Shown here: positions 1-64,000 of the stretch, piece by piece | How positions within the stretch are numbered: the stretch's first letter is position 1 | How the letters are laid out: each line of letters begins with the position of its first letter | Program-made: the position numbers and the translations under genes | NCBI GenBank assembly: GCA_003135855.1 | Contig: PNBD01000044.1 | Coordinates: 10,905-74,904, forward strand | Reading direction: 5' to 3' | DNA length: 64,000 nt | Source: Deltaproteobacteria bacterium | Lineage (GTDB): Bacteria; Desulfobacterota; Binatia; Binatales; Binataceae | The notes under the pieces: model-generated | Database searches by the model: none | The model's input: the letters and a program-made list of their open reading frames with translations, nothing else | What the model was told of the DNA's origin: nothing

Positions 1-2117
1 CCGCCTTCGTAACTGGTGTCGAGGTCAACGACGCCCGGGACTTTTCCAAGCCGCGCCATCAGGGTGCCGGCGTAGCTCTTCAGTGTCTCGAGATCGGGAC
101 CGCGCATGTCGTACTCGACCGCGACTTCACGGTAACCGCCCTGCTCCCACGGCTTGATCGGATCGACGCTGACACGCAGCGCGGGAAAATCGTCGAGCAG
201 TTTGCGCGCGCTGGCCATCACGTCTTCCTGGCTGCGTTTGCGCTGGCCCAGCGGGAACAATTTCGCGACGATCTGTGCGACCGTGACGCGATCGTCGCCG
301 TTGGTATCGCCGACGGTGGTGAACAGATCGCGAACTTCAGGCAGGGTGCGCAGGCGATCCTCGAGTTGCGCGACGATCCCGTCAGTGTGCGCGAGCGAAT
401 ATCCGGGGGGCGTCCGAACGTTGACCGCGAACTCACTCGAGTCATCGTCGGGCATGAAGGTCGCTCCCACCATCTTGCCGAGGAACGGAATCGAAATCAC
501 CAGCGCGAGTGCGATGACGACGATTACCCAGCGATGGTCGAGCGACCAGCGCAGCGCGAGATCGTAGTAGTCCTCGATCAGGCGGAAGATTTTCCAATCC
601 TTGCTGCCACGCTGGCTGCCATGCTTCGCGCCGCTCCCGTCGCGCGCCTTCAGATAGCGCGAACAGAGCATCGGGGTGAGCGTGAACGCGACCAGCAACG
701 ACACCATGATCGAGAACGCCATCGTGAGGCCGAAAGAATTCAGGAAGCGGCCCATCACGCCGTGGATGAACGCGACCGGCACGAAGATGACCGCGAGCGA
801 AAGCGTGGTTGCGCTGACGGCGAGCCCGACTTCGGCGGTGGCAGCTTTGGCCGCGGCCATCGGGTCCATGTGTTTTTCTTCAATGAAGCGCCAGATGTTT
901 TCGAGCACGACTATAGCGTCGTCGATAACTATGCCGACTGAGAGCGTCAGCGCGAGCAGCGTCATCCGGTTGAGCGTGAAGCCCATCCACAAAATAAGCG
1001 AGTAGGTCGAAACGATTGAAACTGGAATCGCCACCGCGGCAATTACGGTCGAGCGAATCGAGCCGAGAAAAAAGAACACCACGACCGCGGCGCAGATGCC
1101 GCCCATCACGAGATGCTCCTGGACCGTGTCGACTGCCTCGCGAATGAATTTGGATGAATCGCGGGTAAAGATTACTTCGACGCCCGGCGGCAGCGTGCCC
1201 TTGAGTCCCTCGAAGCGTTCCTTGATTCGATCGACCACTTCGATCGAGTTGGCGCCCGATTGTTTGCGGACGACCAGCGAGACCGCGTTTTTCCTGTCCC
1301 AGCGCGAGAGTGAGCGCGGTTCCTTGACCGAATCCTCGACCTTCGCGACGTCGCCGACCGTGACCGGCTTGCCATCGATTTCGCTGACGATCACTTTCGA
1401 GAAGTCGCCCACCTCGGTGATGCGGCCGAGCGTGCGCAGCATCTCCTCGGACATCCCCTGCTTCATGCGGCCGCCGGGGAACTCGACGTTCTGGCGAGAG
1501 AGCGCGACTCCGACCTGCTGAATCGTGACGCCGGTGGCGTGCAACTTGTCGGCATCGACGGCGACGTGGACTTCGCGTTCGCGGCCGCCGACGATATCGA
1601 TCGAACCGACGCCATCCACCGATTCGAGCGGTTCTTTGAGGCGGCGGCGCGCGAGTTCGGTGAGTTCCTTGAGATTCTGGTAGCCGGTGACGGTGAGCGT
1701 CAGAATCGGCGTGGCGCCGATGTCGAACTTCTGCACCAGCGGCGGCTTGGTGCCGTCGGGCAAGCGATCGAGCACGGTCGAAATCTTGTCGCGCACGTCC
1801 TGTACGCCCGCGTCGAGATCGCGATCGAGCTTGAACTGCAGCATGATGCGCGAAACGCCCTCGAGCGTGTTCGAGCGCATCTCGTCGATTCCGCTAACGG
1901 TGTTGATCGCTTCTTCGAGCGGCTTGGTGACGCGCGCTTCGGCTTCCTCGGGCGCCGCGCCGGGCAGGAAGGTCGTGATCATGACCATCGGTACATCGAC
2001 CTTCGGAAAAAGATCGACGCCGAGCCGCATGTATGAAAACCATCCGAGCACAACCAATACGCCGACAAACATCGTGGCGAAGATCGGCCGGCGGACGCAT
2101 AGGTCGGCGAGAATCAC
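1..2117 (-). CDS. RND efflux permease (AcrB/HAE1-like), 3'-truncated by window edge; N-terminus at 2117
   Basis: Reverse-strand translation from a GTG at 2115-2117 gives VILADLCVRRPIFATMFVGVLVVLGWFSYMRLGVDLFPKVDVP..., a typical AcrB N-terminus with downstream TM segments. No in-window stop, so it is absent from the ORF track. The GTGA overlaps the stop of the upstream MFP gene. The plus-strand ORFs at 154-2172 are antisense artefacts. Confidence 0.85.
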   Translation of the reverse strand, partial: MILADLCVRRPIFATMFVGVLVVLGWFSYMRLGVDLFPKVDVPMVMITTFLPGAAPEEAEARVTKPLEEAINTVSGIDEMRSNTLEGVSRIMLQFKLDRDLDAGVQDVRDKISTVLDRLPDGTKPPLVQKFDIGATPILTLTVTGYQNLKELTELARRRLKEPLESVDGVGSIDIVGGREREVHVAVDADKLHATGVTIQQVGVALSRQNVEFPGGRMKQGMSEEMLRTLGRITEVGDFSKVIVSEIDGKPVTVGDVAKVEDSVKEPRSLSRWDRKNAVSLVVRKQSGANSIEVVDRIKERFEGLKGTLPPGVEVIFTRDSSKFIREAVDTVQEHLVMGGICAAVVVFFFLGSIRSTVIAAVAIPVSIVSTYSLILWMGFTLNRMTLLALTLSVGIVIDDAIVVLENIWRFIEEKHMDPMAAAKAATAEVGLAVSATTLSLAVIFVPVAFIHGVMGRFLNSFGLTMAFSIMVSLLVAFTLTPMLCSRYLKARDGSGAKHGSQRGSKDWKIFRLIEDYYDLALRWSLDHRWVIVVIALALVISIPFLGKMVGATFMPDDDSSEFAVNVRTPPGYSLAHTDGIVAQLEDRLRTLPEVRDLFTTVGDTNGDDRVTVAQIVAKLFPLGQRKRSQEDVMASARKLLDDFPALRVSVDPIKPWEQGGYREVAVEYDMRGPDLETLKSYAGTLMARLGKVPGVVDLDTSYEG

Positions 2118-3220
2118 GACTGTTCCTTGGCGAGCACCGGGGTTCCGTCGGCCAGTCGATCGATGTCGCTGACCGCGACGTGATCGCCCTCCTTCAAGCC
2201 ACCGGTAATTTCGGTCTGGTCGGCAACGACGGCGCCGGTGGTCACTTCGTGCGCACGCACGACGCCGTGATCGACGATGAACACGCGCGCGACGCCCGCA
2301 TACCGCAGCACCGCGCTGGTGGGCACGAACAAGGCGCTATCGCGGCCGAGGTTCATCGTGACGTGGGCGAAGAAACCGGGCTTCAGAACATGCTCGGGAT
2401 TGGCGACTTCGGCTTCGATGAGAAGCGTGCGGCTGCCTTCGTCGAGCGCCGGCGCGATCCTCGTGATCGTGCCGGTATACGTCATGCCGGGTTTCGCGTC
2501 GATCGTGAGATTCACCGTCATGCCGACTTTGGCCATCGGCACGAAGCGCTCGGGCATCGGGCAGCGCAGCTTGATCGGATCGGTGGCGATCAGTTCATAG
2601 AGTTGCTTGCCGGCCACGACGTATTCGCCCAGCGACACCATGCGTTTTTGCACGGAGCCGTTGTAAGGCGCCTTGATTTCCGTGTCGCCGAGTTTCTTGC
2701 GAGCCAGCGAGACTGCTTTCTCCGCGGATTCCACGTCAGCCTGATCGATCCGCAAGGTGGAGGCGACTTGATCGAACTGTTCGTTCGAGATGGTCCCCTC
2801 GGCCTTCAGCCGTTGCGCACGATCGTAGCGTCCCGTCGAGTTGGTGAGCCGCGCTTGCGCTTGGTCGAGCGCAGCCTGCGCCGTTTCGACTTTGAGTTGG
2901 TATTCGCGCGGGTTGATCTTGAGCATCACCTGCCCGGCGTTGACGGTGTCACCGAAATCGGCGGCGACCATCATCACGGGACCTTCGACTTCGGAAGACA
3001 GAACCGCGCGCTCGCGCGGAAAGAGAGCGCCCTGCACTTCGGCGGTGCGATCGAGGTTCTGTTGATGCGCCGCGGCAACCGAAATCGTGATCGCCCGCGG
3101 AGCGAGCTTGTCCTTTTCGACGTCGGCGGCGGCTGGCGAATGACATCCCGCGAGTGAAAGCCCGCCCGAGATCAGCGCGATCAAGGCGACCAGGTGAAGA
3201 TGAGAGCGTTTCAGGCGCAT
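2114..3220 (-). CDS. RND efflux periplasmic adaptor (membrane fusion protein, HlyD/AcrA family), lipoprotein
   Basis: 368 aa with lipobox LISGGLSLAGC, biotin-lipoyl-like and beta-barrel MFP motifs. Directly upstream of the RND permease with a 4-nt overlap, which suggests translational coupling. Confidence 0.85.
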   Translation of the reverse strand: MRLKRSHLHLVALIALISGGLSLAGCHSPAAADVEKDKLAPRAITISVAAAHQQNLDRTAEVQGALFPRERAVLSSEVEGPVMMVAADFGDTVNAGQVMLKINPREYQLKVETAQAALDQAQARLTNSTGRYDRAQRLKAEGTISNEQFDQVASTLRIDQADVESAEKAVSLARKKLGDTEIKAPYNGSVQKRMVSLGEYVVAGKQLYELIATDPIKLRCPMPERFVPMAKVGMTVNLTIDAKPGMTYTGTITRIAPALDEGSRTLLIEAEVANPEHVLKPGFFAHVTMNLGRDSALFVPTSAVLRYAGVARVFIVDHGVVRAHEVTTGAVVADQTEITGGLKEGDHVAVSDIDRLADGTPVLAKEQS

Positions 3221-3822
3221 GGAATAACCTGGATACCCTTCAGGAATAACTCGACCACCGCATCAGCATCGGCCTCGAGCGGACTTGAGGCCAGCTTCAG
3301 CAAGCGTCGGCGGAGCGACCCGGTGATCATTTCGCCGAGCATAAAGGCCGCGAATAGTGGGTCGATCGGCCTCAGCGCACCGCGATCGATTGCGGATTGA
3401 AGAACCGATGCAATGAAGTTGAGAAAATCCGAATAGACGCGCATGAATTCCCGACCGGGCGCGCCCTCAAGCTCGATATCGAGCGAGTTGCCGATGATCA
3501 GCGTTTTCAGAAAATCCTGATTGGACGCCTCGATGCGGTACTGGCTGAGAATCAGGTTGCGGATGCGTTCGAGCGGCGCCATGGTCGGGTCATCGGAGCG
3601 AATCGTCTCCGCCATCATCTCGCGCAGACCCTCGAGCACGGCGGCATGCACCAGGTCGTCCTTGCTGCTGAAGTACAGATAGATGGTGCCCTTCGCGACG
3701 CCGGCCTCCTCCGCAACCCGGTCGATAGTGGTCCCCTGCATCGCGTACCGGGCCATCACGCGCCGCGCGGCGGCAAGAATCTCGCGCAGGCGATATTCTT
3801 TGATTACCTCTTCTTTGGTCAT
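3211..3822 (-). CDS. TetR/AcrR family transcriptional regulator
   Basis: 203 aa. The N-terminal HTH (RVMARYAMQGTTIDRVAEEAGVAKGTIYLYFSSKDDL) is the TetR signature. It overlaps the MFP start by 10 nt and leads the efflux operon. Confidence 0.85.
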   Translation of the reverse strand: MTKEEVIKEYRLREILAAARRVMARYAMQGTTIDRVAEEAGVAKGTIYLYFSSKDDLVHAAVLEGLREMMAETIRSDDPTMAPLERIRNLILSQYRIEASNQDFLKTLIIGNSLDIELEGAPGREFMRVYSDFLNFIASVLQSAIDRGALRPIDPLFAAFMLGEMITGSLRRRLLKLASSPLEADADAVVELFLKGIQVIPCA

Positions 3823-3936
3823 TCGACTGGTCGTTCAGTCAACTGAACGTACAGTCAGTCTAGGCCACCGACGAAAATGAGGCAAGCGGTTTTTCAGAGG
3901 GTGGAAGCTAAAACGATTTTCGGTCCGTAAGTGTTG

Positions 3937-3964
3937 TATGATAGTAATACGTTCTTACTAGGAG
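3937..3964 (+). promoter_or_regulatory. Putative -10 (TATGAT) plus inverted repeat TAGTAA-n6-TTACTA and AGGAG RBS upstream of the antitoxin gene; probable autoregulatory operator
   Basis: TATGAT at 3937-3942, then a perfect 6-bp inverted repeat at 3943-3948 and 3955-3960, and AGGAG 7 nt before the ATG at 3971. The region is AT-rich relative to its surroundings. Confidence 0.3.
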
Positions 3965-3970
3965 TGATGT

Positions 3971-4231
3971 ATGCCTCAGTCAAAGCGGACAGCAGGCCGA
4001 GCGATCGCGAGTAGCAGACTCACCACGAAAGGCCAGGCCACAGTTCCAAAGTTGGTGCGCAGCCATCTTGGACTTAAGCCTGGAGACACCATGATATTCG
4101 AGGAATCCGAAGCGGGTACCTTCCGCATCCGCAAGGCGGAGCCGCTCGATCTTGAGTTCCTGGCATCGCTGGATGCCACGCTTTCGGAATGGAACTCGGA
4201 AAGCGACAACCGCGCCTACCGTGATTTGTAA
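3971..4231 (+). CDS. AbrB/MazE/SpoVT-type antitoxin
   Basis: 86 aa. The swapped-hairpin motif TTKGQATVPKLVRSHLGLKPGDTMIFE is SpoVT-AbrB-like. Immediately followed by the toxin gene. Confidence 0.75.
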   Translation: MPQSKRTAGRAIASSRLTTKGQATVPKLVRSHLGLKPGDTMIFEESEAGTFRIRKAEPLDLEFLASLDATLSEWNSESDNRAYRDL

Positions 4232-4241
4232 CACCTACGAC

Positions 4242-4553
4242 GTGGTTGTCGTGCCTTTTCCCTTTGCCGATCGGCGGAGAAGCAAGCGCCGTCCAGCGCT
4301 GGCGATCTCCTCGGAAGAGTTCAGTGCGGTGAGCGGGCACACGCTGCTCGCCATGATTACCAGCGCCGATAACGCTCCATGGCCGATGGACGTAGCGATC
4401 GATGGCGAAGAGGCGGGTCTTGCGGCCCCATCAAAGGTTCGGATGAAGCTCTTCACGCTGGATAACCGGCTGATCCTGCGCAAGGCGGGAACGCTCTCCA
4501 GAACGGATCAGCGGACGGTCTCCGAGGCCGTGCGAAGGGTAATAGGTATCTGA
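4242..4553 (+). CDS. MazF/PemK-family endoribonuclease toxin
   Basis: In-frame GTG at 4242, 11 nt after the antitoxin stop. The product VVVVPFPFADRRRSKRRPALAISSEEF...GHTLLAMITSA...PSKVRMKLFTLDNRLILRKAGTLS matches the PemK/MazF fold. The ORF track's ATG at 4152 would overlap the antitoxin and is less likely. Confidence 0.7.
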   Translation: MVVVPFPFADRRRSKRRPALAISSEEFSAVSGHTLLAMITSADNAPWPMDVAIDGEEAGLAAPSKVRMKLFTLDNRLILRKAGTLSRTDQRTVSEAVRRVIGI

Positions 4554-4565
4554 AAGCGCCGAACC

Positions 4566-5555
4566 TCAGTTCGACTGACCGGAGTATCCAGGGCGTTCGA
4601 GCTGATCGCCAAGGATTTCGGCTAGGCGCTCGGCCGGAAGGCGTCGTAAATCGGGGATCGCAAAGCCGGACGCGGCGACGTGGCCGCCACCCCCGTACAT
4701 CTGAGCGAGCAGCGACAAATCGACGTCGGAATCGGCACTGCGCCGGAGGCTCACGCCCTGGCTCCGCAGATCGAACAGTGCGACGACCATCTTGTGCTGT
4801 CCCTTGTAAAGCTCCGACGCGACCTCGCTGCTGTAGCCGAAGCAGCAAGCGGTGCGCAGCGTGATGCCGTTGTCGAGCTTGCGATCGACCATCGTCGCGT
4901 GAGCGAGTTCGATACTGCGGCGCAGCCCATCCTGGCCCGACTCGAAGGCGGAGCGGAGCCTGCGGCTCATCCTGGGTTCGCGGAGCTTCAGAATTTCGCG
5001 ATACGAGTTGATGCCGCCGAGCGTCTGCACGGCGAGCGCCCAATCCGACGACTCCGGGATTTGATGGATCCAGCGATCGTGATCGTCAGCGATCAACACG
5101 AATGGTTCGAAGGCCTCGAACGCGGCGCGACGCGCTTCGGGAAGTTCGCTCGCCCGGCTCTTCAGGTAGTTAAAGGTTAGCCGCGCGGCGGAGTACTGTT
5201 CGTCGAGCACGATGCCGGCGAACGGTACCTTGAACTCGGGTGCATCGGCGCGCGAGACTGCGGTGCGATGATGATCGATCCAGAAAACGCGCGCACCCCG
5301 GGCGGAAAGCTCGCCAAGGCGGTCCGCGCTCGCGGTTGAGTTCCAGGACAAGTCGGTGATCCAGATCTCGCCGCCATCGTCGGACTTGATGTTCAGTCCC
5401 TGGATCACGCGGTCGGCGTCGCTGTTTCCGGCGAGCGTAGTGAACACTCTATGGCCGTCGTAAAATCGTGCGACCGCCGCCGCAGCCATCACACCGTCGA
5501 GGCATGATGGGCCGTGGCTGACAACCTGAATCGTCTGAGAATTTTTGCCCAACAT
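4566..5555 (-). CDS. DHH-family phosphoesterase (NrnA-like)
   Basis: Begins MLGKNSQTIQVVSHGPSCLDGVMAAAAV (DHH motif) and has a GGGH motif near the C-terminus (DHHA1). Start chosen at the internal ATG at 5555, not the track's 5708, because the upstream 51 aa are Arg-rich junk. Confidence 0.75.
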   Translation of the reverse strand: MLGKNSQTIQVVSHGPSCLDGVMAAAAVARFYDGHRVFTTLAGNSDADRVIQGLNIKSDDGGEIWITDLSWNSTASADRLGELSARGARVFWIDHHRTAVSRADAPEFKVPFAGIVLDEQYSAARLTFNYLKSRASELPEARRAAFEAFEPFVLIADDHDRWIHQIPESSDWALAVQTLGGINSYREILKLREPRMSRRLRSAFESGQDGLRRSIELAHATMVDRKLDNGITLRTACCFGYSSEVASELYKGQHKMVVALFDLRSQGVSLRRSADSDVDLSLLAQMYGGGGHVAASGFAIPDLRRLPAERLAEILGDQLERPGYSGQSN

Positions 5556-5624
5556 AAGAGATCGATAGTAGAACAGACCGCCTCCGGGAACGAAACGGCG
5601 CGTTGAGGCATCGCGGCAACGACG

Positions 5625-6158
5625 ATGAGCTCGCAGATTCCCAACGGGCTGAGCGCGCTGCGATTTGCGCTCGCGGCAATCTGGGTCGAGCTCGCGACGC
5701 ACGGGCATACCGGCCGCGCACCTTACCTGATCATTGCGATCATCGCGGCAGGCAGCGATTTTATCGACGGTCGAATCGCGCGACGGCTTGGCGTCGCGAG
5801 CAATCGCGGCCGATGGCTCGACGGAATCGCCGACGTAACGTTCGTGCTGGCGGCGCTTTGGTGCGAGGCCAATGCCGGGGTGCTACCGTTTTACATTCCC
5901 GTTCTGATCGCGATTTCGTTCGGCCAGTACGCGCTCGATTCGATCATCATCACGAGAGCTGCCGCCGGCCCAATCAAGAGCCGGCTGGGCCATTGGGGCG
6001 GAATCGTAAACTACGCGATGGTGATTGCGCTGGCATTTTCGGCGCCGGACGGGACGATCGCGGCAGTCGTGCACGCATTGTCGCCGTTGGTCGCGATCTT
6101 TTACGTCGCGGCGATTGTCGAGCGCGCGTGGATCTTCTATCGGCGCCAGGAAAAGTGA
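5625..6158 (+). CDS. CDP-alcohol phosphatidyltransferase family protein
   Basis: 177 aa multi-TM protein with the signature DG-x2-AR-x8-G-x3-D-x3-D (DFIDGRIARRLGVASNRGRWLDGIADV). Confidence 0.75.
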   Translation: MSSQIPNGLSALRFALAAIWVELATHGHTGRAPYLIIAIIAAGSDFIDGRIARRLGVASNRGRWLDGIADVTFVLAALWCEANAGVLPFYIPVLIAISFGQYALDSIIITRAAAGPIKSRLGHWGGIVNYAMVIALAFSAPDGTIAAVVHALSPLVAIFYVAAIVERAWIFYRRQEK

Positions 6159-7322
6159 TCAGACGACTTTGCGGAAAGCGAGCGCGGGCGGAATGCGCGC
6201 CGCGTTGATCACAGGCACAATCGCGGCCGCGAGGCTGACGATGAAAGCCGCCAGAATCGCTGCGATCGCGGTCTCCGGCCGCACCGTTACGTAACCGAGC
6301 GCGCCGGTCAACGCGCCGAGCGTCATGCCGGTGCCAAAATACCAAAGAGCGAAACTGGCGCCGACGATGGCGCCGGTGACGCCAATCATCGCCGCTTCGC
6401 AGAGCAATAGCGCCGCCGCATGAGCCTGCGTAAATCCCAGCGCGCGCATGACTGCGACCTCGCCGATGCGATCGCGCACCATCATCGCCATCGAGTTGGC
6501 CGCGATTAGCAACATCGTCAGTAACACCACTACACAGAGGCCATAGATGATCGTCCGCACGTCGCCGATTGCGGAAACATAGTTCGCGAGCGTATCCGAT
6601 TCGGTGACCGACTGAGTCTCGGCTTCCGAGTTGTGAAAATTTTCGTCAATCTGGTTCGCCACCAAACCCATGTTCTCCGCCCGATCGACCCGCACCGAGA
6701 TGTATCCGGCAACGTTCTGGATATTCTCGCCGAAAGTGTTTTTCACCGCGTCGTCAAGCAATTGCCGATTGAAGAAAAATATCCGCGACAGATAAATCGT
6801 CGGAAGTTCAGCCACCGGAATAAATGTAAGCGTGAATTTGCCAGAAAGATTGCGCAGCGTAATTGGCTCGCCGATTTTCCAGTGGTGCTCATGCATCAGG
6901 ACGCTGCCGATCAGAGCGCCCCGTCGATCGTTGAAGACCTGTTTCGCCACGTCTGGCGGCGCCACGTAGTCGCTGCTCGCGGTAACCGTGTTGATATCGG
7001 TCGTAATTCCAGTCGTGACGATCGGATCGCGCAGGTCGCGATAGATACCGGTCCACTGAATTTGCGGTGAGCAGCCGAGCACGTGCGGTATCTTCATGAT
7101 CGCATTGCAATATTTGACTGGCAGCGTGTTGTTATTGCGCTCGGTTACGACCAGCCGTATCCCTCGAGACGCATCTTCCGCGATCATATCCATTGAGGCG
7201 GGGACGGCGATCAGCACCGTGAAGATGAAGACCGCGACCGCAAATGTGAGGCCGGTCAGAATCGTGCGGCGCGGCTGTCGCCGCAGATTTCGCAGGGCCA
7301 CGATGAACAGTTTCAGAATCAT
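6159..7322 (-). CDS. ABC transporter permease, FtsX/MacB/LolC-like (type A paralog)
   Basis: Starts MILKLFIVALRNLRRQPRRTILTGLTF... One N-terminal TM, a ~220-aa periplasmic domain, then three C-terminal TMs. Its ATG overlaps the stop of the upstream permease (ATGA). Confidence 0.8.
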   Translation of the reverse strand: MILKLFIVALRNLRRQPRRTILTGLTFAVAVFIFTVLIAVPASMDMIAEDASRGIRLVVTERNNNTLPVKYCNAIMKIPHVLGCSPQIQWTGIYRDLRDPIVTTGITTDINTVTASSDYVAPPDVAKQVFNDRRGALIGSVLMHEHHWKIGEPITLRNLSGKFTLTFIPVAELPTIYLSRIFFFNRQLLDDAVKNTFGENIQNVAGYISVRVDRAENMGLVANQIDENFHNSEAETQSVTESDTLANYVSAIGDVRTIIYGLCVVVLLTMLLIAANSMAMMVRDRIGEVAVMRALGFTQAHAAALLLCEAAMIGVTGAIVGASFALWYFGTGMTLGALTGALGYVTVRPETAIAAILAAFIVSLAAAIVPVINAARIPPALAFRKVV

Positions 7323-8482
7323 CAGATGCCTCTGAGTGACTCGATAACGCCGACTCGCGCGGCCCGCCACGCCGGCATCAGGCCGCCGATCACGCCGATC
7401 ACGGTAGCGGCGATCAGGCCTGCGAAGATCGCTGCGAGAGAGGCGTGATAAGAGAAATACGTGATGCCGACGTTCATCAACCGGCTGTTCAATCCGGTCG
7501 CGCGAGCGACGATGCTGGCCAGTACGATCCCAACCACGCCGCCTGCGATTCCCAGGATCGCGCTCTCGATTACGAAGCTGCCAAGGATGTCGCGACGACT
7601 GAAGCCCACCGCTCGGAGCACGCCGATCTCGCGCTGGCGGCGAGCGACCGCCGTATACATAGTGTTCATGCCGCCGAATACTGCGCCAATACCCAGTGCG
7701 AGCGCGACGATCAGCCCGAGCGATCTCAGTTGATTAACTACTTTGGCTTGCGCCAGGTAGTAATCCGTTTCAGTGATCGCATCGAGCGGCAGCCGCCCGT
7801 CACTCTTCAGCGCCTGTTGGAACGCATCTCCGCTCGCGGGCTTCAGCACGACATGAATCGAGTTAGTGCCCTGGTCGCGATTCTGGAAATTGACGCGGAG
7901 ATCTTCCGAATCCGTCCAGATTTCGGATTCGCGAGCGCTATCGTTGTCGGCGAAAATGCCGACGATGTTCCAGTTGCGCCGGCCAAAATGGTAGTTGGTG
8001 CCCGGCGCGAGTGACGGGTTTCGCGCACGCAGCTTTTGTCCGATCACCCACTCGCCGTTGCCGCGAGCGGGCCAATGCCCCTCGATCAGCCGCATGTTGC
8101 GATGCACCTGGTAGGCGATCGGCGTAACGCCCCGCAGCAGCGCGAATTCTTTCACCCGCTTGTTGCGGCTGATGTTCACGCCGGCGAAAATTTCGGGTGA
8201 CATCAGCGGCGCTCCGCCGCTGCCTTGGGCAATCTCCGGGCGCACGCGAAGGATATCCATCTGCTCGTGCGGTATGTAACTCGAGGTTTCATCGGGCGCG
8301 GCGCGCCTGGTCACGATCCAATTCTCGGCGCCACCGGCGTTGAGCAACGTTCGCTGCAGGCCGCCGATAAAACCGAACAGGAGGACGAAAATCATCGCCA
8401 CCAGCGCGACGCCGAGAATCGTCATCAGCGACGTCGCACGACGCTCGACGACGCTGCGGAGGTTGTAACGAATCGGAATCAC
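7322..8482 (-). CDS. ABC transporter permease, FtsX/MacB/LolE-like (type B paralog)
   Basis: VIPIRYNLRSVVERRATSLMTILGVALV... GTG start at 8482 with a GGGGAG RBS. Paralog of the 9816-10979 gene. Confidence 0.8.
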   Translation of the reverse strand: MIPIRYNLRSVVERRATSLMTILGVALVAMIFVLLFGFIGGLQRTLLNAGGAENWIVTRRAAPDETSSYIPHEQMDILRVRPEIAQGSGGAPLMSPEIFAGVNISRNKRVKEFALLRGVTPIAYQVHRNMRLIEGHWPARGNGEWVIGQKLRARNPSLAPGTNYHFGRRNWNIVGIFADNDSARESEIWTDSEDLRVNFQNRDQGTNSIHVVLKPASGDAFQQALKSDGRLPLDAITETDYYLAQAKVVNQLRSLGLIVALALGIGAVFGGMNTMYTAVARRQREIGVLRAVGFSRRDILGSFVIESAILGIAGGVVGIVLASIVARATGLNSRLMNVGITYFSYHASLAAIFAGLIAATVIGVIGGLMPAWRAARVGVIESLRGI

Positions 8483-8595
8483 CCGTATCTCCCCTTTTCG
8501 GACGGCGAGATCAGCGAGGGTCACACGTTCCGCGAAGGCAGTGATTTTACACTCGGCTGCCGACGCCTTCCAGACTAACAGTCGCTAGCTGGGAG

Positions 8596-9756
8596 TCAGA
8601 CCACTTTACGAAACGCCAGCGCGGGCGGAATCCTGATCGCAGCGACAATCGGGATAAGGCCGCTGACGACGCTGACCAGCAGTGCTGCCACGACTGCGCT
8701 CAGCGCCTCGCGCGGCGTCACCCACAATCCGCCATTGCCGCTGAGAACTGCACCAAGCGTGACGCCCCCATGGAACATCCAGAGCGCGGGCAGAGCGCCG
8801 AGCAAGCCTCCAACGAGACCCAGTACCGCGCATTCGCCAAACAAAAGGCCGGCGACGCGACTCCGCGAAAAGCCGAGAGCACGCATGATCGCGACCTCAC
8901 TGATGCGATCGCGCACCATCATCGCGGTCGAATTCGCGGCGATCAGCAGCACCGTGAGGATCACCACCGCGCACAGCGCAAAAATAATTCCACGGATGTT
9001 ACCCATCGCCGACAGACCCGACGCCAGCGCGTCGCTTTCGGTCGAGGTGCGCGTTTCGTAATCGGAATTCGCGAAGCGCTCGTCGATCTGTTTGGCGAGC
9101 GGCGCCAACGTTTCCGCGCTGTCGGCACGCACGATGATATTCCAGGCAATGTCCTCGTCGTTGCCGCCGTGCGCTTTGCGCGCTTCCATGAGATAGTCGC
9201 GGCGAATCAAAAACGTGTTGGGATAGCGCTTGGACTTCATGATCCCCATGATCACGAAAGTCATCTCCATATGCTCGGCGTCGGTGCCGCGGAGCGTGAC
9301 CTGCTGTCCAATCTTCCAACCGTATTTGTGCATCAGGATTTCGCCGACGATGGCCGAACGCCGCTCCTTGGCGGTCGCGACGCGCTGTTCTTCCGTCATC
9401 TGGTAGTCGGGGAACACCGTCGAAATTTCGGGGCCGGCGGCGGCGCAGAAAACCGGTTCACTCGGACTCCGCCAATTCGCGAACCATCCCGTGATCCCGA
9501 CGCACGCCGCCGCGCCGGGCATTTTGCGGATGTCGTCGCAGTAGCGCGCAGGCAAATCCTGCCACGGCGCAGTCTTGTTATTGATGATCAGTCTCAGCGT
9601 GCCTGACGCGTCGCTCACGACCTTGTCCATCGACGCCGGAACGCAAATCAGGATCGTGTAGATGAAGGTGGCGAGCGCGATCGTGAGCGCGGTCAGAATC
9701 GTGCGCCGAAGGTTGCGGCGCATGTTGCGTTCGATCAATTTGAAAAGCTTCAGCAT
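8596..9756 (-). CDS. ABC transporter permease, FtsX-like (type A paralog, second copy)
   Basis: MLKLFKLIERNMRRNLRRTILTALTIALATFIYTILICVPASMD..., with the same architecture as 6159-7322. Confidence 0.8.
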   Translation of the reverse strand: MLKLFKLIERNMRRNLRRTILTALTIALATFIYTILICVPASMDKVVSDASGTLRLIINNKTAPWQDLPARYCDDIRKMPGAAACVGITGWFANWRSPSEPVFCAAAGPEISTVFPDYQMTEEQRVATAKERRSAIVGEILMHKYGWKIGQQVTLRGTDAEHMEMTFVIMGIMKSKRYPNTFLIRRDYLMEARKAHGGNDEDIAWNIIVRADSAETLAPLAKQIDERFANSDYETRTSTESDALASGLSAMGNIRGIIFALCAVVILTVLLIAANSTAMMVRDRISEVAIMRALGFSRSRVAGLLFGECAVLGLVGGLLGALPALWMFHGGVTLGAVLSGNGGLWVTPREALSAVVAALLVSVVSGLIPIVAAIRIPPALAFRKVV

Positions 9757-9815
9757 AGAAACTCACTTAGCGATCTTTTCTCTACCGCGCGATCCGAATC
9801 GCGCGGGTATCTGAT

Positions 9816-10979
9816 TCAGACCGCGCGCAACGAATCAATCACGCCGATTCTCGAAGCGCGCCATGCGGGTAGCAATCCGCCGAGCGCGCCGATCATTATT
9901 CCCGCGATCAGTCCGGAGATAAACGCGCCGGGCGTCATCTGGAACCGGAAAATGAACTGGCCGACGTTCATCAACTGACTGCTGATTCCGGTCGCCGTCG
10001 CGAGCACTATTCCGAGGATCTCGCCGACAATCGCACCGGCAATTCCGAGCAGGATACTTTCGCTGACGAAGGAGAGCAGCACGCTTCGGCGATTGAAGCC
10101 CAGCGCACGCAGCACGCCGATCTCGCCGGTGCGGCGCGTCACGGCGGAATACATCGTGTTCATCGCGCCGAAGATCGATCCAATCGCGAGGATCAGTGCG
10201 ACCGCGAGACCCAATGCGCGCAACTGATCGACGAAGTCCGTCTGGCGTGTATAGAATTCGTGCTCGGAAATCACGTCGACTCGCACGCGCGAATCCGTCG
10301 TCAGCGAACTCTTGAAGGCATCTTCCATTCCCGGCTTCAGAATTACGTGCAGCAAGTTGAAGCCGTGGCCCATGTGAAAGTCCTGGGTCAGCAGATCGAG
10401 ATCGGTAAGGACCTCGGATTCGCGGGCGCTATCGCGGTCCGAAAAGACGCCCACGATTTTCCAATCGCGCTTGCCAAAACGAAAATCGCTGCCGATTGCG
10501 AGATTCGGAAAACGCGCCGCCAGCTTGCGCCCAACTACCATCTCGGCCGCGCCACCCGCCGGCCATCGCCCGCTTTCAAGCTTCATCCCGCGATGAACCT
10601 CGTATGCGATCGGATAGACGCCGCGCAGATGCGTGAAGATCACCTTCGACGCCGGTTCGTCGGGCGCCGGATTGAAACCGGTCACCATTTCGGGCGAGAC
10701 CAGCGTCTGCCCTTTCGCGTTGGTTGCGATCTGCGCGTGGCTCTTGATGATCTTGTACTGATCGAGCGTCAGGTAGCTGTCGGGTTCAGTCGCAGTTCCA
10801 CGACTCAGCACGATGAAGGTATCGGGCACCGCAGTTTTCAGGACTGTCTGGCGGAGTCCCGCGACGAATCCCGACAGGATGAACAGGATCATTACGACCA
10901 GCGCCACCACCAGCGCGGTCATGAGCGAGGTGGCGCGCCGCACCATCAGGCTGCGCAAGTTGTAGCGAATCGGAATCAC
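9816..10979 (-). CDS. ABC transporter permease, FtsX-like (type B paralog, second copy)
   Basis: MIPIRYNLRSLMVRRATSLMTALVVALVVMILF..., with the same architecture as 7322-8482. First gene of a four-permease operon. Confidence 0.8.
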   Translation of the reverse strand: MIPIRYNLRSLMVRRATSLMTALVVALVVMILFILSGFVAGLRQTVLKTAVPDTFIVLSRGTATEPDSYLTLDQYKIIKSHAQIATNAKGQTLVSPEMVTGFNPAPDEPASKVIFTHLRGVYPIAYEVHRGMKLESGRWPAGGAAEMVVGRKLAARFPNLAIGSDFRFGKRDWKIVGVFSDRDSARESEVLTDLDLLTQDFHMGHGFNLLHVILKPGMEDAFKSSLTTDSRVRVDVISEHEFYTRQTDFVDQLRALGLAVALILAIGSIFGAMNTMYSAVTRRTGEIGVLRALGFNRRSVLLSFVSESILLGIAGAIVGEILGIVLATATGISSQLMNVGQFIFRFQMTPGAFISGLIAGIMIGALGGLLPAWRASRIGVIDSLRAV

Positions 10980-11321
10980 GCGGTTGCCGTCCCTTCGGTT
11001 GCGGAAAATGGAAAGAAGAACGCCGATCTAATTCATCGAAGTAGGCGAGTTTATACCCAGACGCGCAGTCAATCCATATCGCAATGGTCCTGCAAGCGGG
11101 AAATCTACGTCGCGGAGAAATTCGACACGGCATGTACACAATACCCAGATAAAACCTTGCTGGGTGGCCGCCGTTTGGTCTATAAGGCGAGCTGAAATCG
11201 GAGAGTAAAACGGAATCCGGTTTCGATGTTCGGAGGCGGCGGCCAGTATCGGCGCTGGACCTCTCCTCGCCATCACAGCGCCAACCGGTCGAGACAAGCA
11301 CAATCCGAGGGAGAAAAAGCC

Positions 11322-12779
11322 ATGATCAGACCGAGCAACCGGATTTGGATTGTTCTGTTAATGTCGGGCCTGATTCTGTCGTTCGTCCACGCCGACGCCC
11401 AAGAGGGGTCCCAGAAGGGTGCCCCGAACCCGTACCTGAAGGGGACCGAGGGCTACTACAAGGGGCCACGCGGGCTGACAAGCTATCAGCCGATAGCCAT
11501 CGATCAGCCATTCGCGGCAAGGATGGCCCAGGACGTGGCAGCCAAGCCGGGCATCGAACGCGAACATCAGGCGCTGCTCGACGAGCGCTACGACTTGGGC
11601 GATCACCCTGCCCGAGGCGTGACGATGGAACGTGGAAAACCACTGCAGCAAGGTGTGCGCGTCAAGCTGCCATCCGGGGTGACGTGGGATCAGCTGGCGA
11701 CGATGAGCCCGGACGACATCCGTGGGCGGGGCGTATGGCCGAAGGGGTTCCTCCCCCTGCCGCATCCCTTCCACCCTACCGGCGGCTTCGTGTTTCCGAA
11801 GGAGGAGATCGACGCGATAAAGCGGCAGGACGGGCGCGACCTGACTCGCTTTGACATCGATTTCGACCTGCCCGAACGCTTCCTGGCCGCATTTCCGCCA
11901 GCCATGTACCTGACCCCGCGACCGGATCTGGGCGATGTCTCGCAAGGCAAGCTGGTTTCGCTCACCAACTACTTCGAGATGTTCAACGGCATTCTCACGC
12001 CACGTCAGTTGGAGGGGCTGCGCTTGTTGCTGACGCCATTCCCGCAACAGCAGTTCAACGCAACCGACGATCGCAAATCGGAAATACCCAGCCAAGGCTC
12101 GGCCTGCTTCGATTGCCATTCGAACGGCCACCAGAACGGCACCACGCACCTCGCCCCCGATACCCGCCCGGAGTGGTTCCGTCACCGCATCGGGACAGTG
12201 TCGCTCCGCGGCGTTAACATTCAACGGCTGTTCGGCTCGCAGCGCGCGCTGAAGACGATCGAGGATTTCACCGAGTTCGAGCAGCGCACGGCCTATTTCG
12301 ACGGCGACATCGTGACCGCTGCGAAGAAGGGCGTGAACCCGCTCGAGCGCGGCAGCCAGGTCGACTTCATGGCCGACTTCGAGGAGATGCTGGACTTCCC
12401 GCCCGCGCCTAAACTTGACTTGCTTGGCAAGCTTGATCCCGCCAAGGCGACGCCAGCCGAAATGCGGGGACAGGGGATCTTCTTCGGTAAGGGCCAATGC
12501 GCGAGCTGCCATCAGCCGCCCTATTACACCGACAACCTGATGCACGATCTCGAAACGGAGCGCTTCTTCAAACCGGAAATGGTCAACTACGCGATGGAGG
12601 TCGGGGACGGGAAGATCAAGACGTTCCCGCTGCGCGGCGTCAAGGACAACCCGCCCTACCTGCATGATGAGCGTTTGCTGACGCTGGACGACACGGTCGA
12701 GTTCTTCAACCTGGTGCTCGGCGACAAACTGACCGCGGAGGAGAAGCAGGATTTGGTGGCGTTCCTGCGCGCCCTGTAA
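11322..12779 (+). CDS. Secreted di-haem cytochrome c, cytochrome-c-peroxidase/MauG-like haem spacing, with a ~230-aa N-terminal extension
   Basis: ATG at 11322 with a GAGGGAG RBS. Signal peptide MIRPSNRIWIVLLMSGLILSFVHA. Two CXXCH motifs (CFDCH and CASCH) about 140 aa apart. The track's start at 11226 adds an unlikely Arg-rich leader. Confidence 0.65.
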   Translation: MIRPSNRIWIVLLMSGLILSFVHADAQEGSQKGAPNPYLKGTEGYYKGPRGLTSYQPIAIDQPFAARMAQDVAAKPGIEREHQALLDERYDLGDHPARGVTMERGKPLQQGVRVKLPSGVTWDQLATMSPDDIRGRGVWPKGFLPLPHPFHPTGGFVFPKEEIDAIKRQDGRDLTRFDIDFDLPERFLAAFPPAMYLTPRPDLGDVSQGKLVSLTNYFEMFNGILTPRQLEGLRLLLTPFPQQQFNATDDRKSEIPSQGSACFDCHSNGHQNGTTHLAPDTRPEWFRHRIGTVSLRGVNIQRLFGSQRALKTIEDFTEFEQRTAYFDGDIVTAAKKGVNPLERGSQVDFMADFEEMLDFPPAPKLDLLGKLDPAKATPAEMRGQGIFFGKGQCASCHQPPYYTDNLMHDLETERFFKPEMVNYAMEVGDGKIKTFPLRGVKDNPPYLHDERLLTLDDTVEFFNLVLGDKLTAEEKQDLVAFLRAL

Positions 12780-12794
12780 TCAGATTCGGGAAAC

Positions 12795-12828
12795 CAGACA
12801 CGGGCAGCGCAGCAGCCGCCCGTGTCTG
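12795..12828. terminator. Hairpin (11-bp perfect stem CAGACACGGGC/GCCCGTGTCTG) between convergent genes
   Basis: Inverted repeat read directly at 12795-12805 and 12818-12828. Weak U-tract, so it may be Rho-dependent or a bidirectional attenuator. Confidence 0.35.
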
Positions 12829-12839
12829 CGGGAAAATCG

Positions 12840-13370
12840 TCAGGACATCTTCTTCAGCAGGTCCGCCATGTCGTTGGCGTGCTCTTCTTCGGCCTTGTTG
12901 ATCTGCTCGATCATGATTCGCGTGGTCGGATCGTCATTGGCGAGCCATCGAATGATCTCGGAGTAGGTCTCGATCGCGATTCGCTCGGCGACCAGATCTT
13001 CCTTGATCATCTCCGTCAGGTTTTGCCCCTCGGCATATTGCGAATGACTCCTGGTCGCGAGGCCGTCCGGATTGAAGTTCGGCTCGCCGTCGAGTTGCGT
13101 AATTCGCTCAGCGACCCAATCCGCATGCTGCTGCTCTTCGTTGGCATGCTGCAAGAATTCTTTTTTGGCGGCGTCGGCGTTGATCCCCTGCGCCATGTAG
13201 TAGTGACGCTTGTAGCGCAGCACGCATACAATTTCTGTCGCGAGCACTTCATTGAGGACGGACAGCACCTTCTTGCGGTCCGCCTTGTATCCCTCGGTGA
13301 CGGCGCCCGCTTCCATGTGTGCGCGAGCGCGTTGTCGAATCGTTTTAACATCGGTCAAGAACTCTGCCAT
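12840..13370 (-). CDS. bfr: Bacterioferritin-like / ferritin-like diiron protein
   Basis: 176 aa, helical. E-x-x-H-type metal-site residues (EEQQHADW, EEEHANDM) and an overall Bfr-like pattern. Convergent with the cytochrome gene. Confidence 0.6.
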   Translation of the reverse strand: MAEFLTDVKTIRQRARAHMEAGAVTEGYKADRKKVLSVLNEVLATEIVCVLRYKRHYYMAQGINADAAKKEFLQHANEEQQHADWVAERITQLDGEPNFNPDGLATRSHSQYAEGQNLTEMIKEDLVAERIAIETYSEIIRWLANDDPTTRIMIEQINKAEEEHANDMADLLKKMS

Positions 13371-13500
13371 TGGAAATTCTCCTTGGTTACTTCAAGCCTA
13401 ACTCGTTTGCCGCACTATTGGCAGGGCGAGACGGGCCGGTGAAGACTCTGCTCTGTCGTGCTACGGTTGGGGCGAATCTCGGGACCGCCGGAAGTAGCTT

Positions 13501-14874
13501 TTGGAACCTCGCATACTCGCGCGCGCGGAACATCCCATCTCACGTCGAGATATCGACGCCAACGTCCTGAAGGTGCTCTATCGCCTGACAGGTGCGGGCT
13601 ACCTTGCGTTTCTGGTGGGCGGCAGTGTGCGCGATCTGATGCTCTCGCGACGGCCCAAGGACTTCGACGTCGCAACCTCGGCGCATCCGCAGGAAGTGCG
13701 CGATTTGTTCCGCAACTCACGCCTGATCGGCCGGCGCTTTCGCCTGGTGCACGTTTTCTTTGGACGGCAGAATGTCGAGGTCGCCACCTTCAGGCGTCAA
13801 GCCGAGGGGGTCGCCGATAGCGACGATCCGCTGATCCGGCTCGACAATACTTTCGGCACGCCCGAGGAAGATGCGTTTCGCCGCGATTTCACCGTCAACG
13901 CGCTTTTTTACGACGCGCAATCGTTTCAGGTGATCGATTTTCCCGGCGGCGTCAACGATCTCGAAGCGCGCCTGATCCGCACGATTGGCGATCCTGAAAT
14001 CAGGATGCGCGAAGACCCGGTGCGGATGATGCGTGCGGTGCGCTTCGCCGCGAAACTTGGCTTTGAAATCGAGCCGGCGACGCGCGCCGCAATTGAACGG
14101 CATCGCGCGGATTTGCGCAAAGCCGCGGTTCCGCGCCTGGTCGAAGAAACATTTCGCACACTGGGACAGCCCGAAGCCGCGCACGCGGTCGTTCTGATGG
14201 AGGAACTCGGACTTCTCGAATCCGTGGTGCCGATTTTGTCGGAGCATCTGAAGGCGGGCGAGGGCACGCTGTCGGAGCAGGCCACGATTCGCAACGTCGC
14301 GGCGCTCGGCAAGGCAATCGCGGCGGGCGCAATACCTGAGCGATCGACGGTGCTGTCCGCGCTGATGCTCGACGTGTTCCGCCGTCAGTTCGGGCGCGCC
14401 CGTGCGGAGCGAATCGATCTGCTGGCATCGCTTCGCGCACGCGGGTTCGCTCGCGGCGACACCGAGCAGATGCGTCTGATCCTCGAGGCGTTCGAGAATT
14501 TCGCGACTCCAACCCGGCGCACGCGACGCCTGATGCGCCGGCCGTACTTTCCCGACGCGCGGCTGTTCTTCGAGATGACCGCCCCCACCTACAGTATCGA
14601 CACCAGCCGCATGATGCGGTTTCTCGCCGATCCTGACAGCTTCGCCGTGACGCCCGTTCCAGCCGCTTCGCAATCGCCGGCCGGCGACCATCGCCGGCGC
14701 CGGCGGCGTCGTCGCGCACGCCGCGGGTTCGGCTCGAATCAGGCAGGCGCTGGCGCTTCGACGGCGACCGATCAAAGCGGATCCGGCCAGCAGCCGCATC
14801 TCGATAACGGAAGTTCGGATGGTCGCGGTTCGGTTGACGGCAATTCGGCTGGCTCGGAGCGCGAGCGCGACTGA
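13501..14874 (+). CDS. pcnB: Poly(A) polymerase I (tRNA nucleotidyltransferase superfamily)
   Basis: GGSVRDLMLSRRPKDFDVATSAHPQEVRDLFRNSRLIGRRFRLVHVFFG..EVATFR is near-identical in pattern to PcnB. Arg-rich C-terminal tail. The start may lie slightly upstream (non-ATG). Confidence 0.85.
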   Translation: MEPRILARAEHPISRRDIDANVLKVLYRLTGAGYLAFLVGGSVRDLMLSRRPKDFDVATSAHPQEVRDLFRNSRLIGRRFRLVHVFFGRQNVEVATFRRQAEGVADSDDPLIRLDNTFGTPEEDAFRRDFTVNALFYDAQSFQVIDFPGGVNDLEARLIRTIGDPEIRMREDPVRMMRAVRFAAKLGFEIEPATRAAIERHRADLRKAAVPRLVEETFRTLGQPEAAHAVVLMEELGLLESVVPILSEHLKAGEGTLSEQATIRNVAALGKAIAAGAIPERSTVLSALMLDVFRRQFGRARAERIDLLASLRARGFARGDTEQMRLILEAFENFATPTRRTRRLMRRPYFPDARLFFEMTAPTYSIDTSRMMRFLADPDSFAVTPVPAASQSPAGDHRRRRRRRRARRGFGSNQAGAGASTATDQSGSGQQPHLDNGSSDGRGSVDGNSAGSERERD

Positions 14875-15016
14875 TCTGACCGCTTCGACTGTTTCGTTCG
14901 TTTCAGATAGCCATCGACTAACCAATCCGCTTCTACTAACTTGGCGTTGCAGACGATGCGCGCGGTATCGCGCGAGCTTGCGGCCAATTTCATTCCGGAC
15001 GAGAGGCGAGAAATCC

Positions 15017-15943
15017 TTGGCGGCCAACAATTTACGTTCCGACAAAATCTGGATGGACGGTGTGATGGTGCCCTACGATCAGGCCACCGTGCACGTGCTC
15101 ACCCACAGCCTGCACTACGGGCTGGGCGTGTTCGAAGGGATGCGCTGCTACAAGACCGACAACGGTCACTCGGCGATTTTCCGCGGCCGGGAGCATATTC
15201 GGCGGCTGATCGAGTCGGGGCACATCGTCGAGATGGAAGTTCCTTACAGCCAGGAGGAATTGCTCAAGGCATGCGTCGATGTCGTGCGGGTGAACAAATT
15301 CGCCGAATGCTACCTGCGGCCGCTGGTGTTCTTTGGCGAAGGCGAGATGGGACTTTCGGCACGTGGCAACAAGATTCGCGTATCGATCGCGGCGTGGCCG
15401 TGGGGCGCGTATCTCGGCCAGGACAGCATTGAAAAAGGCGTCAGGCTCAAGACCTCGTCGTTCGTGCGATTTCATCACAACTCGATGATGCCGGCCGCGA
15501 AGGCCACCGGGCATTACGTCAATTCGATCCTCGCCGGCTATGAAGCGCGTCGCAACGGTTACGACGAAGCGCTACTGCTCAATACCGAGGGTTTCGTCGC
15601 GGAAGGCAGTGGCGAGAACGTTTTCGTGATTCGCGACGGGATCGTGTCGACGCCGCCGCTCACCTCGGTGCTGGCCGGAATCACGCGCGACGCAGTCATC
15701 CGGATTCTGCGCGACCTCAGGATCGAGGTGCGCGAGCAATATTTTGCGCGCGACGCATTCTACATCGCCGATGAAGCATTCATGACCGGCACGGCCGCGG
15801 AAGTGACGCCGGTGGTCGAGCTTGACGATCGCAAAATCGGCTCGGGGCGGCCCGGATCAATCACGGCCAAGGTGATACAGGTGTTCCAGGATGCGTTGCG
15901 CGGGCGGGATCCTCGCTATCGCGAATGGCTGTATCAGGTCTGA
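15017..15943 (+). CDS. ilvE: Branched-chain-amino-acid aminotransferase
   Basis: Contains IWMDGVMVPYDQATVHVLTHSLHYG...FEGMRCY, the IlvE fold-type IV signature. Start set at TTG 15017 with a GAGAGG RBS, giving 308 aa. The track's start at 14819 adds a non-homologous leader, and ATG 15053 is an alternative. Confidence 0.8.
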   Translation: MAANNLRSDKIWMDGVMVPYDQATVHVLTHSLHYGLGVFEGMRCYKTDNGHSAIFRGREHIRRLIESGHIVEMEVPYSQEELLKACVDVVRVNKFAECYLRPLVFFGEGEMGLSARGNKIRVSIAAWPWGAYLGQDSIEKGVRLKTSSFVRFHHNSMMPAAKATGHYVNSILAGYEARRNGYDEALLLNTEGFVAEGSGENVFVIRDGIVSTPPLTSVLAGITRDAVIRILRDLRIEVREQYFARDAFYIADEAFMTGTAAEVTPVVELDDRKIGSGRPGSITAKVIQVFQDALRGRDPRYREWLYQV

Positions 15944-16003
15944 AACATCTGGAACTTTTCGCCGCCGTCGAGTGTTAAAAGGGGGGCGGCTGGCGGTCAT
16001 CGT

Positions 16004-16594
16004 ATGAAGTTGTTGACCTTTGCTTTAATCGTGCTCGTGGTGGCGGTCGGCGCGATCGCGCTCAGGCCGCGAATCGCGCGCGCGGATCTGGTCAAGGTAG
16101 GCCAGCTTGCGCCGCCATTTTCGGCGCAGATGGTTGCCGGCGATCAGCAGACGCCCGTCTCGCTGTCAGATTTCCACGGCCGCAAAGTCATTCTCTATTT
16201 TTATCCAAAGGACGACACGCCCGGATGCACCAAGGAGGCGTGCGCGTTTCGTGACGGCTACGCGCGGTTTCAGAATGCGGGGCTGGTCGTGCTCGGCTGC
16301 AGTATCGATTCGGCGGACTCACACAAAGAATTCATAAGGAAATACAGTCTGCCATTTTCGCTGTTGCTCGATCCGGATCGAAAAATAGCGAGCGCCTACG
16401 GCGCGGCGAATGGCATCCCGATCCTCGGACTCGATCGGCGGGTCACTTACGTGATCGACGAGAACGGCAAGGTGCTGAAGGTCTATCCCAACGTGGATCC
16501 GGCGACTCACGCGATCGAGATTCTGAACGATCTCGGTGCGGCCGACGCCACGCCCGCTGCTCCTGAGCAAACGCCAACACCGGCTGCCGACTGA
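16004..16594 (+). CDS. bcp: Peroxiredoxin, Bcp-type thiol peroxidase with N-terminal signal/anchor
   Basis: FYPKDDTPGCTKEAC active-site motif. N-terminal hydrophobic segment. Confidence 0.8.
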   Translation: MKLLTFALIVLVVAVGAIALRPRIARADLVKVGQLAPPFSAQMVAGDQQTPVSLSDFHGRKVILYFYPKDDTPGCTKEACAFRDGYARFQNAGLVVLGCSIDSADSHKEFIRKYSLPFSLLLDPDRKIASAYGAANGIPILGLDRRVTYVIDENGKVLKVYPNVDPATHAIEILNDLGAADATPAAPEQTPTPAAD

Positions 16595-16600
16595 GGCTGG

Positions 16601-17356
16601 TTAACGCATCGCCTCGCTCGGTGAGTAGCCGAGACTGACTGCCAGCAGAACGGCCGCCGCCGCGAGCGTCTCGGGATACCTCTCGTCGCAAATCATCGTC
16701 GAGAGAACGGCAAGATGCGCCGACACCGTAGCCGCATCGTCGTCGCGCGCGCATCCAACGCTATCCGAATCGAAGATCGCATCGATAATCGCGTTGGGAT
16801 CATAACCTGATTCAGCCAGCGCTTCCCGTATTGCGCGCCGCCGGAATTCGCGCGGCTCGACGAGATCGAAATCTACGATCGCATCGATTCGCTCGCGAAA
16901 CTTCGGCAGCAACGATCCATATCGTGCATTTGCGTCGAGATGCGGAGCTACTTGCTGCTCAGCTAGAAAATCCTCGACCGCGGCTTGGTCGCCATACACG
17001 CTGAGCGATCCAGTTGCCGGCTCGAGCTTGACGAACTGCTCGTCGCTACTATCGTCGATTCGCTCGATTCCCAGGGGATAGAGGCGGCACGCCAGCGGAC
17101 GTCCACGATGCATCCCGCAGCGCACGCCCTCGAGCGCGATGCATGCGCCATGATCGGTGAATTTCAGGATCGATCCGCGTCGAATCGTGTACCGCGCGAT
17201 CGCCTCGGCCGTTGTGATTCGCCTGGTGCGCGCTATTCGCAGCACGTCATACGGCGACAGCGTGATCACCTTGTCATGGCAGCATCGCCCGCACGCGTTG
17301 CACACATAGGAGAACGGACTGTTACGATTCATGATCGCTTTTGGGCTATAGTACAA
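16601..17356 (-). CDS. YkgJ-family cysteine-cluster protein (putative Zn/Fe-chelating CxxCxxCC domain)
   Basis: CNACGRCC motif near the N-terminus. The start could be the internal Met at 17332. Confidence 0.55.
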   Translation of the reverse strand: MYYSPKAIMNRNSPFSYVCNACGRCCHDKVITLSPYDVLRIARTRRITTAEAIARYTIRRGSILKFTDHGACIALEGVRCGMHRGRPLACRLYPLGIERIDDSSDEQFVKLEPATGSLSVYGDQAAVEDFLAEQQVAPHLDANARYGSLLPKFRERIDAIVDFDLVEPREFRRRAIREALAESGYDPNAIIDAIFDSDSVGCARDDDAATVSAHLAVLSTMICDERYPETLAAAAVLLAVSLGYSPSEAMR

Positions 17357-17422
17357 ACGGCCGAGAGCGACGGATCAAGCAACCGCGTCGCCTCGGACCG
17401 CCCCAAAGTAAGGGAGTACTCC

Positions 17423-18613
17423 ATGGATTTCACTTGGTCGGCTGAACAAGATGCGTATCGGATGCAGGTGCGGAGTTGGCTCGAAGCGAACCGGCCCCGA
17501 TCGCTCGGGCCGCGCGGCGACGATCCCGAAGCGAGCGGCGATGAGGAAAACTGGCATCGCCTGAAGAGCTGGCACACCAAGCTCTACGACGCCGGGTGGG
17601 CCGGACTCACCTGGCCAAAAGAATACGGCGGCCGCGGCGCGACGTTTATCGAGCAACTGATTTTCAACCAGGAGCTCGGACGCCTCAACCTGCCGATGGG
17701 ATGCAACGTGCTCGGCGTGATCATGAACGGTCCCGCGCTCATGCAGTGGGGCACCGAGGCGCAGAAAAAGCGCTACCTGCAGCCGATTCTCGCCGGCGAG
17801 GAAATCTGGTGCGAGGGCATGTCGGAGCCGGGCGCCGGCTCGGACCTCGCGTCGATCCAGTGCCGCGCGGAGTTGAAGGGCGATGAGTTCATCGTCAACG
17901 GGCAGAAGGTGTGGACCACGATCGCGCATCGCTCGCAGTTCTGTCAGCTGTTCGTAAGAACCGATCCCGAAGCGCCGAAGCATAAGGGAATGAGCGCGCT
18001 GATCGTCGATATGCGGAGTCCCGGTGTGACCGTGCGGCCGCTCAAGCAAATTACCGGCGACTCGGAATTCAACGAGATTTTTTTCGAAGACGTTCGAGTG
18101 CCGAAGGAGAACCTGCTCGGACCGATCAACATGGGATGGCAGGTGCTGGTCGCTACGCTGATGCATGAGCGATTCGGCATCGGCGAGACGCTCGGCGGTA
18201 CCGAGCAAGTGCTGCAGCAGATCGTGCAGATCGCGAAGTCGGTCCACGTCAATGGACGGCCGGCGATCGAGGACAACGATATTCGCCAGCAGATCGCCCA
18301 GTTCGCGATCGAGACGACCGCCAAGAAATACAACGGCCTCAGGAGCCTCTCGAAGCGTCTCAAGGGGCAGCAACCGGGGCCCGAGGCCTCGATCTCCAAG
18401 CTGCTCTCCACCGATCTCGGTCAGCGAATGACGAAATTTGTCACGCGCATCCTCGGCGGATACGCGATGCTCGAGCGACGCTCACCGTTCGCACCCGAAG
18501 GCGACTGGATGCGGCGAATCCTCTCGTCGGAAGCGATGACGATTGCCGGCGGGACCTCGCCAGTGCAGAAAAACATGATCGGCGAGCGAATCCTGCAACT
18601 GCCCAAGGGCTGA
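17423..18613 (+). CDS. Acyl-CoA dehydrogenase family protein
   Basis: ATG 17423 with an AAGGGAG RBS. ACAD motifs (GMSEPGAGSD, catalytic-region conservation). The track's 16985 start is an antisense overlap with ykgJ. Confidence 0.85.
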   Translation: MDFTWSAEQDAYRMQVRSWLEANRPRSLGPRGDDPEASGDEENWHRLKSWHTKLYDAGWAGLTWPKEYGGRGATFIEQLIFNQELGRLNLPMGCNVLGVIMNGPALMQWGTEAQKKRYLQPILAGEEIWCEGMSEPGAGSDLASIQCRAELKGDEFIVNGQKVWTTIAHRSQFCQLFVRTDPEAPKHKGMSALIVDMRSPGVTVRPLKQITGDSEFNEIFFEDVRVPKENLLGPINMGWQVLVATLMHERFGIGETLGGTEQVLQQIVQIAKSVHVNGRPAIEDNDIRQQIAQFAIETTAKKYNGLRSLSKRLKGQQPGPEASISKLLSTDLGQRMTKFVTRILGGYAMLERRSPFAPEGDWMRRILSSEAMTIAGGTSPVQKNMIGERILQLPKG

Positions 18614-18635
18614 TCTCCGGGCGGACGAATCTCCG

Positions 18636-18668
18636 AAGAGGCGGTCCGACCGGCCGCCTCTTTTCGTT
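18636..18668 (+). terminator. Rho-independent terminator after the acyl-CoA dehydrogenase gene
   Basis: GAGGCGG-loop-CCGCCTC stem followed by TTTTCGTTTG and a further T-run. Confidence 0.6.
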
Positions 18669-18762
18669 TGCGAATTTTTTTTAAATTCGCGGGTTGTATT
18701 TGACACATTTTTTCGACAGTTGTTTCCACCAAGCAAAGACCGCGACCTTGGAGCCTGTGACG

Positions 18763-20100
18763 ATGAACTTTGCCAAAATTAGATCACGCAGTAACTGGCT
18801 CATGTTGACGGCCGGAGGCTGTCTTGCGCTCGCCTCGCCCGCAAGCGCCGAAACTCACGCCGCATCGAAGATCGATGGTGCCGACACCGCCTGGCTGCTG
18901 CTCTCGGCTGCTCTCGTGCTGATGATGACGATCCCCGGGCTCGCGCTTTTCTACGGCGGGTTGGTGCGGCGCAAGAACGTGCTCTCGACCCTGATCCAGA
19001 GCTTCATCCTGGTCGCGATCGTGTCGATTCAATGGGTGCTGTTCGGCTACAGCCTGGCGTTCTCGCCGGGCAATGCGATCGTCGGCAGTCTCTCTTGGGT
19101 CGGATTGATGGGCGTCAGCGCCACGACGCCGTATGCGGATTATTCCGCCACGGTGCCGCATCAGGCGCACATGATCTATCAATGCATGTTCGCCGTGATC
19201 ACGCCGGCGTTAATCACCGGCGCAATCGCGGAGCGGATGTCATTCAAGGGGTTTCTCGTCTTCAGCATTCTGTGGATCACGTTCATTTACGATCCGCTTG
19301 CGCACTGGGTATGGGGCGTTGACGGATGGATTCGTCAGCTCGGCGTGCTCGATTTCGCGGGCGGCACCGTCGTGCATATTTCGTCGGGAGTCGCGGCGCT
19401 GGCGGGTGCTTTGACGATCGGTCCGCGCCGAGGTTACCCGCATGTGCCGATGCGACCGCACAATCTGACGATGGCGCTTACCGGCGCCGCGCTGCTGTGG
19501 GTCGGGTGGTTCGGGTTCAACGCCGGCAGTTCATTGGCGGCCAACGGCCTTGCAGTTTCGGCGTTTGTCGCAACGCACCTGGGGGCCTCGTCAGCCACCC
19601 TCTCATGGCTGGCGATAGAATGGTGGACCAGTGGACGACCCACCCTGCTTGGCGCGGCGAGCGGCGCAGTCGCCGGCCTTGTCGCAATCACGCCAGCGTC
19701 AGGATTCGTCGGGCCGATGGCGTCACTCGTTATTGGCGGCGCCGCGGGGATTCTATGTTTCTCGGCGGTGCGAATGAAACAGCGCTTCGGCTATGACGAC
19801 GCGCTCGATGTTGTCGGCGTTCACGGGGTCGGCGGCATCTGGGGCGCGCTCGCGACCGGACTATTTGCCAGCACCCTGGTCAACTCAGCCGGCGCCAACG
19901 GCCTCTTTTTCGGCAATCCGCGCTTGCTGATGATGCAGGCGATTGCGGTCGTAGCGACCATGGCGTTTTCCTTCATCGGGACCATGGTGTTGCTGAAAGT
20001 CACCGATGCGCTGGTGGGAATCCGGGTGTTCGATGAAGACGAGGAGATCGGTCTCGACCTAAGTCAGCACGAAGAAAGCGGATACGCCTTCGAGGGGTAG
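18763..20100 (+). CDS. amt: Ammonium transporter (Amt/MEP family) with signal peptide
   Basis: ATG 18763 with a GGAG RBS. Cleavable signal, then DTAWLLLSAALVLMMTIPGLALFYGG..., a classical Amt pattern with 11 TMs. Confidence 0.9.
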   Translation: MNFAKIRSRSNWLMLTAGGCLALASPASAETHAASKIDGADTAWLLLSAALVLMMTIPGLALFYGGLVRRKNVLSTLIQSFILVAIVSIQWVLFGYSLAFSPGNAIVGSLSWVGLMGVSATTPYADYSATVPHQAHMIYQCMFAVITPALITGAIAERMSFKGFLVFSILWITFIYDPLAHWVWGVDGWIRQLGVLDFAGGTVVHISSGVAALAGALTIGPRRGYPHVPMRPHNLTMALTGAALLWVGWFGFNAGSSLAANGLAVSAFVATHLGASSATLSWLAIEWWTSGRPTLLGAASGAVAGLVAITPASGFVGPMASLVIGGAAGILCFSAVRMKQRFGYDDALDVVGVHGVGGIWGALATGLFASTLVNSAGANGLFFGNPRLLMMQAIAVVATMAFSFIGTMVLLKVTDALVGIRVFDEDEEIGLDLSQHEESGYAFEG

Positions 20101-20123
20101 ATTTGTTCGCAACGGCGAAGCCG

Positions 20124-20369
20124 CTAGCGCTGCATCGCCTGGAAAATAAAAGGAGTTGCCTCGGCCATGACTTCGCCGACGACCTCGCCGAGTGGCTTGC
20201 TCGGCATCGCGAGCTTTTCCGTCAGCGAGGTCATGATCCTCAAGTAGTGCTGCTTCATTTCGGCGCTGATGGTCTCGAGCCTGACTTGTTCCATCACCTC
20301 GATGAATCGGCGATGCATTTCGACAATTTCGAGATCGGTCGGATCGGTAAACTTCTTGCCGCGCGCCAT
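20124..20369 (-). CDS. Hypothetical small protein (81 aa, helical, no recognised family)
   Basis: Chosen over the overlapping plus-strand ORF 20103-20372 because its third-codon-position GC (~75%) matches host genes, whereas the plus frame is ~60%. No homology assignable. Confidence 0.35.
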   Translation of the reverse strand: MARGKKFTDPTDLEIVEMHRRFIEVMEQVRLETISAEMKQHYLRIMTSLTEKLAMPSKPLGEVVGEVMAEATPFIFQAMQR

Positions 20370-20536
20370 TGATGCACCCTGGCTGTTGGATTCGTCGATT
20401 GGTCATCGCCAGAATATCAGAGCGGTCCGCTTTTGCCGATGACGACTGGCAGCGTATCGCCGCGGCCGCACCTGCAAGTTGCGACCAGGCGGGCGAATTG
20501 ATAACGCCTCTCTGAGCGGAGGAAGCCACCATACCC

Positions 20537-22927
20537 GTGCCGGCAACGATGCGCAGAATCCTCGTCTGGTCGAGCGTCGCTCTGAGCGTCGTCTTCGCGA
20601 TCGCCGGCGCACTCATTACGTATGCGTTCTTCAATCTCAGTTCGATCGTCAATTCGAACCAGCATCGCATTCTCAATCGAGTCAGTGCGGCGCTCGGACG
20701 CGCGATCGTGGTCCAGAAAATACAAGCGCGTGCCGGTTGGGGTGTTTATGCAGAATTGACCGGTCTGACGATCGCTGACGATCCGGCTTTCTCAAAACGC
20801 CCGTTCCTTGCCGCCGACGAAGTATCAGCGAGGCTCGAGTTCATTCCGCTTCTCGGAGGCGAGGTCAAAGTCAAGCGTATCGAATTTATCAAACCGGACA
20901 TCCGGGTGTTGATGAACGCGCAGGGCGCTCTCAATCTCGATTCGCTCGGCGGACCGCCTGAGACCCCGGCCACTCAAAATGAAAAACACCACGGAGGAAA
21001 ACGATCGGCGCTGGCTGACTTGTCAATCGGTTCGTTCAGCGTCGAAGATGGCGCGATTTATTACACCGATCTCTCGCAACAAGCCACGCCCATCGAGTTC
21101 AATCACATTGAGCTGGAGCTCGCCAATGTCAGCGCCACTGCTCCATTCGATGTCGACCTGAAGGCTTCGGTTCTGGGTGAGGAGCACAACGCCCAGGCTT
21201 CCGGCAAAGTCGGCCCGCTGCTCAAAGACGGCGTACTCGACCTGTCCGCGCTCCCGCTTGATCTCAAGTTCGGCTGTGATTCAATCAAGCTCGATCGCGT
21301 TCGTTCACTCGCCGACGTCGGCTCCGCCATACCGAAGCAGCTCTCGATCTCCGATCCGTTTTCGGTGAGTGGCATCATCAAGGGAACGTGGGCGGAAATG
21401 CCGTTCACGGTCGGCACCGACCTGACCGCGCATCGGCTGGTATATGCGGGCGCGCTCGACAAGCTGGCAGGGGCTCGGCTCGAGATAAATCTCAGCGGAA
21501 CTTTCACCGACCAACTCAATGTTTCGAAAATGAACGCCAAGCTGGCCGACCTCGAACTGGCTGCGAAGAACATTTCGATCGGAGGTAAACGTCCGCCGAG
21601 CGCGCAAATCGATACCAACAGTTTCAGCCTCGCGAGCCTGGCCGCGATCGTGCCACCGATGACGAGTTATGGGCTCTCCGGCACCGGCGAGCTCCATGGA
21701 AATGTGAAACTCATCAATGGCGAGCCCGACCTCGATGGAACCGTGACGCTGAATAATGTTGCGGCGAAGCCTGGGGCATCGTGGCCGGCTATTTCCGAGT
21801 TGAGTGGCGCGTTCCGCTTTCAGCCCGGCAATGAGATCACCGAGAAGGCAACTTTCGTGATTGGCTCGTCGAAAGCGTCACTCGAAGCGCACGTCGCGTC
21901 ATCAAATCCGTTGAATGTCAGCTATACGTTACAGGCGGACGCGCTGAAACTGGCAGATCTGTACCCCGATCGGCCGGCCGGCGAAATAGTCAATCAAATA
22001 GTCATTAGCGGTACCGCCGACGGTGCGCTGAACTCGCCGCGGCTCAACGCCCGGATCAAATCGCCCGAAGGACAACTGGCAAACATCGGCTACCTGAATC
22101 TCGACGCAACCGTTGCGTATAAGGACGGCCGACTCGATGCGATCCCGCTCAAGATGAATCTGCTGGACGGTTCGATCTCCGCGCAGATTGACGCGAGTCT
22201 CGGCGCAGAGCCGCACTTCACCGTCGCGATCGCGATGAACAATCTGAATGTCGAACAAGGATTGCGTTCGCAAAGCATCGGAGCTGCCGACACGGTTCGC
22301 GGATTTCTGAGCGGCAACGTGGCGGCTTCGGGCGCCGGTTCATCGTGGGATCGCATCAAGCCGACACTGCGCGGCAGCGGACGACTCGCGCTCGCGAACG
22401 GAAAGTTGGTGGGGGTGAATATTGTCGCCGACGCGATCAACGCCGTCGCCGCTGCGCCCGGTGTTAGCCAGATCGTCAAGGTCGCGTTTTCGCCGAGCCA
22501 TCACGGTTTGCTGGTCGATCCGGATACCGAACTCAACAGTGCGAGCATGAGTTTCCAACTGGTTGGAACGCGGTTTACGACTCACGATTTGAGGGCAACC
22601 TCGCCGGACTACGGAATCAGGGGCGACGGATGGTTCGACATGGACAAGAACCTGGCGATGGAGGCGGACATCACGCTGTCGTTCGGCGTGCAAATCGCGA
22701 TACCGGTGTCGGTCTCTGGAAAACTGCCCGGCGTCCACGTTTTGCCGGACCTCCCGATGCTCGCGGAGCGCGTGGCGGTGGGCACGATCACCGCGCCCGG
22801 TCGCATCATCCAGAGTGGCGTGAGTGCGGTCGGCACGCTGATTCGCGGCGGCTCGTCCACTGGTTCAAGATCGAATTCTTCTTCGCTGCCCAATCCATTG
22901 AACACCGTCAAGGGTTGGTTTCAGTGA
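20537..22927 (+). CDS. AsmA-family protein (N-terminal membrane anchor, long beta-rich periplasmic domain)
   Basis: 796 aa. N-terminal TM VWSSVALSVVFAIAGALITYAFF, then a low-complexity beta-strand-rich repeat architecture typical of the AsmA/TamB-like superfamily. Confidence 0.6.
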   Translation: MPATMRRILVWSSVALSVVFAIAGALITYAFFNLSSIVNSNQHRILNRVSAALGRAIVVQKIQARAGWGVYAELTGLTIADDPAFSKRPFLAADEVSARLEFIPLLGGEVKVKRIEFIKPDIRVLMNAQGALNLDSLGGPPETPATQNEKHHGGKRSALADLSIGSFSVEDGAIYYTDLSQQATPIEFNHIELELANVSATAPFDVDLKASVLGEEHNAQASGKVGPLLKDGVLDLSALPLDLKFGCDSIKLDRVRSLADVGSAIPKQLSISDPFSVSGIIKGTWAEMPFTVGTDLTAHRLVYAGALDKLAGARLEINLSGTFTDQLNVSKMNAKLADLELAAKNISIGGKRPPSAQIDTNSFSLASLAAIVPPMTSYGLSGTGELHGNVKLINGEPDLDGTVTLNNVAAKPGASWPAISELSGAFRFQPGNEITEKATFVIGSSKASLEAHVASSNPLNVSYTLQADALKLADLYPDRPAGEIVNQIVISGTADGALNSPRLNARIKSPEGQLANIGYLNLDATVAYKDGRLDAIPLKMNLLDGSISAQIDASLGAEPHFTVAIAMNNLNVEQGLRSQSIGAADTVRGFLSGNVAASGAGSSWDRIKPTLRGSGRLALANGKLVGVNIVADAINAVAAAPGVSQIVKVAFSPSHHGLLVDPDTELNSASMSFQLVGTRFTTHDLRATSPDYGIRGDGWFDMDKNLAMEADITLSFGVQIAIPVSVSGKLPGVHVLPDLPMLAERVAVGTITAPGRIIQSGVSAVGTLIRGGSSTGSRSNSSSLPNPLNTVKGWFQ

Positions 22928-22931
22928 TCGC

Positions 22932-23468
22932 GTGGCTCCGCTGCGCGATATCCTGACGATCAAGCCGCGAATATTGTTCGTTGGAATCAATCCGAGTCTT
23001 CGCTCCGAGCAGGTCGGCCACCATTTCGCGAGCCCCGGAAATCCGTTCTGGCGTCTGCTCTACACGGCGCGTCTGATTCCCGAGGAACTCACATGCGACG
23101 ACGACGCGAGGCTGACCGAGTATGGCTTGGCGCTGACTAATCTATGCGCTCGCGCGACGCGATCGGCCGCCGAGCTGACCACGGACGAGATGAATCGCGG
23201 CAAGCGCACGCTCGAAAGAAAGATCCGAAAAGCTAATCCGCAGGTCGTCGCGTTCGTCGGGATTTCTATCTTCCGGCGATTTTTCGGTGTCGCCGCGGGC
23301 GACGGCGCGGGCCTCAAGCGCGAAACGATCGATAGCGCGCGCGTTTTCGTATTGCCGAATCCGAGCGGGCTGAATGCAAGCTTTCCTGGCTTCAAGGACA
23401 AACTCGTCTGGTTCAACCAGCTCCGCGAATTCGTCGAATCTGAATTTCCGGACTCAAATTCGAATTGA
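22932..23468 (+). CDS. mug: G/U mismatch-specific uracil-DNA glycosylase (Mug/TDG family)
   Basis: ILFVGINPSLRSEQVGHHFASPGNPFW and VLPNPSGLN motifs match UDG family 2. Confidence 0.8.
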   Translation: MAPLRDILTIKPRILFVGINPSLRSEQVGHHFASPGNPFWRLLYTARLIPEELTCDDDARLTEYGLALTNLCARATRSAAELTTDEMNRGKRTLERKIRKANPQVVAFVGISIFRRFFGVAAGDGAGLKRETIDSARVFVLPNPSGLNASFPGFKDKLVWFNQLREFVESEFPDSNSN

Positions 23469-23720
23469 GCATTCTGAGCGTTGAACTATGTGCGGCGTGA
23501 AACTACCATCGGCGATCGATTCGTAAACTCCTTGCAGAGGCAGGAACGATGAAGCGTCTCAGCGCACGGTCAAAAGCAAAGGCTGGACGAACCGGCAGTA
23601 AGCCGAAAATTCATGCTGCTAACGGACGAGGCGGTCGCCGCAAGAAAATCGCATTGCTGGTCGGGACGCGCAAGGGCGCGTTCATTTACTACGGCGACTC
23701 GGAGCGGCGACCCTTTCCTG

Positions 23721-23981
23721 ATGCGAGGGACTATACCCAGTCCGCTTCGCTCATATACTCAGGGGCGAAGCGAAGTTGCTACTTCCGCCACGAGCTTTGC
23801 GGAGCTACTGACTAATCTCGATGCGGCCTTTCCCGGCATCCGTTTCCGCATGATCGACGAACAGGATCGCATCCGCCGTCACATCCGGTTTTTCGTGAAT
23901 CGGGAACAGGTGACGGATCTGTCGCAGGCGCTCACCGACGATGACGAAGTGCAAATCCTCTGCGCGCTCAGCGGCGGCTGA
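23721..23981 (+). CDS. MoaD/ThiS/CysO-like ubiquitin-fold sulfur-carrier protein ending in Gly-Gly
   Basis: 86 aa from ATG 23721. TIPSPLRSYTQGRSEV...FAELLTNLDAAFPGIRFRMIDEQDRIRRHIRFFVNREQV...DDDEVQILCALSGG aligns position by position with CysO/MoaD2. The track's 23613 start adds a non-homologous leader. Confidence 0.7.
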   Translation: MRGTIPSPLRSYTQGRSEVATSATSFAELLTNLDAAFPGIRFRMIDEQDRIRRHIRFFVNREQVTDLSQALTDDDEVQILCALSGG

Positions 23982-23997
23982 TTTTCACTCGGCCGAC

Positions 23998-24786
23998 TTA
24001 CTCCTGTTTCACCAGCAATCCGCGCCGGCGCGCCGCTTCAAAGATCCAGCGGAAACCGCCGATCGCCAGCACGAAGTACACCGCGTTCAGCCCGGCGCCC
24101 CACCAGAAATGAAACCACGAAAATCCCTGGCCGGCGAGCACGCTGCGCATCCCTTCGAACGAATGCGCCGTCGGGAGCATCCATGCTACTCCGCGCAGCA
24201 CCCTCGGCAGTGCGGCGATCGGATAGAACACGCACGAGACTGGCTGCAGCAATCCCGCGAAACTCCACGCGAGCCCCTGAATCTTGGTCGTGTAACGAAA
24301 GATAAGTCCGGTGATCATCACGCCGAGCGAGAGCGCGAAAAACACCAGGTTCGCCATGTACGGCATGAACTTCGGCAACATCGGAAAGATGTCGAACGAG
24401 TACGCGGCCATCGCGATCAACGATGCGGCGACCAGTCCGACCATTGCCTTGAGAAAGTTCACCAGGATTAGCCCGGTCAGGTATTCCCACACCGTGAGCG
24501 GCGTCGAGAAAAGATTGATCAGGTTGCGCGACCACAACTCATCGAGAAAGCCGACCGCCATGTCGCGCTGAAACGAAAAAAATAATCCCCACAGGATTGC
24601 CGCGCCGAGCAGGAAGCTGACCAAACCCGGTTGCAGGCGATTCCCGCGCGCCAGATAGATCGTGAAAAAGCCCCACACGATGATGTCGAGCACGGGCCAG
24701 TAAACCATGTCCGCGATGCGATCCATGTTGCGGCGCGCCTCGTAGTAATGGCGTTCGATCACGGCGACTATGCGATACGTTTTCAT
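23998..24786 (-). CDS. ABC-2 type transporter permease
   Basis: 262 aa, six TMs, ABC-2 family pattern. The gene partially overlaps the ATPase (24783-24786). Confidence 0.75.
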   Translation of the reverse strand: MKTYRIVAVIERHYYEARRNMDRIADMVYWPVLDIIVWGFFTIYLARGNRLQPGLVSFLLGAAILWGLFFSFQRDMAVGFLDELWSRNLINLFSTPLTVWEYLTGLILVNFLKAMVGLVAASLIAMAAYSFDIFPMLPKFMPYMANLVFFALSLGVMITGLIFRYTTKIQGLAWSFAGLLQPVSCVFYPIAALPRVLRGVAWMLPTAHSFEGMRSVLAGQGFSWFHFWWGAGLNAVYFVLAIGGFRWIFEAARRRGLLVKQE

Positions 24787-25523
24787 GCGGCTTTGCCTTT
24801 GACGACGCGCATGAAGACTTCTTCCAGCGCCGGCGTCTCGCGTTCCTCTTCAAGGATCGCTTGCGTGATTTCGATCGGGCTGCCACTCGCGATCACCTTC
24901 CCGTGATGGAGAAAAATGATGCGGTTACACATCCGCTCGACCTCGTCCATGTTGTGCGAGGTGTAGAGGATAGTGGTGCCGTGTTCGCGCTGCGCCTCGA
25001 GCAAAATGTTTTTCACCTGCCATGCGATCTCCGGGTCGAGATAGGCAGTCGGCTCGTCGAGCAGGAGCAGGCGCGGATTGTTCATGAACGCCTTGCACAG
25101 ACCGACCCGAGTGTTTTCACCCGACGACAATCGCGCAATCGGCTTCTTGCAGAGCCCTGTGATTCCAAACAGCTCGAGCAATTCGTCGATTCGTTCGCGC
25201 GGATTGGGAATCGCGTACAGCCGCGCAAAGATCTTCAGGTTCTCCATCACGGTCAGCCGGTACGGAAATGCCACGTACGGCGACGTGAAATTCATCTGCT
25301 GGAGAATTTCCTCACGATCGGTCGCGATCGATTTGCCGAAAATCTCGATTCGGCCCGAGGTCGGCGTGATCAAGCCGAGAATCATGTGGATCGTCGTAGT
25401 CTTGCCCGCGCCGTTAGGACCAAGCAGGCCGACGATTTCGCCGGCCTCGATGTGGAACGAGACCTTCTCGACGGCGGTAAAGTCGCGAAATGTCTTGGTC
25501 AGATTTTCCACTTGTACGAGCAT
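24783..25523 (-). CDS. ABC transporter ATP-binding protein
   Basis: Walker A GPNGAGKTT, signature LSSGE, Walker B LLLDEP. Confidence 0.9.
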   Translation of the reverse strand: MLVQVENLTKTFRDFTAVEKVSFHIEAGEIVGLLGPNGAGKTTTIHMILGLITPTSGRIEIFGKSIATDREEILQQMNFTSPYVAFPYRLTVMENLKIFARLYAIPNPRERIDELLELFGITGLCKKPIARLSSGENTRVGLCKAFMNNPRLLLLDEPTAYLDPEIAWQVKNILLEAQREHGTTILYTSHNMDEVERMCNRIIFLHHGKVIASGSPIEITQAILEEERETPALEEVFMRVVKGKAA

Positions 25524-25863
25524 CGGCTTGCCTGCCTTCGACGTTTGACGTCGTTTGATCGAAAAAAAACGGCCACAGATGACTTACTCACCCGTGGCCG
25601 CCTGAACGCGTTTGTTGATCTGTCAGCTAGTCAATCTACGTTCGAGCACACTCCCACGGGACGATCGCCCCGGTTCTTTTCTGGATTGTTCAACATCTTG
25701 GGAGTGCCTTCTTAACGTCGAAGCCGAGAATCTAGCACAGCGGCGCGCAGCAGGCCACACCGGATGAGTTCGCTGAACTCGTCAACAAGCTTTCGAGAAA
25801 AACAGAAAAGGCCGAACGGCGAACCGTCCGGCCCTGGTGATTCAGGCAAATGGTGCAGTCGTA

Positions 25864-27588
25864 TCAGGCGCTGGCGGTCGGTGCCGGCTGAGGACCGCGA
25901 ATCAGCTTACCCGGCATCGCCTCGGTCGGCTTGCCGTCTTGGAACGTAACCTCGCCGCTTACCACCGTGTACTTGTAGCCGTCGGCGCGCTGGATCAATC
26001 GGCGCCCGCCCGCCGGCAGATCGAACACCATCTGCGGCGGATGCAGCTTCAGGCCCGCGAGATCGATCACATTCACGTCGGCTTTCATGCCGGGCGCGAG
26101 CACTCCTCGATCGTGCAGTCCGTAGAACTTCGCGGTGTCGCTGGTCTGGCGCTTCACCACAAACTCGATCGGCAGACGCTCGCCGCGGCTGCGATCGCGC
26201 ACCCAGTGCGTCAGCAAATAGGTCGGCATGCTGCAGTCGCAGATGAGTCCGCAATGCGCACCGCCGTCACTGAGGCCGAGCGCCGTGATCGGATCGAGCA
26301 GCATCTCGCGCAGCGCGTCGAAGTTGTAGTCCGAGTAATTCGCGAACGGAGCGTACAGAAGTTCGCGGCCGTTGCGCTGCAGCATCATCTCGTAGGTAAG
26401 CTCCTGCGAAGTTTTGCCTTCACGCTGCGCGCGCGCCGCGATGCTGTCCTCGCGCTTGGGCTCGTAGTTCGGCGGATCGCCGAGCGCGAAATATTTGTCG
26501 AAGTTCGTCACGAAATAAGTCGTCATCCGATCCTTGACGCCGGGTTGATCGGCAAGGATTCGCGCGCGCGTTTCCGGCTCGCGCATCTTCGCAACGCGCT
26601 CGTCGATCGGCATATGCGCAATCTCCTTATAAGCCGGATGCGTGATGAATGGATGCAGCGAACTCTCGAGGCCCATCAGCATCCCGGTCGGACGCCCGGG
26701 AATTTGCGGCACCAGGTGCGCGCCTTCCGCATTGTATTTCCGCACGCGATCGAGCACTCGCCGAAATGCCGTTGGATCGTTATCGGTCTGCGCCATCGCG
26801 AACGTGATCGGCAGACCGGTTTCAGTCGAGAGCTTAATCATCCATTCCATCGTCGCGTCGGCGCCCACCATGTCCGACGCCATCTCGAACACGCCGTGAC
26901 CCACGTCGCCCATCGCGCGCCCGATTCCAAGCAACTCCGCCTCGCTGGCGAAGGTGCCCGGCACCAGTTCCTTGTTCTTGGCGCGATGCAGCATCGTGCG
27001 CGAGGTCGTGAATCCGAGCGCCCCGGCCTTCAGCGCATCGCGCACCAGCGCCGCCATCTTTGCGATGTCATCCGGCGTCGCTTCCTCGTTGTGCGCTCCG
27101 CGATCGCCCATGACGTAGGTCCTGAGCGACCCGTGCGGCATCTGTGCGCCGACGTCCAGCACGCGCTTCATCTTCTCGATCGCGTCCATGTACTCGGGGA
27201 ACGATTCCCAATTCCACTTGATTCCTTCCGACAGCGCGGTGCCCGGAATGTCCTCGACGCCTTCCATCAAGCCGATCAGGAATTCCTCCTGGCCGCGCTG
27301 GACGGGCGCGAAGCCGACGCCGCAGTTGCCCATGACGAGCGTCGTCACGCCGTGCCAGCTAGACGGACTCAAGTATGGATCCCACGTGACCTGACCGTCG
27401 TAGTGCGTGTGTATGTCGACCCAGCCGGGTGCGACTACCAGTCCGGTTGCGTCGATTTCGCGCCGTGCCGCGCCGGCTTTGCCGCCGGCACTTGTGATGA
27501 CGCCGTCATCGATCGCGATATCGCCGGTAAACGCGGGCGCGCCGGTGCCGTCAACGATTTTGCCGTTTCGAATTACCAGATCATGCAT
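25864..27588 (-). CDS. N-acyl-D-amino-acid deacylase family amidohydrolase (D-aminoacylase-like)
   Basis: [14 protein letters not shown]...[12 protein letters not shown] metal-binding motif, 574 aa. The long plus-strand ORF 25837-27696 is antisense. Confidence 0.8.
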
Positions 27589-27706
27589 CGCTGCGTGCTC
27601 CTCTCGTTCTACTCGCTTGGTCGATACGATGGATTCAATACCGCTATGCGAAAGGGCAGCCCGATTGCCGGACTGCCCTTCGCTTCATTCTTCTAACGAA
27701 AACAAA

Positions 27707-28789
27707 TCAGGCCGCTTCCGCCTTTATGCCGTTGAGCTTCTTCAGCTCGGGCATAACTTCCTTGGCGAACAGACGCAGGCTCTTCTCCGCGTCATCGTAC
27801 GGCATTCCCGCATAGCTGAAGACGCCGGTGTAGTGGTCGGCGCCGACCTTTTGACGGATGTCGTCGATCTTGCTGAAGCACATCTCGGGCGTGCCCCAAA
27901 CCTGGAGGTTCAGGAAGTACTCGATCGACGCGTCGGTGTTGCCGCCGAGGCTCTTCGCCATCTGCTCGTAGTACTCGTAGCCCTTGGCCTTGCCGAAATG
28001 TTCGCTCGCCATCTCGTAGTGACGCAGCGCAGTATTCCAGTAGCCGCCGATGTACTTCACCGCCATCTCGCGCGCGCGATCGGCGCTCTTGTCGCAGAAG
28101 GTCCAGCCCGCCGCGATCGTCGGCAGCGGCTCTCCGCCGTTCACTTGCTTGTAGATAGTGCGATACTCGCCCAGTTCCTGCGCGACTGCTTCCCACGGCT
28201 TCTGCGGAATTATCAGGATGCCGATGCCCAGCTTCGCCATGATCCGCGCCGACTCGGGCGAGACGGCCGCGGCGTAAGTGCGTCCCTTGAACGACTTGAA
28301 CGGCTTGGGCCGGATGTCGCGGCGCGGCTGCTTGATGTACTTGCCGTCGTATTCGCAGTAGCCCTTCTCGAGTCCCTCGATCAGCATCTCGGCTGATTCG
28401 ATAAAGCGCTCGCGCGATTCGCCGAGCGGTACGCGGAAGCCCTCGAACTCGATCCGCGCAAGCCCGCGCCCGAGGCCCAGGATCATGCGCCCGTTCGACA
28501 TGTGATCGACCACCGACACCTGCTCCGCGACGCGCATCGGGTCATGCCACGGCATCACGACCACCATCGATCCAAGCTGAATCGTCTTGGTGCGTCCCGC
28601 GTAATAGGTCAGGAACTGCAGCACGTCGGGGCACATCGTGTAGTCGTCGAAATGATGCTCGACGCTCCAGATCGAATCGAATCCGAGCGGCTCGTACATA
28701 TCGCCGATACGCAGCTCGCGTTGATAAACTTCGACGTCTGAACGTTCATTCATTGGGTTTTGAAAAATTACAGCGCCACCGACTTTCAT
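27707..28789 (-). CDS. LLM-class (luciferase-like) flavin/F420-dependent oxidoreductase
   Basis: TIM-barrel LLM pattern (GFDSIWSVEHHF, MILGLGRG). Confidence 0.8.
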   Translation of the reverse strand: MKVGGAVIFQNPMNERSDVEVYQRELRIGDMYEPLGFDSIWSVEHHFDDYTMCPDVLQFLTYYAGRTKTIQLGSMVVVMPWHDPMRVAEQVSVVDHMSNGRMILGLGRGLARIEFEGFRVPLGESRERFIESAEMLIEGLEKGYCEYDGKYIKQPRRDIRPKPFKSFKGRTYAAAVSPESARIMAKLGIGILIIPQKPWEAVAQELGEYRTIYKQVNGGEPLPTIAAGWTFCDKSADRAREMAVKYIGGYWNTALRHYEMASEHFGKAKGYEYYEQMAKSLGGNTDASIEYFLNLQVWGTPEMCFSKIDDIRQKVGADHYTGVFSYAGMPYDDAEKSLRLFAKEVMPELKKLNGIKAEAA

Positions 28790-28945
28790 CTATAAGGCCT
28801 CCGTGAGCCTGGAACTACGGTCGTCCATGTGGACGTACCAGTGTTGGCTTGAATAACATCACATACCAATCGTTCAATAATAAAGCAAAGCGCGGATTGT
28901 CGCCACGAACCGCGTGACTGCCGCGGGTTCGAGTAAGGGGTCGTT

Positions 28946-29425
28946 ATGATGAAAGGAAGCTGTCTATGCGGAGGCGTTCGCTTCGAAATCGAAAAAGCGG
29001 TCGGGCCATTCGAATTGTGCCATTGTCATCGATGCAGGAAAGTGTCGGGCTCGGCGTTCAGCGCGGGTCTCGGCGTGATGACGAAGGATTTTCGGCTTAT
29101 CGAAGGCGGGGAGTTGATCAGTACATACGAAGCGCCGATCTTACGCGAGCCGCCGCCGTATCGCAATTTTTTCTGCCGCCGATGCGGCTCGCCGGTGCCA
29201 AATCCGAAACCGGATTCAACATGGTTCGAAGTTCCGTCCGGTTCGCTCGATGACGATCCTGAGCTAAAAGCTGACAAGCACATCTTCGTCGAATTCAGAG
29301 CGCCGTGGTTTGAAATCGCCGACAATCTGCCACAGTACGATCTGAACGCGTTGCGAAAATTGCGCAGCGCCGGTAACGATCAGAAAGCTCAGAGTAAATT
29401 GCGCAGCACCAGGGACCCAGACTAA
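28946..29425 (+). CDS. GFA-family protein (glutathione-dependent formaldehyde-activating enzyme/CENP-V fold)
   Basis: GSCLCGGVRF plus CHCHRC, CRRCG zinc-binding Cys pattern. Confidence 0.8.
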   Translation: MMKGSCLCGGVRFEIEKAVGPFELCHCHRCRKVSGSAFSAGLGVMTKDFRLIEGGELISTYEAPILREPPPYRNFFCRRCGSPVPNPKPDSTWFEVPSGSLDDDPELKADKHIFVEFRAPWFEIADNLPQYDLNALRKLRSAGNDQKAQSKLRSTRDPD

Positions 29426-30582
29426 TGCGACGAGATATCTTCACCGAAGAACACGAAATGTTCCGCACCCAGGTGCGCCGCTTCGTCGAAACCGAAATCG
29501 CGCCGAAAGTCCCGGAGTGGAATCGCAACGGAATGAGCGATCGCGCGAGCTGGCGCAAAATGGGCGAGGCCGGGTTTCTTGGCGCCAACGCGCCCGCGGA
29601 ATACGGCGGCGCCGGCGTCGATTTTATCTACGACGCGATCGTGATGGAGGAAATGTCGCGCGTGCGCGCGCACGGCCTCATGATGTCGCTGCATTCGGAC
29701 ATCTGCATGCCGTACATCACGAGTTTCGGCAACGCGCAACAGAAAAAGCGCTATCTGCCCGGCACGATCAGCGGCGAGATTATCCTCGCGATCGCGATGA
29801 CCGAACCCGGCACCGGCTCCGACCTTGCCGCGGTCCAGACCACGGCGCGTCGCGACGGCGACAACTACGTCCTCAACGGTGCGAAGACCTTCATCTCCAA
29901 TGGTCAGATTGCCGACCTCATAATCGTCGTCTGCAAGACCGACCCGAAGGCGAATCCGCCGCATAAGGGCGTCAGCCTGATGCTCGTCGAGGCGACCAGT
30001 CCCGGCTTTGTGCGCGGCCGCAAGCTCGACAAGCTTGGACTGCGCGGTCAGGACACCAGCGAACTGTTCTTCGAAGACTGCCGCGTGCCGGTCGGCAACC
30101 TGCTCGGCCACGAGGGGCAGGGCTTCAAGATGCTGATGCAGAATCTCCAGCAGGAGCGGCTTTGCGTCGCGGTCGCATCGATCGCGAGCTGCCGCCGCAC
30201 CGTCGAAGATACGGTCGCATACTGCCAGCAGCGGCGCGCGTTCGGGCAGCCGATCGCCGAATTTCAGAATACTCAATTCAAGCTCGCCGAGATGATGACC
30301 GAAGTCGAAGTCGGCCAGGCGTTCGTCGATCGACTGCTGGTCGCGCACGTTCGGCACGACGAGATCGTCGCCGAGGTCAGCATGGCTAAATGGTGGACGA
30401 CCGATTTGCAGAAGAAGATTTCGAGCCAATGCCTGCAACTGCACGGCGGCTACGGCTTCATGATGGAGTATCCAGTCGCGACGGATTACGCCGATGCGGC
30501 AGTGCAATCGATCTACGCGGGCACCAACGAAATAATGAAGGTCATCATCGCGCGCAAGATGGGTCTGGATTCGCGCAAGTGA
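29425..30582 (+). CDS. Acyl-CoA dehydrogenase
   Basis: 385 aa with ACAD motifs (AMTEPGTGSD, YAGTNEI). TAATG overlap with the GFA stop. Confidence 0.9.
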   Translation: MRRDIFTEEHEMFRTQVRRFVETEIAPKVPEWNRNGMSDRASWRKMGEAGFLGANAPAEYGGAGVDFIYDAIVMEEMSRVRAHGLMMSLHSDICMPYITSFGNAQQKKRYLPGTISGEIILAIAMTEPGTGSDLAAVQTTARRDGDNYVLNGAKTFISNGQIADLIIVVCKTDPKANPPHKGVSLMLVEATSPGFVRGRKLDKLGLRGQDTSELFFEDCRVPVGNLLGHEGQGFKMLMQNLQQERLCVAVASIASCRRTVEDTVAYCQQRRAFGQPIAEFQNTQFKLAEMMTEVEVGQAFVDRLLVAHVRHDEIVAEVSMAKWWTTDLQKKISSQCLQLHGGYGFMMEYPVATDYADAAVQSIYAGTNEIMKVIIARKMGLDSRK

Positions 30583-30591
30583 ATCAGGCCG

Positions 30592-31935
30592 TCATGGAAG
30601 CATCTGCTCCGCAAGCTTCGCCATCGAAGCGCCAGCCTTCGCGCCGCAGAGGGTGTCGTTCACGTCACATTGAGGCGTGATACCCAGCGTGCGCTGCCGA
30701 GCGTTCAGATCGAAGATAGCTGCGTTTGTAGTACCATCGGGAGCACATCCGCATAGCTGACTCGCGCAACAACTGCATCCGACGGCGGCCTCGAGCTGGG
30801 CTATCGCAGCCAGGCCCTTGGCCGGACACTTGGATAATCCAGAGCAAGCGACAGATGTAAGGTCTCGGTCATTGCATTCGCCGGTGCATAGGGTGGCGTC
30901 ACAGGTGTAAGCGGATTCAATCTTAGCTTTGTCCTTACAGCTATAAGCTTTGCAAATTGCCTTACAGTCGGTGCCGGCTGGTACAGTCATCGTGTCATTG
31001 AAGAGCGGACACCCGTTGCCGCCGGGCGCGTCAGGGATACACGCCGTCAAGGGCGGTATCGTAGTGCCCTCTGGACTAAAGGCTGCGGACCATACAAGGT
31101 CGCCCCCCAGGGTGCACTGAGTCGCTGGGTCATCGAGGGTGACCCCAACCTGGTAAGGTCCGGTGTAAGTGGGACAAGAGCATGAGACTATACCTTTTGT
31201 GCCGGTCTTCTTACACGGTGCCGTCATGCATCCTGCGTAAGGAGCCTGCCCGCAGTTAGTTTGACCAAGCCCATTCGATGAAACGCAATCGAGGCTGAAA
31301 GTGGAGACGAGGTCAGCGCCGGGAATGAGTCTCTTTTGGTTTATCGCCCGGCAGACCGGCGCCTTGTTGACGTTTGCCGCACCAGTACATGCGCTCCCGT
31401 CAGCGCCGCAGACCTTAACCGTCTTTTTGTATATCTTGTAGTTGAGGATCGCGTTCATATCTACAAAGTAGGCGCCCCACGCGACTTCAAAGCAGTTGCA
31501 GTTAGCGAAGCGGCCATCTGCGCTAAGCGTGCAGGACAGGTCTTGGGAGCCCGTACTTGGACCGGAGTAGTAGCAGAGAGCATAGGGTCCACCTTTGCAC
31601 CAAACGAAGTTGGTAGGTGTCACCAGGATATCGCCAAAGGCGGGAATCGGGACGCAGTCAGCTCCCGAAGTGCAGGAACAGTTCGTTCCAGTGCATCCTG
31701 CGGTCAACTGAGTTGTAGCGTGCTTGGGATTGGTCCAGAACTTATACGAATTGGGGACGAAGTGTTTGCCCGTCGCGCTGCCGGATGCGACCGCATCGAG
31801 CGCTGATACCGCGTCAAGAGTTGCCGCGGTACTATTGAGCGCAAGGGTCGCAGCCAGATCGCCTGACATTGCTTTCGATGATAGCGTTGCGATCAAACAG
31901 ATACAGATAATCCAGGCGCGAAGAGTAATCGACAC
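30592..31935 (-). CDS. Secreted cysteine-rich protein of unknown family (about 36 Cys in about 420 mature residues)
   Basis: Signal peptide MSITLRAWIICICLIATLSS. Dense CxC/CxxC spacing throughout. Local GC and third-position GC are visibly lower than in the flanking genes. It is an isolated transcription unit. Confidence 0.6.
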   Translation of the reverse strand: MSITLRAWIICICLIATLSSKAMSGDLAATLALNSTAATLDAVSALDAVASGSATGKHFVPNSYKFWTNPKHATTQLTAGCTGTNCSCTSGADCVPIPAFGDILVTPTNFVWCKGGPYALCYYSGPSTGSQDLSCTLSADGRFANCNCFEVAWGAYFVDMNAILNYKIYKKTVKVCGADGSACTGAANVNKAPVCRAINQKRLIPGADLVSTFSLDCVSSNGLGQTNCGQAPYAGCMTAPCKKTGTKGIVSCSCPTYTGPYQVGVTLDDPATQCTLGGDLVWSAAFSPEGTTIPPLTACIPDAPGGNGCPLFNDTMTVPAGTDCKAICKAYSCKDKAKIESAYTCDATLCTGECNDRDLTSVACSGLSKCPAKGLAAIAQLEAAVGCSCCASQLCGCAPDGTTNAAIFDLNARQRTLGITPQCDVNDTLCGAKAGASMAKLAEQMLP

Positions 31936-32123
31936 AGTTATTCTCCCGTGAAATTTCTCTGGTCAAGGGCTCAACCTATCATGACATCGCGATCTTCGCT
32001 AATCATCTCGAGCAAAGCGAGGAATACCTGACGTCATCATCCGCTCTACATGGTCTTCCGGAATCTATTGCGAGTATCCTGCGCTCGAAATGAACAGATA
32101 AGTTGCCGCTGAGGCCATACCTC

Positions 32124-32156
32124 AAAAAAACGGCCGGCATCTGAAAATGCCGGCCG
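32124..32156 (-). terminator. Rho-independent terminator for the minus-strand thiolase operon
   Basis: Perfect 10-bp stem CGGCCGGCAT/ATGCCGGCCG with a 6-nt loop, followed on the minus strand by a 7-nt U-run (the A-run at 32124-32130 on the plus strand). Confidence 0.65.
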
Positions 32157-32188
32157 TCGAATTGTCTGCTGATCAATTCTCGGGAAGC

Positions 32189-33373
32189 TTAGCCGAGCTC
32201 GCTGCCCACCACTGAAACGAAGCTGACGCATCGACCCGGCGCGCCGCCGAGATTATGCGTCAGTCCGACCTTGGGATTGTTGAGTTGCCGGAGCCCTGCC
32301 TCTCCGCGCATCTGCAGCCACATCTCGTACATCATGCGCAGTCCTGACGCGCCGATCGGATGCCCAAACGACTTGAGGCCGCCATCCGGATTGACCGGCA
32401 GCTTGCCCTCCAGGTCGAAGAAGCCTTCCATCACGTCCTGCCATGCAGTTCCGCGCGGGCTGAAGCCGAGATCCTCGTACAGCACGAGCTCGGTCGGCGT
32501 GAAACAATCATGCACTTCGGCCATGCTGATCTGCTCGCGAGGATTGGTGATGCCCGCCTGCGCGTACGCATCCTTGGCCGTCGCGACGACTTCGCGAAAC
32601 GTGGTGAAATCGTAATCCTGCGACAGCGGCCCTTCCGCCGGTCCCGCGATGAACGACAGCGCCTTTATATAGATGGGATTCTTGCAGTACTTGTGCGCAT
32701 CTTCGGCCCGCACCACGATCGCCGCCGCCGAGCCGTCCGAGACGCCCGAGCAATCCATGATTCCGAGCGGATCCGCGATCTTGGGCGAGTTCCGGATGGT
32801 CTCCATCGAGACTTCCTTCTGGAACTGAGCCTTGGGATTTTTCGCGCCGTTCTTGTGATTCTTCCACGCGATGCGCGAGAGCACTTCCTTGCCCTTGTCG
32901 GCATCGAGTCCGTACTTCTTGAAATACGCAGGCGCGAGCAATGAGAACGAGGCCGGCGCCGTCATCGTGCCGTGGGTGCCGTCGTTCGGCGGAACGTTCG
33001 ACACCAAGCCCGAGTAGCCCGAGTCCTTGAGCTTCTCGACGCCGATCGCCATCGCGACGTCGAATGCGCCCGACGCGACCGCGTAGCAGGCCTGGCGCAG
33101 CGCTTCCGAACCGGTCGCGCACATATTTTCGACGCGGGTCACCGGCTTGTACTGAATTTTGAGCGGCTCGGAGAGCGTCAGCCCCGAGATACCGGAGGCC
33201 ATGGTGCCGAGCCAGTAGGCGTCGACGTCCTTCGGCTCCAGTCCGGCCGACTCGTACGCCTGGTAGGCGGCGTCGACCAGCAAATCGTCCGGGCCCTTGT
33301 CCCAATGCTCACCGAACTTGGTGCATCCCATGCCGATGATTGCGACGCGGTCTTTGATTCCTCTGCTTGCCAT
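32189..33373 (-). CDS. Thiolase-like protein (SCP-x/archaeal-type thiolase domain)
   Basis: 394 aa. N-terminal RVAIIGMGCTKFGEH and C-terminal thiolase motifs (NPDGGLKSFGHPIGASG). Confidence 0.85.
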   Translation of the reverse strand: MASRGIKDRVAIIGMGCTKFGEHWDKGPDDLLVDAAYQAYESAGLEPKDVDAYWLGTMASGISGLTLSEPLKIQYKPVTRVENMCATGSEALRQACYAVASGAFDVAMAIGVEKLKDSGYSGLVSNVPPNDGTHGTMTAPASFSLLAPAYFKKYGLDADKGKEVLSRIAWKNHKNGAKNPKAQFQKEVSMETIRNSPKIADPLGIMDCSGVSDGSAAAIVVRAEDAHKYCKNPIYIKALSFIAGPAEGPLSQDYDFTTFREVVATAKDAYAQAGITNPREQISMAEVHDCFTPTELVLYEDLGFSPRGTAWQDVMEGFFDLEGKLPVNPDGGLKSFGHPIGASGLRMMYEMWLQMRGEAGLRQLNNPKVGLTHNLGGAPGRCVSFVSVVGSELG

Positions 33374-33408
33374 GAAACGATCCTCCTGGATCCTGGTGCC
33401 TGCCGGTT

Positions 33409-34815
33409 CTAACGCGTAGGGCGTGCCTTCCAGAAATAGTTGTTAACGCCGTCCGCGGTAAAGAGGCGGCGAAAAGTCATTTCGACCTGATCACCGATTG
33501 CGACCTTCTCCGGCTCGCAGTCGGTCATCTCGCACAGAAAGCGGCCGCCGCCTTCAAAGTCTATCACCACGTTAACAGTCGGCGGGTTGAGAGAATAGGC
33601 GAGCCGATCGATCGCGTAAGTGGCGATTTTGCCGGTGCGATCGGCGAAAGCATAGGGCTCCATCTTGCGCGATTGGCATTTCACGCAAACCAGTTGCGGC
33701 GGCAATTGCGGCGTTCCGCAACTGACGCATCGCGAGCCGATAAAGCCGAACTTCCATTTCTCGGAGCGCATCATGGGCGGACCCGCCGGGCGATCGGGAT
33801 CGGGGCGCCGGGGCGGCTCGGTCGGCAGAATCTCACGCCACTTCAGGTAGTTGGCGTAAGTGACGTCGCCCTTCGACTCGATCATGCGGCCCACCGAATG
33901 AACCGGTTTGAAGCTCGCCGCCGCAGGCGTCACGCGGAGCATGATCGCGTCGGCACCGTCGGCCACCGTCGCGACCAAAATGAGGTCGCCGGCCTTGGCG
34001 AGTGGCAGCACGCTCGCGAGCATCAGGCCCGGATGAGCCGCGCCGGTCTGACCCACGGTCAAGGCGAACGAGTCGGCGAATTTGGCGGGATCGAGTTTGA
34101 GCGCGCGCGAAATTTCGTCAGCGGCGCGCGGATTCGGGGCGTCGAGAATAATTTTCGCGATGTCGCCGGGGGCGACCTTGGCCTTCTCGAGCAGGTTCTT
34201 GATTACGGTGCCGAGCAGCGGCGAGTAGGCCTGCGTCAACGCGAAACGCTCTTCCCAGGAATGCGAGAAGCGCTCGCCGGGCGCGCGCCACGAATCGAGG
34301 AACTCACGGGTCAGCGAGGTGCTCGCCACAATCTCGGCCAGCAGGTGATCGCTGCCGAGCACGAACGCGGCCGCGCCGTCACCGGTGGTCTGCTCGGCTT
34401 TGCCTTCGGGCGCGGCGAGCCGGCAATCGCCCATCGTGACCAGCACGCGCTTAGCGCCGCCACTGATCGCGTCGGCACCTTGCAGTAGAGCTGAAATCCC
34501 GGCGCGAACTGAGCCGGTCGAATCCGAGGCGCGAATCTCACCGGGAAGCTGCGTCGCAGCGCCGATCAGCGCGGCGTTGAGTTTTTCCGCATAGGGCGGC
34601 GTCGAAGTCGCAAAGAACAGCGCCTCGACGGTGCCGGAGGGCGCCGCCTTGAGCGCATCGCGCGCCGCCTCGACCGCCATCGAGACGCTATCTTCATCGA
34701 AGCTCGCGATTGCGCGCTCGCCCTTGCCGGCAGGCGTGCCGAGAACTTGCGCTATCGCGGAGCGCTTGAGGCGCCGATATGGGATGTAAGTACCGTAAGA
34801 AACGATTCCAGTCAT
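33409..34815 (-). CDS. HMG-CoA-synthase-like domain fused to a DUF35 (Zn-ribbon + OB-fold) domain
   Basis: The N-terminus MTGIVSYGTYIPYRRLKRSAIAQVLG resembles archaeal HMGS. The C-terminus has CVSCGTPQLPPQLVCVKC (Zn ribbon) and an OB-fold region. It sits adjacent to the thiolase, as in thiolase/HMGS/DUF35 complexes. Confidence 0.7.
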   Translation of the reverse strand: MTGIVSYGTYIPYRRLKRSAIAQVLGTPAGKGERAIASFDEDSVSMAVEAARDALKAAPSGTVEALFFATSTPPYAEKLNAALIGAATQLPGEIRASDSTGSVRAGISALLQGADAISGGAKRVLVTMGDCRLAAPEGKAEQTTGDGAAAFVLGSDHLLAEIVASTSLTREFLDSWRAPGERFSHSWEERFALTQAYSPLLGTVIKNLLEKAKVAPGDIAKIILDAPNPRAADEISRALKLDPAKFADSFALTVGQTGAAHPGLMLASVLPLAKAGDLILVATVADGADAIMLRVTPAAASFKPVHSVGRMIESKGDVTYANYLKWREILPTEPPRRPDPDRPAGPPMMRSEKWKFGFIGSRCVSCGTPQLPPQLVCVKCQSRKMEPYAFADRTGKIATYAIDRLAYSLNPPTVNVVIDFEGGGRFLCEMTDCEPEKVAIGDQVEMTFRRLFTADGVNNYFWKARPTR

Positions 34816-34873
34816 GTGCGCATTTAAGTCCGATACGCCTATGCGGTCAACCAGACTGCGGGGCTGCGGATGA

Positions 34874-35908
34874 TCAGCGAAAGCCCTGGATGGTGACGAC
34901 GGCGGTCGCGCCCATGCGGAAGGGCAGTTTCGCGTCGCGATCCTCGAGCACGATTCGCACCGGGAAGCGCTGCGAGAGCCGCACCCAATTGAGCGTCGTC
35001 TCGGTTTGCGGCAGCCCCTCGACGCTTGCGCCGTTGGGCTGATAGAGCGCCCATCCGACGCCTTGCACGCGTCCGCGAAAACGTTTGTTCGGGTACGAGA
35101 GGATGAACACCTCGGCGGTCATGCCGGGCTGGATATGCGAGAGAAACGTCTCGCGAAAGTTCGCCAGCACGTACCACTTCCGATCGTCGATCAAGCTGAC
35201 GACCTGCCGCCCCTCGTTGGCATACTGGCCCACCGCGATGTTCAAGTTGGTCACGTAGCCGTCGAACGGCGCGCGCACGTAGCAATATCCGACATTCAAC
35301 TTCGCGTCATAGACCGCGGCCTCGGCGGCTTTACGCCGCGCGTTGATGTCGCCGAATCGGCCGAGCTGATTCTCGGCCTTGAGCACATCGGAGCGGGCGG
35401 CATCGACGCCGGCCTCCTCGGAATGCATCCGGGAGCGCGCGTTAAAGACGTCGTTGGCGGTGACGAAATGCCTGGTCAGCAGCGGCTCGATTCGCGCCAG
35501 ATACTGCTTTGCGTACGACGCGTCCGCTGCGCGCCGCGCTTGCTCGGATTTGGCAGTTCGAATCGTGTCGTCAAGCGCGCGAATCTCCAGGTCGGTCAAC
35601 TGCAGCCGGGCGATAGCCGCATCGAGGGTCGACTGATAGGGCCGCGGATCGACAACGAATAGTAAGTCGCCTTTTTTGGCGTACTGATTATCGACAATCG
35701 GCAGTTCGACGATCGGACCGCTCACGTGCGGCGCTATTCCTACCACGTTGGCGCGAACGTAAGCGTCGTCGGTGCGTGGATAGATGTAGTAAAGCCGCGC
35801 GACGTAAAGGCCAACCGCAACAGTAGCGATCACGATCGCGGCGCTCAGCAGGTGACCGACTAGTCTCAGCGCAAGCGAGTTGCCGGTCGTGTCAGATGCG
35901 GATGCCAT
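34874..35908 (-). CDS. HlyD-family efflux adaptor (EmrA/AaeA-like)
   Basis: N-terminal TM, then TDDAYVRANVVGIAPHVSGPIVELPIVDNQYAKKGDLLFVVDPRPYQ, the canonical EmrA/AaeA motif. Confidence 0.8.
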   Translation of the reverse strand: MASASDTTGNSLALRLVGHLLSAAIVIATVAVGLYVARLYYIYPRTDDAYVRANVVGIAPHVSGPIVELPIVDNQYAKKGDLLFVVDPRPYQSTLDAAIARLQLTDLEIRALDDTIRTAKSEQARRAADASYAKQYLARIEPLLTRHFVTANDVFNARSRMHSEEAGVDAARSDVLKAENQLGRFGDINARRKAAEAAVYDAKLNVGYCYVRAPFDGYVTNLNIAVGQYANEGRQVVSLIDDRKWYVLANFRETFLSHIQPGMTAEVFILSYPNKRFRGRVQGVGWALYQPNGASVEGLPQTETTLNWVRLSQRFPVRIVLEDRDAKLPFRMGATAVVTIQGFR

Positions 35909-35915
35909 CGCGTAG

Positions 35916-36194
35916 TTAGAGGCGGTTGAAGAAGATCAGCCACACGATACAGCCAGTCAGGATCATCAAGCTTGGATAGACGAGCGGCAGCGGCCACAGG
36001 AACGGCTCGATGCGGGTGGCGACGAAGAGCGCGCGAAGCATCGCGGTGATCACCCCGCCGCAGATCGCGCAGAAGAGCCAGCTCGGAAAGTTCGCGCCGG
36101 CGACATTGACCACTGGATCGCATGCCGAGAGCGCGATCGCCAAAACGATCAGCGGCGCAAACGAGGGCGTCAAAGGCGATTTGGTGAAGCGCAT
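35916..36194 (-). CDS. Small membrane protein, DUF1656/AaeX-like
   Basis: Two TM helices. Position immediately upstream of the hlyD gene and C-terminal similarity to AaeX. Start chosen at the internal Met (36194). The track ORF extends to 36344 with an unlikely Cys/Arg-rich leader. Confidence 0.45.
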   Translation of the reverse strand: MRFTKSPLTPSFAPLIVLAIALSACDPVVNVAGANFPSWLFCAICGGVITAMLRALFVATRIEPFLWPLPLVYPSLMILTGCIVWLIFFNRL

Positions 36195-36326
36195 CGCGGG
36201 AAATTGTATGCGTCGGATTGTGCAAAAGCACGTTGCGATATTCAATGTCCCGCAGCACTCGCGCGCGAGCCGTCGGCGACCTGAAGGTGCATCGAAACGC
36301 CCGAGATTTCCACTATGGGGGAACGC

Positions 36327-37883
36327 ATGAAGATTGATTTTCAACCGCGCCGCGCCAACCGGAATCTTGCTCGCTCGATCGCTGCGCGTCGGCGCCGACC
36401 GCTCGCATTACTTTTGCTGCGAGGCAGTCTCGCCGCGAGTGTTATTGCGCTAGGCGCCGGCGGATGCACCTACATGGCGGAGCAGCCGGAGGTGAGTCCC
36501 GCGAGATTTGCGCCGTCCTCGGAAAGTAGTCCGTGGATTCCCACTCATGCCTACGCGACTACGGCGCAACAGCGGCCCGTAACGGCGCTGCCGGATGCGG
36601 GCATGTCCGGGAGTTATTCCAGCTCTGCCGGCAAGTACGATTTGTCCACGCTGATCGATGTCGCGCTGCACAACAATCCCGACACGGCCCGCACCTGGGA
36701 CCAGGCGCGGGCGGCAGCGGCCGCTTACGGCGCCTCGCGTGCGCCCTACTACCCGCAGGTCGGTGCGCAAATGTCTGGTGGATACACGCGAGTGTTATTC
36801 GAGCTTCCCGGCCAGCTCGGAGTGCTCAAGCAATGGCAAATAACGCCGATGGTCGAACTCACTTACACGCTGCTCGATTTCGGACGGCGAAGCGCCGGCG
36901 CCAGGATCGCTCGCGAACAACTGGCCGCGGCGAACTTCGCTTTCAATCGCAAGATGCAGGATGTGGTGTTCGCGACGCAGCGCGCCTTCTATGCGATGGG
37001 CGCGGCGAAAGCCGCGGTGCAAGCGGCTCAGCAAAATGTCGAGCTCGCGAAGACCGATGACGAAGCGGTGAGCCGTCGCGTCGAACTCGGGCTCGCGACC
37101 GAGCCCGCGCTGCTGCTATCGCGGCAACGCGTCGCACAATCGCAGTACGATCTCGCGAGCGCGCGGCTGCTGGTGCGAGAGGCCCAAGCCGACCTGGCGG
37201 TCGCGCTGGGAATCGCCGCGAATACACCGATCGATATTCCAAGTCTCGATAGTCAGCCGATACCCGCGGGACTCGGTGGTGAAGTCGATGCGCTGATCGA
37301 ATCCGCGATGCGCCGGCGTCCCGATTTGTCCGCGCAAGTGGCGAGCCTCAACGCTCGGAGGGCGGAGGTCGAGCGCAGCAAGGCAGCCTTCTATCCGACT
37401 ATCGGGGTGACTGGAAGCTACGGCGAACAGATGTGGGGCTATGCGATCAGCAATACTCACACCATCAAATCCGCTCAGCCGCAGTATGCCGGGTTGATCA
37501 CTTTCAACTGGGATCTGTTCACCGGCTTCAAGCGACTGAACGATCTGCGGCAGGCCGAAGCTGAGCGCGATGCGGCCGGCGCGCAACTCAAGTCGCTCGA
37601 GGTGGACGCGATCGGCTCGGTATGGCGCGCCTATTACGAGTTTCAGACCGCGCTCAAACGCTACGAGTATGCGAGGGCGTTGCTCGCCGCGTCCGATGAA
37701 TCGTACGCCGCTAACATCGATACGTATCGGCAGGGACTCAGCACGATCGTCGAATTGCTGACGGCCGATCGCGATCTCGCGAGCGCCCGCTACACGATCG
37801 TCCAGAGCCGCGCCGATCTGCTGATGTCGTCGGCCGCGGTGGCGTACGCCGTTGGCGCGGTCGCGATTTCTCCGCGTCCGTGA
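36327..37883 (+). CDS. TolC-family outer-membrane efflux lipoprotein
   Basis: ATG 36327 with a GGGGGA RBS. Lipobox LGAGGC. Two repeated coiled-coil/beta-barrel halves typical of outer-membrane factor proteins. Confidence 0.8.
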   Translation: MKIDFQPRRANRNLARSIAARRRRPLALLLLRGSLAASVIALGAGGCTYMAEQPEVSPARFAPSSESSPWIPTHAYATTAQQRPVTALPDAGMSGSYSSSAGKYDLSTLIDVALHNNPDTARTWDQARAAAAAYGASRAPYYPQVGAQMSGGYTRVLFELPGQLGVLKQWQITPMVELTYTLLDFGRRSAGARIAREQLAAANFAFNRKMQDVVFATQRAFYAMGAAKAAVQAAQQNVELAKTDDEAVSRRVELGLATEPALLLSRQRVAQSQYDLASARLLVREAQADLAVALGIAANTPIDIPSLDSQPIPAGLGGEVDALIESAMRRRPDLSAQVASLNARRAEVERSKAAFYPTIGVTGSYGEQMWGYAISNTHTIKSAQPQYAGLITFNWDLFTGFKRLNDLRQAEAERDAAGAQLKSLEVDAIGSVWRAYYEFQTALKRYEYARALLAASDESYAANIDTYRQGLSTIVELLTADRDLASARYTIVQSRADLLMSSAAVAYAVGAVAISPRP

Positions 37884-38682
37884 TTGCGTCGGCGTGCATC
37901 TGCCAGCCTTGGCTGCATGCAATTCGCTGCTCGCAAAATGGAAGCGCGAGCCAAATTGCGATCCAAGCAATTGCAGGGGTTTTCGCGATAGCCATCGAAC
38001 ATTTCGCGAATCGCAAACTATACTATTTCCGCTATTCGGTCATTCCCCTTGTAAATGCTCACTTGATGAGTCTGGCATCGGCCTTGCTCAGTACCCTCGC
38101 AACGATTCGATGGGAGGGATGACGATCATGGCTGCTACCACTGCAAAAGCAACATTCACGGGCTTCGAGCGCAATCACGAGCAGACCGAGACGGGACTGG
38201 CGGTTCGGATTTCGCAGAACAGTTTTCTGACCGAGCTGCCGGGTGTCGCGTTCGCGTTCCTGACCTCGGCTTACATCGTATTTTCGTTCGCGGCTCTCTA
38301 GGCGTCACTCGCATACCACACGTCCCGTGGTCCGGGTCGAAGATTCGGCTCGGCCACTGAGGACGGATTCCTGGACTACCTGATCAGCGCGGCCAAGGCT
38401 TCAACGTCACCGAATGCGTACGCAGTTCTCGCGCGGTGACTAATCAATGAGTAAGCGGCGTGATACTCACAGGCGTCGCGCTCGGGAACAGAACTGGAAA
38501 GAGAGATCGGTACCATGACTATGGAAGCAGTATCACTGTTGGCGGGACTGGCTATTGCGGCGATCATCATCGCGAAGCCTGCCCGAATGTATTTCAGACG
38601 CTCACGAACGCAAAACTAGCTGATGACGGGGAGGCCCTGAGCGGCCTCTCCGTTACCCCAATCAACTACACATATCCGCTCG

Positions 38683-39126
38683 TCACAGTTCCGCCTTGAA
38701 TATGACGCGATCGGCGCCCGCGTAGGACAGCCGCTTCGGCGCGACGACGATCATCCTCAGCGTTGGATATTTGAAGAACGGCGCTTCGAACGGGTCCTTT
38801 TTCAGGAACACCGCTTTCAGCCGCTCCCATTCGGCGCTGTCGCGCGGGACCTCGCGGGCGACGCCCTGGATCACGACGCGCGAAATCTCGAAGGTCTCGA
38901 CCTTGCCCTTCTCACGCGCGTCGACATAAGCCGTGACGTGCGGATTCTTGAGCGCGTTCTGAAATTTATCCGCAGTGTCGTTCATGATGAAGATCAGCTC
39001 GAGCTCGGGCGTCTCCGCGAACGCCTGCATGGTCGCGGTCGGCCACGGATCGCCCTGGGTCACGATGATTGCCACTTGCTCTTCGGCCAACAACGCGGCA
39101 ACTCTTTCTCTCTGTGCAGCTTCCAA
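38683..39126 (-). CDS. Pyridoxamine 5'-phosphate oxidase-like (FMN/F420-binding split-barrel) protein
   Basis: 147 aa with a PPOX-class split-barrel pattern. Confidence 0.7.
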   Translation of the reverse strand: MEAAQRERVAALLAEEQVAIIVTQGDPWPTATMQAFAETPELELIFIMNDTADKFQNALKNPHVTAYVDAREKGKVETFEISRVVIQGVAREVPRDSAEWERLKAVFLKKDPFEAPFFKYPTLRMIVVAPKRLSYAGADRVIFKAEL

Positions 39127-39277
39127 GTGGGATCCCTCGGCGATTCGAATCGCGCCGGTTAGCGAAAATGAGTTTAGTCATTGCCGCGCGCCATGGAAGC
39201 GGGGCCCCGAACCAATTTCTTGCGATGCCAGCTCCGATCCGTAATGTTGACGGACTCGTAAATAAGTAGGGCCTACG

Positions 39278-39682
39278 ATGAAACACGACAGCCGGGGTCT
39301 CGCAGTCACCACCGATTCCGACTCGGTGATCCGAGCGATCGATCACTACGCGCACGAACTCGTCTCGCTGGGCTCCAACTCCGCGCTGGTGAGGTACGCG
39401 GCTGACGCGAATCCCGGCTGCGCGATGCTGCAGGCGTACGCGGCCTCGATGTTTCTTTATTCGCAAACCACCGCCGACGCGAAGAAAGCCGCGCCCTATC
39501 TTGCGCGCGCACGCGAGCGCCTCGGCGATCTGACTGAACGCGAGCAGGTCTTCATTCGTGCTGTGGATGCAGGATGCGCCGGCGACTTCGAATCGGCGCT
39601 GAAACACTACGAAACAATCGCCGACCGCTGGCCGCGCGATATGGTGGCCGCGAAAATTGCGGACTTTCACTTTTTCGTCTGA
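39278..39682 (+). CDS. Hypothetical protein (134 aa), resembles only the N-terminal part of longer helical-repeat/TPR-like proteins
   Basis: Helical. Ends abruptly 24 nt before the next gene, so it may be a truncated remnant. Confidence 0.4.
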   Translation: MKHDSRGLAVTTDSDSVIRAIDHYAHELVSLGSNSALVRYAADANPGCAMLQAYAASMFLYSQTTADAKKAAPYLARARERLGDLTEREQVFIRAVDAGCAGDFESALKHYETIADRWPRDMVAAKIADFHFFV

Positions 39683-39705
39683 CGTTCAGCAATTGCGAGC
39701 CTGAG

Positions 39706-41421
39706 ATGGAATTTTCGCCAGCGCCGCCGGCACGCATACAGAACGCTGCTAGCTGGCCACGGTTCTCAAAGGCGTTGGGCAACGTTCAATTGATCCGCAT
39801 AGTTCGAAAATCGAGAACGGCCGCGCTCGCGCTGTTATGGATTGTTTGGCTCGTGCCGCCAGTCGCGGCGGCCCCGACTCGATCGCCGACGCCAGCGGTT
39901 ATTTCATCTGAAGATCTGGCCTCCGACACGTTAAATCGCCTTGCGGTGCGGCGATTCGGGGCGCTCAGCGCCGCCGAACTGAAACTCGTACGCGCCGCGT
40001 CGCATCGCGAACTCCCGTGGCTTGGACCGAGCGACGATCCCGACGCGCCCGCCAATGACGTTGCGCATGGCGAGCAATGGGGACCCGAGCGCACCGTTCG
40101 CGCCGAGATCATTCGGTGGCTGATTGCCGATGCGGAAGCGTCGCGATTGGTCCACTCGAGCGGGCTTGCGATGGGCGGCGCGCGAATTGCCGGCGCACTC
40201 GATCTCTCCTACACCAACTTCGATAAGCCGATCACGATTCTCAGCTGCTACGAGCCCGACAAGATCGATCTGCGGTCGGCTCATCTGGTGGAATTTATCG
40301 TGCGCCGTTCCAATACCGGACCGGTACCGGCAGATTCGTTGAACATTGCGGGCGACCTCTCTTTTATCATGGGCAAGTATGGCTCGATGAGTTTCTTTCG
40401 CGCCCGCATTCACGGGAACTTCGATCTTACCGGCGCGCGCGTCATGGAGTCGGGCCAGGACACGGTTAACCTGGTCGAAGCGACGGTCGGTGGCGATGCC
40501 GTCTTTCAGGACGGATTCACCACCGACGGGACGGTCGATGTGAGGCTGGCAAAAATCGGCCACGATCTCAGTTTTCACGGCGTCGCTTTTACCGGCGCCG
40601 GCGACAACGGTCTCAACGCCGAGCGGGTAATTTTCGACGGCACCTTTTACTGGACTGATATTCAGCACACAAAAAAAACCGTGCTCGATCTCGAAGACGC
40701 GCACGCGGGCGCGATTTGGGACGACGAAGCAAGCTGGCCGGCGCCGGGTAATCTGGTGGTCAGCGGCTTCGTTTACAATGAAATCGCGGGCGGTCCGAGC
40801 GAGGCCGCGGATCGTTTGCGATGGCTCGGCTTGCAATCGCCCGGCTATCGCCCTCAGCCATATCGGCAACTGGCCAAGGTGTTGACCGACAACGGCCGCG
40901 AGAACGGCGCGACCGAAGTGCGGATCGCGAAGGAAATCGCGCTCAGGCATTTCGGTCATCTGAGCCCGCTGCAACGCGCATGGAGCATCCTGCTCCAGGT
41001 CACGATCGGGTTCGGTTACCGGCCGCTGCGGGCGCTCTGGTGGATTGGCGGCTTTGTGATTTTGGGCACGGTGCTGTTCGGCTGGGGTTATCGCTCAGGG
41101 CTGATCACGCCGACCGACGAACGCGCCTACCAGGCATTCGTCAAGACCGCCGAGGCGCCGCCGCACTATCCCTCGTTCAATCCGTTCGTGTATTCGCTGG
41201 AAAATTTCCTGCCGGTGGTGGTGCTCTATCAGGATCAATACTGGCGGCCGAATGCTCGCCACAATATTCGCGGACGCGTGCGGCGCGCCACTGATCCGCT
41301 CGATGCGGATTCGATACCGAGCCGATTGCTCAGGGCGTATCTTTGGTTGCACATTCTCGCCGGATGGATGATCACGCCGCTGCTATTTGCGGGCCTGTCC
41401 GGCCTGGTCCGCCCCGACTAA
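39706..41421 (+). CDS. Membrane protein of unknown family: N-terminal signal/anchor, central repeat region, two C-terminal TM helices
   Basis: Hydrophobic TAALALLWIVWLVPPVAAAP. A central run of ~20-aa units (GARIAGALDLSYTNF.., AHLVEFIVRRSNTG.., DSLNIAGDLSFIMG.., GARVMESGQDTVNLVEATVGGDAVFQDG..) consistent with a beta-helix. C-terminal TMs WWIGGFVILGTVLFGW and YLWLHILAGWMITPLLFAGL. Confidence 0.55.
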   Translation: MEFSPAPPARIQNAASWPRFSKALGNVQLIRIVRKSRTAALALLWIVWLVPPVAAAPTRSPTPAVISSEDLASDTLNRLAVRRFGALSAAELKLVRAASHRELPWLGPSDDPDAPANDVAHGEQWGPERTVRAEIIRWLIADAEASRLVHSSGLAMGGARIAGALDLSYTNFDKPITILSCYEPDKIDLRSAHLVEFIVRRSNTGPVPADSLNIAGDLSFIMGKYGSMSFFRARIHGNFDLTGARVMESGQDTVNLVEATVGGDAVFQDGFTTDGTVDVRLAKIGHDLSFHGVAFTGAGDNGLNAERVIFDGTFYWTDIQHTKKTVLDLEDAHAGAIWDDEASWPAPGNLVVSGFVYNEIAGGPSEAADRLRWLGLQSPGYRPQPYRQLAKVLTDNGRENGATEVRIAKEIALRHFGHLSPLQRAWSILLQVTIGFGYRPLRALWWIGGFVILGTVLFGWGYRSGLITPTDERAYQAFVKTAEAPPHYPSFNPFVYSLENFLPVVVLYQDQYWRPNARHNIRGRVRRATDPLDADSIPSRLLRAYLWLHILAGWMITPLLFAGLSGLVRPD

Positions 41422-41494
41422 GATGGCGCTTCAGTTCAGACAAGCGACTATCGGCGAACAGCCATAGCAGTCGATAGCTGTTCTTACGATCCAG

Positions 41495-42958
41495 CTAGTA
41501 AGCTCCCATGTTGGTGCTACCAGTGGTAAGCCCCGGCAGACCTGCTCCGATACATGGGCTGCCGCTCAGCAGATGGAAATCGTCGGCCGCCGCGTTGACA
41601 TAGAGCGGATCGACGCCGTCGAGATCGTGCGGTCCTTTCGGACCACCAACCGGACCACGGCTGGCGCCATCGTCGTTGTAGTCCCAGGTCGGAGTCGTGC
41701 AGTTGTGGCCGTCGTAGTAGGTGCTCGTGGTATCGAGAATGTTATTGCGCACGTCGAAGGTGACGTTTCCGCAGGAAGGATCTCCACCGGTCACCACCGC
41801 GGACTGGGTGCCCAGGTAAGCGGTGTTGTTGTACACCCGACAGGTCGAAGATACGTTGGTACCAAAGCCGCCCCATTCACACTCGAACCCGTTGGGAGCG
41901 TTGTACACAACGTTCTGCTGCCAAGTGATATCGCCTGCCGGTATTTGCGGATTCTCGAAGTAGAATGCCGAGCCTTGCGAAGATCCGGCTCCATTGACGG
42001 TGTTACCCTTTACCAGCGCCCCGACTGACGACTTTACGTCGATACAATTGTGAAGCCATCCCGAGCAATAGTTCCCTTGTATAAGTGGCGCGCCAGTGTC
42101 CTTGTGCACCTGAATGCAGTTGTGGCCGCCGCAGGCTGTTACCGAGTTGTTGAGAAACTGTACGCCGTCGGCCGCTGCGTTTTCGTCGAGAAACATAAGC
42201 TGGTTGCTATAAGTGCCGTCGTCGGTGGTCGGGCCGGTATCGTGGATGTTCATATTCTGGACGACAATACCGGGCATACCGAAGCTGCCGCCGGCATTCT
42301 GGTAAAACAGGACACCATAGTGTGAGGTATTGCGGCACTCGAAACCATCAATCGTGATGTAAGACCACAGCGGGCTACTACCGCCGCCGGTTGCTCTCGC
42401 ATAGAAGCACGCAGTCGCGCCGCCTGACCTTCCGCCGCCGTCTATCACAGGGAGGGCGCCGGTGCCGTAATTGCCAATCACAATGGGATTGCCCGCAGCG
42501 CCGTTGACGTGGGTCGGCATCGTGATTCCACCGCTCCAAGTGCCACCACGTTCGAAGAGAAGGGCAGTTCCCGCCGTGGCACCTGCAAGCAGGTTCTGGG
42601 CTTTCGCGAGGCTCCAACAAGGTGCGCTTTGCGTACATGGGCTTGAGTCAGATCCAGAAGGTGAAAAGTAGTAGGTGGTCGCCGGTCCCGGCGTACCGGT
42701 TGCAGTAGGCGTTGGCGTGGTCGTCGGTGTGGGACTTGGAGCAGCCGTTGGAGTAGGTGACGGTGTCGTCGTCGGTGTGGGACTCGGACTAGCAGTTCGA
42801 GTAGGTGTTGGCGTACGTGTGGGAGTAGGAGGCTTACCTTTGTTGGGTTTGGATGACGGGACAGCGCCAGCAGTGCCGCTGAGCGCGAGCAGCATCGCTC
42901 CGAGGAGTACACCGATGACGCGCGCGTCGAAGTGGCCGATCTTGTACCTGTGTCGCAT
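41495..42958 (-). CDS. Secreted right-handed parallel beta-helix (pectin-lyase-fold) protein with Pro/Thr-rich linker
   Basis: Signal peptide, ~60-aa (PTPT)n linker, then NxxxxGN-type beta-helix repeats. Confidence 0.7.
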   Translation of the reverse strand: MRHRYKIGHFDARVIGVLLGAMLLALSGTAGAVPSSKPNKGKPPTPTRTPTPTRTASPSPTPTTTPSPTPTAAPSPTPTTTPTPTATGTPGPATTYYFSPSGSDSSPCTQSAPCWSLAKAQNLLAGATAGTALLFERGGTWSGGITMPTHVNGAAGNPIVIGNYGTGALPVIDGGGRSGGATACFYARATGGGSSPLWSYITIDGFECRNTSHYGVLFYQNAGGSFGMPGIVVQNMNIHDTGPTTDDGTYSNQLMFLDENAAADGVQFLNNSVTACGGHNCIQVHKDTGAPLIQGNYCSGWLHNCIDVKSSVGALVKGNTVNGAGSSQGSAFYFENPQIPAGDITWQQNVVYNAPNGFECEWGGFGTNVSSTCRVYNNTAYLGTQSAVVTGGDPSCGNVTFDVRNNILDTTSTYYDGHNCTTPTWDYNDDGASRGPVGGPKGPHDLDGVDPLYVNAAADDFHLLSGSPCIGAGLPGLTTGSTNMGAY

Positions 42959-43192
42959 TTAACTAGCCTTCTCTCAAATCGGCTTCGAAGAGCCTCTTAC
43001 ATAGCGCCAGAAGCTAGTCGCAGACTTAATAGTTTTCAACTTTTAATGGTCGGAATTAGGCAACTTCGAGCTATGCTAGGCAAAATAATTTGCATTTTTT
43101 ACAAAACTGGAGATCGACGCTATCCGCAGCTACTCCAGTATTCCACCGACTCCTGACGAACCGTGTGCGCGGCACCTGATATGCTCTAAGGC

Positions 43193-43975
43193 GTGAACCA
43201 GCAGCCACAGATGAGCACGCTCATCATCATAGTTTGCGCGCTCATGCTCGGCGTGGTTGCGGTTGCGCGAACGCCGGCATCCGCGCTGGCGCAGTCGACG
43301 CTCGAAGTCCCGCAGCCGACGCAGCAGAATCAGCCGTACATCCAGCCATCGCCACCGATATTTGTGCTGCCCGCGCCGCGCGAAGGCGAGCCTATACAAT
43401 TGTTGCCGCCGCAATGGTTCGTGGCTCAACCGACGCCGGTTCCGCCGCCGCCGGTCACGCGTCCGATTCCAGTCGAACCGCCGCCGCCGAGGATAACCGC
43501 GCCACTGACTGCGCAAGGACCGGCCCTGCCCGCAGTGTTCCGCGGATGCTGGCAAGGCGTGGTCGGCAATGTCGATTGGATTCGTCGCGAACCGGGCGCG
43601 CATAAACTTGGCTACTGGACGCCCAAGACCTATCGCATCTGCTACAAGCGCGTCGGGAGTGAGCCGTTCAAGATGACCTTCACCGAAACCGGCATCGCGC
43701 CCAACGATCAGCTGTTCAACGTGCGCGGCAGCGTGGCGCCGCTGACGACCGACGGCCGCAATTTCGCAACGATGCGCGCGAAGTTGCACTTCGACGAGTA
43801 CAGCGTCGGGCGTTACGCGACCGCGCCGACTTTCGCGGTCGATGAGGTGACGCATCTCGACTGCAAAATCAGCGGCGAGTTGATGACCGTCAGCGCCGAG
43901 GTGTACGGCACGCGCGATGGCGACCCGTGGTTCCGCGCACATTGGCGCGCCGACTTCCGTCATTTCCGCGAGTAG
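43193..43975 (+). CDS. Secreted hypothetical protein with Pro-rich linker
   Basis: Signal-like MSTLIIIVCALMLGVVAVA, a Pro-rich stretch (PTPVPPPPVTRPIPVEPPPPR), and a C-terminal globular region. The overlapping minus-strand ORF is antisense. Confidence 0.5.
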   Translation: MNQQPQMSTLIIIVCALMLGVVAVARTPASALAQSTLEVPQPTQQNQPYIQPSPPIFVLPAPREGEPIQLLPPQWFVAQPTPVPPPPVTRPIPVEPPPPRITAPLTAQGPALPAVFRGCWQGVVGNVDWIRREPGAHKLGYWTPKTYRICYKRVGSEPFKMTFTETGIAPNDQLFNVRGSVAPLTTDGRNFATMRAKLHFDEYSVGRYATAPTFAVDEVTHLDCKISGELMTVSAEVYGTRDGDPWFRAHWRADFRHFRE

Positions 43976-44063
43976 CGCGATTCGCGCTTGCTATCGACGG
44001 TGAGACGGGCCTAGGGTTTTTGAGTGACGCCGCAGATCGGCGAATGCCGCGAAGGAGACCCGC

Positions 44064-45008
44064 ATGGCCACTGCCCTCGACCCTCAGACGAAACAATTCC
44101 TCGAGCTCGCCAACGCGGCCGGTCCGATGTTTCTGCGCGCCGAAACTCCCGAGCAGGCGCGCGCGAAGATGCAAGCGCTGCTCGCGGCCAGTCCACTTCC
44201 ACCGGCGACGATCTATCGCGTCGAGGATCGGCACATACCGGGACCAGCGGGGCAGCTACCCGTGCGCGTCTACACTCCCGAGGCGCAGCCGCCGATGGGC
44301 GTGTTGGTGTACTACCACGGCGGCGGCTGGGTGCTAGGCGATCTCGAGAGTCATGACAACGTTTGTCGGGCGCTCGCGAACGGAGCGGGATGCGTGGTCG
44401 TGTCGGTCGATTACCGGCTTGCCCCGGAGCATAAATTTCCGGCCGCGCCGGAGGATTGCTACGCGGCGACCAAGTGGGTTGCCGAAAATGCGCAATCGCT
44501 CGGCGGCGATCCGTCACGCATCGCAGTCGGCGGCGACAGTGCGGGCGGAAACCTCGCCGCGGCGGTAGCGATGATGGCGCGCGATCGCTCCGGCCCGGCG
44601 ATTCGATTCCAGTTACTGTTCTATCCGGTCACCGATTGCGCGCTGGATACGCCCTCGCAGAAGGAGTTCGCGGCGGACGGGTACGTGCTCTCGCGCGGCG
44701 ACATGGAATGGTTCTGGAATCACTATCTGGAAGCGGGCGCCGATCGACAAAATCCTTACGCGTGTCCGCTGCGCGGGAAAAATCTTGCGAACCTGCCGCC
44801 GGCGTTGATTCTGACCGCAAGCCACGACCCGCTGCGCGACGAAGGCGAGCGATTTGCCGAACGCCTGATGACGAGCGGAACCAAGGTGAGCTGCACGCGC
44901 TACGACGGCGTGGTGCACGGATTTATCAGTTTCGCGGATGCGCTCGACCAGGGAAAAAAGGGCCTCGAGCAGGCGGCGGAGGCATTGCGGAAAGCGTTCG
45001 CGGGCTAA
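44064..45008 (+). CDS. Alpha/beta hydrolase, HSL-family esterase/lipase
   Basis: HGGGW oxyanion motif and GDSAGG nucleophile elbow. Confidence 0.85.
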   Translation: MATALDPQTKQFLELANAAGPMFLRAETPEQARAKMQALLAASPLPPATIYRVEDRHIPGPAGQLPVRVYTPEAQPPMGVLVYYHGGGWVLGDLESHDNVCRALANGAGCVVVSVDYRLAPEHKFPAAPEDCYAATKWVAENAQSLGGDPSRIAVGGDSAGGNLAAAVAMMARDRSGPAIRFQLLFYPVTDCALDTPSQKEFAADGYVLSRGDMEWFWNHYLEAGADRQNPYACPLRGKNLANLPPALILTASHDPLRDEGERFAERLMTSGTKVSCTRYDGVVHGFISFADALDQGKKGLEQAAEALRKAFAG

Positions 45009-45066
45009 TCGCGGCACTGTCGCGACGACTTATGCGACCGGTCAGCGTGCAGTATATTCTGCCGCT

Positions 45067-45936
45067 ATGGCGAACCCCGTTCCGCGCCACGAGAATGACG
45101 ACGGCCCGTTCATCCGGCCTCGTCCCGGTCCGCTCGACGACCTCTATCATCATCTGCTGACGGCCTCGTGGCCGGCACTGATCGCAATCATCGCGGGAGC
45201 TTTCGTTGTCGCGAATCTCTTGTTCGCGACGGGCTACTACCTTGACGGCGGGATCGAGAACGCTCGATCCGGTTCGTTCCTCGACATGTTTTTTTTCAGT
45301 GTGCAGACGATGGCGACGATCGGCTACGGCAAAATGGAGCCGGCCTCGCTGATCAGCAACGTCCTGGTTTCGATCGAGGCGCTTTGCGGGCTGCTGGGGC
45401 TGGCGGTGGTTACCGGACTGGTCTTCTCGAAATTTTCCCGACCGACAGCGCGCGTCAGATTCAGCCGCTACGCGATTGTGGCGCCGCGTGACGGCGTGCC
45501 GAGCCTGATGTTCCGGATGGCCAACTTGCGCGCCAACCGGATCGTCGAGGGCGAAATCCACGTGGTGCTCGCGCGCCAGGAAGAGACCCTCGAGGGCGAC
45601 TCGGTGCGGCGCTTTTACGACCTGACCATGTCGCGTTCGCGAAGCTCGCTGTTCATGTTGACCTGGACCGCGATTCATCCGCTCGTCGAGAACAGTCCGC
45701 TGCACGGACAGACTCGCGAATCGCTGGCGCGCTGCGATGGCGAGATAATCGTCTCATTGACCGGCCTCGACGAGACCTTCTCGCAAACCGTCCATGCGCG
45801 GCATACGTATGGCTTCTACGATATCCAATGGGGTGTGAGATTTGTCGATGTCATGAAGAGGCAGCCCGACGGCCAAATTGTGATCGATTACACCCACTTC
45901 GACGACATCGAACCGCTGCTGCCGGCGAAACAGTAA
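45067..45936 (+). CDS. Inward-rectifier-type potassium channel (KirBac-like)
   Basis: ATG 45067. Two TMs flanking a pore helix with the TIGYG selectivity filter, and a C-terminal Kir cytoplasmic beta-domain. Confidence 0.8.
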   Translation: MANPVPRHENDDGPFIRPRPGPLDDLYHHLLTASWPALIAIIAGAFVVANLLFATGYYLDGGIENARSGSFLDMFFFSVQTMATIGYGKMEPASLISNVLVSIEALCGLLGLAVVTGLVFSKFSRPTARVRFSRYAIVAPRDGVPSLMFRMANLRANRIVEGEIHVVLARQEETLEGDSVRRFYDLTMSRSRSSLFMLTWTAIHPLVENSPLHGQTRESLARCDGEIIVSLTGLDETFSQTVHARHTYGFYDIQWGVRFVDVMKRQPDGQIVIDYTHFDDIEPLLPAKQ

Positions 45937-45956
45937 ATTCATCGCAAATCGCGCCT

Positions 45957-46002
45957 TAGCCCTCCTTAGCTATTCAGACAGCCCTTGAAATCTGGGCATC
46001 AC
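45957..46002. repeat. Left copy of a ~46-bp direct repeat flanking the Fic cassette
   Basis: TAGCCCTCCTTAGCTATTCAGACAGCCCTTGAAATCTGGGCAT. It matches 47487-47531 with 3 mismatches. Confidence 0.6.
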
Positions 46003-46069
46003 GATTGGCTACGCGACCGCGAAGTTCGTTCCATGGGAAAACCTGTATATTTCCAATTAAAATATTTGC

Positions 46070-47263
46070 TTGAAAACTTTAATCAAAGTAAGTACATTAA
46101 AATCTATGGACGCACGGGAATTCACGAAAGAAATGACAGGACAATTGGTGCGGATTCCAAACGGGCCACCCGATATTCAAATTGGCTTTGTTCCTAATCC
46201 GTTGCCTCCGAAATGGAGCTGGCCCGAACGATTGTGGTCTTCGCTGGTCGCGGCGCGATCTGCTCTCGCCAGTCTTGATGGCGTCGGGAAGCACCTCCCG
46301 AATCCAGAAATTCTTATTTGGCCGCTTCAGCGCAGAGAAGCGCAGCTTTCATCGCAACTTGAAGGAACGATTACGAATCCGCAGCAGCAGGTGCTGTTCG
46401 AGGCTGATCCGAAATACCCAATATCGCCATCCGATCCAGCCAACGCCTATCGAGAGGTTTTCAATTACAGAGAGGCATTGCGGCTGAGACTCGATGGCAG
46501 AAATCAGTTGCCGTTATCTCTCCGATTGATGCGCGATCTACATACGGTGCTGATGGACGGCGTTAGAGGCTCGAATCAGCAACCTGGCCAATTCAGAACC
46601 ATACAGAATCAAATCGGCAGACCGGCGCGATTCGTGCCTCCTCCGCCCTCACACTTACCCGAAGCTCTCGATGAACTGGAGAAATATCTTCATGTCAAAG
46701 ATTCTCCTTTTGATCCATTGGTCAGGGCTTTTCTCGTTCATTACCAGTTCGAGACCATTCATCCTTTCTGCGATGGCAATGGACGAGTTGGCAGACTTCT
46801 TCTGTCGGTTATGATCGCGGAGTGGTGCGGTCTTTCGAGTCAGTGGCTATACATGAGTCCGTTTTTCGAGAAAAACAGAAACAATTATATGGATTTGCTT
46901 AAGGGCGTCAGCACGCATGGAGCCTGGGACCTGTGGATCGAGTTCTGTTTAGATGGCGTAATTTCCCAAGCCAAAGACACGGAAAAGCGTTGCGATAGAT
47001 TGCTGCAACTACATCGGGATTTTCACAGTCGCCTAAAGGGAGGGAGCGTTCGATTGTCGCAGCTAGTTGATAACTTGTTTCAGAACCCGGTAATCACCGT
47101 ATCGAGGTATTCCAAACAATTCGTAGTTTCATATCCGACTGCGCGATCCGACCTCAAAAAACTTCACCAGTTGGGAATCGTGCAACCGCTGGATAGCGTT
47201 GATGTTATTACCTACTACTGTCCTAGCATTTATATGGTTACTTACGAGGACGTATCTGAGTAG
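46070..47263 (+). CDS. Fic-family protein (AMPylation/Fido domain)
   Basis: HPFCDGNGRVGRLL is the Fic motif HxFx(D/E)GNGRxxR. AT-rich promoter region. Noticeably lower GC than the surroundings. Confidence 0.85.
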   Translation: MKTLIKVSTLKSMDAREFTKEMTGQLVRIPNGPPDIQIGFVPNPLPPKWSWPERLWSSLVAARSALASLDGVGKHLPNPEILIWPLQRREAQLSSQLEGTITNPQQQVLFEADPKYPISPSDPANAYREVFNYREALRLRLDGRNQLPLSLRLMRDLHTVLMDGVRGSNQQPGQFRTIQNQIGRPARFVPPPPSHLPEALDELEKYLHVKDSPFDPLVRAFLVHYQFETIHPFCDGNGRVGRLLLSVMIAEWCGLSSQWLYMSPFFEKNRNNYMDLLKGVSTHGAWDLWIEFCLDGVISQAKDTEKRCDRLLQLHRDFHSRLKGGSVRLSQLVDNLFQNPVITVSRYSKQFVVSYPTARSDLKKLHQLGIVQPLDSVDVITYYCPSIYMVTYEDVSE

Positions 47264-47283
47264 CGAGAACGGACGCGCGTCTA

Positions 47284-47472
47284 TCACCGATTCCAGCGCG
47301 CTTCTGCAGCTTTCTTCGCAATTGCCTTGCGTTTGCGCGGACTCAACTTTGCGACGCGCGCCTTCCCGCCCTTTGACGCTCCGAGCGCGGAAAGCGCCTG
47401 CGCATGGGGGTTCTTGCCCTCTGCGGGCTTTAGGACTTCGCCGATTGCCGTTTCGCTATCTCGTAGTTTCAA
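47284..47472 (-). CDS. Small basic hypothetical protein (62 aa) convergent with fic, inside the repeat-bounded cassette
   Basis: Lys/Ala/Arg-rich C-terminal half (GASKGGKARVAKLSPRKRKAIAKKAAEARW). No family assigned from sequence alone. Confidence 0.35.
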   Translation of the reverse strand: MKLRDSETAIGEVLKPAEGKNPHAQALSALGASKGGKARVAKLSPRKRKAIAKKAAEARWNR

Positions 47473-47486
47473 AACCGCTCACTACC

Positions 47487-47531
47487 TAGCCCTCCTTAGC
47501 TATTCACACGGTCCTTGAAATCTGGGCATGA
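47487..47531. repeat. Right copy of the ~46-bp direct repeat
   Basis: TAGCCCTCCTTAGCTATTCACACGGTCCTTGAAATCTGGGCAT. Confidence 0.6.
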
Positions 47532-47579
47532 TCATGGACTGCTCGTGGGTCGTCGCGGCCCTTTAGATCGGGGAGACAA

Positions 47580-48701
47580 ATGAGCTCAAGCAAGTTGCGC
47601 AGATTCTTGATCGCGTTCGCGCGATGGTTCGATACTTCGGCCGGCGGCACACCGGAGTCCGACGGTCTACAGAAAACAGATTGGCTGCGATGCATCCCGT
47701 TCGCGCTCGTGCACCTGATGTGCCTCGGCGTGATTTGGGTCGGATGGAGTCCGATTGCGGTTGCGGTCGCAGTCGCGCTGTATTTCGTGCGGATGTTCGC
47801 GATCACCGGATTCTATCACCGCTATTTTTCGCATCGGACGTTCAAGACTTCGCGCTTCGCACAATTTCTGTTCGCCGTGATGGGCGCGACCTCGGCGCAA
47901 CGCGGCGCGCTCTGGTGGGCGTCGCATCATCGGTTGCACCATCAACGATCCGATGAGGAATCCGACGTTCATTCGCCGCGCCAGCACGGCTTCATCTGGA
48001 GTCACATTGGATGGATCACGTCGGAGTCGAACTTCCGCTCCGAGCTGCAGGTGGTGCGCGATCTCGCGAAATATCCGGAGCTGATGTTCCTCGATCGCTT
48101 CGACATCCTGGTGCCGACGGTGCTCGGGTTCTCGCTCTTCGGGTTGGGTGCGATGCTCGAGCGGTATGCGCCTGGTCTCCATACCAGCGGCGCGCAGATG
48201 CTGATCTGGGGCTTCTTCATTTCAACCGTCGTGCTGGCACACGGCACCTTCACGATCAATTCGCTTGCGCACGTGATTGGCCGCCGGCGCTTCGAGACCG
48301 GCGACGACAGCCGCAACAGTTTCGCGCTCGCGATGGTGACGCTCGGCGAAGGCTGGCACAACAATCACCATCATTTTCCCGCGGCGGCGCGCAACGGATT
48401 TTTTTGGTGGGAGATCGACATCACTTATTACGTTTTGAAGATGCTGGCCGCGTTGGGAATCATCTGGGAGCTCAGGCCGGTGCCCGAGCAACTGCTATAT
48501 GAAGATCGCGTAGTGCCTGTGCCGCGGAAGATTCCGATTGGCCGTACAGCCGCTGCGGGCCATGCGGTCGCACCGGCGAATCGCGAGCCGAACGCCGAAT
48601 GGCGAAGCGCTGCGGCCTCGACGCTGCAAGACGCGGCGGCGAAAGTAGCGCCGCTCGCGCGACTCGGCAGCGCGGCGACGGAGCCAGAAGCGGCCGGCTG
48701 A
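47580..48701 (+). CDS. Acyl-CoA (delta-9-type) fatty-acid desaturase
   Basis: Three His boxes: HRYFSHR, HHRLHH, HNNHHHFP. Four TMs. Confidence 0.85.
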   Translation: MSSSKLRRFLIAFARWFDTSAGGTPESDGLQKTDWLRCIPFALVHLMCLGVIWVGWSPIAVAVAVALYFVRMFAITGFYHRYFSHRTFKTSRFAQFLFAVMGATSAQRGALWWASHHRLHHQRSDEESDVHSPRQHGFIWSHIGWITSESNFRSELQVVRDLAKYPELMFLDRFDILVPTVLGFSLFGLGAMLERYAPGLHTSGAQMLIWGFFISTVVLAHGTFTINSLAHVIGRRRFETGDDSRNSFALAMVTLGEGWHNNHHHFPAAARNGFFWWEIDITYYVLKMLAALGIIWELRPVPEQLLYEDRVVPVPRKIPIGRTAAAGHAVAPANREPNAEWRSAAASTLQDAAAKVAPLARLGSAATEPEAAG

Positions 48702-48702
48702 G

Positions 48703-49992
48703 ATGGCGAAGTCCGGTTCAATCGTCGCGTCGGGCGTCGACGCGGCGCGCACTCGACGTCCCGCAGTAATCGACCGTTTCGCGCGCGGCGCAGTGCTCGC
48801 GCGCCTGCAAGGCCTCAAGCGCGACCGACTCGTAGTCGAAGATCGCGAACTCCCTGAAACGCGCGTCTTCGGCCAGGATTCATCCTCGGCCGAACTGCGC
48901 GCGACGATCCGCGTTCACGACCGCCGCTTCTACTCCGACCTCGCGCTCGGCGGGAGCATCGGCGCCGGCGAAGCGTACATGGCGGGCTCGTGGACCACTG
49001 ACGATCTCACGTCGCTAGTGCAGATCATGATTCGCAATCGCGAGGTGATGGAGGCGATGGACTCCGGGCTTGCGCGCCTGGCGAATCCGGTGCGGAAACT
49101 GCTGCACTACCTGAATCGCAACACCAAAGACGGCAGCGCGCGCAACATCGCCGCGCATTACGATCTCGGCAACGATTTCTTCGAGCTGATCCTGGATCGC
49201 ACGCTGATGTACTCGTGCGCGATTTTCGAACGCCCCGATGCGACCCTGGAAGAAGCCGCGCTCGCCAAGGTGGAACGAATTTGTCGCAAGCTCGAATTGC
49301 GGCCGAGCGATCACCTGGTTGAGATCGGCACCGGCTGGGGCGGGTTCGCGATCCATGCGGCGAAGAACTACGGATGCCGCGTCACGACCGCGACGATCTC
49401 GCGCGCGCAGCATGATTACGCCATCAAGCGCATCGCGGCGGAGGGCCTGCAGGATCGCATCACGGTGCTGCTCAAGGACTATCGCGATCTGGAGGGACAG
49501 TTCGACAAGGCGGTGTCGATCGAGATGATCGAAGCAGTCGGACATCATTTCGTCGATTCGTATTTCCGCAAATGCGGCGAGCTGTTGAAGCCGGATGGGG
49601 TGATGCTGCTGCAAGCGATCACGATCGCGGACCAGTACTACGAGAACGCGCTGCGCACCGTCGATTTCATCAAGAAGTACATCTTCCCGGGCAGTTTTAT
49701 CCCGTCGGTGACGGCGATTTGCGATTCAATCACGCGCGCGAGCGATCTGCGGCTGTTCCATCTTGAGGATCTGACGCCGAACTACGCGGAGACGCTCAAG
49801 CACTGGCGGCTCAGGCTATTCCAGCATCTCGATCGCGTGCGCGCGCTCGGCTATCCGGAGGAATTCATCCGGATGTGGGAATTTTACCTTTGCTACTGCG
49901 AGGGCGGCTTCCGCGAGCGTTATATCGGCGACGTGCAGATGATACTGACCAAGCCCGCCTCGCGCCGCGCCCCGCTCCTGCCCAGCTTGTAG
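48703..49992 (+). CDS. cfa: Cyclopropane-fatty-acyl-phospholipid synthase
   Basis: SAM-methyltransferase motif VEIGTGWGGFA and Cfa C-terminal conservation. Confidence 0.9.
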   Translation: MAKSGSIVASGVDAARTRRPAVIDRFARGAVLARLQGLKRDRLVVEDRELPETRVFGQDSSSAELRATIRVHDRRFYSDLALGGSIGAGEAYMAGSWTTDDLTSLVQIMIRNREVMEAMDSGLARLANPVRKLLHYLNRNTKDGSARNIAAHYDLGNDFFELILDRTLMYSCAIFERPDATLEEAALAKVERICRKLELRPSDHLVEIGTGWGGFAIHAAKNYGCRVTTATISRAQHDYAIKRIAAEGLQDRITVLLKDYRDLEGQFDKAVSIEMIEAVGHHFVDSYFRKCGELLKPDGVMLLQAITIADQYYENALRTVDFIKKYIFPGSFIPSVTAICDSITRASDLRLFHLEDLTPNYAETLKHWRLRLFQHLDRVRALGYPEEFIRMWEFYLCYCEGGFRERYIGDVQMILTKPASRRAPLLPSL

Positions 49993-50132
49993 TTGCCGGC
50001 CTTCTCTTCTGTCCGTCGGTTTTTCGGAGACGACTCTTCTAAATCAAGCGTGCCCGATGGCGAGCTTTCGCGAGCCGCGAGCGCAGCGAGCCCCGAGCCG
50101 CAACGGAGTGGAGGCAAGGGAATCAAGATGAG

Positions 50133-50169
50133 TTGACAACAGCGATAACCAGATGATAATTATTACCAT
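50133..50169 (+). promoter_or_regulatory. Sigma70-like promoter (TTGACA-17-ATAATT) with an overlapping Fur/PerR-type box ATGATAAT-T-ATTACCAT
   Basis: TTGACA at 50133-50138. An 8-1-8 inverted repeat at 50153-50169 with one mismatch, resembling 7-1-7 Fur-family operators. It overlaps the -10 and is immediately upstream of the regulator gene. Confidence 0.45.
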
Positions 50170-50175
50170 CTAGGA

Positions 50176-50703
50176 ATGGAACTACAGCTGGTAAATGAGC
50201 GACGACGCCCGGCCTACGCCGCGCAGCGCCTGGCCGAATTCGCCGAGCGCTGCCGCGCGGGCGGCCTGGCCGTGACGCCGCAGCGCATAGCGATTATCAA
50301 GGTGCTGCTTGATTCGGCGGAGCATCCGCGCGCCGACGCGATTTGCGCCGCGGTGCGCAAGCAGCATCCCCATGTCTCGCTCGCCACCGTTCATCGCACG
50401 CTCGAGACGCTGTGCGAGATCGGCGAGGCGCGCAAGGTCACGATGCTGCATGACAGCGCGCGCTACGACGGCAATCTTACGCCGCATCATCACGTGGTGT
50501 GCATCAAGTGCCGCTGCATCAGGGACATCGAAATTCCCCAGCTCGATCGGATCCTTGCGGGCCGCTCGGAACTGGGCGAATTCACGGTGCTCGGATCGTC
50601 GCTGGAGATTCACGCGCTGTGCGAACGATGCGGGGCGAAAGCCGCGAAGCGCGCAACCGGCGGAGTCGGTCGCAGCCAGCGCAAGCAAAAATCATCGAAG
50701 TAA
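50176..50703 (+). CDS. Fur-family transcriptional regulator (PerR-like by context)
   Basis: GLAVTPQRIAIIKVLL...HVSLATVHRTLETL DNA-binding helix. C-terminal CxxC...CxxC zinc site. Confidence 0.8.
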   Translation: MELQLVNERRRPAYAAQRLAEFAERCRAGGLAVTPQRIAIIKVLLDSAEHPRADAICAAVRKQHPHVSLATVHRTLETLCEIGEARKVTMLHDSARYDGNLTPHHHVVCIKCRCIRDIEIPQLDRILAGRSELGEFTVLGSSLEIHALCERCGAKAAKRATGGVGRSQRKQKSSK

Positions 50704-50725
50704 TTCAGCCAACAGGGAGAAGAAC

Positions 50726-51142
50726 ATGCCAAGTCTGAAAGGAACCAAGACCCATACAAATCTCAAAAACGCTTTTGCCGGCGAGAGCCAGGCCAACCGC
50801 CGCTATCTCTATTTCGCGAAAATCGCGGACATCGAGGGCCAGCCGGAAATCGCCGGACTGTTCCGCGACACCGCCGAAGGGGAGACCGGTCACGCGCACG
50901 GCCATCTCGATTATCTGAAACAGGTCGGCGACCCGGCGACCGATTTGCCGATGGGCGATTCGGCGCTGAATCTCAAGTCGGCGGTGCACGGCGAGACCCA
51001 CGAATACACCGACATGTATCCCGGCATGGCGCGCACCGCGCGCGAGGAAGGCTTCGACGAGATCGCCGACTGGTTCGAGACGCTCGCCAAGGCCGAAAAG
51101 TCCCACGCTGGACGTTTCGCCAAGGCGGCCACAACGCTCTAG
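50726..51142 (+). CDS. rbr: Rubrerythrin-family diiron protein (no rubredoxin domain)
   Basis: ATG 50726 with an AGGGAGA RBS. Ferritin-like E-x-x-H pairs ([17 protein letters not shown]). The track ORF 50309-51142 is an out-of-context extension through perR. Confidence 0.75.
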
Positions 51143-51316
51143 TTTTCCGCGGACAATCGAGTCCGTCCCGGGCATCGCAGGGTGACCCGGGACGGTGTCT
51201 CATCAAAAGGTCATCGATTTTCTCGTCGGGTTGTCGTGTTCAAGTTTCTTCAACGACTTATCCGAATCGGTGCCCGAGAATCCGTATCGTCGCGAAACTC
51301 CTGACCAGGTTGACTA

Positions 51317-52669
51317 ATGAGTGACCGCATCGAAGCCAAGCCCAGCGACGGGCTTTCCTACAACATGACCGAGCCCAAATATTGGGACCGCGCCGGGCTC
51401 AATAGAGAAATCGAGCGCGTTTTCGACATCTGTCACGGATGCCGGCTGTGCTTCAATTTGTGTCCGTCGTTCCCGGCGTTGTTCGAGGCGGCCGATCGCA
51501 ACGACGGCGATGTCCGCAAGCTGACCGCGGACGAGACCCATCGCGTAATCGAGCTTTGTTACGGATGTAAGCTGTGCGAGATCAAATGTCCCTACACGCC
51601 GCGTGACGGCCACGAGTTCCAGCTTGATTTTCCGCGCTTGATGATTCGCGCCAAGTCGGTCGGCGCCAAGGAAAACGGGATCGGGCTGCGCGAAAAAATC
51701 CTCGGCAATCCCGACTTACTCGGCAAGCTCGGCAACCTGACTCCGCGCCTCGCCAATTGGGGATGCCATCGGAAGTTTCAGCGCGTGATGATGGAAAAGG
51801 TGCTCGGGATTCATCGCGACAAGAAGCTGCCCGATTTCGCCGGAGAGACTTTCGACAAGTGGATAGCGCGAACGGGTCTGCCGCCTGAACCCGCCGAGCC
51901 GGCCGCCAAAGTTGCGCTTTTTCCGACCTGCTTCGTGAACTACTACAATCCCGGACCGGGCAAGGCGGCGGTCGAAATCTTCGCGAAAAACGGATGCGCG
52001 ATCAAATACCCGAAGCAGAACTGTTGCGGGATGCCGGCGCTCGACGGCGGCGATGCCGACTTCGCGCGGAAGGAAGCGCGCGCCAATGTCGACGCGATGC
52101 TGCCGCTGGTGCGCGATGGCTACAAAATCGCGGCGATCAACCCGACCTGCTCGCTCACGATGCGCAAAGAGTATCTGAATTTGCTGCCCGGCGATGAGGT
52201 GAAGGAGTTCGCCGCGGCCGTGGTCGATCCAAGCGAGCTGCTTTACCGGCTCCGGCGCGAGGGCAAGTTCAACAGCGATTTTCGATCGACCCCGGTGAGC
52301 GTTGCCTACCACGTTCCATGTCACTTGAAGGCGCAAGGAATTGGCTTTCGCTCGCGCGATCTGATGCGTCAGATTCCGGGCGTGCAGATCGCGACTGTCG
52401 AGGCATGTACGGCGCATGACGGTTCATGGGCGATGAAAAAAGAATTCTTCGAGCTATCGATGAAATGGGGCGAGAAGGCATTTTCGGCGATGCGCGACGC
52501 CGACGCGCGCGTGATGGCGAGCGATTGCCCACTGGCGGCGGTGCAAATCGAGCAGGCCACTGGTGTCCGGCCGATGAATCCGCTCGAGGTGCTGGCTCGC
52601 GCGTATGAAATAGATGGTTTCGCTGACGCCGTGTCGCCACCGGAGCCGAACAAGGACGATGAGGCATGA
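51317..52669 (+). CDS. (Fe-S)-binding protein, GlpC/HdrD-like with two 4Fe-4S ferredoxin motifs and two CCG domains
   Basis: CHGCRLCFNLCP and CYGCKLCEIKCP, then Cys-rich CCG-type repeats (CFVNYY.., CCGMP.., CHLK..). Confidence 0.75.
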   Translation: MSDRIEAKPSDGLSYNMTEPKYWDRAGLNREIERVFDICHGCRLCFNLCPSFPALFEAADRNDGDVRKLTADETHRVIELCYGCKLCEIKCPYTPRDGHEFQLDFPRLMIRAKSVGAKENGIGLREKILGNPDLLGKLGNLTPRLANWGCHRKFQRVMMEKVLGIHRDKKLPDFAGETFDKWIARTGLPPEPAEPAAKVALFPTCFVNYYNPGPGKAAVEIFAKNGCAIKYPKQNCCGMPALDGGDADFARKEARANVDAMLPLVRDGYKIAAINPTCSLTMRKEYLNLLPGDEVKEFAAAVVDPSELLYRLRREGKFNSDFRSTPVSVAYHVPCHLKAQGIGFRSRDLMRQIPGVQIATVEACTAHDGSWAMKKEFFELSMKWGEKAFSAMRDADARVMASDCPLAAVQIEQATGVRPMNPLEVLARAYEIDGFADAVSPPEPNKDDEA

Positions 52670-53253
52670 AACCGATAACCTTCGACCAGACACTCGCGCT
52701 GGCGGATTACGAACGCGTCCGTGAGCTTTTGCGACCGCTGTTGATTCACGCCAAAGAACGACGCCGATTGGCGGTCGGTTCCCATCTGACGTTTCTATTC
52801 GAGAACAACCAGACGGTCTGGTACCAGATTCAGGAAATGATCCGCACGGAAAAGATGACGACGCGCGAAGCGATTCAGCATGAAATCGATACCTACAACG
52901 AAATCCTGCCGGGCAGCGACGAACTGGTCGCCACGATGCTGATCGAGTATGGCGAGCCGCGCGAACGCGACGCCGCGCTCAGGCGCCTGGTCGGGCTGGA
53001 ACGTCATCTGTGGCTTAAGGTCGCGGGGAAAAAAATCGCGGCGAAGTTCGACGATCGCCAGATGTCAGACGAGCGGGTCAGCGCCGTTCAGTTCGTGCGC
53101 TTTCCGCTCGAGGGTCTCGGGGCCGCCGGGATGATCGAACTCGCGGGCAGGGGCGAAATCGCGATCGAAGTCGATCATCCGGCGATGGCGGCGAGCAGCG
53201 CGTTCAGCCCGTCGCTGGGCGGGGCGCTGGCGGAGGATTTGCGCCAGTCGTAA
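52666..53253 (+). CDS. Conserved hypothetical protein, probably DUF3501 family
   Basis: 195 aa. Overlaps the Fe-S gene stop by 4 nt (ATGA), suggesting translational coupling. Family assignment is from memory of a recurrent Fe-S/DUF3501 pairing. Confidence 0.45.
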   Translation: MKPITFDQTLALADYERVRELLRPLLIHAKERRRLAVGSHLTFLFENNQTVWYQIQEMIRTEKMTTREAIQHEIDTYNEILPGSDELVATMLIEYGEPRERDAALRRLVGLERHLWLKVAGKKIAAKFDDRQMSDERVSAVQFVRFPLEGLGAAGMIELAGRGEIAIEVDHPAMAASSAFSPSLGGALAEDLRQS

Positions 53254-53293
53254 CTCGATTGCCCGGGCCTCAGACGCGGTTCGCAGAAACACA

Positions 53294-53338
53294 AACGCCG
53301 AACCCGGTTGCCCGGATTCGGCGTTCGTTTTTTCTTTT
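53294..53338 (+). terminator. Strong Rho-independent terminator (13-bp stem with a 1-nt internal loop, then CGTTTTTTCTTTT)
   Basis: AACGCCGAACCCGG-TTGC-CCGGATTCGGCGTT, then a U-tract. It lies between convergent genes and may act in both directions. Confidence 0.7.
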
Positions 53339-53349
53339 ATGCGGCCTGA

Positions 53350-54654
53350 TTAATCAACAGGAGGGGGGTGCGGAACCGCAAGGCCGGTCGGCAGATGGAG
53401 GCCCGTGGCGCCGCCCTGAACCCTCACGTTAAAACGCGGTGAACCGCCCGCTTCCAACTGGCCGAAATCATTGTCGTACATCAGGAAGCTGTTCCGGCCG
53501 TTGATCGCAACGTACACCTCGTCTCCGTTAGAATCGATGCCCATCGGGGAGTGCAACCACCTTCCGCTAATAGTCGCAACCAACGTACCGAAGAAAGTAT
53601 CGGTATCGAAAACCTGGATCGTGTTGGTGCCAGCGTCGGTGACGAAAATCTCACCGTCGCTCTCGCCATCTACCGCAACGAATTCCCCGCCCGTCGCGGA
53701 CAAAACCCCGCTGCCGATGATGTTATCGGGAAACGCGTCTCCGCTTGCATCGTCGGCATAAGAAGTAACGTACCCGAAGAGGCTATTGACTACCCACAGC
53801 TTACCGGTCGAGTCGGAAGCAAGGCCGGTCGGTCCGCCCAGGAACGACAAGCATCCGCCGATGGTCGCATTCTCGAGCACACCGGGCGGAATCGGCGGTA
53901 TGGCGAGGACGACTGGCGAGTTGTTGAGTGGGATTACGTCGCCGCTATCACCCTCAAAGAATTCAGTGATGGTTCCCAAGCTGAAGCCAGCGCCGCCCTC
54001 CGACACTGGCGCGCAAATTCCGATACCCGAATCGGGCGCGATGACGACGCCGAGTGTGTTCGCGACTGCGAAAATTCCGTCTTCATCGTCGCCCTGAAGG
54101 AAGACCGTGCCGGTGGGATTATTGTTACCAGTGTCGGGCCCAATGATTACGGCCGAAGGCGCCGAATTACCGGTCGAGCCGGCACCGAACTGCAGAATGT
54201 CATTGGCGAGTTGGTTCCCCACCGCGATGTCCTGTAGATCCGGGCTGATCGCAACTCCCGAGACACCGTCGAAGCCCGGGGCATGACCAATGATCTGGTG
54301 GAGCGGCTTGTTATTGCCGGCGGAGCCCGGAGCAAACGTCGAAACGCTGCCGCCGAAGAGGGCTCCGTTGTTGCCCACCACCACGAGGTCTTCCGTGCAT
54401 TTATCGTCTAAACTGCAATTCTTCGCGTAGCTGCTGGTGGTCGTCATCGCCAGCAATACCGCAGCCGAGAATATCGCCACCACAACTGAGAAGGGGCGAG
54501 CGAACTCGGCAAATCTTAGCGCGGCTCTGTGCGCCAATGAGCTTCCGTCCCTAACCTGCGTCACCGTCTGCATTCTTCCTTGCGTCATTGTGTCTAACCC
54601 CCGCCGAGTCAATCGGTGTCCCACCTGCTGGCCTAAGTCAGTCTCGAAAACCAA
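53350..54654 (-). CDS. Secreted Gly/Asp/Thr-rich repeat protein (possible beta-propeller), unknown function
   Basis: Hydrophobic signal-like segment PFSVVVAIFSAAVLLAMTTTSS, then repetitive G/D/S/T-rich beta segments. The true start is probably an internal Met, so the N-terminus is uncertain. Confidence 0.5.
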   Translation of the reverse strand: MVFETDLGQQVGHRLTRRGLDTMTQGRMQTVTQVRDGSSLAHRAALRFAEFARPFSVVVAIFSAAVLLAMTTTSSYAKNCSLDDKCTEDLVVVGNNGALFGGSVSTFAPGSAGNNKPLHQIIGHAPGFDGVSGVAISPDLQDIAVGNQLANDILQFGAGSTGNSAPSAVIIGPDTGNNNPTGTVFLQGDDEDGIFAVANTLGVVIAPDSGIGICAPVSEGGAGFSLGTITEFFEGDSGDVIPLNNSPVVLAIPPIPPGVLENATIGGCLSFLGGPTGLASDSTGKLWVVNSLFGYVTSYADDASGDAFPDNIIGSGVLSATGGEFVAVDGESDGEIFVTDAGTNTIQVFDTDTFFGTLVATISGRWLHSPMGIDSNGDEVYVAINGRNSFLMYDNDFGQLEAGGSPRFNVRVQGGATGLHLPTGLAVPHPPPVD

Positions 54655-55040
54655 CGCGGCATCTGTTCCTCCCCAGCCTCGGCCGCGAATCGAGACTGGC
54701 AGTCCTCCGGAAATTCATCCGGACTACAGCGTTCGGTCGTCGTACCTACACTGAATGGATGACAAATTCAAGTGCAACGTAATCGGAAGTTAATGTTCCT
54801 TCACGAAGCGCCGAACCGCGTCCATTTGGAAGCCGACGAGTATCGCGAGCAACCCTTGCGCGCTGAGGACTATCAAAGCGTACGGGGAGAATCGAATTGC
54901 CATGGAGTACTGTGCCGCGGGTTTAAGCATCTTGCCGCCCGAAGTTGCACCGGCGGTTTTCTCCAATCGTTCGCGCGGGCCGGCGCATCTCCAGGGTGGG
55001 TGCGGGCGCGATCTCCAGACTTGCCTTCTGGAACCCGACG

Positions 55041-55090
55041 AGCGGACTTTTTCCTACGGACGTTTCTTACGGACTTTATCTTACGGACTT
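55041..55090. repeat. Four direct CGGAC(T) repeats spaced 13-14 bp apart (GCGGACTTTTT, ACGGACGTTTC, ACGGACTTTAT, ACGGACTTCCG)
   Basis: Read directly. It lies inside a 750-bp gene-free interval upstream of the 55408 gene. Confidence 0.5.
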
Positions 55091-55407
55091 CCGGCCGAGC
55101 GAGATCGGGTCGGGCCATTTGGGCGGTCACCGACGTGCGATCACCGAAACGCCGCGACACACGTGCCGACCGATCGCCGCCATCCCTTCACGTAGTTGCG
55201 AGGCGTTAGTTTTGAGCGACGGCCGGCTCCGGAGCCAGAGCTGATTGTTGCGCTCGTGTGAACGCGGCGTACTGCCTTCTTGACAAGGGGCACGGGGGAA
55301 TGGTAGCTAAGCCGCGTTCGTAGGTTCCTATCGAGCGATCGGGGGAAGAGCGCTCCGATTGCGGGGTAAGACGAGGATTCTGACGAAACCACGAGGGCTC
55401 CAACGGC

Positions 55408-57288
55408 TTGGGGGTGCTTATGCATAACGGGAACATGGGACTTGGCGGTACGCGGTGGCGGAGTCTGTTAGTGGCCACTGTGGCAACGGTTGCAACGCTG
55501 TGGTCGTCGGTGGCGATGGCGACGATCACGCAGGGCGACTTTTCGATCTTTGGATTTTTCGAAACTCGCGAATCAGGGCGATGGGGCGAAGGAAGCTCCG
55601 CGAACAACGGCACGGACACCACGTTCGTGCATCCGCTGCCGACTCTCACCTTGATCGGGAAGGCGGGCAAGGCCGCGACCGAGACGGGGGGCAGCTTCGA
55701 TTTCAATCATTGGGATCTGGTGGAAGCGCGCCAGCTCGCCGACATCCGGCCCGACTATCATTTCGTAAAGAACTACAAACTGCTGGGCCGGTTCGACACG
55801 TTGATCCTGAAGGACGCGGATTTCTTCGCGTTCTATCGTCCGTGGTACGACGCGTTCGGCACGTTGAAGAACAAGGGCCGCTGCGAGACGAATCGCGATT
55901 GCGTGGATTACTCGCATCACGAGCTTCAGCAACAATACTTCCGCGACGACCTGCACGAATACTATGCGCAGTTGAACTTCACGGATAACTTTTCCGCTCG
56001 TATCGGTAAACAGCAAGTCATCTGGTCGGAAGCGGACGCGTTGTCAGGAACGGAAGTCACCAACAGCGTCGATGCGACCTATCATTGGCTGCACTTCGAG
56101 TCGGCGGAAAATCTTCGCAAGAACGTCCGGATGATCAAGCTGAACTACATCCTGCCGGATTTCTTCAAGACCGCGAACAACGAACTCGAAGCTTTCATTA
56201 TTCCCGGCGACTACCAGGGCAACGGGATCATTGTGAATACCTTCGATCCGCGTAGTCCGTGGATCTTCCCGGGGCCCACCCAACTGGGCGCCTTCAATCA
56301 GAATGGCCAGCCGTTCCGCGAAGTCACGTTTTTGGATCAAGGCCAAAAGCCAATGATCAACATTGGCGGGGTCTTCGCCGATTTTGCGGTCCGGAACAAC
56401 AGCAAGGCGCCGTCCAACTCACTCGAGAACAGCGAGTTCGGCATTCGTTACTCGAGCCTCCTGCCGATCGGTAACGGCCTGCAGGCGAGCTTCATCTTTC
56501 TTTACGAAGCGCGTGACTCGCGTCTCGGTCTCTGCACGGCTTGCTCGGCGCTCAGCGCGGCCTTCTCGACCGCGAAAGTTATGGGTACGGGCCCCGCCGC
56601 AGCGACTAACTGGTCGCCGGTCATTCCCGGCGAATTCCTGAACTTTGGCAACTACATCTATGGAAAGCCCCGTCCGGGCGTGCCGAAGGCCGGAACTTTT
56701 CTGGTCATGATCGATCAAGATACCCGCCGCAACAAGTTCTTCGGCTTGACCGGTACCTACTACGACAAGGATCTAACCGACATCGTTTACCGTTATGACA
56801 TTCTGTATGAGCCGAGTTTCGGTGGTGCTTGCAACGGCTGTGCGCTGAGCGGCTCGGATTGGACGCAGCGTACCCGCTACATCATCGCGGCCGACCGACC
56901 GACCTACATTCCATGGCTGTCCAAGCAGCACACGTTCCTGGTGGCGCAGAACGTCGTGACCTGGTTCCCGGATCGCCCGAGCAACTCGATTCCGTATTTC
57001 GGCGATGCCGCCGGCAAACAGCGTGAGTTCAGCGACTTCTTCTTCGTGTCGGCGGTCAACTGGGTGATGAACGGCCAGCTGACCACGACCAACGCGCTGG
57101 CGTGGGATGTCGACGACAACACGGGCGGACTCGGCTCGAACAACGTCTACCGCTACTCGCGTAACATCCTGGTAGGCGTGAACGCGCAGTGGTACCTCGG
57201 TCGGAGCGGGCGCAATACTGACCCGTTCGCCGAAAGCCGCGCGCAGCGTATCAACGAACTGGAGTTCACGCTCACGTACGAAATCTGA
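55408..57288 (+). CDS. Outer-membrane beta-barrel-like secreted protein, possibly DUF1302 family
   Basis: Signal peptide. 626 aa rich in alternating aromatic/polar beta strands. Ends with an aromatic residue (LTYEI). Family assignment is tentative. Confidence 0.5.
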   Translation: MGVLMHNGNMGLGGTRWRSLLVATVATVATLWSSVAMATITQGDFSIFGFFETRESGRWGEGSSANNGTDTTFVHPLPTLTLIGKAGKAATETGGSFDFNHWDLVEARQLADIRPDYHFVKNYKLLGRFDTLILKDADFFAFYRPWYDAFGTLKNKGRCETNRDCVDYSHHELQQQYFRDDLHEYYAQLNFTDNFSARIGKQQVIWSEADALSGTEVTNSVDATYHWLHFESAENLRKNVRMIKLNYILPDFFKTANNELEAFIIPGDYQGNGIIVNTFDPRSPWIFPGPTQLGAFNQNGQPFREVTFLDQGQKPMINIGGVFADFAVRNNSKAPSNSLENSEFGIRYSSLLPIGNGLQASFIFLYEARDSRLGLCTACSALSAAFSTAKVMGTGPAAATNWSPVIPGEFLNFGNYIYGKPRPGVPKAGTFLVMIDQDTRRNKFFGLTGTYYDKDLTDIVYRYDILYEPSFGGACNGCALSGSDWTQRTRYIIAADRPTYIPWLSKQHTFLVAQNVVTWFPDRPSNSIPYFGDAAGKQREFSDFFFVSAVNWVMNGQLTTTNALAWDVDDNTGGLGSNNVYRYSRNILVGVNAQWYLGRSGRNTDPFAESRAQRINELEFTLTYEI

Positions 57289-57307
57289 TCTGGATTGCTG
57301 ATTGATG

Positions 57308-57349
57308 AGGGCGGCTGCGGCGTATGCTGCGGCCGCCTTTCTTTTTCTC
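57308..57349 (+). terminator. Rho-independent terminator after the 55408 gene
   Basis: GGGCGGCTGCGGCG-TATGC-TGCGGCCGCC hairpin followed by TTTCTTTTTCT. Confidence 0.6.
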
Positions 57350-57448
57350 CGCGACTCTTCTATTTTCTAAGGCTGGAACTTCTCTGGGGGGATCGTCCGC
57401 GGCTCGGGATTGGTGCAGCCGCCTTCCAAGGGACGGCTCAGTGCCGCG

Positions 57449-57958
57449 ATGGAACAAAGCTCACATTGGTATCTGATTCGGACCAAGACCGGCAAAGAGC
57501 GCTGGGTCCGCGATCAACTAGCCGGTGTGGTGCCCGAGGTATTTCTGCCGTTGCTCAAAGCCAAGGCGCGGCGCTGGGGCCGATTGGCGGATGCGATTGG
57601 CCCGCTATTTCCCGGCTACCTGTTCGCGCGGTTCGACCTGCAACATAACTATTTCGACGTGAAGTATATGTCCGGAGTGCACGGCCTGGTGTCGGCGGGA
57701 ATCGATCCTTTGGCGGTGCCGCCCTCGATCATCGCGGAGATTCGGAAATGGGGAGTCAACGACATCGTCGAGCTCGTCGAAAAACCATTCGATACGGGCG
57801 AGAAAGTGGTGGTCGTGGACGGTCCGTTTCGCGGATTTGAAGCGATCTTCCAGCACTACATCTCAGGCGCCGAGCGAGTCGCAATTTTGCTCAACGCAGT
57901 CGAAGCGAGCGGACTCAGGGTCGTGCTTTCGGCGTCGGCAGTCGCGAAAAACAGCTAA
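57449..57958 (+). CDS. NusG-paralog transcription antiterminator (UpxY/LoaP/RfaH-like)
   Basis: NGN domain WYLIRTKTGKERWVRDQL...LFPGYLFARFD and KOW motif GEKVVVVDGPFRGFEAIF. It heads a sugar-nucleotide gene block. Confidence 0.75.
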   Translation: MEQSSHWYLIRTKTGKERWVRDQLAGVVPEVFLPLLKAKARRWGRLADAIGPLFPGYLFARFDLQHNYFDVKYMSGVHGLVSAGIDPLAVPPSIIAEIRKWGVNDIVELVEKPFDTGEKVVVVDGPFRGFEAIFQHYISGAERVAILLNAVEASGLRVVLSASAVAKNS

Positions 57959-58081
57959 CGCGATTCGAGCCGTGCTCGCGAGTTCGCCGATTTCACAAAA
58001 AGCACCGTCGCCTTGTATTACTTGACCAGCTAGAATCTGGCATATGATTGATTTCGCTTTCGGGGGAGACGCTCGAAGACG

Positions 58082-58444
58082 ATGATTCGCGCGAGGAAGC
58101 CGGTCCGAATCGTGCCCAAGGGCTGGGGTCGCGAGCTTTGGATCGCGAACGACGAAAAATATTGCGGGAAGATTCTAGAAATCAGCAAAGGCAAGAAATG
58201 CTCGCTGCATTATCATAAGCTCAAGACTGAATCGTTCTACTTGCGCAGCGGACGGTTGACAGTGCGCATCATGGAATCACCGGAAGCGGAGACGGTTCAG
58301 GAATTCGAATTGGTGGCGGGCGATTGCATGGACGTGCGGCCCGGACTGGTTCATCAGATGGAAGCGATCGAGGATGCCGAGCTGTACGAATTCTCGACGC
58401 AACACTTTGACAGCGATTCTTACCGCTTGAAGCCAGGTGACTGA
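58082..58444 (+). CDS. Cupin-fold protein, WxcM/FdtA-like sugar 3,4-ketoisomerase candidate
   Basis: 120 aa. [42 protein letters not shown] cupin motifs. Confidence 0.5.
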
Positions 58445-58451
58445 TCCCGCG

Positions 58452-59468
58452 ATGGCAAAAGTTGCTCTGATTACCGGCGTGACGGGACAGGATGGTTCGT
58501 ATCTCGCCGAGTCGCTGCTCAAGAAGGGCTACCAGGTGCACGGGATGGTGCGGCGGACGTCGAGCTTCGCCACCGGACGCATCGATCATTTGCGCAAAGA
58601 TTTCAGCAGTGATGCGGAAGGACTGCAATTGCACTACGGCGACCTCGGCGACGGCACCGGGCTCAGGCGGATAATCGAGCAGGTGCGCCCCGACGAGGTC
58701 TATAATCTCGCGGCGCAATCGCATGTGCGAATTTCATTCGATCAGCCCGAGTACACGGCCGATGTGGTCGGACTCGGAGCGCTGCGATTGCTGGAGGCGC
58801 TGCGCGATCACAACAAACGCCGCGGCCGCGCCGCCCGTTTGTATCAGGCGGGCTCGTCCGAGATGTATGGCAAGGTCGCCGAGATCCCGCAGCGGGAGAC
58901 CACGCCGTTTCATCCGCGCAGTCCCTACGCCTGCGCCAAGGTCTATGCCCATTACCAGACGATCAATTATCGGGAGGCGTACGGCTTGTTCGCCTGCAAC
59001 GGCATACTGTTCAATCACGAATCGCCGCGCCGCGGTGAGAATTTCGTGACCCGCAAAATCACCCGCAGTGCGACGCGAATAAAACTCGGCGTCCAGGAAA
59101 AGCTCGCGCTCGGCAATCTCGACGCGCAACGCGATTGGGGATACGCGGGCGACTACGTCGAAGCGATGTGGCAGATGCTGCAGCAGGACCAGCCGGACGA
59201 CTACGTGGTTGCAACTGGCGAATCGCACTCGGTGCGCGAGTTTCTCGAAGTTGTGTTCGATCGGCTGAAGCTGCGGATCGAGGATCACGTCATCAAGGAT
59301 GAGCGCTTCTTGCGTCCGGCCGAAGTCGATCGCCTGATCGGCGACGCGTCGAAAGCCAAGCGCGTCCTCGGGTGGGAGCCGACCGTGAAATTCGAAAAAC
59401 TAGCCGAGCTGATGATCGAATCGGATCTCGAACTCGCCGAGCGCGAGCTGCGCGGAAAAGGTCAGTAG
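58452..59468 (+). CDS. gmd: GDP-mannose 4,6-dehydratase
   Basis: [20 protein letters not shown]..., YxxxK and the full Gmd pattern. Confidence 0.9.
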
Positions 59469-59473
59469 TCGAT

Positions 59474-62400
59474 TCAGCCGGCGGCCCGCTTCCGCGCGGC
59501 GTCTTCGAACTCGCGCTCCAGTCGCTCGATATCGCTGGCGGAGAGGCTGAAGTACTTCGCTTCCGGGTGATGGAAAACGGCCGCACTGACCGCGCTCTCG
59601 GGATCCATCATGAATCCCTCGGTCAGCTTCACCCCTAGTCCCTGCTTCTCGATTTCGAGCAGGCGGAAGAGCTGATCCTGATCTTCGAGTCTTGGACAGG
59701 CCGGATAGCCGAACGAAAAGCGCTTGCCGTGATAGTGCCCCTGGAAAAGATCCTTCATCGTGAGGCCCGGCGGATCGCCGAATCCCCACATCTGGCGAAT
59801 CTTCAGATGCAGCAGCTCGGCGAAAGCCTCCGCACCTTCGAGCGCGAGCACCTGCAGGATATGCGAGCGCAGGTATTCGCCGTCGTTCTTCCATTGCTCG
59901 GCCAGCGCCCGCACACCGGTGCCGACGGCCGTGACATACATGCAGAGATAGTCCATCGGGCCTGAGCCGCGGGGCGCGACGTAATCCGCCAGGCATAGAT
60001 GCGGCGCGTCGCTTTGACGGCCGAAGGTGAACGACTCGAGGACGGTGTTGCCGTCAGGCGAAAAGATCATCACGGTCCGATCGCCGTCGGATTGCGCGGG
60101 GAAGAATTTGTAAATCGCGTTGGCTGAGATGTCGGCGCGACCGAGCATCAGTTCGGTCACCGACTCGACCGCGGCGCGCAATTCGATTGCTTTGGGATCG
60201 CCGCTCGCGAGCGCCTGCTCCGCATTCTTGAGGCCGAGATGCCGGCTGTAGAGCATCGCTGGATTCACGTATCGAAGTATCTCGCCGAGATCGTAGTTGC
60301 GCAGAACGTGAAGCTTGAGGTCCGGCGGCTTGGGGATCTCGATGTCGCGGCGCACCGTCGATTTGCGCAGCGTCGCGTCTGGTGATGCGTCCACGACTTT
60401 CGGCGCGCTCTCGACAATTTTTCTCGATTGCTCCGCGAGCACGTGCTTCAGCGACTCGCGGCGCTCGTAATCCATGATCTGATTGGCCAGATCCAGGCCC
60501 GACATCGCGTCATTCGCGTAGGCGACCAGCCCCTCGTACTCGGGCGCGATCTTGAGGCGCGTGAAGCGATTGGAGAGAGCGGCGCCGCCGACCAGGATGG
60601 GGCAATCGATGCCCGCGGTTTTCAGATCCTGCGCCGTGATGACCATCATCTGCGCGGATTTCACCAGCAGTCCCGAGAGGCCGATCGCGTCGGGCTGATG
60701 CTCGCGAAATGCCCTGATCAATTCTTCGGGCGGTACTTTGATCCCGAGATTCACGACCTTGTAGCCGTTGTTGCCAAGAATGATCTCGACCAGGTTTTTG
60801 CCGATGTCGTGAACGTCGCCTTTGACGGTCGCGAGAATTATCTTGCCCTTGTTCGCACTCTCGGAGGTTTTCATGTGCGGCTCGAGGTAGGCGACCGCGG
60901 CTTTCATCGCCTCCGCCGATTGTAGAACCTCAGCCACGATCATCTGGTTGGCGTTGAAGAGGCGCCCGACCTCGTCCATTCCCGCCATCAACGGGCCGTT
61001 GATGATTTCGAGCGGGCCGCGCGCTTTCAGCGCCTCGTCGAGATCCTCGTAGAGCCCGTCCTTGGAACCTTCGAGGATGTAGCGCCCGAGCCGGCCGTCC
61101 AGCGGCATCGACTTGCGATCCTCCGCGCTGACAGCACTTTTGCGCGCGCGAAAATATGCAGCGAAGGCGGCAATCGAGTCGTCGCCGCGCCACCAGATCA
61201 AATCTTCGGCGAGCTTGCGCTCCTCGTCGGGAATCGAGGGATAGCGCTGCAGCTTTTCTGAATTGACGATCGCGAGATCGAGCCCGGCCTGCACGCAATG
61301 ATAGAGCATCACGGCGTTGAGCACCTCGCGGCCCGCTTCCGGCAGGCCAAACGACACGTTCGAGATGCCGAGGATCGTCTTGCAATCGGGCAGCGCCTGC
61401 TTGATCAGGCGGATGCCTTCGATCGTCTCGACGCCCGAACCGATATAATTTTTGTCGCCGGTGCCGACCGGGAAGACCAGCGGATCGAAAACGATGTCCT
61501 CCGGCTCGACGCCGTATTTTTCGGTGAGCAGCTTGTGCGAGCGCTGCGCAACCTCGAGCTTGCGCTGACGCGTGACGGCTTGCGCCTGCTGCTTGTCGTC
61601 GTCGATACAGCCGACCACCAGCGCCGCGCCGTATCGCCGCGCCATCGGCACGACCTTTTGAAAACGCTCTTCGCCGTCTTCGAGATTGATCGAATTGATT
61701 AGCGACTTGCCCTGCGTGCGCTTGAGCGATTCTTCGATCACATGATGATCGGTCGAATCGATCATCAATGGAACTTTCACTTTCTTGACTTCGATCTCGA
61801 GAAACTTGGTGACGTCGGCCAGCTCATTGCGATCGGGATCCTGCAGGCAAACGTCGAGGATGTGGGCGCCGCGACGCACCTGCACGCGCCCGACTTCGGA
61901 CGCCTCTTCGTACTTGCCATCGGCGATCAGCCGCTTGAATTTGCGGCTGCCGAGCACGTTGGTCCGCTCGCCGACGATCACCGGCCGAGTGTCGGCGTCG
62001 ATTACCAGCGTCTCGATTCCGGACACCACCGAGCGCCTGAGCGTCGAGCGCTCGCGCGGGCGGCGTCCGGCGACGGCGTCGACGAGCAGCCGGATGTGCT
62101 CCGGAGTCGTCCCGCAGCATCCGCCGACCAGATTCACCCAGCCGTTGTCAGCGAACCGCGCAACCTTCTGCGCGAGCATCGCGGGCGTCTCGTTATAATG
62201 TCCCTCTTCATCGGGCAGACCCGCATTCGGCACGCAGGCCACGTAAAACCGCGACAGCTCGGACAAGGTGCGCAGATGATCGGTCATGAAGTCGGGGCCG
62301 GTCGCGCAATTAAGGCCCATCCAGAGCAGATCGCGATGCGCCAACGAAGTGTAGAACGCGTCGATATCCTGGCCGGCGAGCAGCGTGCCCATCGTTTCGA

Positions 62401-63001
62401 TCGTGCCGGAGACCGCGACCGCGACCGCGCTTGCGGTCTTGTCGATCGCCTGCTCTATGCCAACCAGCGCCGCCTTGCAGTTCAGCGTATCGTTGACGGT
62501 CTCGACCAGCAGCACGTCGACGCCGCCCTCGATCAGCCCCTCCGCCTGGATTCGATACGCGTCGCGCATCTGCTCGAAGGTCACGCCGCCGGTAATCGAG
62601 ATGCTCTTGGTAGTCGGACCCATCGAGCCCGCGACGAAGCGCGGCTTGGAGGGCGTGCTGAACCGCTCGGCCTCCTCGCGCGCGAGAACGGCAGCGATGC
62701 GATTCAGCTCATGCGCATCGGCCGCCAAACCATATTCGGCGAGCACGATAGGCGTGGAGCCGAAACTCGCGGTCTCGATGATGTCGGCGCCGACTTCGAG
62801 AAAGCCGTCATGCATCTCGCGAATCAAATCCGGACGGGTTCGGACGACGTTTTCGTTGCAACCCTCGAGCGTGACGCCGCCGTAATCCGCGGCGCTCAGA
62901 TTATGGCCGAGGACGAACGTGCCAAATGCGCCGTCCAGAACGAGGATTCGCTCGGCGAGCAATTCCTTGAGACGCTTGATCCGGTGGCTATCGGTGGTCA
63001 T
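59474..63001 (-). CDS. metH: Cobalamin-dependent methionine synthase
   Basis: 1175 aa with the Hcy-binding, pterin-binding, B12-binding (DVHDIGKN) and AdoMet activation domains in order. Confidence 0.95.
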   Translation of the reverse strand: MTTDSHRIKRLKELLAERILVLDGAFGTFVLGHNLSAADYGGVTLEGCNENVVRTRPDLIREMHDGFLEVGADIIETASFGSTPIVLAEYGLAADAHELNRIAAVLAREEAERFSTPSKPRFVAGSMGPTTKSISITGGVTFEQMRDAYRIQAEGLIEGGVDVLLVETVNDTLNCKAALVGIEQAIDKTASAVAVAVSGTIETMGTLLAGQDIDAFYTSLAHRDLLWMGLNCATGPDFMTDHLRTLSELSRFYVACVPNAGLPDEEGHYNETPAMLAQKVARFADNGWVNLVGGCCGTTPEHIRLLVDAVAGRRPRERSTLRRSVVSGIETLVIDADTRPVIVGERTNVLGSRKFKRLIADGKYEEASEVGRVQVRRGAHILDVCLQDPDRNELADVTKFLEIEVKKVKVPLMIDSTDHHVIEESLKRTQGKSLINSINLEDGEERFQKVVPMARRYGAALVVGCIDDDKQQAQAVTRQRKLEVAQRSHKLLTEKYGVEPEDIVFDPLVFPVGTGDKNYIGSGVETIEGIRLIKQALPDCKTILGISNVSFGLPEAGREVLNAVMLYHCVQAGLDLAIVNSEKLQRYPSIPDEERKLAEDLIWWRGDDSIAAFAAYFRARKSAVSAEDRKSMPLDGRLGRYILEGSKDGLYEDLDEALKARGPLEIINGPLMAGMDEVGRLFNANQMIVAEVLQSAEAMKAAVAYLEPHMKTSESANKGKIILATVKGDVHDIGKNLVEIILGNNGYKVVNLGIKVPPEELIRAFREHQPDAIGLSGLLVKSAQMMVITAQDLKTAGIDCPILVGGAALSNRFTRLKIAPEYEGLVAYANDAMSGLDLANQIMDYERRESLKHVLAEQSRKIVESAPKVVDASPDATLRKSTVRRDIEIPKPPDLKLHVLRNYDLGEILRYVNPAMLYSRHLGLKNAEQALASGDPKAIELRAAVESVTELMLGRADISANAIYKFFPAQSDGDRTVMIFSPDGNTVLESFTFGRQSDAPHLCLADYVAPRGSGPMDYLCMYVTAVGTGVRALAEQWKNDGEYLRSHILQVLALEGAEAFAELLHLKIRQMWGFGDPPGLTMKDLFQGHYHGKRFSFGYPACPRLEDQDQLFRLLEIEKQGLGVKLTEGFMMDPESAVSAAVFHHPEAKYFSLSASDIERLEREFEDAARKRAAG

Positions 63002-63118
63002 TCTTAAGGGCTCGCCAAAACGACGAGCGACCTCTTAAGGTATCCTAGCGATGCACCCCAGGCAATTTTGGAATCGGCGCGTTTGCTCGCTTTCGGCTGA
63101 GAGAGTGCAGTTCGCGCG

Positions 63119-64000
63119 ATGACTGAGACAATCATAATGCCAAAAACGGGGCGCCTGATGCTCGTGACCGGCGGTGCTGGCTTTATCGGCTCGAATCTGG
63201 TCGACGCGCTGATCGCCGCGGGTATGCGGGTGCGGATGATCGACAACCTGGCAACCGGAAGGCGCGAGTATCTGAACCCGGCCGCAGACTGGATCGACGC
63301 CGACCTTCGCAATGCATCGTCGATCAATCACGCATTCGACGGGGTCGATACGGTTTTCCACGTCGCCGCATTGCCGCGGATTCCGCTCTCGATCGCCAAG
63401 CCGGTCGAGACGCACATGACAAACGTGGTGGGGACGCTGAATGTCCTGATCGCGGCGCGCGATTCGAAGGTGCGTCGCGTCGTATATTCGGGATCGTCGT
63501 CGGTGTACGGCGATCAGAAGACGATGCCGCTGAACGAATCGATGGCGCCGAATCCGCTCAATCCGTACGCGTTGCAAAAGTACGTCGGCGAGCAATACAC
63601 GCGGATGTTTCACCGTTTGTTCGCGATGCAGACGCTCACACTTCGCTACTTCAATGTGTACGGCCCGCGGATGGCTTCCGAGGGCGCATACGTCACGGTG
63701 ATTGCGGCTTTCATGCATGCGCGTCGCGAGAACAGGCCGCTTGAGATTCACGGCGACGGCGAGCAGACGCGCGATTTCACGCACGTCAGCGACGTGGTCG
63801 CCGCCAATCTGCTCGCGGCCGACTGCGAAATCGCGGATGGGCGCGCGATCAATGTCGGGCGCGGCGACAACGTGAGCGTCAAGCGAATTGCCTCGATGAT
63901 CGGCGGTTCCGTGATTCATCGCGAGGGCCGGGCCGGCGACATGCGCGATACGCTCGCGGATCGCAGCATCGCGGAGCAGGTTCTCGGCTGGCGTCCGAAA
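63119..64000 (+). CDS. NAD-dependent epimerase/dehydratase (UDP-sugar 4-epimerase-like), 3'-truncated by window edge
   Basis: LVTGGAGFIGSNL Rossmann motif and a Y..xK-type SDR pattern. The start may be ATG 63119, 63137 or 63158. Absent from the ORF track because it has no in-window stop. Confidence 0.8.
   Translation, partial: MTETIIMPKTGRLMLVTGGAGFIGSNLVDALIAAGMRVRMIDNLATGRREYLNPAADWIDADLRNASSINHAFDGVDTVFHVAALPRIPLSIAKPVETHMTNVVGTLNVLIAARDSKVRRVVYSGSSSVYGDQKTMPLNESMAPNPLNPYALQKYVGEQYTRMFHRLFAMQTLTLRYFNVYGPRMASEGAYVTVIAAFMHARRENRPLEIHGDGEQTRDFTHVSDVVAANLLAADCEIADGRAINVGRGDNVSVKRIASMIGGSVIHREGRAGDMRDTLADRSIAEQVLGWRPK

Follow-up and report, generated by a model that had tools for sequence, protein, structure and literature searches.

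The segment at 46000-47486 of the window (the whole stretch of DNA analysed here, 64 kb in length) is probably an immobilised remnant of a passenger-carrying transposon of the IS1 family, which would have been inserted together with a fic gene and from which the transposase end would since have been lost. The two direct repeats that bracket this island are identified as copies of a host sequence, the putative promoter region of the adjacent desaturase gene. Given IS1-type carriage of fic and repeats that represent two copies of a host promoter, the island would be unexceptional as mobile DNA, apart from one oddity.

The bracketed segment measures 1.49 kb and has a GC content of 50% in a genome of 60% GC. 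The GC profile runs at 45-55% inside the island and at 60-65% in the flanks (means of 0.50 for the island, 0.496 for fic and 0.61 for the flanks), in agreement with a preliminary description of this DNA, made from the sequence alone, which had noted that the bracketed DNA is AT-richer than the genome. The GC content of fic is 48-52% in every host, for host genomes of 54-62% GC. As that description had also reported, the repeats enclose two genes only, one for a Fic protein with an intact HPFCDGNGRVGR motif and the other a small convergent basic ORF of 62 aa (Table 1); the island holds no integrase or recombinase, and no tRNA or tmRNA was detected in the 64-kb window. The island is flanked by the gene of a KirBac-type channel (IRK_C, Ion_trans_2) on one side, and by a fatty-acid desaturase gene followed by a CMAS/cfa gene on the other side. 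The identical structure was recovered in six further fetched contigs, which come from at least five different samples and show 99.7-100% identity, so that the island is not an assembly artefact. It is invariant among these six other contigs of the locus and the flanks carry SNPs; in L194, 7 SNPs fall within some 1.5 kb of flank, the interval 45880-48065 being free of them.

Table 1. Coordinates of the features of the island (positions in the window) and of the inverted repeat pairs of related elements (positions in the locus named)
Feature	Position	Strand	Description
Left repeat	45957..45999	+	Duplicate of the native sequence upstream of the desaturase, now in front of fic
Junction filler	46000..46055	.	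56 nt that separate the left repeat from the conserved promoter of fic; no TIR
fic promoter/operator (predicted)	46056..46105	+	AT-rich, ATTAAAATATTTGCTTGAAAAC...TTTAATC...CATTAAAATCT
Fic protein	46106..47263	+	385 aa; domains Fic_N and Fic, with a winged-HTH-like domain at the C-terminus
62-aa ORF	47284..47472	-	Codons 19-80 of a conserved basic transposon gene of 80 aa, the 5' end being missing
Terminal inverted repeat (TIR), IS1-family type	47467..47486	-	20 nt, GGTAGTGAGCGGTTTTGAAA on the minus strand; outer end abuts the right repeat
Right repeat	47487..47529	+	Promoter region of the desaturase at its native place; agrees with the consensus of relatives
L005 TIR pair	5433/7333		TSD CCTCTCTG, 8 bp
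L101 TIR pair	160/3096		TSD GGCAGAAG, 8 bp, found three times
L191 TIR pair	3028/6228		TSD CACCGGTA, 8 bp
L095 TIR pair	4048/7338		No TSD

The repeats had been described as direct repeats of about 46 bp with three mismatches. The pair and its mismatches (positions 21, 24 and 26 of the repeat) are real, but the unit is shorter. The repeat search stretched the pair to 59 nt at 83%; gapped global alignment of the flanks downstream of the 43-nt core scored no better than shuffled sequence, and local alignment past 43 bp gave weak and gappy extensions only, so that the real repeat unit is about 43 bp and not 46. Within the 64-kb window two copies were found when up to 3 mismatches were allowed, against none in 100 shuffles, and an exact match to the 43-mer was sought in 185,579 species-representative genomes and not found. 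On these counts a dispersed REP-like repeat, which had been considered at the outset, was ruled out. An integron attC site was ruled out as well, the 43-mer having neither GTT nor the R''/L''...L'/R' boxes (RYYYAAC...GTTRRRY), and the only dyad read from its sequence is a terminal one of 4 bp. A search for a structured RNA or riboswitch near the repeats (Rfam scan of 45500-48000) returned a single chance snoRNA hit of 16 bits, and this candidate was rejected. For a duplication longer than 43 bp, an ungapped match of 9/16 after GGGCAT is suggestive only.

Empty sites were found in nine related Binatia MAG loci (L013-L020 and L027), in which the order esterase-KirBac-desaturase-cfa is kept and the KirBac-desaturase spacer of about 110 nt holds neither fic nor the small gene. 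Each of the nine spacers carries a single homologue of the repeat, of the form TTCAC-N13-AAATCTGGGCAT(T/G)ATC. The search for a KirBac-desaturase junction with one repeat copy, proposed together with the first description, was thus successful in nine relatives, and bears out the view that the unit is a foreign insertion between the KirBac gene and the desaturase/cfa pair. Because each empty-site spacer has one homologous copy, the repeat is, as judged by this comparison, duplicated native target DNA, i.e. the desaturase promoter region. The repeat sequence was absent from every other fetched fic or small-gene locus.

The placing of the right repeat in the desaturase promoter was likewise upheld, since it lies in the conserved promoter-like upstream region; a promoter scan detected a promoter-like TTCACA-18-CATGAT at 47503-47532, inside this repeat. 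The scan flagged the right copy and not the left copy, in which the -35 element reads TTCAGA instead of TTCACA and the -10 element CATCAC instead of CATGAT. At repeat position 24 it is the left copy that has the state commoner in relatives, and the three inter-copy mismatches cannot be polarised from the sequences compared.

The preliminary description had interpreted the repeats as attL/attR products of a site-specific insertion, or as a hotspot that captures cassettes. This is not supported, in view of the right edge of the island, which is a TIR of the IS1 family, and of its intact relatives, which are IS1-family transposons with 8-bp target duplications (TSDs). The window TIR, the only copy in the window, matches the consensus GGTAGTGGGCGGTTTTGAAA at 19/20, and its start, 5'-GGTAGTG, is presumably close to the ends of IS1. 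Elements in L005, L095, L101 and L191 are each bounded by two inverted copies of the consensus 20-mer (Table 1). One of these, L095, has both TIRs and no TSD, hence rearranged copies exist among these elements.

The layout of the intact relatives is, in order, a TIR, one or more variable passenger genes, a gene of 80 aa, a convergent cargo gene (Fic or P63C), an IS1 transposase gene and the second TIR; in L095 and L101 it is fic that adjoins the transposase within the TIRs. The L095 transposase was recognised by Pfam DDE_Tnp_IS1 (31.7 bits for a cutoff of 24.1) and by NF033558 (6e-13), and has homologues by tblastn in L101 (58% identity) and L004 (76%); the gene at the same position in L191 and L192 has a faint precomputed match to DDE_Tnp_IS1. 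These elements resemble the IS1-family «transporter IS» and the derivatives of these that have no transposase (mobile insertion cassettes or IS remnants), with which the relatives share the DDE_Tnp_IS1 transposase, the 8-bp TSDs and the passenger genes. Unlike an intact IS1-family element, for which a TSD of 8-9 bp is expected, the window copy has one TIR, no transposase, and a duplication of 43 bp, against 8 bp in the relatives.

The L095 IS1-family transposase used as a tblastn query gave no match anywhere in the 64-kb window. The second TIR is absent, and a degenerate TIR at the left junction was rejected, the best candidate in 45900-46200 matching at 10/20. DNA homology to the fic loci in four unrelated contexts (L093, L095, L097, L100) begins at 46056-46058, and the 56 nt of the junction filler showed no homology to the L095, L101, L005 and L004 elements or to any fetched locus.

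The small ORF carries a trace of the same element. Its TTG-AAA start comes from the TIR, which runs in frame into the 80-aa gene at codon 19, and on account of this fusion the «62-aa basic protein» is, from its alignment, a truncated transposon gene. The 80-aa family counts 853 hits, which are typically 78-83 aa long, and has a nearly invariant N-terminus of 18 residues (MPxRASRGGKRADxxQxA) that the window ORF has not kept; tblastn homology of the 80-aa gene in the window starts at 47466-47478. The TTG has no good ribosome-binding site, and no gene caller predicted the 62-aa ORF in any contig of this locus. As a start of the small gene, the in-frame ATG at 47529 was discarded, three stop codons lying between and the ATGCCC at this position being native promoter sequence found in the empty sites. 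No Pfam, NCBIfam or PADLOC family was found for the small protein and a profile search of the PDB had no match with E under 0.5, its AlphaFold model (pLDDT 60.5) being too poor for a fold search.

In the favoured scenario, a fic-carrying IS1-family element would have inserted in the KirBac-desaturase spacer, just at the left-hand end of the conserved promoter region of the desaturase, and the intact ancestor would have produced an 8-bp target duplication. The transposase and its TIR would then have been lost from the window copy, and the passenger region deleted from the other TIR up to codon 19 of the 80-aa gene, leaving an intact fic, preceded by a promoter of its own, and a single TIR. The right repeat would be the working desaturase promoter, and the left repeat an altered duplicate. 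A point against this remnant model is the duplication of 43 bp, which differs from the canonical 8-bp TSD of the relatives; we know of no IS1-family element that makes long target duplications. The left junction holds no trace of a second TIR or of transposase coding sequence, so that the canonical first insertion is one that we infer and do not see, and no intermediate allele was found among the fetched loci.

The extra length (43 versus 8 bp) most likely arose by a non-canonical step. In the model that we prefer, the canonical 8-bp duplication TAGCCCTC would have been extended when a double-strand break occurred at the loss of the transposase end, about 35 nt of the right flank being copied as template and the ends rejoined; this templated repair is ranked above an aberrant, widely staggered cut of the target.

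The whole structure might also have formed by a one-step aberrant or one-ended transposition, with strand transfers about 43 bp apart and a gap repair that duplicates these 43 bp, the transposase end having never been present or having been lost later. The right repeat begins directly at the outer end of the TIR, as expected of a target duplication, and duplications of 8-514 bp are on record for IS1634 and IS1549 (PMC2266710), from which it follows that the earlier statement that repeats of this length are not transposase duplications does not hold universally. These two elements of the IS1634 family are a precedent for transposable elements between direct target repeats that are tens or even hundreds of bp long; they differ in belonging to another transposase family, with large IS4-related transposases, whereas the relatives of the present element make 8 bp. 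This course of events is nevertheless unlikely, as the three independent intact relatives all have exactly 8 bp, the left junction is without a TIR, and a fresh duplication should be identical, whereas the copies differ at 3/43 positions in an island that is monomorphic among strains.

The cargo gene is preceded by an AT-rich promoter, in accordance with the preliminary description, a promoter-like TTGAAA-17-TACATT being present at 46070-46098 and ending 7 nt before the fic ATG. The protein was matched by the Pfam families Fic (1.7e-21), Fic_N (9.4e-21) and HTH_DeoR (7e-4). Its catalytic motif aligns with HPFIDGNGRTGR of SoFic and contains the core HxFx(D/E)GNGRxxR. N-terminal to this core, in the Fic_N domain, a candidate inhibitory motif of the (S/T)xxxE(G/N) type, SSQLEG, aligns to SSEIEN of SoFic; it had been correctly stated that the small protein is without such a motif (by inspection, the 62-aa ORF and the 80-aa consensus both are), but the one in Fic itself had been overlooked.

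The SoFic of Shewanella oneidensis, a class II AMPylase and single-gene anti-phage system, has the same domain order and the catalytic motif HPFxDGNGRxGR, its class 2 assignment and its defence role being taken from the literature (PMC12249575). Alignment to the PDB SoFic extends over residues 45-370 (phmmer E about 1e-34), and the PADLOC SoFic model PDLC03963 was matched with E = 2.8e-101 and 337 bits at positions 9-343 of 361; for the NCBIfam equivalog NF046030 the score was 155 bits versus a cutoff of 550 bits. The window Fic is thus a significant match to the S. oneidensis protein that is clearly diverged from it, and differs further in riding on an IS1-type transposon. By these alignments it is a SoFic-type, class II protein with its own predicted intramolecular inhibitory motif, i.e. 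a predicted single-gene AMPylase that would be autoinhibited via its N-terminal helix, and plausibly an abortive-infection defence gene. When the Fic protein was used as query in a metagenome scan, mostly distant homologues were returned, with only L100 and L101 above 60% identity; all ten places listed for P0167 are the same locus and therefore bring no evidence on mobility.

The Fic gene and the small ORF are not a classical two-gene Fic toxin-antitoxin pair. Class I modules (VbhT/VbhA, FicT/FicA) and the SoFic-AS1 pair likewise place a small ORF next to a Fic gene; the (S/T)xxxE(G/N) inhibitory helix of class I modules is provided by the small protein, whereas here the motif lies in Fic and is absent from the small ORF, which is moreover convergent, truncated and common to non-Fic cargo. 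That the small basic protein could neutralise Fic in the manner of AS1, the two forming a toxin-antitoxin or defence pair, was suggested by the 47-aa AS1 encoded downstream of the E. coli SoFic, which suppresses SoFic toxicity (PMC12249575). In the window, as in L095/L096 and L093/L094, Fic is indeed followed by a convergent small gene, and L101 has at this place a different ORF of 70 aa that shares the motif QNALRVV.EAT. The 80-aa gene is, on the other hand, found equally beside P63C genes without Fic (convergent to Fic in L095 and L093, and to P63C in L005, L004 and L191), and close Fic homologues (L097, L100, L180-L189) have no small gene. With a window copy lacking the 18 N-terminal residues and a good ribosome-binding site at its TTG, and a Fic protein having an inhibitory motif of its own, the partnership entertained in the preliminary description appears quite improbable.

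The related elements add to known transporter IS a backbone gene of 80 aa that is conserved and a convergent cargo that can be exchanged (Fic or P63C); for neither was a description found in the literature searched. They may be seen, rather speculatively, as a lineage of IS1-family «transporter» transposons, so far undescribed, that occurs in Binatia and in further soil bacteria, and in which the 80-aa backbone protein would be a regulator of transposition or cargo, or an antidote for toxic cargo, the Fic/P63C slot would be exchangeable, and the 43-bp repeats and a 19-nt repeat of L095 would be footprints of module swapping or re-targeting and not accidents of decay; we regard this extended proposal as improbable.

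Integration of the Campbell type, in which a circle carrying fic and a diverged copy of the desaturase promoter, perhaps excised from this locus in a related strain, would have entered by a single crossover duplicating 43 bp, would explain the 3 differences between the copies of an island otherwise monomorphic, and the presence in the left copy, at one site, of the state common in relatives. It requires a donor circle in which the TIR end is joined precisely to promoter sequence, a configuration seen in no fetched locus, and 43 bp is near the minimum length for RecA-dependent recombination, all of which makes this route very unlikely. Site-specific recombination, with attL/attR repeats produced by a trans-acting integrase on a circular fic cassette or at a cassette-capturing hotspot, is extremely improbable: the repeat is single-copy in the empty sites, as attB would be, and in L095 a direct repeat of 19 nt also brackets the module of fic and small gene, but the repeat is the conserved promoter region of the host and does not occur at other fic/small-gene loci, the island edge is a transposon TIR, neither an integrase in the island, nor a tRNA in the window, nor attC-like R/L boxes in the repeat were found, and the insert carries a truncated gene, which is unexpected for a dedicated cassette.

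For genome scans, the remnant origin favoured here would mean that long flanking direct repeats alone do not indicate site-specific recombination, and that the comparison of empty sites combined with a search for TIRs can settle the origin of such repeats. The locus would also be a case of a transposon-derived insertion that duplicated a host promoter, the desaturase/cfa operon having kept its promoter and an altered second copy having been placed before the imported fic. Carriage as a passenger of an IS1-type transposon would offer a concrete route by which a single-gene defence or toxin gene, such as a SoFic-type Fic, may spread among high-GC soil bacteria, the passenger fic becoming fixed once the transposition machinery has decayed.

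A single outstanding direct repeat was detected by repeat search in 44000-50000, and its core brackets the fic gene and the small convergent ORF, as the preliminary description had held. With up to 3 mismatches allowed, the 64-kb window holds exactly two occurrences of the 43-mer, and likewise of each perfectly shared half, whereas shuffled sequence holds none. The bracketed DNA is indeed AT-richer, with a GC content of 45-55% between the copies versus 60-65% outside (island 0.50, fic 0.496, flanks 0.61). Since the identical arrangement recurs at 99.7-100% identity in six other fetched contigs, which represent five or more samples, an assembly artefact is excluded.

Features of the window island and of related transposons in other contigs (TIR, terminal inverted repeat; TSD, target-site duplication)
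Locus	Feature	Coordinates (strand)	Length	TSD	Content or context
Window	Direct repeat, full extent	45957-46015 / 47487-47545	59 nt		83% identity
Window	Repeat core, left / right copy	45957-45999 / 47487-47529	43 nt		3 mismatches
Window	Island	46000-47486			KirBac-type channel gene on one side; fatty-acid desaturase then CMAS/cfa gene on the other
Window	Fic gene	46106-47263 (+)			bracketed by repeats
Window	62-aa ORF	47284-47472 (-)			convergent with fic, bracketed by repeats
Window	TIR	47467-47486 (-)	20 nt		GGTAGTGAGCGGTTTTGAAA, adjoining right repeat on the island side
L005	TIRs	5433(+)/7333(-)	1.9 kb	8 bp, CCTCTCTG	134-aa gene, 80-aa gene, P63C gene
L191/L192	TIRs	3028(+)/6228(-)	3.2 kb	8 bp, CACCGGTA	286-aa gene, 80-aa gene, P63C gene, IS1-like transposase
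L101	TIRs, more diverged	160(+)/3096(-)	2.9 kb	8 bp, GGCAGAAG	IS1-family transposase, Fic (66% identical), convergent 70-aa ORF
L095/L096	TIRs	4048(+)/7338(-)	3.3 kb	none	IS1-family transposase, Fic (85% identical), 80-aa gene, two small ORFs
L004	One TIR				truncated transposase, P63C fragment, 80-aa gene

Using the desaturase as query against 185,579 species-representative genomes, nine related Binatia MAG loci were retrieved (desaturase identity 67-83%). All nine keep the gene order (esterase)-KirBac-desaturase-cfa, with a KirBac-desaturase spacer of about 110 nt lacking both fic and the small gene; they are empty sites, of the single-repeat kind that the preliminary description had proposed to look for. 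A conserved motif with homology to the window repeat is present once per spacer (GTGCTTGTTCACTTAACCGCGCAAATCTGGGCATGATCAGC in L027, for example); its (near-)invariant columns lie within TTC.C and AAATCTG.GCA..AT. In the window, the consensus-like right copy (TTCACA, GGGCATGATCA) is the site of the sole sigma-70-like match found by promoter scan upstream of the desaturase (TTCACA-18-CATGAT), in agreement with its earlier placement in the putative desaturase promoter. Because of this promoter-like match and the single homologous copy in each empty site, the repeat is identified as the host's own desaturase-upstream regulatory region, doubled by the insertion. The left copy, now upstream of fic, is probably a weakened duplicate, because both of its promoter hexamers are altered (TTCAGA, GGGCATCACGA) and it gives no promoter-scan match. 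A dispersed REP-like element, envisaged earlier as the alternative, was rejected: the window has only two copies, and a pattern of 30 specified bases taken from the repeat gave no exact match in the genome collection. The repeat was found in no other fic or small-gene locus fetched, and its arrival as DNA carried in by the island was likewise rejected.

The desaturase leader of four relatives (L014, L016, L017, L027; e.g. L016:5945-5975) carries a GC-rich inverted repeat (CCGTGCGG...CCGCGCACGG) located 3' of the conserved promoter motif and directly before the GGGGAGA ribosome-binding site; the window leader has no obvious equivalent. A Fur-family regulator and a rubrerythrin gene follow the desaturase-cfa pair (window 50000-51400, seen via L001:5863-6829, a strain variant of the locus), which hints that the operon with the duplicated promoter is tied to oxidative or iron stress.

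The 20-mer that adjoins the right repeat on the island side recurs in other contigs, differing at no more than 3 positions in L005 and L095; there it forms inverted pairs bounding discrete lower-GC elements. It is a TIR whose start, GGTAGTG, resembles IS1 ends. The L095 transposase matches Pfam DDE_Tnp_IS1 (31.7 bits, threshold 24.1) and the NCBIfam IS1 model (6e-13). The family layout is TIR, variable passenger(s), 80-aa gene, convergent cargo (Fic or P63C), transposase and TIR, with a canonical target duplication of 8 bp. The window TIR is the end nearest the 80-aa gene, its outer end flush with the right repeat; the window has no second TIR (best match 10/20), and no transposase homologue is present anywhere in the 64 kb. 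These elements share an IS1-type backbone of TIRs, 80-aa gene and transposase, in which the same convergent slot is taken either by a P63C-domain gene (L005, L191/L192) or by a SoFic-type Fic gene (L095/L096, L101), implying that a single transposon lineage has exchanged its cargo.

Directly beside the L101 transposon, a 28-bp back-to-back TIR palindrome GGTAGTGGGTCAGCACTGACCCACTACC was observed (L101:124-179 and 3077-3104), and the 8-bp target is present three times (before the palindrome, between palindrome and transposon, and after the transposon), suggesting either that this 8-mer was hit by insertion more than once or that an element collapsed there and left its footprint. Inside the L095 transposon, a 19-nt direct repeat TGCTTGCTCGGGA[TA][AG]GCAT (4907-4925 and 6394-6412; chance expectation for the region roughly 0.04) surrounds the fic and small-gene module with a spacing of 1487 nt, versus 1530 nt for the window repeat. 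One copy makes up nucleotides 1-19 of the 80-aa gene; the second falls within the transposase-promoter spacer and precedes the fic promoter block by 25 nt.

The 62-aa ORF belongs to a large, strongly conserved family (853 matches, 75-92% identity, typically 78-83 aa; consensus MPxRASRGGKRADFxQNALRVVEEATGDVLKPAEGKNPHAQALSALGASKGGKARAAKLSxxKRKAIAKKAAxARW). It is alignable only from family residue 19 onward, the nearly invariant N-terminal 18 residues being replaced by the TIR, whose last six bases TTGAAA give an in-frame Met-Lys. Its sole Shine-Dalgarno-like sequence lies 18 nt upstream, within the host repeat, and no gene caller predicts it in any contig of the window locus; the best reading is a remnant left by truncation. 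Pfam, NCBIfam and PADLOC gave no match for the family, and the HHpred-type check proposed earlier, run as a PDB profile search, returned no relative; AlphaFold yielded a four-helix model of low confidence (pLDDT 60.5). The C-terminal motif GGKARA..LS...R..IA.KAA..RW is the one that opens P63C proteins (phrog_2384 positions 7-38). Since the 80-aa gene accompanies P63C (L004, L005, L191) as well as Fic (window, L095/L096 and, in diverged form, L093/L094), and is absent beside close Fic homologues in L097, L100 and L180-L189, it looks more like transposon backbone or a companion gene than a partner dedicated to Fic. The toxin-antitoxin pairing suggested earlier is not supported. The full-length protein might still act as a Fic partner, given that the 47-aa AS1 downstream of E. 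coli SoFic is an antitoxin (PMC12249575); this analysis lends no support to such a role for the truncated copy. The L101 70-aa ORF (2818-3030, minus strand) overlaps the Fic stop by 4 nt; it is rich in Cys in the N-terminal half (CSKCG...HEC) and ends in SQNALRVVREATEDS, the motif of 80-aa family residues 15-28 (QNALRVVEEATGD), which may represent a shared functional module next to Fic.

The Fic protein comprises Fic_N, Fic and a weak C-terminal DeoR-type HTH, and its residues 45-370 align with SoFic structures 3EQX, 3ZCN and 9TC4 (E ~1e-34), catalytic HPFCDGNGRVGR corresponding to SoFic HPFIDGNGRTGR. Because N-terminal SSQLEG aligns with the inhibitory SSEIEN of SoFic, the protein is a class II Fic with an intramolecular inhibitory helix (classes as summarised in PMC12249575). 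The PADLOC SoFic defence model matches at E = 2.8e-101; against the NCBIfam equivalog model for S. oneidensis SoFic, the protein falls below the cutoff. The abundance of the family (7895 matches at E <= 1e-20, many of them 70-85% identical, from taxa including Binatus and Korobacteraceae), a fic GC content of 48-52% in every host examined (hosts 54-62%) and a conserved AT-rich promoter block, starting at window 46056-46058, in four unrelated contexts fit a frequently transferred, self-contained gene. This block (window 46056-46105; L095:4950-5000; L093:4952-5000; L097:1627-1677) contains inverted TTTAATC...GATTAAA half-sites, forming a perfect dyad in L095, and a mere 7 nt or so separate the -10 element from the ATG; the dyad may be an operator for Fic's own HTH and the mRNA near-leaderless.

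The segment is foreign, has an IS1-family TIR at one end and occupies a site empty in relatives. The host DNA directly outside the TIR is duplicated on the far side of the segment, the transposase end is absent, and a deletion has removed the stretch from the surviving TIR up to codon 19 of the 80-aa gene. An intact Fic-carrying element would have entered at TAGCCCTC, and subsequent decay would have left a remnant with fic alone. For the 43-bp length, a secondary event is favoured: the transposase end would have been lost at a double-strand break, and in its repair the ends would have annealed at the 8-bp duplication and about 35 nt of right flank would have been copied prior to rejoining. Such a repair would account for the missing TIR, the repeat register, the non-homologous 56-nt filler, and the 3 differences between copies despite an island monomorphic among strains (strain variant L194 versus the window: 0 SNPs in 45880-48065, 7 in about 1.5 kb of flank). 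Alternatively, an aberrantly long target duplication could have arisen in one step, as precedented by the 8-514 bp duplications of IS1634 and IS1549 (PMC2266710), or a Campbell-type single crossover could have involved a diverged promoter copy. True site-specific recombination is the least supported: of the att-site insertion or cassette capture proposed earlier, the nine empty sites uphold the insertion, but the repeat is host DNA, the island bears a truncated gene and a transposon end, the island lacks a recombinase, and the 64-kb window lacks a tRNA.

Because strain variants L001, L194 and L195 show SNPs in KirBac (45688, 45874-45879) and desaturase (48066, 48208, 48230) and none across island and repeats (45880-48065), the island region seems to have swept or spread through the population recently.

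The island derives from and works like a passenger-carrying IS ('transporter IS'). An intact IS1-family element has a transposase, two TIRs and a short TSD; as transposase, second TIR and short TSD are all lacking in the window, the island is a remnant, not a member, of that family. Integron cassette, REP element and tRNA-linked island were each rejected as its identity. The cargo matches SoFic-type class II Fic at sequence level, its activity and role in phage defence being predictions; a class I Fic toxin-antitoxin pair was rejected, the inhibitory motif lying within Fic itself. The event is of a known kind, of which the locus adds a new example, and it leads to an apparently undescribed lineage of IS1-type transposons that combine a conserved 80-aa gene with exchangeable Fic/P63C cargo, beside which the atypically long duplication of a host promoter is a second by-product of modest interest.

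Follow-up and report, generated by a model that had tools for sequence, protein, structure and literature searches.

Gene content of the locus

The window analysed here is a 64-kb stretch of DNA from a Candidatus Binatus-like bacterium. Positions 50133-53340 carry a promoter overlapped by an inverted repeat, genes for a Fur-family regulator, a rubrerythrin, an Fe-S protein (RFO) and a DUF3501 protein, and two hairpins (Table 1). Profile searches identified the flanking genes as CMAS, a fatty-acid desaturase and an NHL-repeat protein. Every feature reported in a first-pass annotation of this DNA was found where it had been placed. The three-gene "aerobic-type rubrerythrin" system has already been published, and the locus is a further example of this known arrangement. 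We consider it probable that the region constitutes one peroxide-defence unit, in which a self-repressing PerR-type regulator is combined with rubrerythrin, RFO and DUF3501.

Table 1. Features of the locus, with positions in the window
Feature	Position	Strand	Remarks
Sigma-70-type promoter	50133..50161	+	-35 TTGACA at 50133-50138
GATAAC/AATAAT spacer element	50144..50149	+	conserved in close relatives (GCGATAAY / GCAATAAY)
Operator, 8-1-8 inverted repeat	50153..50169		ATGATAAT-T-ATTACCAT
perR-like gene, Fur-family	50176-50703	+	175 aa; PF01475, E=4e-23
Aerobic-type rubrerythrin	50726-51142	+	138 aa; PF02915 only
GC-rich stem-loop	51163..51195	+	perfect 10-bp stem, 13-nt loop
RFO, GlpC-like Fe-S protein	51317-52669	+	450 aa; two CxxCxxCxxxCP motifs, CCG domain
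DUF3501 protein	52666-53253	+	195 aa; PF12007, E=3.6e-56
Terminator-like hairpin with T run	53287..53340		21-nt arms, 86% complementary
NHL-repeat gene	53350-54654	-	convergent with operon

Promoter and operator of the regulator gene

The -10 element of the promoter can be read as GATAAT (50155-50160) at 16-nt spacing or, equivalently, as ATAATT at 17 nt, the form in which the first-pass annotation had described it. The promoter matches 11/12 consensus positions and was the sole promoter-like site in 49900-53500. An alignment showed that the -35, spacer and -10 are kept in L001, L003, L005, L006, L008 and L009. The stretch from the -35 to the ATG is conserved in six relatives, whose proteins are ~67-80% identical, and the DNA upstream of the -35 could not be aligned. 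Together, promoter, repeat and start codon are conserved across the syntenic relatives (6-7 loci). The predicted transcription start lies near 50167-50169 and the regulator ATG 6 nt past the end of the repeat. The resulting leader would be only ~7-9 nt long and carries no conserved Shine-Dalgarno sequence, in support of the very short leader suggested earlier. The spacer element precedes the GATAAT of the box by 11 bp and may be an extra half-site; it is not conserved in the more distant L010.

The inverted repeat, whose arms ATGATAAT and ATTACCAT differ by one mismatch, overlaps both the -10 element and the predicted transcription start. The window contains a single copy, against a chance expectation of 0.01 matches, and the repeat was also found de novo as the top AT-rich palindrome; the window holds no other AT-rich 8-1-8 repeat with one mismatch or fewer. 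The count was the same in relatives: with up to two mismatches allowed, each of seven related loci has exactly one box, always before the regulator gene. The position of the operator over the -10 of the regulator's own promoter supports the autoregulation that had been proposed. The label "PerR box", by contrast, did not hold. The core is a 7-1-7 Fur-type box, TGATAAT-T-ATTACCA at 50154-50168 (written as TGATAAT-N-ATTAyCA); it departs from the Fur 7-1-7 consensus TGATAATNATTATCA at one position, and the box of L009 at none. The PerR box of B. subtilis is TTATAATNATTATAA.

Sensor and DNA-reading residues of the regulator

The top PDB match of the regulator was B. subtilis PerR (2FE3, E=5.6e-22). 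Its top NCBIfam models were likewise PerR, every one below its cut-off (103.8 bits vs 180). All five metal ligands of PerR are kept: H50, D98, H104, H106 and D117 correspond to PerR H37, D85, H91, H93 and D104, and the Zn(Cys)4 site is represented by C109, C112, C149 and C152. The position of PerR N61 is occupied by R74. Ligands, Cys4 and R74 are conserved in six relatives, and the protein also has a conserved N-terminal extension of 13 residues and ends in a basic tail. According to PMC8638967, which cites Parent 2013 and Caux-Thang 2015, PerR and Irr are marked by Asp at the position equivalent to D104, and Fur and Zur by Glu; Asn or Arg in helix H4 separates PerR-box from Fur-box readers. 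Judged by these residues, the sensor of the regulator is of PerR type (Asp117), and the residue with which it reads DNA is of Fur type (Arg74).

We compared this residue with the box at 25 loci across phyla. Where a clear palindrome was present, all seven Arg regulators and all three Lys regulators showed (T/C)GATAAT-N-ATTATC(A/G). Boxes resembling TTAGAAT-N-ATTCTAA accompanied three Asn regulators, or five under a looser criterion. The operator is of Fur type (TGATAAT...) rather than PerR type (TTATAAT...), which fits the replacement of the Asn61 of B. subtilis PerR by Arg74. Asp was found at position 117 in 18/18 Fur-family neighbours of rbr from other phyla. Furthermore, in L003, L005, L006, L007 and L052, four of which are Binatia relatives, the regulator and rbr are separated by katG, and this placement supports peroxide control.

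Rubrerythrin, RFO and DUF3501

The rubrerythrin gene starts 22 nt past the regulator stop codon, with its own Shine-Dalgarno sequence as first annotated (AGGGAG, 6 nt before the ATG). The protein covers positions 1-142 of the 194-position Rbr model and has no rubredoxin domain, an absence that the first-pass annotation had overlooked. It matches B. pseudomallei Rbr (BpRbr; structures 9ONM/4DI0, PMC12154734) with E=3e-66 and 72% identity, and sulerythrin 1J30 with E=1.6e-53; the published aerobic-type rubrerythrin likewise lacks a rubredoxin domain. Two ExxH motifs and the ligands E20, E53, H56, E90, E93, E124 and H127 are present. The protein is of the sulerythrin/BpRbr type, not a classical Rbr, and is predicted to be a diiron four-helix-bundle peroxidase.

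RFO had been described as a GlpC/HdrD-like protein with two ferredoxin motifs and two CCG domains. The motifs and one CCG domain are clear. The second CCG domain is degenerate: it was found only when the fragment was scanned alone (21 vs 20.6 bits cut-off), and it lacks the CCG tripeptide and retains three invariant Cys. Cys 39/42/45/49, 81/84/87/91, 205/236/237/278 and 335/364/404 are conserved in 65-66/66 RFO sequences from many phyla. No hydrophobic segment was found in RFO (maximum Kyte-Doolittle 19-residue average 1.08).

The RFO stop overlaps the DUF3501 start codon in the ATGA at 52666-52669, the 4-nt overlap noted at the outset, and the assignment of the 195-aa protein to DUF3501, then tentative, is unambiguous. 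The protein matches PDB 3FJV (E=1.9e-28), which was also the sole structural match of its AF2 model (pLDDT 81.8); on this model, the fold is an orphan. R34, T50, Q54, E57, E62 and T90 are invariant. Cys is absent, and we recognised no cofactor site.

In a synteny survey of 80 fetched loci from many phyla, the order rbr-RFO-DUF3501 was kept in ~66. All three genes occur together in 185 genomes, and in Nitrosomonas DUF3501 and RFO are fused (Cardenas et al. 2016, PMC5114695). Protist mitochondria have the trio as well (PMC7050145). Some genomes carry rbr and DUF3501 without RFO. Accordingly, the conservation of the Fe-S/DUF3501 pair claimed in the first-pass annotation stands, but the pair is not an orphan module that merely lies beside rubrerythrin; it is the companion of this rubredoxin-less rubrerythrin. 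The suggested role in peroxide-linked electron transfer is probable.

Hairpins and operon structure

The U-less stem-loop after rbr, found as annotated, begins 21 nt past the rbr stop and is highly stable (-31 kcal/mol, z = -4.7). GC hairpins without homology to it occupy this position in L001, L006, L009 and L008, the last with a T tract. We propose that the hairpin of the window sets the expression ratio of rbr to RFO/DUF3501, probably through partial termination or stabilisation of the 3' end.

The hairpin after DUF3501 (-27.7 kcal/mol, z = -4.1) is followed by UUUUUUCUUUU. It is the operon end, common to the convergent NHL-repeat gene. This hairpin and its T run had been overlooked before. 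A weak Rfam ctRNA match at the same place was below threshold and was taken as chance. With a terminator only after DUF3501 and the ATGA overlap, RFO and DUF3501 would belong to the same operon as rbr.

Alternative explanations

The stability of the rbr hairpin, the 174-nt spacer between rbr and RFO, and the similar hairpins in relatives, that of L008 with a T tract, could also mean that it is a full terminator, leaving perR-rbr and RFO-DUF3501 as separate units and the second outside control by the box. This is doubtful, since the hairpin in the window has no U tract and the spacer neither a box nor a second promoter-like site, of the kind that RFO and DUF3501 would then need; moreover, the spacer in L003 is 47 nt and hairpin-free, and those of several distant loci measure 24-66 nt. 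It is quite unlikely that the regulator is a genuine iron-sensing Fur, with the iron-rich proteins (diiron Rbr and Fe-S RFO) following iron supply rather than peroxide. Fur also has Arg in its reading head, the operator nearly matches the Fur consensus (exactly so in L009), the PerR models all miss their cut-offs, and a true Fur elsewhere in the genome could bind a Fur-type box and make the operon iron-responsive; however, D98 and D117 are both Asp, the PerR/Irr signature rather than the Glu of Fur, and PerR leads the matches in both PDB and NCBIfam. The five loci with katG directly downstream of the regulator and the 18/18 Asp117 neighbours of rbr also argue for a peroxide-responsive PerR-type regulator.

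It is highly improbable that the Fe-S protein has no functional link to rubrerythrin and is instead GlpC, which forms the membrane-associated subunit in anaerobic glycerol-3-phosphate dehydrogenase. GlpC is the nearest characterised family to RFO (PMC5114695), and NCBIfam PRK11168 just exceeds its cut-off (280.3 bits vs 278), but a second model, TIGR03379, fails (188.5 vs 279.9 bits), no glpA or glpB adjoins the gene among CMAS, the fatty-acid desaturase and the NHL-repeat protein, and the two families separate in the published phylogeny (PMC5114695). The gene's place between rbr and DUF3501 across many phyla and its ATGA overlap with DUF3501 likewise speak against GlpC. In another explanation, the bimetallic site of aerobic-type rubrerythrin would be loaded or re-reduced by DUF3501, with or without RFO, acting as a metallochaperone or repair factor rather than as an electron-transfer partner. 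We regard this as unlikely: the orphan fold of DUF3501 offers nothing by analogy, and tight coupling or fusion to an Fe-S oxidoreductase fits a redox complex more easily. Consistent with a chaperone are the absence of Cys or a known cofactor motif, the (near-)invariant carboxylates, amides and His (E46, N47, Q54, E57, E62, E73, H171 and D191), the occurrence of DUF3501 with rbr even in the absence of RFO, the existence of fusion proteins that join DUF3501 to a ferritin-like domain or to AhpC/TSA, and the promiscuous binding of several metals by BpRbr and sulerythrin (PMC12154734).

Proposed mechanism

In the peroxide-defence reading, a PerR-type repressor dimer, with a structural Zn(Cys)4 site and a regulatory His3Asp2 site for Fe/Mn, would bind the single 7-1-7 operator. 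Because the operator covers the -10 and the start of the regulator's own promoter, binding is proposed to block RNA polymerase. Like that of B. subtilis PerR, the Fe-loaded sensor site would become oxidised on exposure to H2O2, and the repressor would then leave the DNA, so that the operon is transcribed; homology suggests an operon that is both repressed and responsive to H2O2. The rubredoxin-less rubrerythrin would be the first enzyme, reducing H2O2 at its diiron site. RFO, with two predicted [4Fe-4S] clusters and a CCG-domain centre, and the cofactor-less DUF3501, as a docking or adaptor subunit, would form an electron-delivery route replacing the missing rubredoxin domain, with quinol or thiol as candidate ultimate reductants. 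RFO would not be the sole route, because some genomes carry rbr and DUF3501 without it. A 2025 preprint still treats electron transfer from RFO or DUF3501 to rubrerythrin as a hypothesis (PMC12154734). The GC hairpin probably either reduces read-through or makes the 3' end of rbr more stable, in which case rubrerythrin would be produced in larger amounts than RFO and DUF3501.

Comparison with known systems

The published RBR-RFO-DUF3501 system (Cardenas, Quatrini & Holmes 2016, PMC5114695) has the same three proteins in the usual order and an RFO of the same Fe-S/CCG architecture; that survey did not cover Binatia, the lineage of the window host. Its text has zero matches to 'PerR', 'OxyR' or 'regulat', and the cited trio papers are silent on regulation. 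Here the trio follows a putatively autoregulated PerR-type gene or, in some relatives, perR-katG. GlpC, HdrD and HdrB resemble RFO in having two N-terminal ferredoxin-type motifs and two C-terminal CCG domains, but GlpAB or Hdr partners are not nearby, and the family-wide partners of RFO are rbr and DUF3501.

The regulator shares the five ligands, the Cys4 Zn site and, as described in PMC8638967, the H2O2-sensitivity Asp with B. subtilis PerR, but the two are only ~35% identical, and the extension and basic tail are extra. According to the same source, engineered B. subtilis PerR N61R (Caux-Thang et al. 2015; Parent et al. 2013) uses a TGATAAT-type operator, like the natural-Arg regulator described here.

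A Fur-family peroxide repressor also lies directly upstream of rbr in perR-rbr-rdl of Desulfovibrio vulgaris and perR-rbr-roo of Geobacter, with a palindromic operator at or over the perR -10 and a local autoregulated regulon (Rodionov et al. 2004, PMC545781). The rubrerythrins encoded there belong to the classical anaerobic types and have the rubredoxin partners Rdl and Roo, whereas the partners here are RFO and DUF3501; the operators of those loci (e.g. AtCAGTAATtGTTACTGgT) differ from the Fur-type operator of the window. Mycobacterial furA-katG is likewise headed by a Fur-family peroxide regulator autoregulated from its own promoter, and katG is expressed from the furA promoter (Sala et al. 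2008, PMC2358910). The likeness is one of gene arrangement: in the Binatia loci L003, L005, L006 and L007 the regulator is followed by katG, and in the window rubrerythrin takes the place of katG, which is absent.

Gene order around the rubrerythrin operon

Promoter, inverted repeat, genes, hairpin and gene overlap were all found where the first-pass annotation had placed them, in every detail; its interpretation was supported in part. The operon occupies 50133-53340 on the + strand and encodes a Fur-family regulator, a rubrerythrin (Rbr; gene rbr), an Fe-S oxidoreductase (RFO) and a DUF3501 protein, and the ATG of the last gene overlaps the RFO stop codon as ATGA. The 195-aa product of this gene, only tentatively placed in DUF3501 before, is firmly a member, matching nearly the full-length Pfam model.

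Features of the operon and its surroundings (positions in the window, or in the related locus where one is named)
Feature	Position	Strand	Description
Fatty-acid desaturase and CMAS-like methyltransferase genes	47580-49992		PF00487 and PF02353; directly 5' of the operon
Operator	50153-50169		inverted repeat ATGATAAT-T-ATTACCAT
Fur-family gene	50176-50703	+	175 aa, PF01475 (FUR)
N-terminal extension of regulator	50176-50214	+	13 residues, conserved: MELQLVNERRRPAY
C-terminal tail of regulator	50640-50703	+	Lys/Arg-rich, variable
Rubrerythrin gene	50726-51142	+	138 aa, PF02915 only
Hairpin after rbr	51163-51195		perfect 10-bp stem, no T tract
Fe-S protein (RFO) gene	51317-52669	+	450 aa, Fer4 dicluster and PF02754 (CCG)
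DUF3501 gene	52666-53253	+	195 aa, PF12007, E=3.6e-56, model positions 2-187 of 187
Hairpin and U run	53287-53340		end of unit; faces convergent NHL-repeat gene
NHL-repeat gene	53350-54654	-	434 aa, convergent
katG, L003	867-3044
katG, L005	1277-3496
katG, L006	1804-3984
katG, L007	2131-3888

We compared the operon with the contigs encoding seven relatives (67-80% identity); the DUF3501 protein is present in public data as an identical copy, and the nearest named relatives belong to Candidatus Binatus and Binataceae. The order observed in the relatives is a cyclopropane-fatty-acid-synthase-like (CMAS) methyltransferase gene, the Fur-family gene, rbr, the Fe-S gene, the DUF3501 gene and the convergent NHL-repeat gene, except that in two relatives (L001 and L002) CTP synthase and cytidylyltransferase-family genes replace the methyltransferase gene upstream. 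In four further relatives (L003, L005, L006 and L007), katG, encoding catalase-peroxidase (PF00141), is inserted between the regulator gene and rbr; it is absent from this junction in the window, L001, L008 and L009. The presence of katG thus varies among Binatia genomes precisely where the PerR-type gene meets rbr. Frameshift errors of long-read sequencing are the probable reason why katG, the Fur-family gene and the RFO gene each appear as multiple ORFs in L006 and L007. The hairpin/T-run terminator is common to the DUF3501 and NHL-repeat genes, and the NHL-repeat protein ranges from 375 to 565 aa among the relatives.

A conserved operator overlaps the promoter

A promoter scan of positions 49900-53500 returned a single sigma-70-like site, TTGACA and GATAAT separated by 16 nt (11 of 12 matches). 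The inverted repeat at its -10 end is unique within the window, where 0.01 chance matches are expected, and no other AT-rich 8-1-8 repeat in that stretch has one mismatch or fewer. Among the relatives, conservation runs from the -35 hexamer through spacer and box to the ATG and on into the N-terminal codons (MELQLVNERRR), and the DNA 5' of the -35 hexamer cannot be aligned. Each related locus has exactly one site within two mismatches of TGATAATNATTATCA, always at the same position, and that of L009 matches without a mismatch. As judged from this comparison, the putative operator is a genuine conserved element.

No other convincing site was found in the 64-kb window, either for the exact box or for the Fur consensus with up to three mismatches, and a search for a weaker box in the rbr-RFO spacer and in the katG-rbr gaps of the relatives found none. 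Because the box was found only at this site in the window, a regulon could not be defined. Two overlapping three-mismatch matches to the Fur 7-1-7 consensus at 9576-9596 are at chance level.

Counting from the last base of the -10 element (50160), transcription would start near 50167-50169, giving a leader of about 7-9 nt, which would be devoid of a usable Shine-Dalgarno sequence. The AGGA at 50172-50175 was rejected for this role: no spacing separates it from the ATG (50176), and the relatives do not share it, having TAGATT, TAGACT, TAGTA, TAGGTT or TAGGTG at its position. A hairpin in the 5' mRNA at the start codon (50163-50194) was likewise discarded; it is not significant (z = -0.6) and is not conserved in L001. 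As a minor alternative, TACCAT (50164-50169) might serve as the -10 element and give a truly leaderless mRNA; its geometry fits, but it has neither a -35 element nor a TG extension.

The regulator combines a PerR-type sensor with a Fur-type reading head

The best solved relative of the regulator is B. subtilis PerR (2FE3, E=5.6e-22), which ranks above every Fur. In the gap-free part of the alignment with 2FE3, the regulatory site consists of H50, D98, H104, H106 and D117, corresponding to H37, D85, H91, H93 and D104 of B. subtilis PerR, and a structural Zn(Cys)4 site is present as two CxxC motifs (C109/C112 and C149/C152). The position of N61 in helix H4 of B. subtilis PerR is occupied by R74. 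The metal ligands, the Cys4 site and R74 are all conserved in six relatives.

PMC8638967, drawing on Parent et al. 2013 and Caux-Thang et al. 2015, gives two criteria: PerR and Irr have Asp at the D104 position, where Fur, Zur, Mur and Nur have Glu; the helix-H4 residue is Asn in readers of PerR boxes and Arg in readers of Fur boxes. The regulator has a His3Asp2 site with Asp, not Glu, at the D104 position, so its sensor would be PerR-type. In place of the helix-H4 Asn and a PerR-type box (TTATAATNATTATAA), we found Arg74, which makes the predicted reading head Fur-type, and TGATAAT-T-ATTACCA. This core fits a Fur-type 7-1-7 box, not a TTATAAT-type PerR box, in apparent agreement with Arg74. 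Of the 'PerR-box' proposed at first, the identity of the binder stands and the sequence class does not.

Two other classifications have to be weighed. An iron-sensing Fur would have Glu carboxylates and iron-acquisition targets; here the carboxylates are D98 and D117, and the targets are peroxidases. The regulator gene lies directly 5' of rbr in the window and of katG-rbr in L003, L005, L006, L007 and L052, the last being a locus from the wider DUF3501-based survey. A canonical Bacillus-type PerR is made less probable by R74 and the Fur-type box, which would not weaken a peroxide-sensing function; in a structure-match alignment, the N61 position is occupied by Lys in C. jejuni PerR (6DK4). The regulator also falls below the cut-offs of the PerR equivalog models NF052545 (103.8 bits vs 180) and NF047406 (92.6 vs 200), both of which are lineage-specific. 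Residues and gene linkage favor a PerR-type peroxide sensor that reads a Fur-type box.

B. subtilis PerR lacks both the N-terminal extension and the basic C-terminal tail of the regulator.

Reading-head residue and box type covary across phyla

Scanning species-representative genomes with a DUF3501 alignment yielded 80 loci that span Acidobacteriota, Myxococcota, Burkholderiales, SAR324, Rokubacteria and other groups. A Fur-family gene adjoins rbr in 18 of them, on the same strand in 15 and divergently in 3, and one (L052) also has katG. All 18 of these regulators have Asp at the position of residue 117, 17 have Asp at that of residue 98, and Arg, Lys and Asn all occur at that of residue 74. 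The upstream regions were searched de novo for AT-rich 7-1-7 palindromes with no consensus supplied, and looser matches were also considered. Among the loci with a clear palindrome, those with Arg have TGxTAxT-N-AxTAxCA (7/7) and those with Lys (C/T)GATAAT-N-ATTATCG (3/3); Asn is accompanied by TTAGAAT-N-ATTCTAA-like palindromes in three loci, or five by the looser criterion.

The reading-head residue and the predicted box type are thus seen to covary naturally across phyla, which is new here and speaks for each palindrome being an operator of the regulator encoded beside it. The covariation mirrors the engineered N61R switch of PerR and would be a natural example of that published result, in which the reading-head residue sets recognition of a Fur-type or a PerR-type box. 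Such a residue-box rule helps operator prediction for uncharacterized Fur-family regulators. More speculatively, the natural Asp/Arg 'hybrid' regulator would show that one type of operator can serve both peroxide and iron sensors, in which case Fur and PerR might cross-talk at the promoter.

In a deltaproteobacterial locus (L030, 2974-4521), two rubrerythrin copies flank a divergent Fur-family gene 5' of RFO-DUF3501.

The operon carries a known rubrerythrin trio

The Fe-S/DUF3501 pair, described earlier as a conserved module, is indeed conserved, in about 66 of the 80 loci in the order rbr-RFO-DUF3501; it belongs, together with rbr, to an already published trio. Cardenas, Quatrini and Holmes 2016 (PMC5114695) defined this trio as an 'aerobic-type' RBR, DUF3501 and a COG0247 Fe-S oxidoreductase that they named RFO. 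In their survey, 185 complete genomes had all three genes, 25 had RBR and DUF3501 but no RFO, and Nitrosomonas had a DUF3501-RFO fusion. The trio is also carried by protist mitochondria (PMC7050145). The rubrerythrin here is a diiron four-helix-bundle domain alone, with no rubredoxin domain, and groups with B. pseudomallei Rbr (BpRbr; 9ONM/4DI0, E about 3e-66) and sulerythrin (1J30, 1.6e-53) well ahead of the classical D. vulgaris Rbr (2.6e-26); as in the aerobic-type system, DUF3501 and a COG0247-type RFO are co-localized with it. Its ligands, as predicted from sequence, are E20, E53, H56, E90, E93, E124 and H127.

About 6 of the 80 loci have only rbr and DUF3501. In L016, L037, L043, L072 and L083, rbr is directly followed by DUF3501 with no RFO between; the RFO-less loci come from Myxococcota, Deltaproteobacteria and Burkholderiales and agree with the published two-gene variant.

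A set of 15 Cys is shared by 65-66 of 66 RFO sequences. Two ferredoxin-type clusters account for 39/42/45/49 and 81/84/87/91; CCG domain 1 contains Cys 205/236/237/278, and the remaining three, Cys 335/364/404, belong to a degenerate CCG domain 2, which was detected only when the C-terminal part was scanned alone (21 bits vs a cut-off of 20.6). The protein contains no hydrophobic segment. GlpC, subunit C of anaerobic glycerol-3-phosphate dehydrogenase, is the nearest outgroup to RFO (PMC5114695), and the NCBIfam GlpC model PRK11168 is passed marginally (280.3 bits vs 278), but TIGR03379 fails (188.5 vs 279.9). Neither glpA nor glpB was found near RFO in the window, in 8 syntenic loci or in about 66 distant loci. 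This, together with the fixed place between rbr and DUF3501, leaves the GlpC label unsupported.

The DUF3501 family comprises 2078 clusters at 50% identity. The protein has no Cys, and R34, T50, Q54, E57, E62 and T90 are invariant among 44 diverse members. Its PDB match is 3FJV (E=1.9e-28), a solved structure of an uncharacterized protein, and its AlphaFold model (pLDDT 81.8) matched nothing else in the PDB. Many DUF3501 proteins, among them P0155, P0170, P0181, P0204 and P0245, are longer, at about 300 aa, because of an additional C-terminal domain (about 100 aa) that matches nothing in Pfam. Fusions were seen in one representative each: with AhpC/TSA peroxiredoxin in P0235, with a ferritin-like domain in P0139, and with a truncated rubrerythrin without its last helix in P0225. 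As P0225 may be a frameshift artefact, the fusions were given little weight as Rosetta-stone evidence.

Transcription and a possible working scheme

The hairpin after rbr is stable (-31 kcal/mol, z = -4.7). Non-homologous GC hairpins follow rbr in L001, L006, L008 and L009, and L003 has none, which suggests an attenuator or 3'-end stabilizer and not a conserved RNA motif; an Rfam search gave nothing in the rbr-RFO spacer, and its one weak match, at the terminator hairpin after DUF3501, was below threshold. Possibly the hairpin is instead a full terminator, in which case RFO-DUF3501 would have a separate downstream promoter and form its own transcription unit. The stem would suit this role; the T tract is missing, and the sole sigma-70-like site of the region is that upstream of the regulator gene. 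In the scheme proposed here, a PerR-type dimer would occupy the -10 element and the transcription start and repress its own promoter until its Fe-loaded sensor site is inactivated by H2O2. Translation of the short-leader mRNA would then yield PerR and abundant rubrerythrin, with smaller amounts of RFO and DUF3501 from beyond the GC hairpin, and these two would supply electrons to the diiron site.

Electron delivery by RFO and DUF3501 to rubrerythrin was hypothesized in PMC5114695 and PMC12154734, the latter a 2025 BpRbr preprint proposing that operon partners replace the rubredoxin domain. The questions of the reductant of aerobic-type rubrerythrins and of the role of DUF3501 are already recognized in the literature. 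In a more far-reaching reading, which we consider less likely than not, the PerR-controlled operon would encode a complete, self-contained H2O2 reductase, in which RFO takes electrons from the quinol pool or a low-molecular-weight thiol at its CCG-domain cluster, and DUF3501, a cofactor-less orphan fold, is the obligatory adaptor docking RFO onto a domain-swapped rubrerythrin dimer. If true, the physiological reductant that has long been missing for aerobic-type rubrerythrins, be they bacterial, archaeal or from protist mitochondria, would be identified.

RBR-RFO-DUF3501 is a known and widespread system, and the current picture is unchanged: the locus is a clean test case rather than a new system. 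What is new is the host lineage and the joining of a PerR-type regulator to the trio, a combination seen again in roughly one in four sampled loci; the text of PMC5114695 does not discuss regulators (zero matches to 'PerR', 'OxyR' or 'regulat'). The PerR-type repressor and, in some genomes, the inserted katG provide a regulatory argument for a place of the trio in the H2O2 response. The operon shares the classic local PerR layout with Desulfovibrio perR-rbr-rdl and with Geobacter perR-rbr-roo, where a palindrome lies over the -10 element (PMC545781), and the katG-bearing Binatia relatives resemble mycobacterial furA-katG (PMC2358910).
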